Position numbers and translations under genes: made by a program
Notes under the pieces: generated by a model
What the model was told of the DNA's origin: nothing
Seen by the model: the letters and a program-made list of their open reading frames with translations, nothing else
Databases searched by the model: none
Assembly: GCA_030264375.1 (NCBI GenBank)
Contig: JASCQW010000190.1
Coordinates: 24,335,223 to 24,399,222 of the forward strand
Source of the DNA: Carcharhinus longimanus
Taxonomy: Eukaryota
Direction of reading: 5' to 3'
Length of the DNA: 64,000 bases
Shown: piece after piece, positions 1 to 64,000 of the stretch
Numbering within the stretch: position 1 is the stretch's first letter
How the letters are laid out: each line of letters starts with the position of its first letter

Positions 1-186
1 CAGATTCACAACCCTTGGTATGAAGAAGTTCCTCCTCAACTCAGTCCTAAATCTGCTCCCCCTTAATTTGAGGCCATAACCCCTTGTTCTATTTTCACCC
101 ACCAGTGGAAACAATCTTCCTGCTTCAATCTTATCTATTCCCTTCATAATCTTATACGTCTCTATAACATCCCCCCTCATTCTTCA
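1..186 (-). mobile_element. CR1/HER1-like LINE 3' fragment
   Basis: gaagaagttcctcctcaactcagtcctaaa motif recurs in other CR1 3' fragments in this window (26160, 26820, 53045). Confidence 0.7.
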
Positions 187-589
187 ATCTTAGTTTATAT
201 TTAATTAACTAAAGTTTTGTAATCAATCCATTCAGTTTAGTTTTAATTTTTTATTAACTAATTAATTTAATTACAATCAACTTGTAATTTAGTAAAATAT
301 TCATTATTGGTTCCAATGTACTCATTTACATCACTATTTATATTTAGTTTTTGGTAATGGCTTTTAATCTGTTTTAAGGCTTTCTATTAAAACGCTAACT
401 TGCAACATTGATAACATTTTAAATACACTCCCTCAGGCTGACACAAACCACTGCAAAGCGTTAAAGGCAAAAAAAAAGTCACACCCCCTCTGCACCAAAT
501 TCCCATTGGTTATCACATTCTCAGCTTCCACGCTAGCCATTGATGCACTCAGTTAATGTTTTGATCTGTGGTTGCACATTGTGCTGGAG

Positions 590-940
590 CTCATCAGCCG
601 ATGATTCATCTCCCAAACCAGGCTGGTGATTCTCATATGACCAATAAAGAATATTCCCCCACACACAGGATGTCAGATTGATCTGTTCTTTCCTTGGGCT
701 CTCTTTCTGCTAACTGGATACCACTTGCTACAAGTTCTGTCGTGCCATCATGCATCACCTTTTCTCCTGTCACAAACAGCATGCTCTCATACGTCGGCTG
801 AGTTGCCACATTTTCTTTTCAATCGGTCTTCAGACAATCCCATATCTTTTGAACTGAACGCTACAAGATCATTAAGAAGCTTCAGCTCACTGCAGCATAT
901 CTCGGGAAATGAAGTGTTCAGACTTGGTGATCAGACCACA
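590..940 (-). mobile_element. RTE-clade LINE 3' remnant (degraded)
   Basis: Frameshifted minus-strand translation QFKRY-DCLKTD-LKKCG..DVWEHAVCDRRK resembles the RTE ORF C-terminal region. Confidence 0.45.
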
Positions 941-1105
941 CCTTAGGGGCAGATCCTTTATTTACTGTTGGGATGTAGGTATCACTGGCAGTGGCGGCAT
1001 TTATTGCCCATCCCTAATTGCTCTTGTTAAAGTGGCCTTTTTTAAACTGTTGCATTTTGTTCAACATAGGTGCACCCACAGTTTTGTAGGTAATTCCAAG
1101 ATTAT

Positions 1106-2183
1106 GGGTGGAATTTTGTCAGAAAAATTCCAAGTGTAAAACGAGCTGGAAAATGGGACGTTCACTTGTTCATTTTTCCAGTGAGGTAAGTGATGGTAAT
1201 TTACAGCACTCTGTGCAATACATGTGAGCAATAGGTAAAGGTGCTGTTAACACATATATCTGTACAGCATGGAGAAATAGTTTAGAGTTAAATAGATTGG
1301 ATATAGTTAGGCACATTGATAACCCACTTTATGGAAACAACTGTGAGTTTAGTCACAAACATNNNNNNNNNNNNNNNNNNNNNNNNNNNNNNNNNNNNNN
1401 NNNNNNNNNNNNNNNNNNNNNNNNNNNNNNNNNNNNNNNNNNNNNNNNNNNNNNNNNNNNNNACGTCAAATAAAATCTTGCTCCTTCAGAACTTGACTTG
1501 ACTAAATTGTTTAACTGTGAGCTGTGTTTCTCACATACAGAGACCGCAATGTGAATCTCACTAGTAGGTGCGGAGGTGCCCTGAATTGTCATTCCCCCCA
1601 CCACCACAGACATTGACCCCCCACCCCTGCCACGCACATCAAATCCTCCCCGCCTCGGACCACCCCCTGTCTCTGCCCAACCCCTGATCACCATACCTGC
1701 TGATCGCACTCCCACGATCACTGCCCTCCTGATCAGCCCCAAACCCCGATCACTGCCCCCACCCCTCGCTGCAGAGTTCCCCCTTCCCTCCCCTCTTACC
1801 CACCTCCTACACACCACTCTCATCAGTGGCACTGCCTGACTCTGACCTAACCACCCGGGGGCTTCAATGACTTCTGCTCCCACTGGTGAGGCCGTCACAT
1901 GTGGTCCCCATTGGTGGGGATCATATGTGATCCTTGCTGGTGAGGACCTCAACCAGTGAGGTGGGAAAGCTGGGTGAGCCTGGACTATTGTGTAAAACAT
2001 GTCATTAATACTTCAATCAGCCTTGCGGTCTTCCCGGGCATGAGGCTGATTTCACCGGCAGAAAATGGCCGGCAGTATCGCGAGAGGTGAGAAATTGGGC
2101 ACAAACAATTTTTTGAATCTCGCTCGTATTTCATGCTGTACTGCGCTATTTGACCAGCCGAATGGGATGGAAAGATCCTGTCC
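1106..2183. mobile_element. Non-autonomous PIF/Harbinger-type element (MITE-like) with 3-bp TSD
   Basis: Imperfect TIRs GGGTGGAATTTTGTC ... GGAAAGATCCTGTCC flanked by TAT at 1103-1105 and 2184-2186; interrupts a LINE; C-rich interior with repeated gatcactgccc-like units. Confidence 0.6.
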
Positions 2184-2791
2184 TATAATCCAGTGACAAC
2201 TGAGGAACAGGGATTTAGTCCAAAGTCAGGATGTTGTATGAATTGGAAGGAACCTGGTAGGTGGCGATGTTCCCATGTGTCACCTGTTCTTGTTCTTTTT
2301 GCTCATGGAAGTTGCCAGGAGATTGTAGGTACTGTCATATGATGCAGTACATCCTGTAAACAGTACACAGTGCTGCCACTGGTGGAGGGAATGAGTATTT
2401 AAAGTGGNNNNNNNNNNNNNNNNNNNNNNNNNNNNNNNNNNNNNNNNNNNNNNNNNNNNNNNNNNNNNNNNNNNNNNNNNNNNNNNNNNNNNNNNNNNNN
2501 NNNNNNNNNNNNNNNNNNNNNNNNNNNNNNNNNNNNNNNNNNNNNNNNNNNNNNNNNNNNNNNNNNNNNNNNNNNNNNNNNNNNNNNNNNNNNNNNNNNN
2601 NNNNNNNNNNNNNNNNNNNNNNNNNNNNNNNNNNNNNNNNNNNNNNNNNNNNNNNNNNNNNNNNNNNNNNNNNNNNNNNNNNNNNNNNNNNNNNNNNNNN
2701 NNNNNNNNNNNNNNNNNNNNNNNNNNNNNNNNNNNNNNNNNNNNNNNNNNNNNNNNNNNNNNNNNNNNNNNNNNNNNNNNNNNNNNNNNNN

Positions 2792-2925
2792 TAAAAGCAA
2801 ATTACTGCGGATGCTGGAATCTGAAACCAAAAGAGAAAACGCTGGAAAATCTCAGCAGATCTGGCAGCGTCTATAAGGAGACAAAAGAGCTGATGTTTCG
2901 AGTCCAGATGACCCTTTGTCAAAGC
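2792..2925 (-). mobile_element. Penelope-like terminal fragment
   Basis: aagcaaattactgcggatgctggaatctgaaa...ggaaaatctcagca motif, also at 11003, 51380 and 61555. Confidence 0.55.
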
Positions 2926-3432
2926 TGAATGTTGATGACGGGCAATTCAGTGATGGTAATAATGCCTTTGAATGTCAAGGGCAATGGTTACGTTCCTGCT
3001 TGATGGAAATATTATTGCCTAATATTTGTGTGGTGCAAATGTTATTTGCCATTTGTCAGTCCACACCTGAATGCTGTCCTGGTCTTGCTGAAGGTGGTCT
3101 GGAGTACTTCATTAGCTAAAGCGTTATGAATGGAATTGAATATTGTGCAATCATCAGCAAGTGTCTGCCCCTTTGGCCTCACAGTGGAGGGAATGTCTTT
3201 GATGAGGCAGCTGAAGATGGTTGAGCCTAGATCACTGCCCAAGTTCCTGGAGAACTCCTGCAAAAATATCCTGGGCTAAAATGATTGACCTCCAACAACC
3301 AAAACCATCTAGTTTAGTGTTCAGTATGACTCCAACCAGAGGAGAAATTTCCCGTTAATTCCAATTGACTTCAGTTTTACTAGGGTTTCTTGGTGCCACA
3401 CTCAGTCAAATGGTGCCTCATTGTCAATCTCA

Positions 3433-3666
3433 TGGGTAGCATGGTGGCACAGTGGTTAGCACTGCTACCTCACGGTGCCAGGGACCTGGGTTCAATTCCT
3501 GGTTTGGGTCATTGTCTGTTTGAAGTTTGCACGTTCTCCCTGTGCGAGGATTTCCTCAGGGTGATCCGGTTTCCTCCCACAGTTCAAAGATGTGCGGGTT
3601 AGGTGGATTGGCCATGCTAAATTGCCCCTTGGTGTCAGGGGGATTAGCCAGGGTAAGTGCATGGGG
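3433..3666 (+). mobile_element. HE1-like tRNA-derived SINE (V-SINE)
   Basis: A box TGGCACAGTGG, B box GGTTCAATTCC, V-domain-like gtttgcacgttctccc...ggtttcctcccacagt. Confidence 0.85.
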
Positions 3667-4129
3667 NNNNNNNNNNNNNNNNNNNNNNNNNNNNNNNNNN
3701 NNNNNNNNNNNNNNNNNNNATGGGGTTATGTTATTGTTAAGGTTTATTAGTGTTAATAAGGTTTATGAGTAGCAGTAAGGTGTATTATTAGAAAAGCTTT
3801 ATTGGTGAGACATGGAAAGAAGGGGTTGGAGAATCTAATGTTTATTTTATTTTCAAGCATATTTATTGTATTACTAATGTTTAAAATGGTACACTAAGCG
3901 GTGCTGAGGAGAGACATTAATTAAAACGTAACTGAGAAAATAAGTAATTACCAAGCTGGAGATTGGCAGGAAGGAGCAAGAACTTAGCAGGGAATAAAAA
4001 GCAAGCAGCAGGAGTGGAGTATAGGCAAAGTTCAAACTGTGATGTTTGAAATAAAAGGTGATGTTGGCACAAGGGAAGGAGCTGATACATGAATAGTTGG
4101 TGAGAATTTCTATTTTCCAGTCTCACATT

Positions 4130-5090
4130 TAAAATAAATAGTCTATGAAGCAAATAAAGTTAACATATGGCAGGGTAGTTTGGCATGTGAAATGCTCATC
4201 CTGTGACACGTGGGAAGTCATTGACATGCCCTCTGGCCTAGATGACCACACATGCAGGAAGTGTAACAGACTGCAGAAACATGAGCTCCAGGTTTTGGAG
4301 CTTGAGTGATGGCTGGAGTTGCTGTGACACACATCTAGAAAATGAGAACTATGAGGATTACATGTTCAGGGTCACACCACAGGTTAAAAGAGTACAGACT
4401 GTGAAGGAATGGGTGACAGTCCAAGAGGACTAGACAGGTTGTGCAAGAACCTCAATGATCCATTTCATTCACTAACTGGTTTTTCATTTTGGATACTGAA
4501 CAGGGAGATGGTTCCTCAGAGGTGTGCAGCCAAAGCCAAATCCTTGGCACCACGGGTAATACAGCTACATAGGTGGGTGATGAAGAAGAGTGGAAAAGCA
4601 GTGGTGGTTTGGAGATTCAATAGATATGGTTTTGGAATCTGTAGATGCAACTCCAGGATGGTATATTGTCTCCCTGGTGCCAGGGTCAAGGAAGTAACGG
4701 ACCAGCTGCAAGACATTCTTCTGGGGGCTGGTGAACAGTCAGAGATCATGTTCCATTTTGGTATTGAAAACATGGGCAGAAGGAGGTCCTGAAAGCAGAT
4801 TTTAGAAAGCTCAGAAAGACATTAAAAAGCAGAATAATAAGACAGTATCTCAGGAGTACTCCCGATGCCTTGTGCTAAAAACAGGAGGACAGAGCAAATG
4901 AAAGCCTGGCTGGAGAGATGGTGCAGGAGGAAAGGGAAGCTTTAGATATCTGAAGCATTGTTGGTGGTTCTGGGCCAGGTCTGCCCTGTACAAGAAGGAT
5001 GGGTTACAACTTAACAGAACCAGGCCCAATATCCTCACAGGGAGATTTTCAAGTGCTGTTGAGGAGGATTTAAACTAGATGGTCAAGTGG
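4130..5090 (+). mobile_element. CR1/HER1-like LINE ORF1 remnant (Zn-finger plus SGNH esterase)
   Basis: Translates as CSSCDTWEV...HTCRKC and RMVYCLPGARVKEVTDQLQDILLG...MFHFG, typical of CR1 ORF1. Confidence 0.75.
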
Positions 5091-5209
5091 TTGGAACCTG
5101 AGCTGCCTTGTCCCTCTCCTTTGAGGTCAGGAAGTTGGAACATGACTGAGAACTCAGACAGGAGAAAAACAACCCACCCAGACGTCAATAACACTTACCG
5201 TGACTTCAA

Positions 5210-5737
5210 AGGGCTTGGGCCACTGTCTGTGTGAAGTACACACACTCTCCCCTGTCTGCGTGGGTTCCCTCTAGGTTCTCCGGTTTCCTCCACAGTAACA
5301 AATACATAAATACGATGGAAATAGAGGGATAAGATCACCGGAAGGGTAGGGGATTTTAGTTCAGTCGGGCAGCATGGTCGATGCAGGCTTGGAGGGCTGA
5401 AGGGCCTGTTACTGTGCTGTAATTTTCTTTGTTCTCCAGTTTAAAGATGTGTGGGATAGTGGATTGGCCATGCTAAATTACCCCTTAGTGTCAGAGGAAC
5501 TAGCTAGGGTAAATACATTGAGGATAGGGCCTAGGTGCGGTGGTGGTTGGTGCAGACTCGATGGGCCGAATGGACTCCTTCTACACTATAGGATTCTATG
5601 NNNNNNNNNNNNNNNNNNNNNNNNNNNNNNNNNNNNNNNNNNNNNNNNNNNNNNNNNNNNNNNNNNNNNNNNNNNNNNNNNNNNNNNNNNNNNNNNNNNN
5701 GGCCGAATGGACTCTTTCTACACTATAGGATTCTATG
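5210..5737 (+). mobile_element. HE1-like SINE, interrupted by a CR1 3' tail (about 5300-5435) and a gap
   Basis: V-domain at 5215-5295; ggattggccatgctaaatt...gggccgaatgg tail. Confidence 0.7.
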
Positions 5738-6004
5738 ATTATATATATGATCCTGAAGATGTGCATACGATGTTTGGATCGATCTCTCTGGAGTTTATTG
5801 CAAATTCCCTCCTGATCGATCCAAACATCGTATGCACATCTTCAGGACCATATATATAATCATAGAATCCTATAGTGTAGAAGGAGTCCATTCGGCCCAT
5901 CGAGTCTGCACCAACCACCACCGCACCTAGGCCCTATTCTCAATGTATTTACCCTAGCTAGTTCCTCTGACACTAAGGGGTAATTTAGCATGGCCAATCC
6001 ACTA
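5457..6004. repeat. Long inverted repeat (about 190-bp arms, 29-bp spacer at 5785-5813)
   Basis: 5814-6004 is the near-perfect reverse complement of 5457-5600 plus 5701-5784 (the gap flanks overlap). Confidence 0.9.
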
Positions 6005-6240
6005 AACTCCAGAGAAAGTCTCCCACATCATTGTATTCTATTGCGCCCTTTACAAGTTGATGCTTCAAAGGGGGAATCACTTGCCAAAGGGAAAATGGAG
6101 CAGGATAAGAGCTCCTTGGACAATGAAGAGAAAGAAAGCCAGAAATAAGGGTCACTTTCCACACGGCAATGCCATCAAGGATGCACGCTGTGGAAGACAT
6201 GCCTATGCCACATTGATAGCCACAAGGTTCCAGGGGCAGT
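5748..6240 (+). mobile_element. PIF/Harbinger (HARBI1-like) transposase C-terminal relic
   Basis: ILKMCIRCLDRS(GGNLQ*)TPEKVSHIIVFYCAL...LQRG and RHAYATLIATRFQ resemble the HARBI1-type LKxRFRCLDxSGGxLQYxPxKVxxII..CC.LHN C-terminus. Confidence 0.7.
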
Positions 6241-8227
6241 AAGGTAAGGCCAAAGAGAAATGACCACATTCCTCCTGTGCCTTAATGCCTTGCCATTGCA
6301 CTGAAAGGGAGTCATATTGAAAGCAACTTCTGCATTCAGAATTACATCTTCAAACCTCATGATTCAGCAGACCAGGAGCTCTGGAAAGGTCAGTGGTGAA
6401 CCCTGTATCTGTGCGCTCTGGAAAGTGAAAGCTAACACAGCAGTGAAAACGTTGCACTTGATGCAGCTGTAGCCGTCTCAATGACAAACTGCAGCTGATG
6501 GTGAAATGAGTGCATGCTTAGAGATGTCATCATCTCATCAGATGTCCTTTGGAGCTACCACTGAGGAGACACAACGACAGCTAATTCTTCCAGGCTGCTG
6601 AACAGCCCTCACACAAAGCTGTCTCTAAACAGTAAGGATTACATTTCAGATATTATCCACTTCCAGTAAAGGTTCTGACACATCGACCTGACATCACACA
6701 AGTGTCCGATAACTATCTTGAGTGAGGTCAACTGTGAGGCTCGTAAAGGGAGATGATTACTGAATAGGAAGAAGGCTCACCCTCACTATAAGAGGGCACA
6801 CATATGAATATGCACATCAAATGACCAAACCATTCTCATTGACATCAAATGTACTCACAAAAGTGCAAGATTTATACAGTGATTGAACACCCCAGAAGTG
6901 ATGTTAATATTTCTCAATTTTCCTAACCCTACCAGTACACCTGGGTTCAGCTCTGACAAGAGCCAGCCTGCTGACTGTGATGGCCTGTTGTCTGTGATAA
7001 CCTGGATAGATGTGCACTGGTGGCCCCACACCTGGAGGGCCCCAGCCTGATAAGGGGCTCTTGCACTCTCCCCCCATTCCCCCTGCTCCGGCCTGGCCAG
7101 CCAGCATGGATGGAGTCACAGGAAGAAGAGGCTCGGAGCAACTCAACAGCCTTGGTGTGTCCTGTGTGGAGGCTTCCATAGGGTCTGACTGATGCTCGTT
7201 CTCCTTGTGGGTGCCTGAGAACTTCTCCTTGATTCCTTAAGAAGGAGTGGCACCTGCAAGAAGGTCAAGGTGCCCTGCCCCTCTCTCATCTAGCTACTGA
7301 TGGTCCCAATGCAAATCTGGCAAAGCCTGCTGGAGAAGATGTGCAAGGTCGTTGCCGCCCTTCGCACGGTAACCTTGAGGTGCTCACATAACTGAGCCAT
7401 GACAGCAAGCAGAATGCTGAGGGACTCCTCCATCCATTGCTCCAGGCTGCTGAGTGATTCTCCCATCTGTGCCAGATCCTGCAGCCCCTGTCGATGCATC
7501 TCCAGCATTGTCTCAATGGCCACTAACAGATGATCATCATCTGGCTTGGACTCAGTGAGTACCTGATCTCCAGCAGTCCCCTGAGTTCCAGAGACCAGGC
7601 TGCCATTGCCTCCAACTGCTGTGGAGATATGTCACTGAGTGTTCTATAGAAAGTTATTCTGAGCCTACTCTAGAACTATGACCCACCAAGACACATACCT
7701 CTGCTGCTGAGGGTTCTTGGCTCCTCAGCAACTTCCTCTGAAGTGGACTGAGGACTGGGGCTTATGTTTGCCCTTTTGATGTGCCTGGACCTAAAAGAGA
7801 GTAGACAGATTAAGTTCATGAGCAGGCAGAATACAAGATTGCATTTCATTCACTGTAAATGTCAAAACATAATCAATTCATAGAAACCTCATCCATACTA
7901 GGTTGCCAGTAGAAGCCAATCTTGCCTTCCCCACAGGAACAATTTCTGTCCTCCCCATACAACTCTACGGTAGCTCCTTGAGTCTAGTGAGCTCCATCAT
8001 GTTGGTCATCCCTCGTCCCATCTGGGACCTCTCCCTCCTGTGTGGGCAAGCTTGGATCTGTATGAAGACAAATGAGGGAATTGTGGGCTTTGATGTTCAG
8101 CCTTTTAATTGATCACAACTTTGTTTCCTTCAAGTAACCAGATCAAGTCACCGAGTTTTTAAATTCAGACTACATAGTGAAGATGCTGGTAACTAGCCAG
8201 AGTCCAAAATTCAGAAATACACAATAG

Positions 8228-8745
8228 AGTCAGAGGTTTACAGCATGGAAACAGGCCCTTCAGCCCAACTTGTCCCTGCCACCCTTTTTTTAAACCCCTG
8301 AGTTAATCCCAATTGCCCCCATTTGCCCTTATCCCTCTATACCCATCTTACCCNNNNNNNNNNNNNNNNNNNNNNNNNNNNNNNNNNNNNNNNNNNNNNN
8401 NNNNNNNNNNNNNNNNNNNNNNNNNNNNNNNNNNNNNNNNNNNNNNNNNNNNNTCAGCCCAACTTGTCCCTGCCACCCTTTTTTTAAACCCCTAATCTAA
8501 TCCGAATTGCCTGCATTTGGCCCATATCCCTCTATACCTATCGTACCCACGTAACTATCTGAATGCTTTTTAAAAGGTAAAATTGTACCTGCCTCTACTA
8601 CTACCTCTGGCTGCTTGTTCCAGACACTCACCTCTTTTTCACACTCTCTGTGTGAAAAAATTGCCCCCTCTGGACACTTTTGTATCTCTCCCCTCTCACC
8701 TTAAACCTATACCCTCTAGTTTTAGATTCTCCTACCTTTGGTTAT
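8228..8745 (-). mobile_element. CR1-like LINE 3' end
   Basis: acaggcccttcagcccaac tail plus ccactctctgtgtgaaaaa-type motif; flanks duplicated across a 100-N gap. Confidence 0.7.
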
Positions 8746-9574
8746 TGTTTCAAATTCAATTACAAGAATCAGCATATACCAAAGTATAGGCATTATCTCT
8801 ATCCATTCATAGCTATTGATTAAGGTGAAGGTTCCATCATGCATAAGATGTAAATATTAAAACCAATCACAATCAATACAGGCTTGTTTAATTATAATAT
8901 CAATCAGCATGAAGACTTAATCATGTTAGCTGACCTAATTCATCATTGTTACAAGTTTTCATTGATGTCCCAGTTTGTGTCTGTGTATATCATTTGCCCC
9001 CAACAGGTCCAGATGTCTGATTTATTGAATTCTCTCAGACTAAAGGTCTTGGAGCTTATCTGTGAAGACTTTCATAAACACCTCTGTGTTTTTCTCATAG
9101 CAGCTTATGTGATTTCTAAACTTCTGTGATTATTATCCCTTTCAAATGTATATGATGAGAAAGGATGTGGCAGAGGTTAGAAAGCATACATACCTCCTGC
9201 GTATAGTGAGCGCTCCCCAGAAAGGACTGTGGATGGAGATTGTGCAGCATGATAGATGAGATGCTGGTGATGTGAAAGTACCTGTGAGACAGTCACATGT
9301 CCCGCATAACATTGTACAAAAGCCCTGAAGAGTGTAACCCTTTGAGTGCATGCTGTTATGCTGAGAGTGTCGCATGGAAGCGAGCTGAAGATGAACTTAC
9401 TTTGACAGAGTGGCTGAGATTATTCATTTTCTTCCTGTATTGGAGAACATAGAGGGGAGGTTGCCAGCCACGTAGGCAGGCCTGCTCTGCCATTACCTCC
9501 AGGGCTGGAGAGGTGAGGCTTGGGTGCTCTCTGGAGTTGATGTACTCCTCTTAACAAGACCTCAAGGAAGTTTT

Positions 9575-9842
9575 AAAGTTTTACTTTATTATTGTCACAG
9601 GTAGGTTTACATTAACACTGCAATGAAGTTACTATGAAAATCCCTTAGTTGCCACACACTGGCACCTGTTTGGGTACACTGAGGGAGAATTTAGTATGGT
9701 CAATGCACCGAACCAGCATGTCATTCAGACTGTGGGAGGAAACCAGTGCAGACGCGGGGACTCTGCACCTACAGTGATCCAAGTTAGGAATTGAACTCAG
9801 GTTCCTGGCATTGAGGCAGCAGTGCTAACCACTATGCCATGA
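9575..9842 (-). mobile_element. HE1-related V-SINE inserted in the Harbinger Myb ORF
   Basis: gactgtgggaggaaacc core, tRNA-like head near 9790-9840; same tail as 54408-54580. Confidence 0.75.
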
Positions 9843-10544
9843 CTAAGCCTGGGCACGGCCTTCTTCTTTTTCTGTGCAACCATTTCTTTAGATCTCCTGA
9901 AGATAGCTGGGCTGGAGAGAGTGGAAGATGTGTGCTCAGGTGGTGCCTGGACCTTCAATCCCAGCAGATAATGACAGAGTGGACAATGAGTTCCTGCCTC
10001 ATCATGTGATTCAGAGAGGTATACACCTCTGCAGAGCTTCGTGTCCAAAATCGGGTATGATTTTCCTTTCACTCTGACTAGCTTGAAACAGACTACGGAA
10101 CCTGCCTGTGACATTCCATCCAAAATGATTTGAAACTTGATGCTTAATAACAAAAAAAACAACATTTAAGTAGATGCTGTGCAGGTTGTCCACATACCAT
10201 ACATTTAAGTGAGATTATTCTCGGGATGTTATTTTCCAAATTCCCAGGATGCTTTCACACTGAAATCCAATGCATAGAAAATTAAACTTTTGAGGCTAAC
10301 TCAAAATGTAATGAAACACATGTGAGATGGTGCTAAATGCTTCACCTCACAGATACTAAAATGATTAATTACTCATTCTATGTAACTTTTGCATTTGTTG
10401 TACTTATTCTGTAGGACAGTAAATCCATTATGTATTTTCAAAGGTAAATTTTATAATGTAATATCAATTGCTGAATTTTGATCTCTATGTTTGGATAACT
10501 AAGTATGTGGCAACCTTATAACTGACAAAGTACAATGGGACTTT

Positions 10545-10990
10545 CACTGGATTAGTCACTCAGACTAATGTTCCAGGGACATGAGTTCAGCCCATCATGT
10601 TGGCTCAACGCAGATATGATGGGCTGAATGGCCTACTTTTGCACCACAACTTTTCTATGGTTCTATGTAATCTCACCATGGCAGGTGGTGTAATTTTTAA
10701 ATTCAATGAATAAATCTGGAATTTAAAGTAACGATGACCATGATTGATTGTCACCTATCATTAATTGTTGTAAAAACCCATTTGTTTCACTAATGCCCTT
10801 ACAGGAAGGAAATCTGCTGAACTTACCTATTCTAACTCACATATGACTCCAGACCCACAGCATTGTGGTTGACTCTTAATTGTCCTCTGAAGTGGCTTGC
10901 TAAGTCATTCAGTCCAAGGATAATTAAGGATGAGCAACAAATGTTGGCCTTTCCAGTGATGCCCATATCCCACTGAAGGATAAAGGAAAA
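10545..10990 (+). mobile_element. Shark SINE with LINE-derived 3' tail
   Basis: ggaaggaaatctgc...gactccagacccacagc core (also at 46655-46745) and gggatgggcaa...cccacatccc-type tail shared with LINE fragments. Confidence 0.6.
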
Positions 10991-11002
10991 ACTAATATGA
11001 AA

Positions 11003-11520
11003 GTAAAATACTGCAGATGCTGGAAATCTGAAATAAAGGTGGAAAATGTGGAAATACTCAGCTAGTCTGGCAGCGCCTGAGGGAAAGGAACAGGTTTAAT
11101 GTTTCAGGTTGATAGTCTTTCATCAGAATAGGAGAAGTTAGAAATGTAATAGGTTAAATGTAAAAAGCAAATGAAAGAGGGGAGGATGGAAAAAGGACAA
11201 AAGGGAACGTCTGTGATAGGGCGGAAGACAGGAGACAAAAGAGTTCATGGTTTAAGACCAAGGGGAGTAGTAAGGGCTCAAATAAAGAAACAAAATATAT
11301 CTCGAGGGATGAAGAACTGCCCTCCAAAGCAAAATCAAGTAAATGAGAATAAGATCGAAACATGCAAAGGAGAAGGAACCAAAATGAGGACAAAGGTTAC
11401 AGTCTGAAAGTGACATACCCAAATTTAAGTTCAGATAACTGTAAAATATGCCTGGTCAAAAGATGAGGTGCTGTTCCTCTAGCTTATATGAACTTCACAG
11501 GAACACAATGCAGCACTTAT
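11003..11520 (-). mobile_element. Penelope-like element 3' fragment (GIY-YIG end plus terminal repeat)
   Basis: Minus strand KLEEQHLIF at about 11460-11486, purine-rich spacer and the terminal motif. Confidence 0.65.
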
Positions 11521-11529
11521 CCGGATAAC

Positions 11530-11890
11530 CTTAAATGCATCGCCAGTAGATGAGTATTTGGCTCAACTGCTCCATCTAGTGGACAAATTCCACTCTCTGG
11601 GTAAAGAAATTTATCTTGATTTCCCTATTGGATTCATTAATGTCTGCCTTATATTTATGATTCTAGTTTTGGTCTCCCCCACTAGTGGAGCTATCTTCTC
11701 TATATCTACCCTGTCAAACTCTTCATAATTTTAAAGACCTCCATTAAGTTACCCCTAAGCTTCGTCTTTTCTAGAGCAAAGAGCCCCAGTGTGATCAGAC
11801 TTTCTTAATAATTATATCCTCTCAGTTCTGGTATCAATTTTGCAAATCATTTTTGCCCCTTCTCCAATACCTCTGTAGCACCTTTGTAAG
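11530..11890 (-). mobile_element. CR1-like LINE 3' fragment
   Basis: ttccactctctgggtaaagaaatt and ctagagcaaagagcccc motifs. Confidence 0.6.
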
Positions 11891-11989
11891 ATGAAGACTG
11901 GAGTAGAGGGCAGTATTCTGAGTGACACAATTACAGAATCACAGGATTTTGGATGCAGAATTCTGCCAACAGACTTGGAAACAATGTTA

Positions 11990-12800
11990 CAGCTCATGGA
12001 TCAAAGAGGCAGCAGTAGCCCAGGTACAAAATTTGCTGAGTGACAGGAAAGAGGGAGCAGTGGTTATTGGTGTATTTTGTGTTGGAGGAAGGTTTGTCGT
12101 GGAGTTCCTCAAGAGTCAGTGATGGGACATCGTGACACAATTTAATGATCTGGACCTTTGTGTACTTAGCAGTTTCAAAACTTGCAGATGACACGAAACT
12201 TGGAAACACTGTGAACTTTTGATTTGATTTTGAATTGATTTGATTTATTATTGTCACATGTATTAGTATGGTGAAAAGAATTGTTTCTTGCATGCTATAC
12301 AGACAAGGCATGATGTTCATACAGAAGGAAAAGAGAGAGTGTAGAATGAAGTGTTATAGTCATAGCAAAGGTGTAGAGAAAGACCAACTTAGTACGAGGT
12401 AGGTCCATTCATAAGTCTGATGGCAGCAGGGAAGAAGCTGTTGGTTGGTATGTGACCTCAAACTTTTGTATCTTTTTCCCAACAGAAGAAGGTGGAAGAG
12501 AGTAAGTCTGGGTGTAATTATGCTGTGAAGAGGGTGGTATAGTACTCCAAAAAGAAGTAGACAGATTGGTAGAATGGGTAGAGGAAGGGCAGATGAAAAT
12601 CAACGCAGAGAAATATGACATGATTAAATTTTTAGGGAGAACTTGAAGAGAAAAAATAACAGGTACAATTCTAAGGTGTATTTGTGCATAAGTCATTGAA
12701 GGTGGCTGGATAGGTTAAGAATGTGATTAATAAAGCATACAGTATCCTTGGCTTTAATAGAGGCATAGCGTAAAAGAGTAAGGAGGTTATGAAATTCCCA
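11990..12800 (+). mobile_element. CR1-like RT fragment with nested Rex1-like 3' end (about 12220-12520, minus strand)
   Basis: SKLADDTKLG motif at about 12175-12205; nested (tttga)n tail. Confidence 0.65.
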
Positions 12801-15149
12801 CTATTTACACTCTGGGAAGCATTTGTGGAAACACAATGTGACACAAAGTTTTCAGCACCAACTCGCTTACTTTTAAACAAGGTAACCCAGAGCTCTGCCT
12901 GTTTTCTGCTGAGCTTTGCAACACCCCAAGCTCTAAACTATTGCTGCAGGTTTTTTTTACTGACAATGCTCCCTGTACTGTTCTAGATCTTTCCAGGTAG
13001 AGCACATGGTGAGCTTCTTTTCAATGTTGTTTTCTCCAGAATCTTTGTTTCAGTTCCTTCAATGGCTATTACCTCCATCACCAGCTTTGGTGAAGGAATG
13101 TTTTTATCTTCTTAATCCTTTTCAGATGTCTGCAGTGGGATTAACGATTTTTCTATTCTTTTTATTTCTCTAGGAGGTTCCAACCTCCTCATTGTTGGTT
13201 GTCTTTGTGATATTTTTAGAGGATAGGCTTGCAGACCACAAAGGTACAAACAAACAAGAACTTCATTGGAAAGATGTTTACTCTACAGGCTGTTAGGATA
13301 GATTGCCCATTTGCCTGCACAAATGGCTAATGACATCATCAATTCATCACATGATCAGACTCAAAGTGACCTTCTTCCAACTGGGAATAAACATAAATAC
13401 ACAACAACAATAAACACAAATAATTATACCTGAGACTAAACTTCTTAATTCAATTTTCATTCTACAGCCATGCTGTAACCCTATCCCTAGTAAATCAAGC
13501 CAGATACTTGGAAGATTATCCTACTTGGTCTGAGTATTGTTTTAAAGGTTAGTACAAGGGTTGAAATTTCTTGAACGCTGTCTACTACCAGAAAGATTGT
13601 CCCTTCAAATCCTGTTTAATCATCCTGTGGTTGTAAACTCCTAATTCAACACAAGCATTGCTACCATCTTAAGTGTAGCCAAAGCAGGTTAGAACTCTCC
13701 TGCTCCTAGTATTCTTCAACACTGGATTCCTGAATCAAAACCTCTCTCCATATGGAGTGCGTATCAACCATAATTAAGAACATGGAACCCAAAAAAAGCC
13801 CAGCGAGGTCTACATGCACTCACATATAGAGCTGCCCAGGCCCTCCCATACATATAGAGAGGCTGGGGGGGTCAGTTTCTGATTCTCTTGGCACATGTCA
13901 TAGTATGACCAAGTCAGAAATGTCTGCAGCAAGACTAGGCCACCACATTTGGCTCCTGACTAGCATTTTCAACTACAAAATCCCAAGGTGGCCATGGTGT
14001 AATGCCATAAGTTTTGGACATCACCATGAGCGAGGGACAACTCAGGAATTCCAGAAAATGATACCATCCTCAACACTGAGCTTGCCTTTCTTCATTCAGT
14101 AGTGTTTCATTTCACCTGAGGTTTGTCCTCTAAATCCCCCATGTAATATGTTTTCATTTAGATCAGATTGGGTCCTTTTGCATCCAGACCTTTTGCCCTG
14201 CAGACACCAACAAGGTGTCCAAAACTTTGAGGATCATCACGATCCCTTCCACAGCTGGTAATGAAGAAAGGCTCACAGGCAATGTCAGACGACTCAATGC
14301 ATCAGCGTTAGCCATCCGGGTCCCTGGGTGATGCTCTAGGGGGTATTTATAGGCAGCCAATAAGAAGGCCCAATGCTGTATCTGGGTGGGAGTAATAGGG
14401 GTATTAACTTGTCTTCTTTAAAAAGTCTCAGCAATGGATTATGATCAATTACTACGATGGAGCATTTAGGGTAGATGTATTGATAGAATCTTTTGATGTC
14501 AAACACAACTGCCAACCCCTCTTTTGATCTGGGAATGCCTCAGCTCAGAATCCAAGAGGGTCCTAGATGCGTACGCAATAGACTTGTCTGTTCCATCTCT
14601 CCAGCAATGTGCCATTACTGCGCCAACCCTGTAAGGGGAGGTATTCCATATAGGTTAAGGTCCTTTTTGGGGTCAAAATAGGCCGGTAAATTAGAGGACA
14701 AAAGTTGCTGTTTAACACTGCTGTAGCACCTCCTAAGACCACCTTTGATGTTTCCATAGTAGGGTATACAAGGGGACTACTACAGAATATAAATTAGGAA
14801 TAAACTTTCCATTATAATTCATTAACCCAGGAAGGATTTTAGATACATGGGGTTCCTTAGAGTTGGCACCTGCTTGTTGGCCTTCACTTTGTCTTCCACC
14901 CAATAGCCCAAATAGATCATTGCACTTGCTTGGAAGACACATTTTTCCCTGACCTCCAAAAAATAGCCATAAGACCTCTTCCGTGTTTGCTAGGTGTGTG
15001 TGTTCCAAAGTCTTGTGACTACAAAATCATCCAGGTACACTACTAGAGATAATCATGTTCTCCAGGACCTGTTAAAAAATGTTGCATGCAGATGAGACAC
15101 CAAAGGGCAAGCGAATGCATTCTTTTAGGTCTTTGTGCAAATTAATTAT

Positions 15150-16245
15150 CACATATTAATAGAGAAGTGGTACTGGGAAAGTTGATGGAATTGAAGGCGG
15201 AAAAATCCCCAGGACCTGATCATCTACATCCCAGAGTACTTAAGGAAGTGGCTCTAGAAATAGTAGGTGCATTGGTGGTCACCATCCAGGATTCTATAGA
15301 TTCTGGAACAGTCCCTGCAGATTTGAGGGTAGTAAATGTCACTCCAATATTCAAAAAGGGAGGTAGAGAGAAAACAGGGAATTATAGACCAGTAGGCTTA
15401 ACATTGGTGTTGGGGAAAATTCTTGAATCTATTATCAAGGACTTTATAGCAGAGCATTTAGAAAGCAGTGGCAGGATCAGACAGAGTCAACATGGATTTA
15501 TGAAGAGGAAACCATGCTTAACAAATCTGTTGGAATTCTTTGAAGATGTAACTAGTAGAGTTGACAAGGGGGGGATCAGTGGATGTGGTATATTTGGACT
15601 TTCAGAAAGCCTTTGACAAAGTCCTGCACAAGAGATTATCGTACAAGGTTAAAGAGCATAGGATTGGTGAAAGTATATTGAGATGGATAGAAAACTGGTT
15701 GGCAGAGAGGAAACAAAGAGTAGGAATTAATGGGTGCTTTTCAAATTGACAGGCAGTAACTGGGATCAGAGCTGGGACCCCAGCTATTCACAATTTATAT
15801 TAATGATTTGATGAGGGAACAAAACGTAACATCTCAAAAGTTTGCAGATGATACCAAATTGGGTGGGAGGGTGAACTGTGACGCGAATGCAGAGATCCTT
15901 CAGAATGATCTGGATGGGTTGGGTGAATGGGCAAACCAATGGCAGGTGCAGTATAAGTTGGATAAATGTGAGGTTATTTGCTTTGGAAGATAAAAACAAG
16001 AAGGCAGATTACTACCTGAATAGCTGTAAATTGGAAGAGGGGAGTGTGCAGTGGAATCTGGGTGTCCTTGTGCACCAGTCACAGAAGGTAAGCATGTAGG
16101 TGCAGCAGGCGGTAAAGAAGGCAAATGGTATGTTGGCCTTCATTGTGAGGGGTTTCTCTTGGTCAAATGACAAGACTGGCAGCTGAATATGCCAGGGTAT
16201 AAGTGTTTTAGGCGAGGCAGAGGAGGGGCTAGAAGAGGCAGGGAA
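15150..16245 (+). mobile_element. CR1/HER1-like LINE ORF2 (RT) fragment
   Basis: KSPGPD, NYRPV, SQHGF, LDFQKAFDKV and [10 protein letters not shown] in ORFs 15167..15616, 15561..15749 and 15808..15993. Confidence 0.9.
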
Positions 16246-17086
16246 GNNNNNNNNNNNNNNNNNNNNNNNNNNNNNNNNNNNNNNNNNNNNNNNNNNNNNN
16301 NNNNNNNNNNNNNNNNNNNNNNNNNNNNNNNNNNNNNNNNNNNNNNNNNNNNNNNNNNNNNNNNNNNNNNNNNNNNNNNNNNNNNNNNNNNNNNNNNNNN
16401 NNNNNNNNNNNNNNNNNNNNNNNNNNNNNNNNNNNNNNNNNNNNNNNNNNNNNNNNNNNNNNNNNNNNNNNNNNNNNNNNNNNNNNNNNNNNNNNNNNNN
16501 NNNNNNNNNNNNNNNNNNNNNNNNNNNNNNNNNNNNNNNNNNNNNNNNNNNNNNNNNNNNNNNNNNNNNNNNNNNNNNNNNNNNNNNNNNNNNNNNNNNN
16601 NNNNNNNNNNNNNNNNNNNNNNNNNNNNNNNNNNNNNNNNNNNNNNNNNNNNNNNNNNNNNNNNNNNNNNNNNNNNNNNNNNNNNNNNNNNNNNNNNNNN
16701 NNNNNNNNNNNNNNNNNNNNNNNNNNNNNNNNNNNNNNNNNNNNNNNNNNNNNNNNNNNNNNNNNNNNNNNNNNNNNNNNNNNNNNNNNNNNNNNNNNNN
16801 NNNNNNNNNNNNNNNNNNNNNNNNNNNNNNNNNNNNNNNNNNNNNNNNNNNNNNNNNNNNNNNNNNNNNNNNNNNNNNNNNNNNNNNNNNNNNNNNNNNN
16901 NNNNNNNNNNNNNNNNNNNNNNNNNNNNNNNNNNNNNNNNNNNNNNNNNNNNNNNNNNNNNNNNNNNNNNNNNNNNNNNNNNNNNNNNNNNNNNNNNNNN
17001 NNNNNNNNNNNNNNNNNNNNNNNNNNNNNNNNNNNNNNNNNNNNNNNNNNNNNNNNNNNNNNNNNNNNNNNNNNNNNNNNNNNNNN

Positions 17087-18135
17087 TTGACCACACAGTC
17101 ATAGGTGTATAAGGAGTATAGTAGGGGACTGAGAACACAGTCTTGTGTGGCACTGGTGTTGAGGATGATCGTGGAGGGGGTGCTGTTGCCTGTCTTTACT
17201 GATTGTGGTCTGTGAGTTAGGAAGTTCAGGATCCAGTCGCAGAGGGAGATGCCGAGGCCCAGGCTACAGAATTTGGAGATGAGTTTCATTGGAATAATGG
17301 TGTTGAAGGTTGAGCTGTAATCAATAAATAGGAGTCTGATATAGATGTCCTTGTTATCTAGGTGTTCCAGGGTTGAGTGCAGGGCCGGCAAGATGGTGTC
17401 TGCTGTGGACCTGTTGTGGCAGTAGACAAACTGTAATGGATGCAGGTAGTCCAGAAGGCTGGAATTCATTTGTTTCATGACTAGCCTTTCAAAGAACTTC
17501 ATAATGATGAATGTCAGAGCCACCAGCCGATAGTCATTAAGGTACACTGCTTGGTTTTTCTTAGAAACTGGGATGATGGTTGTCTTCTTGAAGCTGATAG
17601 GGACTTCAGATTGTTATAGAGGTTGAAGATGTTTGTGAATATTCATGCCAGCTGATCCGTGCCCGATCTGAGAGCTCGTCTGGGTACCCCATCCAAATCA
17701 GTTGCTTTCCGTGGGTTGACTTTTGAGGAAGTTGTTCTGACATGATCTCTTGCTCATAACAGGCATTGAACTCATTCAGGAGGAGTGTGTTAGAGCCAGC
17801 AATTTTACGATTTCATCTTGTAGTCTATTATGTCTTGCAGTTTTGCCATAGTTGGCAGGGGTCAGTGTGGCTAGCCTGGGACTAGTTTGGTCTGGTACTG
17901 TCTTTTGGCATCTTTAATGGATCTGCTTATCTGGCTTTTTTGTATAGGTCAGTGTTGCCTGACTTGAATGCCTCAGGCCTGGACTTCAGCAAGCAGTGGA
18001 TACCCTTGTTCATCCACGGTTTCTGGTTGGGGAAACATAGGGATTTGCCTTTTTGCGACACAGTCTTGTACACATTTACTAATGAAGTTAGTTACTGCAG
18101 TGGCATACTCGTTCAGGCCAATCTCACCCCATGAG
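17087..18135 (-). mobile_element. Rex1/Babar-like non-LTR retrotransposon RT fragment
   Basis: [18 protein letters not shown]...LQF.Y..NRST.D...[17 protein letters not shown]...[14 protein letters not shown]. Confidence 0.8.
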
Positions 18136-21100
18136 ACAAGGTCCTTGTGCCCCAATAGTAATAAGTGGAAGTCAAGCTAATTGCTGCCTGAAAGTCACTA
18201 GGGTTGTTGTGGTGCATTTTATCTGGAATGGTTCCCTTGTATAGGTGGCCAGCTGGCCTTTGTACTTTGAGTTCAAGAGCTATCAGTCCGGACGCAATTA
18301 TAAGTCTGCTCCCCGCTAACAGAAACTGCAGTTCCCATATTCACTTCCATTTTTAATAGGGGCCATTTACTAACAGGTCCACCATTATGGCGGCAATGGT
18401 TGTTGTGGAGATGCAACTTAATTGCATTGTCCTAGTTCTCGGTTGTGTGCCTAACCACCAACTATAGTCTAGTATTGGCCTTCTTTTAAGATAGGATGCA
18501 TTTTGACTGTCCCTTTATCTTTGCCTGAGTTGTGGTCTTCTATTTGACATCCCCCATGATTCCTGAAATCCTTCATCTGCATTCTCCAGTTATCGAGCTC
18601 TCCCAATGGCATTCTGTATAGCCAAATTAGGTTCTGTCAATTAGATCATAGCTGTTCTGCACCTTAACACTATCCAGTCACCTTGATTCTATAACTGTTA
18701 ATACCTTTGCTCAACACAAATCAATTAACATGCTTTGAAGTTTTTAATTGACCTAGCTTCAACAGCTTTTTTCTTTGGAGGATGAGAGGTGGTAACAGTA
18801 GCAGATTTCCACCTGTGATATGCTTCCTGATATCCATGAATGGCCAAGTTCTAACTTTTTTCTTTTGCTGCAACTTCCTGCTGTCATCCATGTTATTTAA
18901 ATTAGTGACATCTGTAAACATGGATTATGGCTCTATTCCTTTGTTTAACCCATTCGTAAATGCTGTCGTTTCACAACATGGTTGGTTAATTTAGTTGCAC
19001 TATGATAGAGTCAAAGCTAATAGTAGTAAAGCTTATATTAAAATAAGAAATACACAATACCCCAGAATCTGAAGGATACTACAAGACATGGAACAAAAAG
19101 TTTTAGAACATTAAGGAGCAACTTTTTTCTTTTCTGTATGGCATGCTTTGCAGAAACTAATTCAAGTACTTACGAGTCAGAATCTCCATTTTGGGAAACA
19201 GATGTCTGGCCATCTGTCTTTGTACCATTTCCAGACGGTTTCATTATGAATGCTTGGCTGAATGCCAAGATTTTAAAATGGGTTATCTCAGAAGTAAGGA
19301 TGCTTTGTTAACAGATGGGCGTGGAGTGTTTGCTATGATTGATTAACATCTTTATGAGATTCCTTGTTCTGTTTTAAGTCTATGCGCTTATTTGGACAAG
19401 ATTAAAAGGTGTGAAATGAAGGAAAGATTCTGTTATTGATACCGTGACTGGCTATCCAATTGATACTTATATATGGTTGCAAGAATAGTAGTCTCTTTTC
19501 ATTTCAAAGCAGATTTCTGAATAGATGTTCTTCCCCTCATCATTTCAAAAATTTCCATTGTTATATGGCTCATTGGTTCTGTACATAATGCATACTGGGT
19601 GAGTACGGAAGGGCCTCACAAATTTTAAAACAACTGGGACAAAGTTGCAGAAAACTGAGGCAGTCATGGAACAAGCCCACCTCAGCACTTGCTTATCCTG
19701 GTAGTCAACGCTATCTATTGTATCCTGCCCTCGCCTTCCAGAGCGAAAATTGCATCTGGTGGGCTCCTATGAATTACCTGTCTTGGTAATGAAAATCAGT
19801 CTCAGATCGGTAACTGGACATCCCTGGTTTCAGACAGCAACTCACCATCATCTTTGTAAAAGCCATTATGTTCGTCTTGCCAGCAATGCTCACATCCCAC
19901 GAATGAATAAAAGCAAAATTACTTACGACCTCTGCTCATCATTAGTCATTGGAGAACAATTTTCTATTCACTTTATGCTCTGGAGCAAGTTGTAGAATTA
20001 GAGCATACAAAAATTATTAGCTATGGATGACACAGTCCTCTAGATTTATGATCCACAATCCAAGCTATCAGCTCCTCAAACCAACCATAAAGCCTTTTGC
20101 TAGGTTGTTCAAGTAAGAATTCCTACAGAATATAAACTTTGGATTGGGCAACAGCAAAAAAAAATGTAATTAATTATGAACCACAGCTCTTAAACTGTAC
20201 TGCATCATTGTACTGTGTTGGCAAACATCAGGCCCAAGCTCTGAAGAACCAATCACTCAGGGGAAGAATAAACATGGAGATACGATATTCTAACCTGTAT
20301 TGCAATCATGAACATACAATGATTGAGCAGACCTAAAAGAATCTTGTATTAATCATTTTGTTATTTGGAACTGAACCCAATAAACTTCTGATTCATTTTC
20401 ATGACAATACAAAATAATTCAAGTGTGTAACAAATAACCAAAGTCCAATGCATAATGTATGTTGCTGAGTCTAACATAATTAGCAAAATTGGCCAAGTTT
20501 TGCAGTAATAGGAAATATTTTCCCTTTTTACTGCAGTAAAACAATTAAACAAATTAAAGGCTTTTCTTACACTCAGCAACACCATCTCATACAAGGATTT
20601 GACCAAATGATTCTCTTTTAGAATGGAAAGCAAGGAATTCAACCTCCATGAACCAAAAACATTTGAAACATAATTTCAGCCCAGGCTAAAATATTTACAT
20701 GGCAGTGAATGAAATGGATACTGCAAAAAAAAAGCAACTCAGGATCCCATGCTGAGCTGATCCAAGACAAGCTTCGTTAGATTTTGATACATTTGGCTGT
20801 AAAAGAGAGCACAATAATCAACGGACCATATTATGCACATCACTTGCAACAGACAACATACAACACAAGCCTATTGATACACAAATGACTGGAGATTTAC
20901 ACAACCTGAAAGTACATTCAGCATTTAGTGCTTTATCCCAGTTCCAATTTACACTTATCGTCATTATGGAAGGCACATATCTTTAGAAAAATGAACTTCT
21001 AACAGAAAATTGAACTCTCTCAGAGCTCAGCTTTTATGTTGACTAGTTTAGCCAGACAGTCTGTAACGTCCAAATGACCATTTGCTGTTGTGCAAAAAAG

Positions 21101-21147
21101 ACAGGATACAGTATTTCTTCATTTCTATATTCACTATGAATAATTGG

Positions 21148-21553
21148 CTAAGATGTCGACTCCTTGGTCTCCTCAGTCCCATTTTCATTCCCAGGATCCT
21201 GTGATTGAAAAGGGACGTTTTGGGCCAACATTTTCTTGGTTGCTGTTACAAGCTTGGAATAGTTTTCTGGATTATAACGTCTGCGATGTTTTGAATGCAG
21301 CAGAGGGGCTCTATCCTTGTTTTGTGATAAAAACATTGGAGGACGTTTCAGTTTTTCACCATCTTTCAAAGATTCTGGGAGTGACTTCCTTTTGCTTTCT
21401 GGAAGCAACATGATGCACAGTACTGAGAGGACAGCAAAAGAGGCAAACACAACATGAAGAAGAAAAAAGCCACGTTTATTGTGGAGTTTCATTATTGGCG
21501 ACGTTGCTTTTCCAATACAGCCTGTTGCCAGAATAAGGCCTAAGCCTGCACCT
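21148..21553 (-). CDS. SLC22A31: SLC22A31-like terminal coding exon 9
   Basis: AG|[66 protein letters not shown]...ETKESTS*; matches ORF 21148..21615. Confidence 0.95.
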
Positions 21554-24500
21554 CTGCAAAAACATTTTACAAAGATAAAAATTAGGAATTCATGAATATA
21601 GATAAAAACAGACATTATAACTGTTTCTGGAACACCTAATCATAATTCATAAAGGGACAGAATGTGTGTCAGAATAACAAAGCAAATGGTGCTCACTGTT
21701 ACTCATGGGCAAATGCTACTGCAGTTTCAGGTGAGAAGCAGGTAATCAGCTAAATGTGAATATTCAGAAGTTGTTACCCGAGTTTTACTGTTCCACCGTC
21801 AGCTTCAAGAGCATTTCAATCTTGGGCTCCTGATTTTGTTTGAAATACAATGGAACTTTTTTTTTGCTCAGTAAAGTCACCTTAGAACATTGAAGTATAA
21901 GCATAACAACATGATAGATTCTGACAAACAAAATCAATAATAAATCAACCAACCTCGCTGGCATTAAGAGTTAACTATTGCAAAAGAAAAGTTTCATTCC
22001 TTTAGGGCTGGATCCCATTTAGGTAGACTTGATCTTTTCTACGTATTGGTGTTCATGACTGAGGCCAATATAATGAGTGAATATGGCGGCAGATGGGGAC
22101 GGGGTGCGAGTGAAGAGAGTTAGAAAGGAAAGCTAACACAAAGATGAGCTGAGTTTCAGGTGTGCTGTGGATGAACACAAAAACTGTGCTACTCCTAACT
22201 TGTTTTGGTGATCTGAAGTCATCCAATATGATTTTATATAATACTTCTGTTATATTGATTGATTGATTCATTCATTCATTCAACTTATTCATTTAAATTC
22301 CTGCTTGGGTCGCAGTGTCTGGTACAGTATTTCAATTTGTGCCTCAGTTTTTCTGGGCAAGAAATGTGTGAAGGAATCTAACTGTGGCTTTCACATCAAT
22401 TTCCTTGAGAACCCATAATTCACTTTAAAATCTTGATTTTCAGAAACACAACCACAGCTTTAAATGAGGACTTACTGGATAAGTCAAAAATATACTATCC
22501 TTTTCCAAACAAAATCAGTTGATATTAGATATAACACTTGTTCCAAACATACAATGGCAGCACAATCTTTCACACACACAAAAAACAAAAATTGTTCTAC
22601 TGCTCATATTCCCAGATGGGAAGAGGATTCCACCACAGTAATAAACCAGAGATCAAAATATTCAAACCAAGTAGCTTAGAAATATAAAAGGTCTAAATGC
22701 ACGTTATGTGGGCTTCTGTCTATTATCATGACAAGTTACTGGTTAGAGATGTTATGGATTATGCTGACCATGCCAAATGAAAGACCAGCACTTTCCAATA
22801 CAGGTAAAAACAGGGAAGAAAGGACCTTGCAGCCTATCATTTCAAACTGGCCTCTGACCTTCCACTCTTATGCGACTTTAATAGCAGACTGCATGTATCA
22901 ACCTGAGTTTCTGCTTCAACATTGACCGCTGTGAAATTTTGCCAGTAGAGGGGGGTTCTTTTTCGGGGGAGGTGGAGTTTAGAGAAAAAAGTCATAGGCA
23001 AGTGCAAAAGCACACATCATTAAAAACGTAGTAATGCACTACCTGCAGAGAGTGTTGAAAATAACGTGCAGCTTTCAAAGGTGAATTAATTTTGAAATAA
23101 CTTATTAAAAGATATTTTAATTCTAGCTTTTCATTGTTACTTCTAGACATTTGTAGTTTTGGAATGTATTACTACATTGCATATTTGCCATTTTAATTCA
23201 GATTCAAGGTCTCAAATTTTAGTGACAAGTCTGTAAAAAGTCCGCAAAAAATTGACATGTAAAAAAAAATCATAAAACCTATTGCTGTACTTACCTAACT
23301 ACAGTTGGAATAACCTCGCTGGCAAAAAATATGCTCAGTGTAACAACAGCATAGGCTGAGAACAGACCCAAGATGGAGAGAGCCAGGCGAAAGCCTTGAT
23401 GCAGGTCTGCAGGAAAAAAAAACAGTTGGTGGTGTAATAGAGAAAAGCATAAATTGATTACCAAATAGGTATTTTGGGGGAACTACCCGAGAAGGTGATG
23501 GAGCAGCACGTGTCTCCAACACAGTTGATACGCGTGGACCTTACATTCCAGGGGGATGATGACAACTTGGGGACAGTGTAGAGATCCTCACACAAAACTT
23601 CTGTGAATGTCTGACTCCTGTATGGCTCATGGCAGGTTGCTTGCTCTCAATGACCATCATATTATGGTGATGCAGCAGGGAAAGTTAAACCTCTCTTGAT
23701 CCCACAGCATCCTTCATGAGCAGAACCACTGAGGTGGGCAGAGGCTGCTGGGATGAGGGCCAGTCACACCTGTCTGCACACCATTGTGTGCTAAAAGCAC
23801 ACAATGGAGAATGACTGTGGTAGATACTCTTATTCCCATCAAAATATGGGCCTAACTGATGAGTTTAGTCACCGTGAAGGAAATCCATCAATGGTAAGCT
23901 TCCACAAAGTAAAAGGGAGAAAGCCCCATACGGCACTGAGCACCCGGCCTTCATCTCATTCAGGAACCAGATTTTCACTTCAGACTGACAGGAACATAGC
24001 TCATGATAACAAGGAGCCACAGAAAGGCTGAAATTAGTGGGAGTTTATTTACAGAATTGAATATTATGTACAAGTGATCAACACCCTTGTCCATGTTGTG
24101 CAACTACAACTTTTTAACCTTCCCTAACCTGCTCTTATATCTAGGTGCAGCCTACTGGTTGCTACATGTATTCTATGATAACCTTGGTGGACACACTCGG
24201 TAGGGCTAAGACCTGGGGAGGTGCCCTGGCTCTGCTTTCAAGGTTCAGCGGATCTGGAGCTGAAGCGGTCCTTTCCCACTCTGTCTTTGTGTCTCCAAAA
24301 CATCATGGCGAGCCTCCACCAAACCTAGCAATCGCTCCAGGGAGACATCGAAGAACTTTGGTCATAGAATCCCTGTAGTGCAGAATAGGCCATTTGGCCC
24401 TTGGACCGACTCTCTGACAGAGTATCATAAACAGACCTTCTCCCCTACCCTATCCCCATAACCCTATACATTTCCCATGGCTAATGGGATACTAAGGGGC

Positions 24501-27500
24501 TATTCATGGCCAATCCACCTAACTACATCTTTGGACTGTGGGAGGAAATCAGAACATATGGGAAAAACCCACACAGACACAGGGAGAATGTGCAAACTTC
24601 ACAGTCACCCAAGATTGGAACTGAATCTGGATTCCTGGAGCTATGAGGCAGCATTGCTAATCACGGTGTCAGCGTACCACCCTATTGTGCCATGTGGCGT
24701 GTTTCCTGACAGCCATCATTTCTCAGCAAACTCCATAGTGTGACGACTGCACACAGGAGCAGCCTTTATATGTGGCAACCGGATCATTGAAACACAGATG
24801 ATGGTGGGGCAGGTGAATCAGATACCAGATATAGCATGGAACCCATGTCTGTTAATTTTTTTGACTTAAATGTTGCACAATAGTGTGGCAGAAAAGTCAA
24901 AAAACCATTGTTGTAGGTAGCTCAACTCTGCTTTTCCCATCCAACATTGGACTTTGCCAATATCAGAGATTATACCATTCTGTTTTCACTGCTATCATAT
25001 TTGGCACAACTGGATTTGTAACAGACACTGTAAACACAACAACATTTTCACTTCTTATTGCAATTTAGCAAATGTGATTTTAGTCTCTTCCAACTGCGAC
25101 ACACGGTCAAAATACTTCACTTTTTTAATTCAATTCTGAAAGATTGCTGTTCCAGATGACTTTACCTAGATGATCAGATAGTCAGTAGTTATTATAAAAT
25201 TTCTCACCAAGAAACACCACAAATTGTATAGCTAGACTTAGAAATACTAAGACTTTTCTATTTTGAGCTAAAAATCTGTCGTAATCATCTATACTTACAC
25301 TGTATAAGAGCAAGCAACAACAGTGATGACATTCCTGTGATGGTTGTTGAGAGCAGTAGAATACCACGTCGGCCAAACTTGTTCACAGTAAAATATAGGA
25401 AAAGGAGAGCCACACCTTCAGCACCAGCAGTGACAAAATAATTCAAGTAGAAACTGTGGTTATAACTAACGAGGCTTTGAGAAAAGCAGTGCTGAATTCC
25501 ACTGCCGATAAACCTAGAATGAAACAAATAAGGTTATATTCTCTCGGTGGACTCACTGTAATTGCTAACACACTAATCAGAATAGAAATTCAGGAGGAGG
25601 GTAAGTAGATGTGATAGCTGGTGGTAAGATGGTAATAAATAGGCATTTTTATTTTGTACAAACCAGTCATCTTTAAATCTCAGTGAAAATATGCACTAAT
25701 AATGCAATAAAGCAAAACTGTCTTCAGCATAGGATTTTAATTTCTTGAACAAGATTATGAGAAGCCATCTTTTATTTTCAGTAGAATTTCTTCCAGTCTT
25801 AATTATGAAACCGGTGAGTGCACTTCATTGTCCAACAGTCACCGTCATTCATTCTCCAGGCTTACACATGAAAAATGATTATTTGGGAAAATTATGATAC
25901 AAAGCTATCAACATCTGTAGAATCCACACCAGTAAAAGTCAGTAGACCATTAGAAGCAGAACTAGGCCATTTGGCCCCTCGAGTCTGCTCCGCCATTCAA
26001 TCATGGCTGATAAGTTTCACAACCCCATTCTCCTGCTTTTTCTCCATAATCCTTGATCCCTTTACCAATTTATCAATCAAGTATCTGTCTTAAATGCACT
26101 CAATGATCTGGCCTTCACAGCCTTCTGTGGTATTGAACTCAACGGATTCACCACCCTCTGGCTGAAGAAATTCCTCCTCATCTCAGTTCAGTCTCTTTAC
26201 TTGGAGGCTGTGCCCTCAGATCCCAGTCTCTCTCACTAATGGAAAGATCTTCCCCATGTGCATTCTATCCAGGCCTTTCATTATTCTGTCAGTTTCAATG
26301 AGAAGAGCAATAACAAATGACTTTGAAAAAGATCACCTTCGTGTTAAGGTAGAGGGCTCTAATAGTGCTAAATTAGAAAATAAAGATCATTGAAAAACAG
26401 ACGGCATAAAAGAAGAACTTAAAAGTATGCAAAACAGGACAGCAGTCAATATAAAAGATAGAGAAGTCTCATGCTACTTGTATCACCTAGGTCAAGTGGA
26501 CAGTCAGTAAGGGATTAAGCCAAGAAAGCGACCTTAATATCTGCTATGAGAGATGCTAAATAAATATTGTCACTGTACATATAAATGAAAGGGAAACACG
26601 CATACAAGGTAGAAGCAGGACTAGACCATTTGGCCTTTTGAGCCTCCTCTGCCATTCATTATGATCATGGCTGATTATCAAATTCAATACCCTTAACTGC
26701 CTTCCCTCTATATCCCTTGATCCTTCTAACCCCTGAATTCCTTTTTGAAATTAGCGTGTTGGCCTCAACTGCTTTATGTGGTACTGAATTCCAGAGATTC
26801 ACCACTCTCGGGACAAAGAAATTTCTCCTCAACTCAGTCCTAAAAGCTTTACCACTTATCCTCAAACAATGACCCTTAGTTCTGGATGCCCCAGAACACT
26901 CTTTCTGAATCTACCCCATCTAATCCATCCCCTTTCATTCTTCTAGACTCCAATGAATATAATCCTAATTGATTTAGCATGAACACAAGTTGCTACGACT
27001 TGATGAAATGCAAATTTTCTAAGCTACTTAAATGTAGAACACTCAAGGAATGAATTAGCAGAAGTGCCATTCTCCCAGAAGACCAGTGGGTGAAGGAACG
27101 TTACATTTTTGGGCGACTAAAGAGCCTTGCATCAGTAGTACAACTGTTAGAGAACACCTGAGACAGCATTAGGTTAGAAAGGGATGATCCATCAGGAACA
27201 CAACACTGCTTAGTAAAATGTATATATTAGTTAAATCATATAAATAAAATTACTTATTGTAGATTAAGATAAAACGATTATGCCAGGAATTTCAGAAGAA
27301 CATTTTTAAAATGATGCCATTTGAGTTCATGGTACCAGAAGGTAAAATAATAGCACGTCTCAAAGTTTAAAAAGCGGAGAACAGGGTAGATGGAGTATTT
27401 TGGATTCTTGTGCTTTAGCTAGTGGCATGTTGCATGAATCTATGCTGTGACCACTCCTCAAAATGAACTGGAGCTGTGCATTAGCAGAACGTCAAAATTT

Positions 27501-30500
27501 ATGCTATGATAGTTTCTTGCATGCAAGAAACTGCAGGGTGATGAACAGTTTAAAATTGTGGATACGTGAAATTAAATTACATATAGGATATCAACTTTGG
27601 CTTAACTATTTTCTCAGCTTAGTAATCAAATTCTTTGTATTCCTACATATAAAACTCAAAATTCGATTTTCCCATTTCTTTGGCCTTTTCCAACTGCATT
27701 TGTGTCTTTAAATATTTTGTATATTTGCACCACTGTTCCATTACTCATTGGCATCCTTCATCATGGCATGTCCCAGGAAGTTCGAAAGAAAATTGTAGTG
27801 GAATACAAAGGAAGAAAATTAGGCTTTTTTTTAAACTTCCCCATCACCATCAAGGACAAATAAATCACATTCATATAGCACCTTTCCTATCTTAGGACTT
27901 TCCAAAACACTGAAGTGCAATCACTATTAGGCATGGGCTCATATTCACTATTTTGTTTTGGCTACACATCTAATTCCCAACCAAGGAACTGCAGCTCAAT
28001 TGTATCTCAGCCACGGTTCCTAATAACAGCCAACCTTCCAACTTGAGTAGGGTTACATTCCATGAAACAATGTGTACTTTTGCATTTGCAAGAAACTACG
28101 TTAAAGCATTCAAATTCTTTTCACATATTCTCTTTAACCGTAGCCATGGTCTATCGCCCTCAATTTTTTGGCAGATTTTGATATGGTTAACTACACCATC
28201 CTTCTCTAATTCTTGTCTTCTGTTGTCTATTTTGGCAGAGCTGACTTTGCTTAGCTGGGTTTATCCTATTTGGCTATAAGCTTATAGCCGGCGTGGTGGG
28301 CTGGTAAGATTGCATACAAGACCAGAAGTTGTGTTCACACCCTGTTTGTCGCTGCCAGAGTTCCCAGCCCTGTTCTGCTGGCAGGATTGGTTTTGTGCCC
28401 AGGAAGGGTACAAATGCTGACCCCTTGCTAGTGATAATAAAGGTTCTACATAAATGCAGATCACTATTACACCACATTAGAGATGCAAACTGATCAACGT
28501 ACATCCAAGATAGCAGGACAATGTTTCAACCATTTTCTGAAATAAAAAAAATGGACCTTGGAGTAGCAGAACAAGTTTATTACTAAACAGCTTTACTTAC
28601 GTGGTGAACCCCAATATTAAGATGTTCTTCCAAATAACTCGAGAGGTTGCCATATCACACAAAGTATACAGACGAGACTGTGTATATTCTCCAAACACGG
28701 AATCCATTTCTGTGGTTGAGGGTGGAAGAGGTGGGAAAGGAGGCAAAATTCTCAATCATGATCTTTAATACACTGAAGGATGATATGCATGCCATATTTT
28801 AAGATGCTCAGAACTTATTTTGAATAGTGTGTCCATTATAACCAAGATTATTAGGAGAAACTCAAAAAATTGCATTTGTTTTCTCTGGAGAGCAGGACAT
28901 TGAGGAGAAATGTGACATTGGTCTCCAAAGTGTTAAAAGTTTTGCCTGCATATTGACTAATTGTCCTCTAAAATAGTCCAGTAAGCATCACAGTCTTACA
29001 AAGGAACTAGTTTGGCCAATACGTATCAACCTTACCAGTGATGCTAATATCCTGAGAATAAACAAATTGCCCTTTACTGGCAACCACGCTTTTCCTTCCC
29101 ATTTGACATACTCTAACTTGTTTCCTAAATCCCATTGCTCCTGTCCCTTCAGAACCTCCGTAACACGTACATCTTTTAGCCAACCATCTTAATATTTGGT
29201 TCTTCAGCAGACAGTATGTGGAGATGCCGGCGTTGGACTGGGGTAAGCAGTCTCACAACGCCAGGCTAAAGTCCAACAGGTTTATTTGGTAGTACAAGCT
29301 TTCGGAGTCTCGCTCTGCTTACATTCACCTGAAGGAGCAAGACTCCGAATAANNNNNNNNNNNNNNNNNNNNNNNNNNNNNNNNNNNNNNNNNNNNNNNN
29401 NNNNNNNNNNNNNNNNNNNNNNNNNNNNNNNNNNNNNNNNNNNNNNNNNNNNAAGTCCAACAGGTTTATTTGGTAGTACAAGCTTTCGGAGTCTCGCTCT
29501 GCTGACATTCACCTGAAGGAGCAAGACTCCGAATAAACCAGTTGGACTTTAACCAGGTGTTGTGAGACTTCTTTTACAGTCTTTGACAGACAACAGTTAA
29601 CAGACTGATAACAGATTTAAAAAATAGACTTTTATTTATATTTCAAATTATGTTGCTCAAGCTTTCCACGTAGCCTCAAAAAATTCTATGAAATGCATTT
29701 TTCATGGAAGGATATTCGAAATATTAACCTGTCTTTGTCCTTCCTGCTGATTTGCTGCATTTCTAGAAGATTTTGTTTCAGATACACATGGATGAAATAG
29801 AATTGCAGATTGCAAGAATAAATTGATAATCACATAATAAACAGGGCATTACTGTGTGTCCTTGTAGAATAATGTAACCAGAAAATGTCCGTGGAAGACA
29901 TTAGCATAGGTCTGAATTGTGGCGATTCAAGGGTGGTGGGAGGAGTACAGGTTTCGATGACTTGCCAGTTTATACAGAACTTCCTACGTGTAGTTAAGTG
30001 GAAAAACAAAATGCACTTTAGGAAACAGACTTGGTGGACTTGTTCTGTACACACCGTTAAAACACTGTTGAAACTCAATTACTTCACCATCCCAAATCAT
30101 GGTGGGTCACCTACCATTAAATACATTGCAGGGAGTGTATAATTCATCATCCATGTTGACACCATTACCAGTTGCTATACCCCGCAGTATTTGCTTACAC
30201 CTCTCAATCTGTCTGGTTGCAAGAAGCCAGCGTGGAGACTCTGGAAATAAAGCTGGAGCACTGTAAATTGTTCAAAAATTAATTTAGTTCCATAAGTAGA
30301 CTAATAAAATGTTACTAAAAATTTCACTGATCCTACTGAAAAAGAAAACAATTCTCCCCCAAAGAAAGATTACAAAAGAAATCAAAAATATCTATTTGTG
30401 CAGTGTACGTACGCTGAACAGTTCATGCACCTTACCATTTTGGGAATTAAACTGGATGGGGATTTAAGGAGATTGAAAATTAAGTGGCTTTAAGGCACCT

Positions 30501-33500
30501 TCATTCCACTGAGTAGACTGAAATAACAATAGCTCTAACAGGAGAGATTTATGTTGCTTATTTGTGATAAGTATATTTAAGCCTGAAGTCCTGTCACATT
30601 GATATTTTCAGTCAGATAACAGCATTTCAGATGATTAATCCAGTAAATATGTCTTCAGAAGCTACCATGAAAACATTCATCCCAATTCTGATGCAAGTAC
30701 ACCACTAAAAGAGTTATCAGCTAGTTAAAGTTTTGTATCCAAGTCACCGAAAGTGTAAATTCCTACTCAGATGTCAGAAAGTTTTATTCATTCATGGGAT
30801 GCGAGCATTGCTGGCAAGACCAGCATTTACCATTTGCCCTCAATAAGATGGTAATGAGTGGCTTTGTTGAACTGCTGCAGTCCACTTGGTGTAGGTATAC
30901 CCACAGTCCTGTTAAGGATATTGACCCAGTTACAAGGAAGGAACTGTTACATTTCCAAGCCATGGTGTTGTTTAGCATGGAGGGAACTTCTAGGTGGTAG
31001 TCTTACTATGCATCTGCTGCCCTCGTCTTTTAAGATGACAATGATTGTGGGTTTGGAACGTACTGTCAATGAGCCTTGTTGAGTTCCTAGAAATTATAGG
31101 AATGTTTCTAGAAATTATGAAGACTCAACACAACAGGTTTCCAACAGGCTTTAAGTATTGCAGAACATTTTGTTAGGAGAGTTCTTTTAAAATGTAATGC
31201 TCATTTTGGAACATGATTGCTTTATGGATTAAATAATTTAAAAAGTTATTCTTACTGCAAATGAACCATATGTTTTCCACCAGAATCAGAGAATGGCCAC
31301 ATTTCCAACTATTCGTTTGGACAAGTAGAAAATCTGAAGAAACAGAACATCCCAGCTAATATTTGCAACTATATTCTAGGATGTGACATTACAAGTGTGG
31401 CACATTCCATAGATGACACAATGCCTGAAAGCCAAGTATCATACTTCTTGTCTTAAAGTGAAAAGTTTTAACTATCAACTTGGGAAAGGTTGGGGTGCAG
31501 GTAAGACAGTATAAAAAAAGTCATATGAATCCATACCCAGGGAACCCTTCCAATCCCCTTTTATTCCATCTCTTTAAAAAAGGAAGGGGTATTCCAATAT
31601 ATATTTTAATGAAATGATCATTCATATACAAACTGAAACAAAGTAGTATCCATAAATGTGTGCTCCTTTCAAGGCTCAGTCTTTGATCCAACACGATGCA
31701 AGTGCTGACACCTATGCAGCATGGGAGTGGGCAGTAGAAATAGGAAACCAAAATTCTGTAGAGAAATCCCTTCATTGCAATTCTAAAGATAGAGTTCCAA
31801 CATACTAGATAGCACTCAAAACAGTCCAGTATACACCAATAAGCAATCCATTGGCCCACAAATTTCCCTGAATGTGAAAACCTAAAAAAATCAACTTGGA
31901 GTTAGAATGGGCGACTTCAGAGTGTTCTGACTCAGTTAGTTGCACAGTATCTATGAAATGTTAGACAGGAAAAAAAAAGTCTAACTCCTGGGTGAATATA
32001 CAACCGACCAACCCTCCCATCCTGACACACTGATTCATTCGCCCGCCCCCCACCGATCAAACCTCAGCACCCTACCACCTACCACTCTTCTCATTCAGAC
32101 TCATTCACTAACACACTGAAAAGCTAAGATTCCAAAGTTTTTTAGTGCGATAGTGAATGAAGACTTAGCAAAATACATGTACTGGTATAAACAGTGGGTG
32201 TGCTTGTCTTCTCCTGATGATTCTGCAATATGAAGGATTTCCAGAACAGGCATGCTCTGCATTTCTGAAGAGGTCTGTTTCAGAAGTCCAGACCAGAAAT
32301 GCAGAGCTCCATCTCCATGTAAAGAAACAGGAGTGGAGAGACAATCCAATGGTCCAATGATTTGTGCATGTCAAATTGTGGATCTTGCAGTTCTAAAATC
32401 ACACTGCATTTTGGGGTTATGTTCAATCACGGTCTGCTGTCTGGCAAGGGAAACACAGGCAAATACTTCCTTCCTCAATACACCACTAGAAAAATTCACC
32501 AAAGGTATTGTTCCACCCACTTCTTAAACTGTTTCCTAGAGTCCGTGATGATGTCGTATTCCTGGTTTTCAACTAAGCCATTTTCTTTATTGATGGACCC
32601 ATTGTCTTTCTGGTTCCTTCACAACTGCCTCTGGTATTCTGTGTCGAAGATATCGGAACATGCTGGCAAATTTGGAACCAGCATTTATAGGTACATCACA
32701 TCATAATCTTCAGGTAGCACTTAGCAATTTAGAGTCTTCTTATTCACATATCTCTCACAAATAATCAGAGTGAACCATTTAGCTTCAGTGACAGGTTTTG
32801 TCACAATGATGCTAATGTCAAACCAGTCAGCACTTTTCTGCTCTTGCTTCTCAAATGTGGAGAGTACGATGTTGTTTCTAAATATGTTCCATTTTACTTC
32901 TGCATTCTGTTGGGGAATGCCAGAAAACATATGACTGGTTGATGAGGGCAGCATTTCCTCATTGAATGAAAAAATTTCAAGATTGCATCCTAACCCTGAT
33001 GCAAGGCAGGGACCAACTATATCACAGCTATTCTGTGATAGTTGTGTGTGTTGAGAATGTTATTTAGAGTCACATCTCGATCAGATCCAGCTGGTGCCAA
33101 TGCTCTGAATCTTGGATGTCTCTCCAGGATACTATTGCATAGTTTGTTCTGAAAGAAGGTCTTATTTACATAAAGTTTGTGGTAATGTGACATTAGTGCA
33201 CCTTTGAGATTTTTTTTTAAAAAAATCATGTTCTCGGCAGCTCTCAGTTTTGCCAAGTTGTCTATAGATGCCTTTTTATTGCTCCTTCAATGGTTTAATG
33301 GGGCTTGTTTATTTTTACTCTGGGTTGTTTTATGACCCTGCATTGTTAAGAGAAACGTCATGAGTTCGGGACAATTTTTTTCTTCCTACTGAATGTAAGT
33401 TTTCATTTTCTGTTTGGCTGCAGTGTTAGTTTTAGAAGGGACATCAAACTGAAAGCAGTGTCTTTCTCTCTCTCATCCTGATTTTGGAAATTTGGTTGGT

Positions 33501-36500
33501 TACTGAAAGCAAGATTTCTTGCCTTTCTAGAACAGAACATCTGTTGTTGATAACTTGACCAGAGTGTCTCCCTGGCATTCTGGGAAGCTGTTCTGACTTC
33601 AAACTGTTCTCAATGTATCCAGAGGCTGCTAGCAGTTACAAGGCTGAAAAGTCAGGATTTTTAATTCTCCAACCAAAGTATCAATTCCAGTATCACGTGA
33701 GCATTAGTCTTTGCTGTGTTAAACCTGTGTGTTTTGTGTATGGTTGATTGGAACATCTTAGGTATATTTGTTAAGGGTTATACATTATTGTGGCTGTTTT
33801 CTTTTGTAATTGATAAAAGTTAATTGCTAATTTTCTTTCCATACATGTTAACTATATTCTTAAATAAACTTTGTTTGATAAAAGCTCCCTAGTCGGTCAT
33901 TTGAATCATACTTAAGGTGAGGCATATCATGCTTGTCCTAGCCAAATTCAAGGTGCAAAACTTATGATCCAGGTGGGTTCCATAAAACACTTGAGTTTCT
34001 GACCTGAATCATAACAGTAGGAACAAAGCTCAATTAGTCTCTATTCATTCTCATTTATCTTTCTAAGGTAGCCATGGCTCATGGTCTGTGCCCACTCTTG
34101 TACTGAAATCTCACAGTAGGTAAATACGTTTTGATGACAGCAATGTCAAATTCCTCATAAGACTAGTCTTGTCTCTGCAGTCAAGCACAACATCGGAAGT
34201 AAACTGGCCAAGTTTGAATTAAGAGGTGGAAGGAGAGAACATTTTCTGAACTGTGGTCAGTTCTTTTATCAGAAGTTGCAAATTCCTTACTGTGCACCCT
34301 ATAACCTCCTCAGATTTTTCTTCTAAATATTTTCTCTGCCAGATGAATGGACAATTTTTTCCCCCCACCATGATCCACTCAGGAAGTTTGGTCGCTTGTC
34401 AGGAAGCTGCGTCAATGCTCACCAATAAAGTTTCATGCCGATCATGGCTGCCTTGTGCACATATATTGACCAGAGTTATTCCCTTAACTTCAACTCTCCC
34501 AAAGTATCCACAAGGCAATGGATTATTTAGCTATAGGTCAGACTTTTGTTCATAAATGTCAGGACATGTCTATAGGCTGGTAGGCCTGCAAGCCATATGC
34601 TGGAGATGGGGTGGGCAAAACTTCAAGGCTTCTTCTGAGGCTTTAGGCTTGTGCCATGAGGAACTTATATTAAGATACTGGCATTAGATGCAGTTCAGCA
34701 AAGATTGAGCCCTGGGATGAGAGAGATGTCCTACTATGACAAGCTGAGTAAACTTTATCTATATTATCTGGAGGTTAGAAGAGTGGGGAGCGATCTTATT
34801 GAAACATTCAAGATTAAGAAAGAGCTTGACAGGGTAGATACTGAGGCAATGTTCTCCCAGGCTGCAGAATCTGCACAACTTCAGGATAAGAGACCAATCA
34901 TTTTGTGGCAAGATGAGAAATTTCTTCAAAGGGTTTGAATATTTGGAATATTTCTGTACCTCAAAAAGTCCCTCACTGAATACTTCAAAGGCTGAGATAG
35001 GCAGGATTTTTGGTTTCTCAAGGAATCAGGAGATATGGGGGCAAACGAAGTGGAGAAATAATCCAAGATTAGGCACTATTATGTTGAAGATGGAACAAGC
35101 TTGACGAGCTGCATGATTTCCTTCTGCTTCTGTTATGTTCTAAACTCTTCCACATTTCCATTTCCTTTAAGACCTTCCTTAAATCCTCATTTCTCCATGC
35201 CTATTAATATCTCATGTTGTCTTTGCATTTGTTCTAGATTAGATGCCTGAAACAACAGCTGTTTTTTTCACATTAAGGCATCACATTAAAGAAAGCTGTG
35301 TTGAATGCATGACTCCACAAAAGCATAACAGCATAGCTGACAACATTAGTAGTCCTATCAAAACTTTTTAAACACAACTACAAGTGAAATTCAGCAGTTA
35401 GAATGAACTATCTATATATGAGAAAAATGCCTTTTTTAAAAAAAAATCACTACCTCAATGTTTCTAAAACAAAAATATCTTTGTACATTCAAAAGCTGTG
35501 CACTGTTCACCAAGGCTCCTTAGACAGCATCTTCTAAACTCACCATTGATATAAATCGAGGATAAAGGCAGCACTCATGGGAACATCACCACCTGCAAGT
35601 TTCCTTCAAGCCACTCACCAACCTGACTTGGAAATATGTTGCTGTTCCTTCACTGTAACTGGGTCAAAATGCTGGAACTTTCTCACTAACAGCAATGTGG
35701 GTGTACCTACAGTACGTGGACTGTGGCAGTTCAAGAAGGCAACTCTCCACTGCCTTCTCTCAGGCAATTAGGGATGGGCAATAATTGCTGGTCTAGCCTG
35801 CAATGCCCACATCCCAAGCATGATTTTTAAAAAGACTTCATGCCTGTAATATCCAGGGATATTATAAAGGAAAAATTTCTACAAATTTCCAAATTTGCAA
35901 CAGAACAGAGTTGGTAGGTTTATGCTAACTGAGTTTTCTAACACAGTAAAATGACTAACTTACTGTTAAAGCACTTACCACCAATAAATGAGGAGTAATA
36001 CGAAGGGGACAGTGACAACACCTTGTAAAACTCTCCAATCTTTGCATAATTCAACTAATCCTGGTAGCAATATCTCCCCTCCTACTGTGAAGAATCCAGC
36101 AATCATTGTGACTATCAATCGGTGTGGTGGGTCACACATCTCCAACCCTAGGTGGAAAATAAAGTTAATACTGGAAATTGAAAAATTCTAATATTTTGTG
36201 TTTCCAGCCTGACTAATCCTTTCTACAATTTAAAAGAAAAATGAGAATGAGAGAGAGAAAGAAAGAAGTGGCAAGCCTGGGGAATTTCACAAAGTGATTC
36301 TCAAGAATGGCACTGAAAAGGATGCGGACTAATTGAAGGCCAGAAAAAGCGGAGGTAGACTACAGTGAAACTAACAGAGTTTACTTTGGGGAGGTGGGGG
36401 TGCAGGGCATTGTAAAGCTGCAAAAGATTAAAGATCTAGAGATGAGCAAGGTGATGGATGAAAGGAAAAGGCTAATTTAGATCTTGTGGACTGGAATCCA

Positions 36501-39500
36501 ATACAGGGCAGTGAGGAAACAAGTACGAAAGGTAAGGGCTAAGCTATGAGCAGCTGAGTTTTGCATATGTTTGAATAGTGAAAGATGGCAAATCGGCAAG
36601 AAGAAAGGTAATGCAAGTGCTCTAAAGATCAAGGAAGACATCTATGGAAGATTTCAATGGCATATGGGGTGAGGTAGGGGCAACAGGCAGAGAAATGTTA
36701 TAAAAATAAAAGCAAATGGTCTTTGTAATGGGTAAAATGAGATGCTGAGGTTGAAAAGTAATTGGCTGAGTCAAAATGGGTGGAATTTTCTCTTTTTTAT
36801 TTGTAGAGTATGGCACTAGGCAGAAATATGGCACGGAAGCCACGGGCCCCAATGGCGGCTTCCATTGCCATATTGCTTGCAAAGAGATAAAAGGAAATCC
36901 GAGGGCTGGCCCCACAACGGCATGCAGGCAGCAACTTAGGTTTTAATCAGGAATAGAGGCCTGATTATTACATTTAAGTATATTCTAATACTGTTAGGAT
37001 TCCCGTTACATTATGGAAGCAGGAGAGGGGGAGAGAGACAATCACTATGATACTGTCTACACTTGCTGCTGTCTCAAAAAAGCAGCGTGCATTATAAGGA
37101 CTTCTTGCACCCCAGACATTCTCTCTTCCACCTTCTTTTATCGGGAAAAAAGTACAAAAGTTAGAGGTCACATACCAACTGACTCAAGGAACAGTTTTTT
37201 CCCTACTGCCATCAGACTTTTGAATGGACCTACTTCGTATTTAGTTGAGCTTTTTTTTTACACCTAGCTATGACTTACATAGTTGTTATTTACATCCTGT
37301 TGCTTCTCTTTCCCTTCTCTACGAACAGTATGCTGCACTGTACAGCACACAAGAAACAATACTTTTCACTGTATACTAATACATGTGACAATAATAAAAT
37401 CAATATGTTCATCTACCACAATTGCCCACACAAGTCTAGAAGTTAGGCAGAAATCAAAAGGGGTACATACCGTTAATTGTGTTCAGAGATTGTTCTGTAA
37501 CAAAGGGAAACTCAAGTTGCCAGATTAGAAATGAAACTAACATTATTAATTACTGAGAAAGGCAGTGAAAAAGTAATAGGAAATGCAACTTAGATCAAGC
37601 CAGAGTAAAAAGTAGCCAATTTCAGCAACTTGCATTAGGTTTAATGTCAAAATTAAGCACACGAAAGAGAACCTCTCTATTAAAATGAAGTAGTTGAGTA
37701 TTTTGGCTTTTTTGAAGTCTCAACTTGATATCATTTGATTTGATTTATTGTTACATGTATTAGTATACAGTGAAAAGTATTGTTTCTTGTGCACTATACA
37801 GACAAAGCATACCGTGCANNNNNNNNNNNNNNNNNNNNNNNNNNNNNNNNNNNNNNNNNNNNNNNNNNNNNNNNNNNNNNNNNNNNNNNNNNNNNNNNNN
37901 NNNNNNNNNNNNNNNNNNTGGGGTCCTTAATTATGTTGGCTGCTTTTCTGAGGCAGCGAGAAGTGTAGACAGTGTCAAAGGGTGGGAGGCTGGACTGGGC
38001 TTCGTTCATGGCTCTTTGTAATTTCTTGTGATCTTGGATAGAGTAGGAGATATACCAAGCTGTGATATAACCAGAAAGAATGCTTTCAATGGTGCATCTG
38101 TAAAAATTGGTGAGAGTCATAGTGGACATACCAAATTTCCTTAGTCTTCTGAGAAAATAGAAGCATTGGTGGGCTTTCTTAACTATAGTGTTGGCATGGG
38201 GAACCAGGACAGGTTATTGGTGGCGTGGCACAACTCAAAGTCAGTCAGACACTTTGGGGTGGGGGAGTAGGTGGGGTAAATGGTCTTGAGGATTATTTAA
38301 GTAAAATATTGTTGCACTCAAGTTCAGGTGTGTATAAATGATTGAATCTTGTTACCTTTAAATAATTTAATCACCATGATGGCCTGAGGTCAGCCACAGG
38401 CAGCATTTTCTTAACAGATCCTGAACTCAATTAGAAGTCATATTGGCTCTTTTGATGCAACCCAAAGTCAGGAAATATTTATTGTTAATGGGAAATGGTT
38501 CTCTACATATTGAAATTGGCTGGTTTAGAATCATACAATCCTATAGTGCAGGAGGTCATTTAGCCCATCGAGTCTGCACTGACCACAATTCCACCCAGGC
38601 CCTAACCCTGTAACCCCATATATTTACTCTAGCTAATCTCCCAAGGGGCAATTTAGCATGGCCAATCCACCTAACCGGCTCATCTTTGGACTGTGGGAGG
38701 AGACCAGAGCGCCCAGGGGAAACCCACGAGCACACGGGGAGAATGTTCAAACTCCACACAGGCAGTGACCCAAGCAAAAAACTTCTTACAGTGTGGAACA
38801 GAAATTTGTATGCGTGATACCTGTAAATATATGATCATAACTCAGGAAAGACACTGATGAACATGGATACTTAGAATCTTACATAGTTGTTATTTACATT
38901 GGAAAATACAAGTTCAAGTATTTAATCCTTCATAACCAATCCTAATACCACGGTAAACCCACCCTCTTTTGATTTCTCCTCTCTTCTTTTAATCTATTCA
39001 AGCACATCAAAATGGGCTCGCTTCAGCCACTAACTTTGGTAGAGCATTTGATAGCGCCACAACCTCCAAGGTTTTTCCTTCAATCCACCCTAAATCTCTT
39101 GCATTTTATTTTAAATCTAGATTTCTTCAATTCTGGGCCCAATCATCAGAAGCTTTGATTCTGTTTACCCTACTCCATCAATTAGTTTAAAATGCCATCA
39201 AATCAACTTATAATCTCCTTGGTTCAAACGAAAACAGCCCAATTTAAGTGGATATGTTAGTTTTTTTCCAAATAATATGGAGTATTAAGAAATCCCACTT
39301 ATCTTCAGCAATAAAAGATATTCTTTTAACTCAAAGGCTCCACCAATTTGCTTGATGGATTTCAAGACCCCACCCTCCATTTTTTTCATAACTTGGTGAT
39401 ATTCACAAAAAAAATCTCACTTCCTACATTTCCAATTAATTTGTACTAAGCCAACTGAAAAAAAATTATCTTGTGCACTGTGTTCGCATTTGCTGTTTTT

Positions 39501-42500
39501 ACATGTTTAAGACTTTAGCTTTCTATCAGTCCATAAGACTGCCTAGTGAACAGCTCAGAAGCTGACTTAAATTATACATCAGCTTTTATTGACAACGCCA
39601 ACAGTTGAGACACAAACAGTTTAACTCATTTCAGCAAGATTCACATATTGCCAACTAAATTTGCTGCAGTAATGTAAAAAGGAACTGCTGATCGTGATGG
39701 GAAGAAGGAAAAAAAATTCAGCATTATACAATTTATTGCTATAGTTTAGATTTGAGGAAATTTAATTTTAGGTTGCACAGAAACATCTTGGAACTTTAGA
39801 GCTCAAAGTGTGGCATTTAGATACAGCCTGGCCAGAAATTTCCCATCCCACCCTCTGCAGGAATCATAGTGGATGAGACACAAAAGATCTATTGAACTCG
39901 GGCAGGAATTTCCAGTCTTGGGGCTCGCTGAAGCGGAAAATCCCACCCTTTGTCTGGAATTGAAGGAGAGATGGACAAAATTTATATTTTAAAGGTCAGT
40001 ACTGGAAAAGTATATAGAAGTTAATCTTGTAGCTTCAAGAAAATAGCTACAAGAACTAAGAAATTTGAGAGACAGGTATATATTTGAAAACACTGAAGTG
40101 TCAGATTTTAAGCTGATTATATACTTACTTGCAATGTACAAAGACAAGAAGAGTCCAGCCAATGTTACCCCACTAAGCATATGGAATATAACAAACATGA
40201 GGAAATCCACTGACACAGAAACTCCAATGTGCTGAATAATTGATAAAACTAGCGAGAGAATGAATGTATTTCGACGGCCCAGTCTATAGGTGAAGAAAAA
40301 AGTAAATGTTTAATAATTTGGTTTGAAGTTTATTTCAGCATCACAACTACAGTAGAAATGCAGTTTGAAAATTGACAAGAGTTCAATTCTTCTGTTTTGG
40401 ATAATTGCCTGAGCTACTCAGGAGATTAATTTTCCCACTTCAAATGGAATGGTCACTTATGTAAATTTCTAGCTAAAAAGTGGAGAAGTTCTTTGTATCT
40501 GTGATGATGAGGAACCCGAATATAGAAGCAGAAACAGTGGAGACAATAGTTGGTGTGAAAATTGGGGACATAGGTACTGGAAAGGCTGTCTATGCCCAAG
40601 GTAGATAAGTCACGAGGTCTAAATGGTTTGCTTTCCAGTTTGCTAAAATAAGCCTTAATTTTTCAAGCTTTCCCAGATATGGGGGAGGTGCCAGAGGACT
40701 GGAGATCGGCAAATATAATATCCTGATTTCAGACTGGGTGCAAGTACAAGTCAGTTAACCTAATGTTTATTTTGGAATAATTAAATTATGGATTAAAAAC
40801 AAACAGGTATTGGGAGTGGTTTGAGCTAATTAAGGAGATTCAGCATGAATTTGGAAAAGACAGATAGATAGATCATGCTTGACTGATGTAGTTGAATTCT
40901 TTTGATGAAGCTACAGAGAAAGTTGAAGAAGGGGATGGGGTGGTCATAAGAACATAAGAACTAGGAGCAGGAGTAGGCCAACTAGCCCTTCGAGCCTGCC
41001 CCGCCATTCAATAAGATCATGNNNNNNNNNNNNNNNNNNNNNNNNNNNNNNNNNNNNNNNNNNNNNNNNNNNNNNNNNNNNNNNNNNNNNNNNNNNNNNN
41101 NNNNNNNNNNNNNNNNNNNNNGACCACCTGCTGCACCTGCAAGCTGGGTTTTTGCAACTCATGCACAAGGACCCCGAGGTCCCTCTGCACCGTCGCCATT
41201 GTACAAATGAATTTTTAGAAAGCTTTTGATAAGGTACCATCAAAACAGCTGGATATTAAAACTGAGGCTTATGGAATAGGAGGATCAACGTGCAACTCAA
41301 TAAAAACAGCAAGTCATGATAGCTGGTTGTTTTTGAAAGTAGGGGGCATACCCCAAGGATCAGTGCTAGGAACACTGCTTATTTTCTTTATATAAGTGGC
41401 TCAGAACGTGGAGTAAAATTTCAAAATTTGCCGATGATACCAAACTTTGAAGAATGACAACGGTGAGGGTGATGCAAATTGCCTGCAACAGAACATAAAA
41501 TGAGACACATGTGGCAAATGGAATTTAATGCAGAAATGTGAGGTGATTCAGTTCAGCAGGGGTGGAAGGGATAACAAAGATTTTATCATAGAATTCTAAA
41601 AGGTGTGCAAGAACAGAGGGACTTGGAGTGCACATGCATCAATTCTTGAAAGTGGAAAACATTTTGAGAGAGTGATTAGCAAAGCATTTGGATCTCAGGT
41701 TTCATAAAAAGAGATGTGGAGTACAAAAGCAGGAAAGTTATGCCAAAATCTCTAGTTAGACCCCCTAACTAGAAAATTGTGTCCAGTTCTAGTCAGCATA
41801 GATTAAGAAAGATCTGAAAGGCCTTGAGGGAGTGCAAAGGAAATATACCAAAGGCTTCTAGGGATGATGCATTTTACACACAAGTTTAAGTTGGAAAGAC
41901 TGAGCTTGTTTTTCCTAGAGCAAAGGAGATCAACAGGAAATTTGTCAGAGATCTGCAAGTTTATGACAGGCTAAAGTAAGATAGGCAAGGAAGAACTCTT
42001 CCCATTAACTGATCATACAAGGACTAGAGGAAATAGATATAAGATTTTAGGCAAGATGGGCTGGGAAAATGTGAGGGAGAGCTTATTTTTTCATGTAGCG
42101 AGGAGTAATGACCTGGAATTCTCCATCCATGACAGTGAGATTGCGGTAATAATTGCTTTCAAAAGTTGAAGAATATGAACTTGTAGGGCTACAGGGACTG
42201 AGCAGCGTGGTGAAACTGATTGGATTGTTCTGCAGAAGGTCAGCACACATTTGATAGGCCTAATGACCTCCTCCTTTGTCATAAATTATTTTAATAACAG
42301 TTAATTTAAAAACTGCCCATTATCCAAAACTACCTGTCTTTACTGAAGAGGATTTTCAAGCAGTTCTTCACTAGCATCCTAGTGCTGCATTGAAGATATT
42401 CCCAAAGTCTGAATTTATTAAGACTCTGAGGGAACCATTATGGTAAAAACAGATAGGTGAATTTGCTATTGTAAGCTGTTTTCTAACGCAACTGTTGTGA

Positions 42501-45500
42501 AATGCTAACAATTTTTAAAAACTTACCGATCAGCAACAGATCCCATGGTGAAATATCCAACAGTCCAACCAATCTTGTAGCTCACTTGCTCAAGTGAAAC
42601 TTTCCAGTGGTTCTTACAGACCAGATGCCACTTAAAAGAATGACAAGAAAACTATTTAATCCCAAAAGTGCAAATTAGTTTTTTTCCTCAGCCTTCTTTT
42701 CTGAGGAAAAGTCCAAGACTAATATTTATACATTTATAAGTACTTATGGTTCTGCCTTTGCCCAATATCCTATTTTTTAAATAAAATTCTTTCAATTTTG
42801 GTATTTCAGCCACTCTCACACAAAGTAAATACAGTTCTCTCCAGCAAGCATCTGCAAATTTATGAAACAGTAATAAAAAAAACACCATTAGGATGACAGC
42901 TCAGCATTTTATGTTTCTAGAGCCTATGCCTCAAATATCAATTTATTTCCCCTCTTTACATATATTGCAGGAGCTGTGGTCTCTTTCTACTATTTTTCCA
43001 ACATTTACAGATAAGAAATTGTGTGGGAACAGCCATTTCAACAATTATTCTGATATTTGAAATGTCATTTGCAAGCCAAAGGCTGTGCAAAGATTGTGAT
43101 TTCAAAATATAAATGGCTAAAATAATAACGGCTCACCAAAGCCTTTTTTCTAAAGCCTTTCTTCTAAAGTCAAGTGTATACTGGGCACATACATTTGAGC
43201 ATTGGGTTAATCATAACCTGCATCATAAACATTCCATCTTGCCTGTGGCAGGTTTCATGGTGTGTGGGAGTGGAGTATCCAATGGGACCCAAAAGAAAAA
43301 TCAGAATCCTGCTGGTATAAAAATAATTTGCAATTCTTCCAAGTTAATGGTACATAAGAAGTAGGAGCAGGAGTAGGCCATCTAACCCTTCGAGCCTGCA
43401 CCGCCATTCAATAAGATCATGGCTGATCTGAGGTGAATCAGTTCCACTTTCCCGCTTTCTCCCCATAACCCCTAATTCCCCTGTCTATCAAAAACCTATC
43501 TACCCGTGACTTAAATATATTTAGCGAGGTAGCCTCCACCACTTCAACGNNNNNNNNNNNNNNNNNNNNNNNNNNNNNNNNNNNNNNNNNNNNNNNNNNN
43601 NNNNNNNNNNNNNNNNNNNNNNNNNNNNNNNNNNNNNNNNNNNNNNNNNNNNNNNNNNNNNNNNNNNNNNNNNNNNNNNNNNNNNNNNNNNNNNNNNNNN
43701 NNNNNNNNNNNNNNNNNNNNNNNNNNNNNNNNNNNNNNNNNNNNNNNNNNNNNNNNNNNNNNNNNNNNNNNNNNNNNNNNNNNNNNNNNNNNNNNNNNNN
43801 NNNNNNNNNNNNNNNNNNNNNNNNNNNNNNNTGACAGATGAAGACGTGGGGGGGAGGGAGGAGATGGGCGGGAGAGAGGTAAGATTGAGAAAAGGGGGGG
43901 AAAGGGAAGCAAAAAGGGAGAAAAGGTAAGAAAAGGGAGGCTAAAATAGGGGGAAAATGAGGGGTGGAAGCTGGAGCCTGACAAAGAGATGAACAGGGTA
44001 CCACAAGTATAAATGGGAGAGGATGCACACAAACTCTTCAATAGCAAAAAAAAAGGGGGGGGCGCTGTTGTGTGTTTGCATGTCACACGAAGGAAGGTTC
44101 CAAAGACAATTATCCAAGAGCTAGGCAGAAAATTAGCAAGCAGGACCTCAAATGTAGCAGCAATCTCTGGATTACTCCTGGTTCAGATTCCTGGAACAAC
44201 TAGGACTTGCTCTGGGAGAGATGCTACCTGTACAAGCTAAATGGGCTGCACTTGAACAGAGATGGGAATGAGTTGTTTGTGGGACATTTTGCTAGTGCTG
44301 TCAGGAGAGCTTCGCAGTACTGGGAACTAAAAGGAAACATTAGAGAGGAATAGCAAGATACACAAAATACTGAGAGAGAAAGAAAACATTAGTATAGAGA
44401 ACAGTGAGTTAATAAGTGAAGTCGGAGTAAGAGAGAAAAAAATGACATCTAAATCGGGTTATCTGTGCATGTACATGAATGCACAAAATAGTAACTGAGA
44501 TTGGGGAGACACAGGCTGCATTGTCGAAAGATGAAGTTGCAGACACCTGGATTAAGAATGGGCAAGACTGGTGTTAAACATTCCTGTGTACAAGCTGCTC
44601 AGACAAGACAGGAAAGGAGAAGGATGAGGAAGAACAAATCTGCAAGAAATTAAAGAGCTGCAGACATTATAGAGTTGTTTTAATGGGGACTTTAATTACC
44701 CAAATGTAGACTGGGACAGTGATAGTGGAAGGGCAGAGGGGGGCAATAATTCATAGATTGCATTCAGAAAAATTTTCTACAGTAATATGTGTCCACTCCA
44801 ACAAGAAAGGATGCAATGTTGGATCTGAGGTAGGCCATGTTAGATCAAGTGTTGGTGGGGGGGGGGAACACAGACACATTATTATAGATTGCCTATTCCT
44901 AAACCTTAAAGAATTAATTGGGGGAGAGCCTCTGGGACAAGAACAGAGCAGGGCCAGTTAGACTGGAATGAAAGATTGGCGGAAAAAGTTATAGCTGTAG
45001 CTGAACAATGGGCTAACAAAAGTTAGTGAGAGGTCATTGTCTTAGGATAAGGGAAAGCAAATTTCAAACAGAGTTGAGAAGAATCTACTTCTTCCAAAGG
45101 GTTGCGAATATGTGGAATTCGCTGTCTCAAAGTGCAGTGGATGTTGGGACAGTGAGTAAATTTCAGGAGTTAGAGATTTTTAATTGGTAATGGGTTGAAA
45201 GGTTATGGGAGAAGGCAGGAAAATGGGGATGAGAAACATATCAGCCATGATCGAATAGCAGAGTGAACTTGATGGGCCGAATGGTCTAATTCTGCTCCTA
45301 TATCTTATGAGCAGAAGGACAGTATCAAGGTGCATTCCCTTAAAAGGGAAATCTAATGTAAACAGATCCAGAGCTCTACAGATGAAAAAGGAAATAGATA
45401 TTAAGATAAGGAAGAAAATGTGCTATTATGACAGATGTCAGGTAGACATACAGTTGGTAACTGAGAAATAGAGCAGGTTCAGAACAGAGGTGAAAAAGCA

Positions 45501-48500
45501 CATTAGAGAAGTGAAGAGGGATTATGGGGAAAAAAACTGGCAGCCAACATAAAGAGAAATCCCAAAGTCTTTAGTAGGCATATAAATTTAAAAAAGTATG
45601 ATAAAAAGGAGTGGGTCTGATTAGGGACCTAAAAAGGATTCTGCATATGGAGACAGGTGGCATGGCTGGGATATTAAATGAATACTTTGCATCCAGGACG
45701 TGGTGACAGACAAGGAGTTTTGTCCCTGAAAAGATTCAAAGTTGATAAGGAGGAAGTGTTGAATGGACTGTCAGAAGTGAAAGTTGTCAAGGCATGAGGA
45801 CCAGATGCGATACATTCAAGTTATTGAAGGAAGTGAGAATGGAAACTGCAGGGGCATTGGCCATAATCTTTCCATCTTGTCTAAACTCAGGGTAGGTGCC
45901 AGAGGACTGGAGGATTGAAAATGTTATGTCCTTGTTTAAAAAAGCTTATAAGGATAGCTTCGACAATTACAGGCCAGTTTATCAGCAATGGGCAAGCTTC
46001 CAAAAATAATTATTTGGGATAGAATTAGTCACATGGAAAAAACGCAAGTTGATCAGGAAAAACCAGCATGGATTTCTAAAGGGGAAATCGTGTTTTACTA
46101 ACTTGCTTAAGTTTTTGAGGTGGTAACAGAAAGGATCAATGAGGATAATGCTGTTGATGTGGTGTACAAGGATTTGCTGCAGTGCCACATAACAGACATA
46201 TGAGAAAAGTTATAGTTCATGGAATAAAATGGACAGTAGAAATGTGGATATAAAATGTGAATAATGAGAAACAGGGACTAATGGTCAATGGATATTTTTA
46301 GGGCTGGATGAAGGTTTGTAGTGGGTGTTTCCCTGGGACTGGTATTGGGACCCTTGCTTTTCCTGTTTTATATTAATGATCTAGATCTTGGTATGCAGGA
46401 GAAAATTTCAAAATTTGCAGATGACACAAAATTTGGAAACTTGTAAACTGTGAAGCGGACAATGTAGAACTTCTAAAGACAAGTTAGAGGTGTGTCCAAA
46501 TAATCCATTTTGGTAGGAATAAATAAAGGGTAAAATTCTTAAGAGGATGCAGGAGCAGTGGGACCTGGGCGCCTAGACCATTGGAAATGGCAGGACAGGT
46601 GGACAGAGCAGTTAATAAAGCATTTGGTATATTTTGGCTTTATTAATAGGGCTCACTAATGTCCTTCAGGGAAGAAATTTGCCATCCTTACTTGGTCTGA
46701 CCTCCAGATCCACAGCAATGTAGCTGACTCTGAACTGCCCTCTGAAATTACCAACCTTCACTCTCATCTGCTGAGTGATGGCAGAATCACTGCCTGTTGT
46801 TCCATCTCCAGCATTAAGTTGGGAGCTGCTCAGAGACTCATCATCTGACTGTGCTGATGCTGGTCTCCAGCAGCCCTTCAAGTGCCAGAGTCCTGGATGG
46901 TCTCTGCCTCAGCCTGATGTGGGGACGTCAGTGAGGTGTTCTCCAGTAGGTAAGCCCGAGCCTAATTGAGACATATCCCCATCAAGGTGTGGCTCTCTGC
47001 ACTGGGTGCTGGTGGGCACAGTGATTGTTCTTCCTCATTCAACATAGTCTGGGACTGGGGTTTTATGTTGGCCAGACTTGTGGGCGTCCATCTACTGGTG
47101 CATAGGAGAAGAGAGTTTTAATTCATGAGCAAGCAGATAAGTTTGCATGCCACTCACTGAATGATGGGATGTGATGAACCTATGGAGGTGCAATCACACT
47201 TGGTTGCTGGGACAATCTCATCTCCCCTTCCCCAAGGAGCGATCCATGTCCTCGCCAGTAAGCTTGGTGGCAATCCTCCTCAAACCACGCGAGGGAACTA
47301 AGTCAGCCGCCCCTCCCTTGGTCTGGGATTTTTCCTGCCTTTTGTGAGCAAGCTTGTCCTGGGTGAAGACTAAGAAAGGCTTGTGATGAGAAAGGATGGA
47401 GTTGAAGTTGAAGTTGGAAAATATGCATGGTACCTGTATGGTAAACATCCCTCCAGAAGGGGCCGAGAATGGAGTGCAGGCAGCCAGATAGATGAGATGG
47501 TGATGATGTGAAAGTTTCCGTGAGACAATCAATACTGATGTTTGTCTCATGCTAATGGCTGCGTGAGATCCCTAAAGAAAATAGCTCTTTGAATTCATGA
47601 TGACATGATGAGAGTTTAATATTGGACGAATTGACAGGTGACTTACCCTGGCAGATCAGATGTGATCATTCATTCTCTTCCCACATTGGATGGCACTGCA
47701 GGAGCAGCGGCCAGCCGCACAAACATTCTATGCAATAGTCTACCAGGCCAGAGAAGCCGTACCTGGGATAAAGCACATCCCTGTGTTCATATACTTCAAG
47801 TATCAAGGAAGTCGGGTGCAGCCTCCTTCTTTATATTTTGGAGCCTTCTTTGTCTGGTTACCAGCGAATCAATACATCTCCTGAAGGCAGCTGGGCTGGA
47901 GAGTGAGATGTGCGCGCTGAGGTGGCACTTAAATATGGCGTTGAGCTTTTGACCCTCTCAGGTTAATGGTGAGCAGCTGATACAACTCTCAACCTATCAG
48001 GTGATTCAGAGAGATACTCACCTATGCACAGTTAATAAACTTCCAAGTGCTGAATTCCTAACAATGGGAAATGTACCAGGGAATTCGCCTGTCATCACAC
48101 TTAGTTTCAAAAATAGAAAATTCTGCTTTTGGTAGTTAAAGAACTTGATCATCTTGCTTACATGCTAAACATAGTGAAAACGCTCATAACAGAGTTAAGC
48201 CACACATAATTCAAGCACACAAGAATTAGGAGCAGTCAGCCATTTTGCCCCTCAAACCTGCTCCACCATAAGGTAACAGCTGATCTGATTATGGCCTCAA
48301 CTCCCCTTTTATGTTTGATCCCCTGACCTTCAACTCCCTGTGTTAATCAAAAAACTTACTTAACTCAGCCTTGAACATATTCAGTGATCCAGCCTCTATT
48401 GATCTTGAATTTCAGCCTCAGAAAAAAATTCTTGTCATTTCCATCTTTAGTGCAAGAGCTCTAATTTCAAAGCTGTATTCCTTAGTTCTACATTTCACAT

Positions 48501-51500
48501 CCCATCCTCCCCCAAAGGGAAACATCCTTTCAAAATCAACTCCCCTCCACCAGTGAGAATATCCTCTCAACATCTACCCTGTCAATTCCCAATTACCCTC
48601 TGGACCTTACATAATTTAACAGTATCAACTCTCATTCTTCTAAACTCCCATGACCATAGGCCCAACATGTTCAATCTTTACACTTCACCCCAGGAGAAGT
48701 TCTCTGAACTACTTCTAATGCAAGTATATCATTTAAGTAAGGAGACCAAAGCTGTTCAGTGCTCTAGATACAGTTTAATTAAAGGTTTGTACAGCTGCAG
48801 CGACACCTCCCTACTTTTATATTCAATTATGCTTACAATAGACACCAACATTCCATTTGTCTATCTAATTACTTGCTGTACTTGGGTGCTAACATTTTAT
48901 GATTTACAAATCAGGATATTCAGATCACTTTGGAGAGTTCAACAATCTTTTGCCACTCAAAATGATATGCTGCTTTTCTATTCTTCCTGACAAAGTGGAC
49001 AAACACACATTATTCCACATAATATTCCACCGGCTAATCTTTTGCCACTCAAAAGTCTGCAGAGGGATTTGGATAGGTTGTGTCCTCTTGACAACTTATT
49101 TTCCTACCTTTGTGCCCTCAGCAAATTTAGTTACCACAAATTTGGTCTCTTTATCCAAGTCATTGATTTAGATTGTAGTTAAGGCCCCAGCACTGATCCC
49201 TGTGGCACTCCACTTGTCACGTTTTACCAACCCCAAAAAGATCCATTTATTTCTATTCTCTGTTTCCTGTAAGCTAAGCTATGCTACCCTCTACACCATG
49301 AGCTCTTTTGTGAAATAACCTCTAAACATGAAAAAGCTAACCTTTGAACACGATTACAATAACCAAAAATTAAGATGGATCATGTAGTTTATAATAACTT
49401 GTTTTGTACATGAAACAAATATAGCCTCAGTTAGTAAACCTATACAAGGAAACCAGTCAGGTGATGCAGTTAGTAAACCTATACAAGGAAATCAGTCAGG
49501 TGATGTGCACAGTCAGCATATGCAAAGCAGATGAGTCACTGTTAGTCAAACATGGGCTAGTTAAAATGTTGAAAACTGACTCATGATTGACTATTTACAA
49601 TCTCAATTCCATTGTATTTGACAATGCAATTTTGCATTTTTCCAGCTACAATGTTTGAATCACTTTCTTCCATATATCTCATAGCATCTGAGACAGGTTC
49701 TTGCAAAAGTCACAAATGACATTTTCTCCTCACTCTTATCAGCATTTGCTATGATAAACCAAAACATTTTGCTCCAAAGCATCTCCCCTATCATCAGCTC
49801 TGTGGGACTGTCTTTGGTATGATTTAATTCCTACCTAAATAAATACGTGCAATGAACCACCTCTTCTTTACCTCAGCAATATTATCTGCAGACGCGTGTT
49901 TGGTTTTCACAAGCACGCAGGTGAACTATGCTACTCCTTTCTGTGACCCCTTGACATAAGAACATAAGAAATAGGAGGAGTAGGCCATCTAGCCCTTCGA
50001 GCCTGCCCTACCATTCAATAAGATCATGGCTGATCTGTCGTGGCTCAGTTCCACATTCCCGCCCTCTCNNNNNNNNNNNNNNNNNNNNNNNNNNNNNNNN
50101 NNNNNNNNNNNNNNNNNNNNNNNNNNNNNNNNNNNNNNNNNNNNNNNNNNNNNNNNNNNNNNNNNNNNCTCCAAGGCCAAAATATCCTTGCGTAAGTGCG
50201 GCGACCAAAACTGCACACAGTACTCCAGCTGCGGCCTCACCAGTGACGACCTATATGCTGCTTATTCAACATCAAGACTGGGATGAGTCACAACTTTGTT
50301 CAACTCAAAACTGAGACAGCCAAAGTTCTAGCCCTCACCATAAATTCCATTCCCCTTCCTTGGCTATACTCAAGCTAAAAGTTCATTTACGAATTTGGTA
50401 TCCTGTTAGACTCAGAACCGAGTTTTAAATCACAGCCCCCAACCAATACCAAAACAACTTACTTAAGTTTCTTTAATACTTCTTTCAACTCCAGACTGAA
50501 TAGCCCCAACATTCCAATTGTATGTCTCTCATCTTCCCAAATTTTTAAGTCTGTTTACAAATATTGTCTACATCAAATTGTGCTAGCCTCTTTGGCTATT
50601 TCTTCATACTAAAAGGCACTATACAAGTATAGGCTGCTGTTGATGACAAGAGAAGTTGCAATTCTGGAAGAGTTGGGCCCGTATAATCCAGAGAGGTTGC
50701 CCTCCAACAGGGCCAGTATAAATGGCGTGGAAAGGAATTTTGCTGATGCTTTTGAGGAGTCAAACTAACCTGGTGGGGGGTGAGAAGTTGAATGTAGATT
50801 CAGAAGGGAGAGATACAAAGCTGAAAACGGAAAGCAGAAGATTAGTAAGCAACTACGGAAGACAGAGGAAACAAAGCCTAGAAAATAGACAACAATGAAG
50901 TAATTCAGCGATTAATGGCATATACTTCAATGCAAGGAATCTAGTGAATAATGAGCTGAGGGCACAGGAATACGCCTGGAAGTATATCATAGCTACTACT
51001 GAAACATGGCTTAAAAGGCAGCCAAGAATGGCAGTTCTACATTTTTGATCAGAGTTTTCAGATGAAAGAGAGGAGTATAGAGAAAACAGCAGCATGAAGA
51101 TCACTTTCCAGGGTATCTCCCACACACAGGCAACTTCCCATGGCTGTCGTCAAGAGTGTGCAAGTGACCAGTGGTCAGAAGCATGCCTTCATGTTCCTGT
51201 TCTCTTCCCCTTTGTTTTCCTGTTGATGCCATGCTACTATTTTCTCTGTGGCATGCTTACCATTGTTCCTACTCTCAGGATATTTTCCCTATGCTTCTTG
51301 TGCTTTCTGCAAGTTATGACTATAATTGACAGACTCTGCAGGGAGAAGCAGACAATCTCAACTAGTATAGATAAGTAAATAAAAACAGAAAATGCTGGAA
51401 ATACTCTGAGTCTGACAGCATTTGTAGAGAGAAACAGAGTTAATGTTTCAGGTTGTAACTGGGAAAAATTAGAAATGTAATACCTTCTAAAGAGGTTAAA

Positions 51501-54500
51501 TGGAGACTGTTACATAAAAAGAGGCCTGTGATAGAGTGGAGGATGAGGACGGGAGTCATTAGGCTAGATCTTCCAATCAGCAGCAACTTTGCACACTGCG
51601 GAGTTTATCCCATCCTTAGCTTTTTGCACACTTTCAGGTGGGACTTCCGATCCTGGCTGTAGCAATGAAAATGGGTGCGTATGGGGCAGTTGGTCAAGTT
51701 ATGGGGCTAGAAGGTGGTGAATTGGTTCGTGCTGTTAATCACAGGTTAGCACACAAATGAAACAGCATAACAATTCTAGGTTAAGTGTCCTGTTAAGAGC
51801 ATATTTAGAAACAAGAAGCTCAGGTGATTGAGTCGTATCAGCTGAGGTTATCCATGGTGCCTTCTCAACCTTGGTCTTCGCCTGAGGTGCGGTAACAAAT
51901 GACTACCAGTCAGCGCTCTCACTCTCTTAATAGGAAGAGCAGCTTATGGTTCTCTGGACTGCAGCAACTTTCATATTCCTTCCATCTTTTCTAACGATGA
52001 TTACTAATCCAGTTGAAAAGAGGTCCCTCACCAAAAATGTTGGTGAGCCACTGATTTAGAAAGCCATCAAGTCCAAAGATGCCAGGTTAGGTTGATTGGC
52101 CAAAGTAAAATTGGCCCATGGTGTCCCAAGATATCAGTGTTAGATGGATTAATCATGTTAAGTGTATGGGGTTATGGAGATAGGATAGGGCCTGGATAAG
52201 ATACTTTGTCAGAAAATTGGTGCAGACTCACTGGGCTGAATGGCCTCCTTCTGCACTGTCGGGATTCTATGATTAAGGGTAGGTCATCTCAGACTAACTT
52301 GTCTAATCTATCTAGTTATCACCTCAAAAAATTCAACGAGGCTAGCTGCTTTGATGTAGTTGGCATAAATTTTAGCATGGTTTTGACAAGATCCCANNNN
52401 NNNNNNTAAACTTTTGTAGGATTCAAGGTCAAGTAACAATTTGGGTCCAAATTTGGTTCAGTGACAGGAAGTAAGGGTAAAGTTTGACTGGTGTTTTTAG
52501 ATTGTTTCCACTGAAGTTCTGTAAGACTCAGTACTAGGTCACTTGTTTTTCATGGTATATAAATCAATGATTTAGACTTAAAGGTAGGGTGATAATAAAA
52601 AAGTGTTTGCATAGTGATACAAAATTTAGCTGTGTGATGGTAAGGAAGAGAGAGGTGGACTGCAGTAACATATCAATGGACTNNNNNNNNNNCAGAAAAC
52701 TGGCAAATAGAATTCATTCTGGATAGGGTGAGGTAATAACAATGTGAAGGAACACACAATACTGAGAATATAGAGGAACAAAGGGTCCTGAGAATCCATA
52801 TCCATAAGACCATAGCCCATAAGATATAGGAACAGAATTAGGTCACTCGGCCCACAGAATCCGCTCCACCCCACCATTCAATCATGGCTCATATTTTTCT
52901 CATCTTCATTCTCCTGCCTTTTCTCCATAAGCCCTGGTCCCCTTATTAATCAAGGACTTATCTTCCTCTGTCTTAAAGACACTCAATGACCTGGCCTCCA
53001 CAGCCTTCTGCAGCAAACAGTTCCACAGATTCACAATTCTCTGGCTGAAGAAATTCCTCCTCATCTCTTTTTTTAAGGATCGTCCCTTTAGCCTGAGTTT
53101 TAGTTTTTCCTATTAGTGGAAACATCCTCTCCACGTCAGCTCTTTCCAGGCCTCGCAGTACCTTGTAAGTTTCAATAAGATCCCCCCCCNNNNNNNNNNN
53201 NNNNNNNNNNNNNNNNNNNNNNNNNNNNNNNNNNNNNNNNNNNNNNNNNNNNNNNNNNNNNNNNNNNNNNNNNNNNNNNNNNNNNNNNNCCCCCCCATCC
53301 TTCTAAACTCCAGTGAGTACAAACTCAGAGTCCTCAAATGTTCCTCATACGACAACTCTTCATTCCAGGGATCATTTTCGTGAACCTCCTCTGGACCCTT
53401 TCCAAGGCCAGCACATCCTTCCTTAGATATGGGGCCTAAAACTGCTCACAATACTCCAAATGGGTCTGACCAGAGTCTTATACAACCTCAGAAGTACATC
53501 CCAGCTCTTGTACTCTAGCCCTTTCAACATGAATGCTGACATTGCATTTGCCGACTGAACCTGCATGTTAACCTTCAGAGACTCTTGAACAATGACTCCC
53601 AAGTCCCTTTGTGATTCTGATTTCCTAAGCATTTTCTCATTTAGAAAATAGTCTATGCCTCCATTCCTCCTTCTAAAATGCATAATCTCTTTTCCACATT
53701 GTATGCCACCTGCCACTTCTTTGCCCACTCTTCTGACCTGTCCAAGTCCTTCTGCAGCCCCTCTGCTTCCTCAATACTACCAGTCCCTCTACACATCTTT
53801 GTATCATCTGCAAACTTAGCAACAGTGCCTTCAGTTCCTTCCTCCAAACTGTTAATGTATATTGTGAAAAGTTGTGATCCCAGCACTTGCCCCTGAGGCA
53901 CACCACCAGTCACCGGCTGTCATCCTGAAAAAGACCCCTTTATTCTCACTCTCTGCCTTCTGCCAGTCAGCCAATCCTCTATCCATGCCAGGATCTTACC
54001 ATTAACACCCATGGGCACTTCATTTATTTAACAATCTCCTGTGTGATATCTTGTCAAAGGCCTTCTGGAGTCCGTGGACTCCAAAGGTAACAGGGCAAAT
54101 ACAGTAGTTAAGAAGGCATTTAAAAAGGCATGAGATATTTGGTCTTTATTGGCCAAGTAGATGGAGCATATAGCAGCAGGGAAGTTTTACAGAACTATAA
54201 AAAAAACAGCTACATACTGTGTTTCTACATATCTAATAAACACAAATAAAACCTCAACAGTTAACACAGTTTAATTCAATGTTGCAATTACTTTGCATGT
54301 CCATCAAGCTGCAGATGACAACTAAACACTTCACATCCTGTTTCAGGAATTACATGCCAATGAGGCAATTGGAACAGCCCATTTGAAATTTACAAAATCA
54401 CAAAAATGTTTCCTCCCACAGTCCAAAAGTCGTGCTGGTTAAGTGCATTGGCCACGCTAGATTCTCCCATAGATGTACCCAACAGACGCTGGGAGTGTGG

Positions 54501-55856
54501 CGACTAGAGGATTTTCTCTGTAACTTCATTGCAGTGTTTATGTGAGCTTACTTGTGACACGAACAGACTTTAAACTTTACATTTAAGCCTAATTAGCAAG
54601 TGAGTAAATGAAAATACAAATGATTTCAAAGAATCCCTACAGTGCAGAAACAGGCTATTTGGCCCATCGAATCTGTACCGACCACCTCGGCGCTATCCTC
54701 CTGACACTAGGATTAATTCAGAGTGGCCAGTCAATCTAACTTGCACATCTTTGGACAAGTGGAACAGTCCATTTGCCTGGGCAGCCGTTTACATGCTACA
54801 TTTAGACCGAAGTTGAGGCACCCCAACTTTAAGAATGAAATATAGAGAGCAAATGGTATAAATCTTTGCGCTAGAATTAACAACGTCGTCGCACAAAGTC
54901 AAACTTTTGACTGACACATACAAATTAATCCAAACTCTGAAAAATAATGTTTGTATTAAAAAGCCAACAAACAGGAGTTTGGACAAAGTGATTATGTTAC
55001 TGGCGTGAAAACACCACGATTACTTTTCATTTGTGGCCCGTTTGCTCCGTCCTTTACGATCATGTTTTTTAAATACATAGTTTTTTAAAAATTGGAGAAA
55101 ATTCACACTGATAAACGCAAGTGAATTACCACAACCGGACCAACACCGGGGATTCAGCCCGTCGAGTCCGCACTGGTTGCCGACTGAAGGAGCATGCTAC
55201 CCCACTGATGAGAATGGCTGCAATAATCCTGGTCGACGGATAAAACTCCGCGAAACCAAGGCAGGGCACATTTCGCACCTTTCCTTCGCATCTCCCATCC
55301 GTTGCCAACAACTATTTCAGAAAGACGATAGTGCAAAATAACTCCTGATTTTTTTTTGAGGTGGCAGGGATGGGGGGGGGTGTAAGTTTTTTTTAAAACG
55401 AAGAAAAACTTGCCTATCTATCCCTTCAGAGGAACGGGTAAATCCTATGGAATGGAACGAGATATTAAAGTCGGTCGGAAACATCGCGGTTAAAATGGGG
55501 CGCAAGGCGAGCGCTGAATCAATCCTCTCGGTATGAGGCGGCGGGCTCACCTGGCTAACGACATTGTTGTGGAGGCCACCGCCGCGCGCTTCGAAGTGCC
55601 AGCCCCGGCTGCACGAGACGGAGCCGTTGGGCAGCGGCCACCTCGCGCCGCCCGTTAACGGATATCGGTGCAGGCGGCAGCGGCTCCAGACGACGGGAGG
55701 AGCCCCTTCCCCCTCCTCCTCATCATCATCCTCTTCCCCATCGCCTCGCAGCGGCAGGCTGTAGTTGAGGAGCTGGAAGCCCGACAGGTTTCGGAGAGCG
55801 AGAGGCAGCAGCTGCGGGTCGGGCCGGCAGTGGTGGCCAGGCGTCAGGCTGAGGAA
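21148..55856 (-). CDS. SLC22A31: SLC22A31-like organic ion transporter (MFS, SLC22A17/A23/A31 subclade); multi-exon gene span, 5' end in assembly gap
   Basis: Nine spliced minus-strand segments (55551-55856, 42527-42630, 40129-40283, 35979-36147, 30115-30260, 28601-28709, 25299-25513, 23295-23406, 21148-21553) join in frame with GT-AG sites. Motifs: [63 protein letters not shown] and CDPPHRL resemble human SLC22A31 (WKVPLEQVS, CDPPHRL, from memory) more than SLC22A17 or SLC22A23. Confidence 0.85.
22252..22282. repeat. Compound (ATTG)n(ATTC)n microsatellite
   Basis: attgattgattgattcattcattcattc read directly. Confidence 0.8.
23295..23406 (-). CDS. SLC22A31: SLC22A31-like exon 8 (112 bp)
   Basis: AG|[37 protein letters not shown]|GTAAGT. 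Confidence 0.95.
24363..24680 (-). mobile_element. HE1-like SINE
   Basis: catagaatccctg tail, tttggactgtgggaggaa core, tRNA-like head near 24615-24680. Confidence 0.8.
25299..25513 (-). CDS. SLC22A31: SLC22A31-like exon 7 (215 bp)
   Basis: AG|[71 protein letters not shown]|GTAAGT; matches ORF 25285..25527. Confidence 0.95.
25945..26300 (-). mobile_element. CR1-like LINE 3' end
   Basis: taggccatttggcccctcgagtctgctccgccattcaatcatggctg tail. Confidence 0.8.
26605..26975 (-). mobile_element. CR1-like LINE 3' end
   Basis: ORF 26665..26865 [19 protein letters not shown] (CR1 ORF2 C-terminus). Confidence 0.8.
28601..28709 (-). CDS. SLC22A31: SLC22A31-like exon 6 (109 bp)
   Basis: AG|[35 protein letters not shown]|GTAAGT. 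Confidence 0.93.
29218..29575. mobile_element. Palindromic Penelope-derived/MITE-like element
   Basis: agtctcacaacgccaggctaaagtccaac...gttggactttaaccaggtgttgtgagact inverted termini; internal segment duplicated across a 100-N gap. Confidence 0.6.
30115..30260 (-). CDS. SLC22A31: SLC22A31-like exon 5 (146 bp)
   Basis: AG|[48 protein letters not shown]|GTAGGT; contains the SLC22 PESPRWL motif. Confidence 0.93.
30784..31090 (-). mobile_element. L2/CR1-group LINE 3' end
   Basis: Same tail as 955-1100 and the reverse complement of 35560-35830. Confidence 0.65.
32100..34600 (-). mobile_element. RTE-clade LINE relic (endonuclease to early RT)
   Basis: NKTFFQNK...RHPR (ORF 33017..33256), KWNIFRN...KSADWFD...EAK (ORF 32721..32954), and a degraded IDAAx-ET-L...FIWQ motif near 34340-34440. 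Confidence 0.65.
33290..34016 (+). mobile_element. Solo-LTR-like insertion inside the RTE relic
   Basis: Non-coding block with AATAAA (about 33863), ending in ...CATAACA; splits collinear RTE pieces. Left boundary uncertain. Confidence 0.4.
34670..35140 (+). mobile_element. CR1-like LINE 3' fragment
   Basis: [28 protein letters not shown] (ORF 34705..34938). Confidence 0.8.
35495..35830 (+). mobile_element. L2/CR1-group LINE 3' end
   Basis: ttcaagaaggc...gggatgggcaataa...cccacatccc tail. Confidence 0.7.
35979..36147 (-). CDS. SLC22A31: SLC22A31-like exon 4 (169 bp)
   Basis: AG|[55 protein letters not shown]|GTAAGT. Confidence 0.95.
37035..37402 (+). mobile_element. Rex1-like 3' end
   Basis: CLKKAACII...[13 protein letters not shown] (ORF 37013..37267) and catgtgacaataataaaatca tail. 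Confidence 0.75.
37733..38225 (-). mobile_element. Rex1-like 3' fragment
   Basis: [21 protein letters not shown] (ORF 37794..38129). Confidence 0.8.
38527..38776 (-). mobile_element. HE1-like SINE (5'-truncated)
   Basis: ggggcaatttagcatggccaatccacctaacc...tttggactgtgggagg. Confidence 0.85.
39828..39949. mobile_element. Short Harbinger-type MITE
   Basis: Imperfect TIR ggccagaaattttccc ... cggaaaatcccaccc. Confidence 0.4.
40129..40283 (-). CDS. SLC22A31: SLC22A31-like exon 3 (155 bp)
   Basis: AG|[51 protein letters not shown]|GTAAGT; overlaps ORF 39989..40216. Confidence 0.95.
40530..42275 (+). mobile_element. Old CR1-like LINE ORF2 3' half with nested younger CR1 tail (40945-41195, minus strand)
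   Basis: Degraded KFADDTKL at about 41425-41450 and CR1 C-terminal motifs; nested cataagaacataagaactaggagcagg tail. Confidence 0.7.
42527..42630 (-). CDS. SLC22A31: SLC22A31-like exon 2 (104 bp)
   Basis: AG|[35 protein letters not shown]|GTAAGT; 104 bp is the typical SLC22 exon-2 size. Confidence 0.95.
43350..43549 (-). mobile_element. Young CR1-like 3' tail
   Basis: taggagcaggagtaggccat...ccattcaataagatcatggctgatct, closely similar to 40945 and 49955. Confidence 0.8.
44070..46650 (+). mobile_element. CR1-like LINE relic (ORF1 end, endonuclease, RT) with nested CR1 tail at about 45030-45310
   Basis: MGDFNYP (about 44683), [14 protein letters not shown] (about 46065), KFADDTKF (about 46410). 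Confidence 0.75.
46760..48128 (-). mobile_element. Second PIF/Harbinger Myb/SANT-ORF relic with TIR-like end
   Basis: [11 protein letters not shown] at about 47660-47695 followed by a GTAAG donor; [16 protein letters not shown]...GEDMDRSLG (ORF 47218..47550); gaaaattctgc terminus similar to the 1106 terminus. Confidence 0.6.
48225..49270 (-). mobile_element. CR1-like LINE 3' fragment
   Basis: Reverse-strand GVPQGSVLG (about 49185-49212) and CR1 tail at about 48230. Confidence 0.7.
49428..49505. repeat. 39-bp tandem duplication
   Basis: cagttagtaaacctatacaaggaaa(c/t)cagtcaggtgatg twice, one mismatch. Confidence 0.9.
49955..50245 (-). mobile_element. Young CR1-like 3' fragment spanning a gap
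   Basis: [23 protein letters not shown] (ORF 49989..50240). Confidence 0.85.
50255..50640 (+). mobile_element. L2-like LINE RT remnant
   Basis: Degraded [16 protein letters not shown] and [12 protein letters not shown], resembling L2 CLxDIxxWMxxNFLQLN and LGVxxDxxLSF. Confidence 0.45.
52070..52272 (+). mobile_element. HE1-like SINE 3' part
   Basis: gttaggttgattggcc...gggctgaatggcctccttctgcactg. Confidence 0.7.
52273..54200. mobile_element. Nested CR1-like LINEs: old plus-strand copy (52273-52805, 54070-54200) split by a younger minus-strand copy (about 52810-54068)
   Basis: Minus-strand GVPQG..LG..LFTIYIN..KFADDTK (ORF 53653..53913) and [10 protein letters not shown]. Confidence 0.8.
54408..54760. 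mobile_element. Two adjacent HE1-related SINE fragments (plus 54408-54580; minus 54630-54760)
   Basis: gtttcctcccacagtccaaa core; aatccctacagtgcagaa tail. Confidence 0.65.
55100..55856. promoter_or_regulatory. CpG-island-like region over first coding exon and start of intron 1
   Basis: Abrupt rise in GC content and CpG density (cgcgcg, ggcggcg, gccgcc) in an otherwise CpG-depleted window. Confidence 0.7.
55551..55856 (-). CDS. SLC22A31: SLC22A31-like coding exon 1 (partial; large extracellular loop)
   Basis: Reads [66 protein letters not shown]...[26 protein letters not shown] then donor GTGAG (phase 0). GC/CpG-rich; truncated by Ns at 55857. Confidence 0.9.
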
Positions 55857-56539
55857 NNNNNNNNNNNNNNNNNNNNNNNNNNNNNNNNNNNNNNNNNNNN
55901 NNNNNNNNNNNNNNNNNNNNNNNNNNNNNNNNNNNNNNNNNNNNNNNNNNNNNNNNNNNNNNNNNNNNNNNNNNNNNNNNNNNNNNNNNNNNNNNNNNNN
56001 NNNNNNNNNNNNNNNNNNNNNNATGTTTCTGTGGGAAAAGGAGACTCATGTGGCCAGTCGCTGAGTCATCGCTGCTGGCTAATCACCTGCACTTTCAGGT
56101 ATTATTAGCTTAACAAATATGTAGCTACCGCTCACACCCACACACAAATCTTCTCCACCATCTTTCACACACACACACTTGTTTTCTTCCCCCTACATAT
56201 TTTAGGAATATTTAAACATTGGAAAAACATTTACATTCTATTATTAGATTCATAGGATCGCTACAGCGCAGAAAGAGGCCGTTCCATCTGCACCGACTCT
56301 GCAAAGAGCACTGTATCTCCGTAACCCTATGCATTTACCATTGCTAATCCATCCAATTTCATGGTGGTCGTTAAGGAAACTGCAATAATATTCAACTTTT
56401 CTCCAGAATGTGTTACTGTCTGAGGTGCCTCAATACAATTGCATTGACGAAACACATTCGGTGACAACTGTACAGCCCAAGGGCTACTACACAGTTACCA
56501 ACTCCTTTGGTGTACTATGGTTGAAAGGCATTAGACAGT

Positions 56540-57060
56540 GGTCTTTCTTCATTGTGTTATTTGCAGCAATTGCCCTTTAGCGTGTCTTTCTGCAGATAGT
56601 CTTGGACTTTGGAATAAGCTCATCTGCAACACTTGATTATGAGTAACTTTTTTGCAATGGCAGACCAAAAAGCATCTTTCACTGAGTTGATGATCCTCTC
56701 TGGGATGGCTACAGAAAAGTCTGTACTTTTCACTGGGCAAAAACTGCAGGCTTCCTTTGCAAAAGGCACATTCCAGAAAGAGATACGCAATGTTCTCTTC
56801 CCCACCACAGCAGTTTCAAGGACAGCCCATGGTAGTAAAGAGATTTCAGGTATGTGCATGAAGGATCTAACAAGGAATGCCTATCTTACCACCAGCCAAA
56901 GTACATCTTGATGCTTGTTTGTTGAAAGTGCTGGCCATGAGGCATTCTGCTAAATGACTTGACAGTCGGCTCAGGGAACCATCTAAGCCAATGCAACCCC
57001 TTTGATTGATACCCCTTCTGTAAACATTCACTCCTTCTACTAAAATGCACGACAGGAACT
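56540..57060 (-). mobile_element. Tx1/L1-clade ORF2 C-terminal remnant
   Basis: Frameshifted WFPEPTV..QNAS..NKHQDVLWLVVR and IINSVKDAFWSA..CCR...SKVQDY, typical of Tx1-like zf-RVT ends. Confidence 0.6.
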
Positions 57061-57541
57061 CACCACTGCCAACCACCCTCCTAGTCACTCATCAACCTGA
57101 TGAGGAAATATATCTATTCCTCCATTAAGGCCGCATCAAAATCCTGTAACTCCACCCCAACCACCCCCACCATCTCTGTACAAGCAGTAGGTTCTGCTGT
57201 TCACAAAGTTATCACATTTATTCAGTTAGATTACAGACCACGTTAAAACTAAAGTCTTTGCTGCTCAACAGATGGTTTCACAACCCAGGTCCAGCTGCTA
57301 AAGCTCAGCTGTGAACCAGGAAAATTGTGGGTGAATGGCAAAGTATGTATAATTATAAAAAACAAATGTACATTTGAACACTACCCTTATACATTTGTTA
57401 CTGAAGAAGCTGCTGCAATGTCTTCCAGTTATTGGAGGCAGGATAACACCAATTTATGATCCTGGCCAAGACCCTCAAATTTTTGGTACGATTTCATTAG
57501 TGACTAATACCTTATTGTTTAACAATAGACACAATCTGAGA

Positions 57542-59210
57542 TACATAGAACAGTACAGCACAGTACAGGCCCTTCAGCCCTCTGTTGTGCCGAGCTTTGT
57601 CCGAAACCAAGATCAAGCTATCCCACTCCCTATCATTCTGGTGTGCTCCATGTGCCTTTCCAATAACTGCTTGAAAGTTCCTAAAGTGTCTGACTCCACT
57701 ATCACAGCAGGCAGTCCATTCCACACCTCAAGCACCCTCTGAATGAAGAACCTACCTCGGACAGCCTTCCTATATCTCCCATCGTGAACCTTATAGTTAT
57801 GTCCCCTAGTAACAGCTACATCCACCCAAGGAAACAGTCTTTGAACGACCGCTCTATCTATCCCCCTTATCATCTTATAAACTTTTATTAAGTCGCCTCT
57901 CACCTCCTCCGCTGTAAAGAGAAAAGCCCAAGCTCCCTCAAACTTTCCACTTGAATGACAACCTTCAGAGATCTGTGGATACAAGCCCAAGATCTCTCTG
58001 TTCCTCCACATTCCTCAGAACCCTCCTGTTGACCCTATAATCCACATTCAAATTTGTCCTACCAAAATGAATCACCTCGCACTTATCAGGGTTAAACTCT
58101 GCCACTTTTCAGCCCAGCTCTGCATCCTATCAATGTCTCTTTGCAGCCTACAACAGCCCTCCACCTCATCCCCTACTCCACCAATCTTGGTGTCATCAGC
58201 AAATTTACTGACCCACCCTTCAGCCCCCTTCTCCAAGTCATTGGTAAGAATCACAAATGGCAGAGGACCCAGCACTAATCCCTGTGATATACGGCTGGTA
58301 ACTGGTCTCCAGTCTGAACATTTTCCATCCACCACCACCCTCTGTTTTCTATGAGACAGCCAGTTACTTATCCAATCGGCCAAATTTCCCTCTATCCCAC
58401 ACCTCCTTACTTTCTTCATGAGCCTACCATGGGGAACCTTATCAAACGCCTTACTAAAATCCATGTATACAACATCAACTGCTCTACCTTCATCCACACA
58501 CTTAGTTACCTCCTCAAAGAATTCAATCAAATTTGTGAGGCAGGACTTACCCCTCATGAAACGTGCTGACTATCCCGGATTAAACTGCATCTTTCCAAAT
58601 GATCATAAATCCTATCTCTCAGGACTCTTTCCATTAACTTACCAACCACCGAAGTAAGACTAACTGGCCTATAATTACCAGGGTCATTCCTGTTTCCTTT
58701 CTTGAACAGAGGAACAACATTCGCCACTCTCCAGTCCTCTGGCACAATCGCTGTGGACAGTGAGGACCCAAAGATCAAAGCTAAAGGCTCTGCAATCTCA
58801 TCCCTTGCCTCCCAAAGTATCTCGGATATATCCCATCTGGCCCAGGGAACTTGTCGACCTTCAGGTTTTTCAAAATTACGAATACACCTTCCCTCAGAAT
58901 ATCTACCTCCTCCATCTATCAGCCTGTATCTCACTCTCATCCTCAAAAACATGGCCCCTCTCCTTAGTGAACACTGAAGAAAAGTATTCATTCAACGCCT
59001 CTCCTGTCTCTTCTGACTCCATGCACAAGTCCCCACTACTATCCTTGACTGGCCCTAACCTGACCCTGGTCATTCTTTTATGTCTCACATAAAAGAGTAA
59101 AAAGCCTTGGGGTTTTCATTTATCCAACCCACCAAGGACTTCTCATGCCCCCTCCTAGCTCTGCTAAGCCCTTTTTTACACTCATTCCTAGCTACCTTGT
59201 AACCTTGAGC
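57542..59210 (-). mobile_element. CR1-like LINE ORF2 (RT to 3' end), relatively young
   Basis: GKSCLTNLIEFFEEVT...YMDFSKAFDKVPHGRL...KFADDTKIGG (ORF 58072..58557); PEDWRVANVVPLFKKG. Confidence 0.9.
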
Positions 59211-59423
59211 TTGAGGCACAGCCTCAAGATAAGACGGGGGGGAGCGGTTTAGATCAGAGTTGAGGAGGAACTTCCTCACTCAAAGGGTGGTGAATCTCTG
59301 GAATTCTCTGCCCGTTGAAGTGGNNNNNNNNNNNNNNNNNNNNNNNNNNNNNNNNNNNNNNNNNNNNNNNNNNNNNNNNNNNNNNNNNNNNNNNNNNNNN
59401 NNNNNNNNNNNNNNNNNNNNNNN

Positions 59424-60230
59424 ACTGCTCTACCTTCATCTACACACTTAGTTACCTCTTCAAAAGAATTCAGTCAGATTTGTGAGGCAAGACTTACCCT
59501 TCACAAATCTGTGTGCCTATCCCAGATTAAGCTGCATCTTTCCATATGGTCATAAATCCTATCCCTCAGGACCTTTTCCATTAACTTACCGACCACCGAA
59601 GAAAGACTAACTGGCCTATAATTACCAGGGTCATTCCTATTTACTTTCTTGAACAGAGAAACAATATTTGCCACTCTCCAGTCCTCTGGCACTATCCCCG
59701 TGAGGACGCAAAGATCAAAGCCAAAGGCTCTGCAATCTCATCTCTTGCCTCTCAAAGAATGCTAGGATATATCCCATCTGGCCCAGGGGACTTATCGGCC
59801 CTCAGGTTTTTCAAAATTGCTAATACATCTTCCCTAAGAACAACTACCTCTTTCAGCCTATCAACCTGTATCACACACACATCTTCAAAAACATGGCCCC
59901 TCTCCTTGGTGCACTTAGAAGGAGGATTGGAATGAGGCACTCACTGAATGTTAAAATGGGTGGCACGGGCTTGTAGGGCCGAAGGGCCTGTTTCCTGTGC
60001 TGTGTTGTTCTTTGTTCACACTGAAGAAAAGTATTCATTCATCGCCTCTCCCTTATCTTCTGACTCCACGCACAATTCCCACAACTATCCTTGACTAGCC
60101 CTAACCTCACCCTGGCCATTCTTTTATTTCTCACATTAAGAGTAAAAAGTCTTGGAGTTTTCCTTTATCCGATCCACCAAGGACTTCCCATGCCCCCTCC
60201 TAGCTCTTCTAAGCCCTTTTTTAAGCTCAT
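59424..60230 (-). mobile_element. Second CR1-like ORF2 fragment paralogous to 58477-59190
   Basis: PEDWRVANIVSLFKK..NYRPVSL (ORF 59501..59692) and KSPGPDGI; contains a short CR1-tail insertion at about 59911-60015. Confidence 0.85.
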
Positions 60231-61554
60231 AAAATGCTCTTAGGTATTTGCCAAGAGAATGAAGGCACAAGATTCCACAGATTGTCTGCAAATAAAATAA
60301 ATTTCACTATACAAGGTTAGAAAGATGAAACAATTTACAAACCTGTACTCTTAACATTCAGAATTTACATGAGGTACATATGAATTAACAGGAAAACTGT
60401 GTTCAAATATCCCAAACCACAATATAAATGGCAAATGTGACCAAGACTGATCTCTCAGATTCCTTAGCAATGCACTCAGACATATTAAACATCGAGTCAA
60501 CCAATCTCATTGAAAGTCTGTCTCTTCCATGATGGGTTCCAGTCTTCATCTTTTAAAATCTAACCTCAGAATTCTCTTATCAAATGACACTCCAACCTGG
60601 ACTGCCTCAATGACTCCTCACCTCCCAGGATTTCGATCTTGACTCCCGAGATCACATTCCCATGGTCTTGGGAGTCCGTATTCCAGCACCAAATATCAAG
60701 CACAACTTCAGTTCTTCAGCCATGCCTCTGCTCCAAAGAGTTGGTTACGTTTGGACCCAACCCACAGCACAGAGTCACCAACCTTTTGCTGTCTTCTTAG
60801 ACCTCCAGGACTTCTCATGAGCTCTCACTACTTGAAGCATGCCAACAGAAGCACTGCTTTGAGCCTCATTCTTTGCTCCTCTCCTGCTGGTTTGTTTCAG
60901 TGGTCTCTTTCTGCCATTGGCTCCTTCCCCAGTTCTCTCCCTGGACCTCTCCCTTGAGGTGATCTGGATGACCTATAAAACACTTCCAGGAAATCCCACC
61001 CTTGTTTCTAGGCAGAAACAAGCATTGGTCCATTCTTTAAATGTTACAAGCTCCACAGACTCTTAGCTTATATAGCATATGGGGACACCAGTCCACCAAT
61101 ATGAAATCAGAATATGTGTTATATTGGGAATGCCCCTTTAATAGAATGGGTCAGGAGACTCGCACTCCACCCTAGGGCTTGCCTAGCCAGTTTTGTGCTC
61201 ATTGTGGTAGAGAATAGACGTGTTAATAAACAGTTCCATTTAGTTTACTTCCATTACCTCAAGGTTTTTTATTAGTTTCTCAAGCAGACCTCAAACATAA
61301 GATTGAAAAGGTGTCTGCTGGTGATAGACTTTCTCTGCAATTAACTAGTTTAAATGCAGGACTAACTCCACAAGGAGTGGAGTTGCCAATGCAAACGGCA
61401 TCCAGTAAAGCAGAAGTGTTTGTCTTTGGAAGTTGCAAACCAAATGAATAAGGCAAATTGATTAAAAGTGAAACCTGAATAATCTGTGACTTGCCCATTG
61501 GGCAATTCTGCACTACCAGGCAATTTTGCACTATCAGACAGTGATCAAGAATAG

Positions 61555-61742
61555 AACTAAAAACAAAAAATTCTGTAAGTACTCAAGATGTCAGAGAGCA
61601 TCCGTGGAAAGAAACAGTTAGCATTTAAGGTCTATGCCCCTTCATCAGAAACCCCCAGACCTGAAATATTAACACTTTTTCATGCCATTTGCTGATTTGT
61701 TACAAAATTTGTTTTTATTTCAGATCTTTGAATTTGCAGTAG
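61555..61742. mobile_element. Penelope-like palindromic terminal fragment
   Basis: aaaacaaaaaattctg..actcaag..tcag..agcatc ... tttttatttcagat; related to 11003 and 2792. Confidence 0.5.
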
Positions 61743-61749
61743 CTGGGTT

Positions 61750-63060
61750 AATGAACTGCAGATATAGTAATCCAGTGGGAATATGTTATGGTGATAATGG
61801 AGACCTCGTTCAGTAAAGGGACACTGGATACTAAATATTCCTCAATATAACATCGGGGTGTACACCATCAGCCTCCAACTAGTGGGAGAGATACGAGAGG
61901 AACAAATTTGGAACAAAATTACAGAGGTGCAAAACTGACAATATAGTTATAATAAGGGCCTTTACACTATTACTAGCCCATTTGTATTAGGATAAAGAGA
62001 GGGTGAAGAATACCTAAATTGTGTTCCGGAGAAATTTCTACATCAGTATGTTTTCAATCTAACGAGAAAGGAGAATTGGTTCTGGAGAAAGAGCTGGGAC
62101 AAATGGCCCAAAATCAGTTAGGGGAATATTTAGGGGGACAATGATCATTGTATCAGAGGATTTAGGTTAGCTGTAGAAAAGTAAAATAGAAAATATCTCA
62201 GATTTCCTTTTTAAAGACCATTAAGAAACCAGCTGTTTTGTTTTAAATGAAAGCTGATTGTCTCCATAACAGTGATCAAAAACTGAGTCTTTTATCCCAG
62301 GTTTATTAATTGAAGATAATGATGGTTGTTGAGTTGATAATACAAGTGAGAACCAGGCTGAATATAGAAAGTTCAGAGAGGTGATGGAAAAAGAAATGAG
62401 AGCAGCAAATAAGAATATATTTTTAAAAAAATGGCAGCTTGCATAAAAAGGAATCCAGGAGTTTTCTGTAGGCATAGTAACAAGGTGATAAAAGGTATTG
62501 AATTGATTAGGGATCAAAAGGGGATTTAAAAAGGTGGAGCCAGAGATATTCAATTATCAAAAATGAACTTTATCCACAGGGATATAATGTGCAAAACTCT
62601 AAATAAAGGCAGAGTGGGGAGGGGAAATCCACTCAACATTGTCCTCATCTTGTAGAAACAAATTTGTTGGGAGTTTTTTTGAGGATGTTACATTGATAAA
62701 GAACAACTACTGCTGAATGTGATGAATTGGATTTTCAGAAGGCTTTTAATAGGGACCCACACGGAGGTTAGTAAATAAAATTAGAGTGCATGGGATTGGG
62801 GGAAATATACTAGTATGGATTGAAAAATTGGTCAGACAGAGCAGACAGCAGAATCATTCTCAGAATGGCACTATTACTCATGGGGTACTGAACGGATCAG
62901 TGCCTCATCCACAGCTGTTCACAAGCTATACAAATGATTTGGATGTGGGGACTAATTGTTGTATCTCCAGATTTGCTGATAACACCAAACTGAGTGGGAA
63001 TGCAAGTTCTAGAAAGATGCAAGGAGGCTTCAAGAGGACTTGCACAGGCTAAGAGTTTGG
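61750..63060 (+). mobile_element. Old CR1-like LINE relic
   Basis: GVLNGSV..QLFTSYTNDL..RFADNTKLSG (ORF 62786..63052). Confidence 0.7.
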
Positions 63061-63067
63061 GATAAAA

Positions 63068-63325
63068 CAGTCTTCAAACTTTTTTCACGTTGACCCACTT
63101 TTACCAAATAACCCTCATGACTAACGCCATGTTCTCTTACTACTTAAATGCAACAGGTGAGCCTGCTTGGTCTTCATGATCTCATTCCAATCAGGTTCAC
63201 AAGATGAGGGGGCAATGTGCATATAGATGCAGAGTTCAGCCAGTTCCTTTGTGCTGAATTCACTTTGAGAATGGAAAATTCCATCTTGCACATGTAGGTC
63301 ATCGTGAAGGGCCATAGCAACAAAA
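63068..63325 (-). mobile_element. hAT (Charlie/Buster-type) transposase C-terminal fragment plus TIR
   Basis: Frameshifted PFTMTYMCKMEFS...RNWLN..MHIAPSSCEP..EIMKTKQAH matches the hAT dimerisation-domain end; cagtcttcaaactttttt TIR-like end. Confidence 0.65.
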
Positions 63326-64000
63326 TGCTCATTTTATTCAGCACTAGATATTCCTGAGAGATGCTAATTCAGAATGATGACAATCTCAGACTTGTGGTAT
63401 GTTTTTAACATGCTGTCATAAGTCAGGTTCAGCAGCTCAGTCTCATTTGGAGTCAGCTGTAAGTTAATAACAGACTCTGCGGTCTAAAACTCAAAGCATT
63501 TTTCACCAACCTCTTTCTTTCAAAACATCAAACTTTTTTGGAAGTAGTTTCTCTGGAAACCATCTATCTGTTCCCAGAGCTGAAAAAAATCATACCTCAG
63601 TTCGTATACTCTGCCAAGCATTTGACCCTTGACTGCCATTGTCCCTCTGTGTGGAACAGTGTGTGCTCGGCCCAATTTTCAGAACCCAAAGCCTTGAGAA
63701 ACCTGGTATTGAGTGTTTAATGACGTTCACGACTTTCACAACTCAACACCACTTCAAGATTGTATGCCAATGCCTCACAATGAATAAATCAAGGATTCCA
63801 AATAATGTCCTGATCAGCTGCCTGCTAATCCTCATTATAGCTCAGCTATTTTTCCCAGTTACGTTAGCTGCCCCATTGCTTGTGATTTCTTTGCAACTAT
63901 TCCTTTACAACCATGTAGCTGTTCAACTCTTCAAACATCTGTGCTTCAATTGTGGTAGTAGGTAATATAAAGCAGCATAATAAATTTGTTGTGCCAAACA

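What the first reader, a model, noticed from the sequence alone, without database searches (positions are those of the whole stretch)
5457..6015. Inverted duplication that reconstructs as a replication template-switch event, creating a ~190-bp hairpin
Seen in sequence: 5814-6004 is the near-perfect reverse complement of the upstream SINE tail plus flank. 5785-5797 (tctctggagttta) is also the exact reverse complement of 6003-6015 (taaactccagaga). Reverse-complementing the 29-bp spacer restores ...gatcgatc-aggagggaatttgcaa-taaactccagagaaagtc..., which reads LKMCIRCLDRSGGNLQ*TPEKVSHII, a contiguous Harbinger transposase motif. Inference: synthesis stopped at the palindromic GATCGATC, switched to the opposite strand about 30 nt downstream, copied about 220 nt backwards into the SINE, then returned through a TA microhomology (template-switch/FoSTeS-type mutation). 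A few arm mismatches argue against a pure assembly echo. The product could form a cruciform or a dsRNA hairpin.
Basis: partly seen in the sequence, partly recalled or inferred. Interest (0 to 1): 0.7.

Follow-up and report, generated by a model that had tools for sequence, protein, structure and literature searches.

The report
Inherited inverted duplication in dead transposon
About 200 bases of dead transposon DNA were copied backwards into their own neighbourhood, likely by a polymerase switching strands during DNA copying; close relatives share the resulting long inverted repeat and three more distant relatives keep the old order, so it is a real, probably harmless and unusually long example of a known kind of mutation.

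Summary
The inverted duplication is real and inherited. Arms of 191 nt (2-3 mismatches) flank a 29-nt spacer, and 5785-5797 is the reverse complement of 6003-6015. Its pre-event reconstruction is right: paralogous transposase remnants keep that order, and single contigs from three more distant organisms (3 studies) show it at this locus. The new right-hand junction appears in 4 closer runs (one may be the source sample) and weakly in a fifth, so it is not an artefact. As assembled it is a four-point template switch of type 3-1-4-2 (3% of ape events) with a long 220-nt tract. The mechanism is less settled than claimed. Flipping the spacer gives identical 31-mers and a commoner type (3-2-4-1, fold-back), and the assembly conflicts at the site that would phase it. 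The TA microhomology is chance-level (0.17), the first junction has none, and a role for GATCGATC is not shown. A weak 7-bp stem centred in the spacer is an equally good clue. No host exon or function was found. New, long, polarised member of a known mutation class; probably neutral.

The parts
5212..5296 (+). 5' part of a 5'-truncated SINE copy; it lacks the tRNA-like head that other copies carry (family name HE1-like and A/B-box labels are recalled, not tested)
   Evidence: most hits start near 5210; other copies have about 60 nt more of head
5297..5435 (.). Second repeat fragment inserted inside the SINE; not part of the event
5457..5600 (+). Left arm (segment a), outer part; SINE 3' half; switch point 3 at 5457-5459
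   Evidence: 143 of 144 nt complementary to 5861-6004
5601..5700 (.). 100-N assembly gap; flanks overlap by 37 nt with one mismatch, so the true gap is probably zero
5701..5784 (+). Left arm, inner part: SINE tail (5701-5737 repeats 5564-5600) plus 47 nt of flank, mostly transposase remnant, ending in GATCGATC; new junction J1 at 5784|5785 with 0 nt microhomology
5785..5797 (-). c': inverted copy of 6003-6015
5798..5813 (-). b': the 16-nt ancestral segment, present once, inverted as assembled
5790..5808 (+). 7-bp stem (6 Watson-Crick pairs, 1 G.T, 5-nt loop) centred exactly in the 29-nt spacer; -1.9 kcal/mol
5814..6004 (-). Right arm (a'), the new 191-nt inverted copy; junction J3 at 6002-6005 with a 2-nt TA overlap
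6003..6015 (+). c: the 13-nt segment that is duplicated
6016..6260 (+). Continuation of the decayed DDE_Tnp_4 (Harbinger-type) transposase remnant; matches to paralog loci continue patchily to about 7700

Best explanation
This is a real, inherited 202-nt gain in a dead transposon-plus-SINE, likely made in one germ-line event when a DNA polymerase left its template, copied about 220 nt of the opposite strand backwards and rejoined the original template (four-point template switch, type 3-1-4-2), and it is probably neutral. Shown: ancestral order a-b-c-R (a 191 nt, b 16, c 13); derived junctions in close relatives; ancestral order in three outgroups. Read from the assembly only: the product order a-c'-b'-a'-c-R. 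Inferred: one event rather than two, replication rather than break repair, an inter-strand switch, and a weak 7-bp stem between switch points 1 and 2 that would bring them face to face and so allow a switch with no microhomology. Which strand was being synthesised cannot be told. Odds: real and inherited 0.97; templated synthesis with two switches of either geometry about 0.8; this exact geometry 0.5.
For: Outgroup contigs hold the pre-event order in one record: X7 (minus 5785-5886, then plus 6016-6500), X18 (minus 5785-5884, then plus 6016-6500), X14 (plus 5798-5876 with minus 6003-6500), each with 79 letters or more on both sides. Derived junction J3: contigs of X1, X2, X3, X5 run from SINE sequence at 5976-5979 into the flank; X9 from 5991. 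Loop junction J1, indirect: X3 record 17 is 117 nt = 44 + 29 + 44 and overlaps record 18 by 30 nt; X1 and X2 contigs break exactly at 5814; X2 arm depth is 21.9 against about 8 in the flank. Paralogs: 21 of 29 loci align across both junctions, 7 of 29 without any gap over 51 nt; in those 7 the spacer matches 18.6 of 29 nt reversed against 8.3 as assembled. One event explains all three junctions with no extra letters. Type 3-1-4-2 is documented: 1% of human-chimp events, 3% of ape gold-standard events. Two to three arm differences fit 1.9-4.7 expected from flank divergence. Overlapping gap flanks with a mismatch are usual in this assembly (9 of 13 overlapped 100-N gaps, ours included), so the 5578/5715 conflict may be an ordinary allele or error.
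Against: Spacer orientation is unconfirmed: both orientations give the same 31-mer set when the arms are alike, and the flipped type (3-2-4-1 with its mirror) is commoner in apes, 11% against 3%. J1 has no microhomology and J3 only 2 nt (chance 0.17). No derived contig has 31 letters on the SINE side of J3 (24-27 for X1, X2, X3, X5; 12 for X9), which is below the tool's own bridging rule, and the letters across J1 were not displayed in any run. X1 may be the source sample. X5 shows no depth in 5785-5825 and X9 none in 5738-5841. A 220-nt tract exceeds the ape maximum of 128 nt, though that search was limited to 100 nt around each cluster. The centred stem is weak (-1.9 kcal/mol), post hoc, and has an A.C mismatch on the other strand. 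Staggered breaks give the same product.
Confidence: 0.5

Rival explanations
1. Intra-strand fold-back (type 3-2-4-1, or snap-back end joining). The true or original order is a-b-c-a'-c-R: the nascent or broken 3' end after c folded back on the small b-c stem, copied a for 191 nt, then re-annealed at the start of c through TA, leaving a 13-nt direct repeat. The spacer was later flipped by recombination between the arms, or was placed backwards by the assembler.
For: Same junction words as the assembled form. The left contig end links 5523 G to 5578 C, the letter that sits on the arm joined to b, which is what this orientation predicts. Commoner type in apes, 11% against 3%; Walker et al. report many '4 before 1' events. 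The centred stem predicts the register of the switch (703 of 200,000 random 29-mers; 961 of 60,000 within 2 nt). Snap-back synthesis is described for Pol theta (PMC2943611 passages; PMC11292364 abstract).
Against: The assembly's right contig runs unbroken from 5701 to beyond 6016 in the other orientation. On the strand that would fold back the stem has a central A.C mismatch and the last 5 nt are unpaired, whereas Pol theta needs two terminal pairs. Mismatched gap overlaps are common here anyway.
Confidence: 0.27
2. Break repair without a fork switch: a 16-bp micro-inversion with staggered nicks (191 and 13 nt), filled in and joined, or microhomology-mediated break-induced copying from the sister chromatid.
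For: [quoted passage not shown] A blunt J1 fits end joining. A break-repair route is proposed for human-chimp microinversions (PMC8755829 passages).
Against: Needs four nicks within 220 bp, or two breaks 16 bp apart, which PMC8755829 calls highly unlikely for about 20 nt. No lost or added letters at any junction. The break-induced model needs pre-existing flanking inverted repeats, which the ancestor lacked.
Confidence: 0.14
3. Capture of a lagging-strand fragment: the stalled leading 3' end was ligated to the 5' end of the facing Okazaki fragment (no homology needed at J1), and that fragment's 3' end returned to the leading template at TA.
For: Tract length 220 nt is near eukaryotic Okazaki scale (initiation zone 100-200 bp, PMC7999016 passage); J1 has 0 nt of homology; leading-to-lagging switching is proposed in ODIRA (PMC10766183, search listing only).
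Against: One locus; 55% of random junctions have no microhomology; requires the assembled orientation.
Confidence: 0.05
4. RNA-templated copy: a SINE read-through transcript was reverse-transcribed into a break at its own locus.
For: The insert is the reverse complement of SINE sense strand plus 3' flank.
Against: This copy lacks the tRNA-like head; no poly(A) or terminator at the tract end; orientation matches by chance half the time.
Confidence: 0.02
5. Assembly or library artefact (fold-back chimera at a gap edge).
For: A 100-N gap lies inside the left arm; X1 may be the source sample; no raw or long reads were available.
Against: The J3 junction is in runs of studies P2 and P3 whose flanks differ from the window by about 1%, weakly in P5, and in none of three more distant organisms; no laid run showed both forms in the pieces listed.
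Confidence: 0.02

Closest known systems
Four-point template-switch mutation, type 3-1-4-2 (Loytynoja and Goldman 2017, PMC5453318; Walker et al. 2021, PMC7954356)
   Same: Two new inverted repeats around an inverted spacer; inserted tract is the reverse complement of adjacent ancestral DNA; ancestral state seen in outgroups.
   Different: Tract of 220 nt against a median of 12 and maximum of 128 in the ape gold set; human haplotype data reach 318 nt overall and 97-180 nt outside repeats (PMC9435742), so it is long but inside the known range. Different vertebrate lineage. Spacer orientation not independently phased.
Type 3-2-4-1 / 4-1-3-2 (inverted plus direct repeat) and snap-back SD-MMEJ (PMC7954356, PMC2943611)
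   Same: Identical junction words if the spacer is flipped; small stem beside the switch.
   Different: Needs the spacer in the orientation opposite to the assembly; 191 nt is far longer than the insertions in the passages read.
Staggered-break inversions with inverted duplications (Ranz et al. 2007, PMC1885836)
   Same: Inversion flanked by inverted duplications at both ends.
   Different: Those are large chromosomal inversions; here the inverted single-copy core is 16 bp.
Template-switch-born miRNA hairpins (Monttinen et al. 2023, PMC10710096)
   Same: A perfect hairpin made in one mutation.
   Different: Stem of 191 bp against the preferred 35 bp; no host transcript known; no Rfam match at threshold.

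Membership tests
Four-point template switch (any type) | Inserted fragment is the reverse complement of nearby ancestral sequence | tested here: met
Four-point template switch (any type) | Ancestral state known, and one pair of switches rebuilds the descendant | tested here: met
Four-point template switch (any type) | Arose during DNA replication | not testable with these tools
   The model is mechanism-agnostic; one locus cannot show it
Type 3-1-4-2 | Spacer inverted, two inverted repeats (point order 3-1-4-2) | tested here: inconclusive
   True as assembled; orientation invisible to 31-mer contigs; conflict at 5578/5715
Classical quasi-palindrome correction (Ripley) | [quoted passage not shown] | tested here: not met
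   Ancestor had only a 7-bp stem 5 nt inside points 1 and 2; no pairing at J1
FoSTeS/MMBIR (features recalled) | Microhomology at each new junction | tested here: not met
   J1 0 nt; J3 2 nt, chance 0.17
Harbinger-type transposon remnant | DDE_Tnp_4 transposase | tested here: met
   Paralog L026:1155-1445 scores 42.2 bits, E 8e-11; window pieces match it 12 of 17 and 14 of 33 aa; the window's own 6006-6209 frame has no Pfam hit. The link from DDE_Tnp_4 to Harbinger is recalled.
Harbinger-type transposon remnant | Terminal inverted repeats, 3-bp target duplication, second Myb-like gene | not tested
   Element ends not sought
miRNA precursor | About 35-bp stem, or match to a curated family | tested here: not met
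   191-bp stem; four miRNA rows at 33.6-50.5 bits, all below gathering scores of 73-80
miRNA precursor / endogenous siRNA source | Transcribed and processed to small RNA | not testable with these tools
   No RNA run to lay
Library or assembly chimera | Confined to one library | tested here: not met

The most novel reading that the evidence does not exclude
The 220-nt tract is a whole lagging-strand (Okazaki) fragment spliced into the leading strand at a fork paused by a tiny cruciform, with no homology at entry. Long 3-1-4-2 events would then be a fossil record of Okazaki-fragment length and fork direction in slowly evolving germ lines, readable genome-wide from near-perfect hairpins fixed across related species.
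Probability: 0.05. Interest if true: 0.7.

Novelty: new member of a known kind. Interest (0 to 1): 0.27.

Why it matters
Modestly. It is a clean, outgroup-polarised case of a rare template-switch type with a tract near the long end of those described, outside the primates and yeast where the papers found studied it. A 191-bp, 99% identical inverted repeat with a 29-nt spacer has persisted while flanks diverged by 1-2%, with no sign of arm homogenisation. It can serve as a one-off clade marker for organisms A, B and probably D against C, F and G. It also shows that a gap inside a hairpin need not mean an artefact, and that short-read data cannot tell inter-strand from fold-back events once the arms are long. 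No function is indicated.

Tried and rejected
No RNA holder listed among 22 runs; not used as evidence. Rfam: 5 rows, all below gathering score; read as generic hairpin matches. Host gene: 148 of 166 non-repeat frames of 58 aa or more gave one Pfam hit, an RT RNase H domain; short exons would be missed, so intronic status is open. tRNA scan: none. Family consensus containing the palindrome: rejected; 1 of 29 paralog loci has any inverted repeat of 25 nt or more near the match, and it lies at another position. Second SINE insertion: rejected. Gene conversion or selection on the arms: not needed. Polarity of the 5523/5938 mismatch: undecidable, other copies split 25 T to 23 C. Microhomology at J1 restored by an older flank sequence: rejected, X7 and X18 break exactly at 5785/6016. 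and protein 4 used a frame off by one base; repeated correctly. Earlier-findings look-ups by words and near this place returned nothing. A library search for shark + template switch + inverted repeat gave 7 papers, none on this topic by title or abstract start; most subscription journals are not covered.

Full report
Observation. The arms are 5457-5600 with 5861-6004 (144 nt, one mismatch) and 5701-5784 with 5814-5897 (84 nt, two mismatches), with 29 nt between them; 5785-5797 is the reverse complement of 6003-6015. Its flanks repeat 37 nt with one mismatch (5578 C, 5715 T), so the left arm is 191 nt once the gap is collapsed. The genome is 2.68 Gb in 68,774 pieces.

Anatomy. Write the ancestor as a (191 nt: SINE 3' half plus 47 nt of flank), b (16 nt), c (13 nt), R. 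The assembly reads a, c', b', a', c, R: 422 nt in place of 220, a net gain of 202 nt. Junction J1 (5784|5785) has no microhomology; J3 (6002-6005) shares TA, with 4 of 5 letters alike. The right arm matches this SINE copy at 99.3%; the best of 57 other hits is 80.5%. The host is a decayed transposase: paralog L026 scores E 8e-11 on DDE_Tnp_4, and window pieces on both sides of the event match it (12 of 17 aa; 14 of 33 aa).

Ancestral state. Of 29 paralogous loci, 21 align across both junctions of the reconstructed order and 7 do so with no gap over 51 nt; in those 7 the spacer matches 18.6 of 29 nt reversed and 8.3 as assembled. At the orthologous locus, three more distant organisms carry the reconstructed order in a single contig: X7 (organism C; flank 12 differences in 485), X18 (G) and X14 (F; 33 differences plus gaps each).

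Is it real? I laid 8 of 22 listed runs, all as assembled contigs; no raw or long reads were offered. Contigs of X1, X2, X3 and X5 run from inverted SINE sequence across J3 into the flank. X1 is identical to the window over 1022 nt and may be the source sample; X2, X5 (one study) and X3 (another) differ by about 1%. X9 (organism D, 10 differences in 510) begins at 5991 and probably has J3. These contigs carry only 24-27 letters (12 for X9) on the SINE side, below the tool's 31-letter bridging rule; that is where a contig should stop on entering a high-copy repeat. J1 is supported indirectly: X3 record 17 is 44 + 29 + 44 nt, X1 and X2 contigs break exactly at 5814, and X2's arm depth is 21.9 against about 8. 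X5 and X9 show no cover of the loop, which the tool says proves nothing. Four sites group D with the window against C, F and G (6057, 6091, 6259, 6446); two conflict (6051, 6155). One origin after the split from C is the simplest reading. Two to three arm differences fit the 1.9-4.7 expected.

Mechanism. As assembled, the switch points fall in the order 3-1-4-2, which makes two inverted repeats around an inverted spacer: 1% of human-chimp events (PMC5453318) and 3% of ape gold-standard events (PMC7954356 S1 Table). Point 2 lies ahead of point 1, so the switch would be inter-strand. The type is its own mirror, so the direction of synthesis cannot be read. The 220-nt tract is long: ape median 12, maximum 128; human haplotypes up to 318, and 97-180 outside repeats.

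The main caveat is the spacer's orientation. Flipping it gives a, b, c, a', c, R, which is type 3-2-4-1 (inverted plus direct repeat; 11% with its mirror; can arise intra-strand). Both forms have the same 31-mers when the arms are alike, so cannot separate them. The site that would phase the loop to the flanks is the one where the assembly disagrees with itself. Against over-reading this: 13 of 86 100-N gaps have overlapping flanks and 9 of those 13 carry a mismatch. I put 0.5 on the assembled geometry and 0.27 on fold-back.

Sequence clues are weak and post hoc. TA or more occurs at 17% of random junctions. An 8-nt palindrome occurs at 1194 of 313,439 sampled sites, but GATCGATC supplies no pairing at J1. 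The spacer itself has a 7-bp stem exactly at its centre (5+7+5+7+5), seen in 703 of 200,000 random 29-mers and in 961 of 60,000 if 2 nt of slack is allowed; it would place points 1 and 2 face to face under either geometry, but it is only -1.9 kcal/mol and has an A.C mismatch on the other strand. Staggered-break inversion gives the same product, and break repair has been proposed for microinversions.

How common? In 101 stretches (1,064,000 letters, 121,487 of them N; window included) 29 rows of short-spaced inverted repeats were listed; outside this site none at 93% or more was longer than 68 nt. I read 9 places: 7 belong to one palindromic repeat family, one is a tail-to-tail retroelement pair across a gap, one showed nothing clear. 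No second event like this one was seen, though the other rows were not read.

Function. No host exon was found (short exons not covered), Rfam matches are below threshold, and the SINE copy lacks its head. The stem is far longer than the 35 bp preferred for miRNA precursors. Longer arms and shorter spacers raise instability; a 12-bp spacer stalled forks in eukaryotes and a 52-bp spacer did not, so 29 nt is intermediate. Neutral persistence is the simplest reading.

What I saw of each paper: PMC5453318, passages and section 6 whole; PMC7954356, passages, S1 Table whole, part 1 of 28 of one data file (its per-event alignment file was too large to read and may hold longer 3-1-4-2 cases); PMC9435742, PMC8755829, PMC1885836, PMC2943611, PMC7999016, passages; PMC10710096 and PMC11292364, abstract and outline; PMC10766183, search listing only. 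FoSTeS features, the SINE family name, promoter-box labels and the Harbinger label for DDE_Tnp_4 are recalled.

Verdict. A real, inherited, well-polarised and unusually long member of a known mutation class. Interest 0.27.

Noticed in passing
L032:4032-4302, L033:7992-8280, L099:5560-5807, L107:6871-7215; decayed copies L085:5184-5265, L119:1957-2113 and 7644-7674: A palindromic repeat family with 41-54-nt arms, a one-sided tail and 12-nt flanking direct repeats; four young copies all contain a 100-N gap. A 12-nt motif from it occurs 43 times in the 1.06-Mb sample and not in the window.
   Followed up: partly
window 5297-5435: A second repeat fragment sits inside the SINE, between two similar 7-9-nt ends that may be a decayed target duplication.
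   Followed up: partly
window 3720-5200: No match to the transposase paralog loci upstream of the SINE; 4700-5100 is a different old repeat. The 5' part of the transposon and the SINE head appear to be lost.
   Followed up: partly
window 29353-29452: Another 100-N gap whose flanks overlap by 84 nt with one mismatch, with a weak 45-nt inverted repeat around it.
   Followed up: no
window 14339-14539 (-), 15146-15613 (+), 58075-58991 (-): Decayed reverse-transcriptase pieces: RT_RNaseH E 2e-5, RVT_1 E 6e-5, RVT_1 E 5e-18.
   Followed up: no
window 5818 and 5830, run X7: Organism C has G-to-A changes at two CpG sites, one of which breaks the GATCGATC palindrome; no such change is listed for F or G.
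   Followed up: no
L040:2842-3217: Two retroelement tails in inverted orientation, 68 nt at 95.6%, on either side of a 231-N gap.
   Followed up: no
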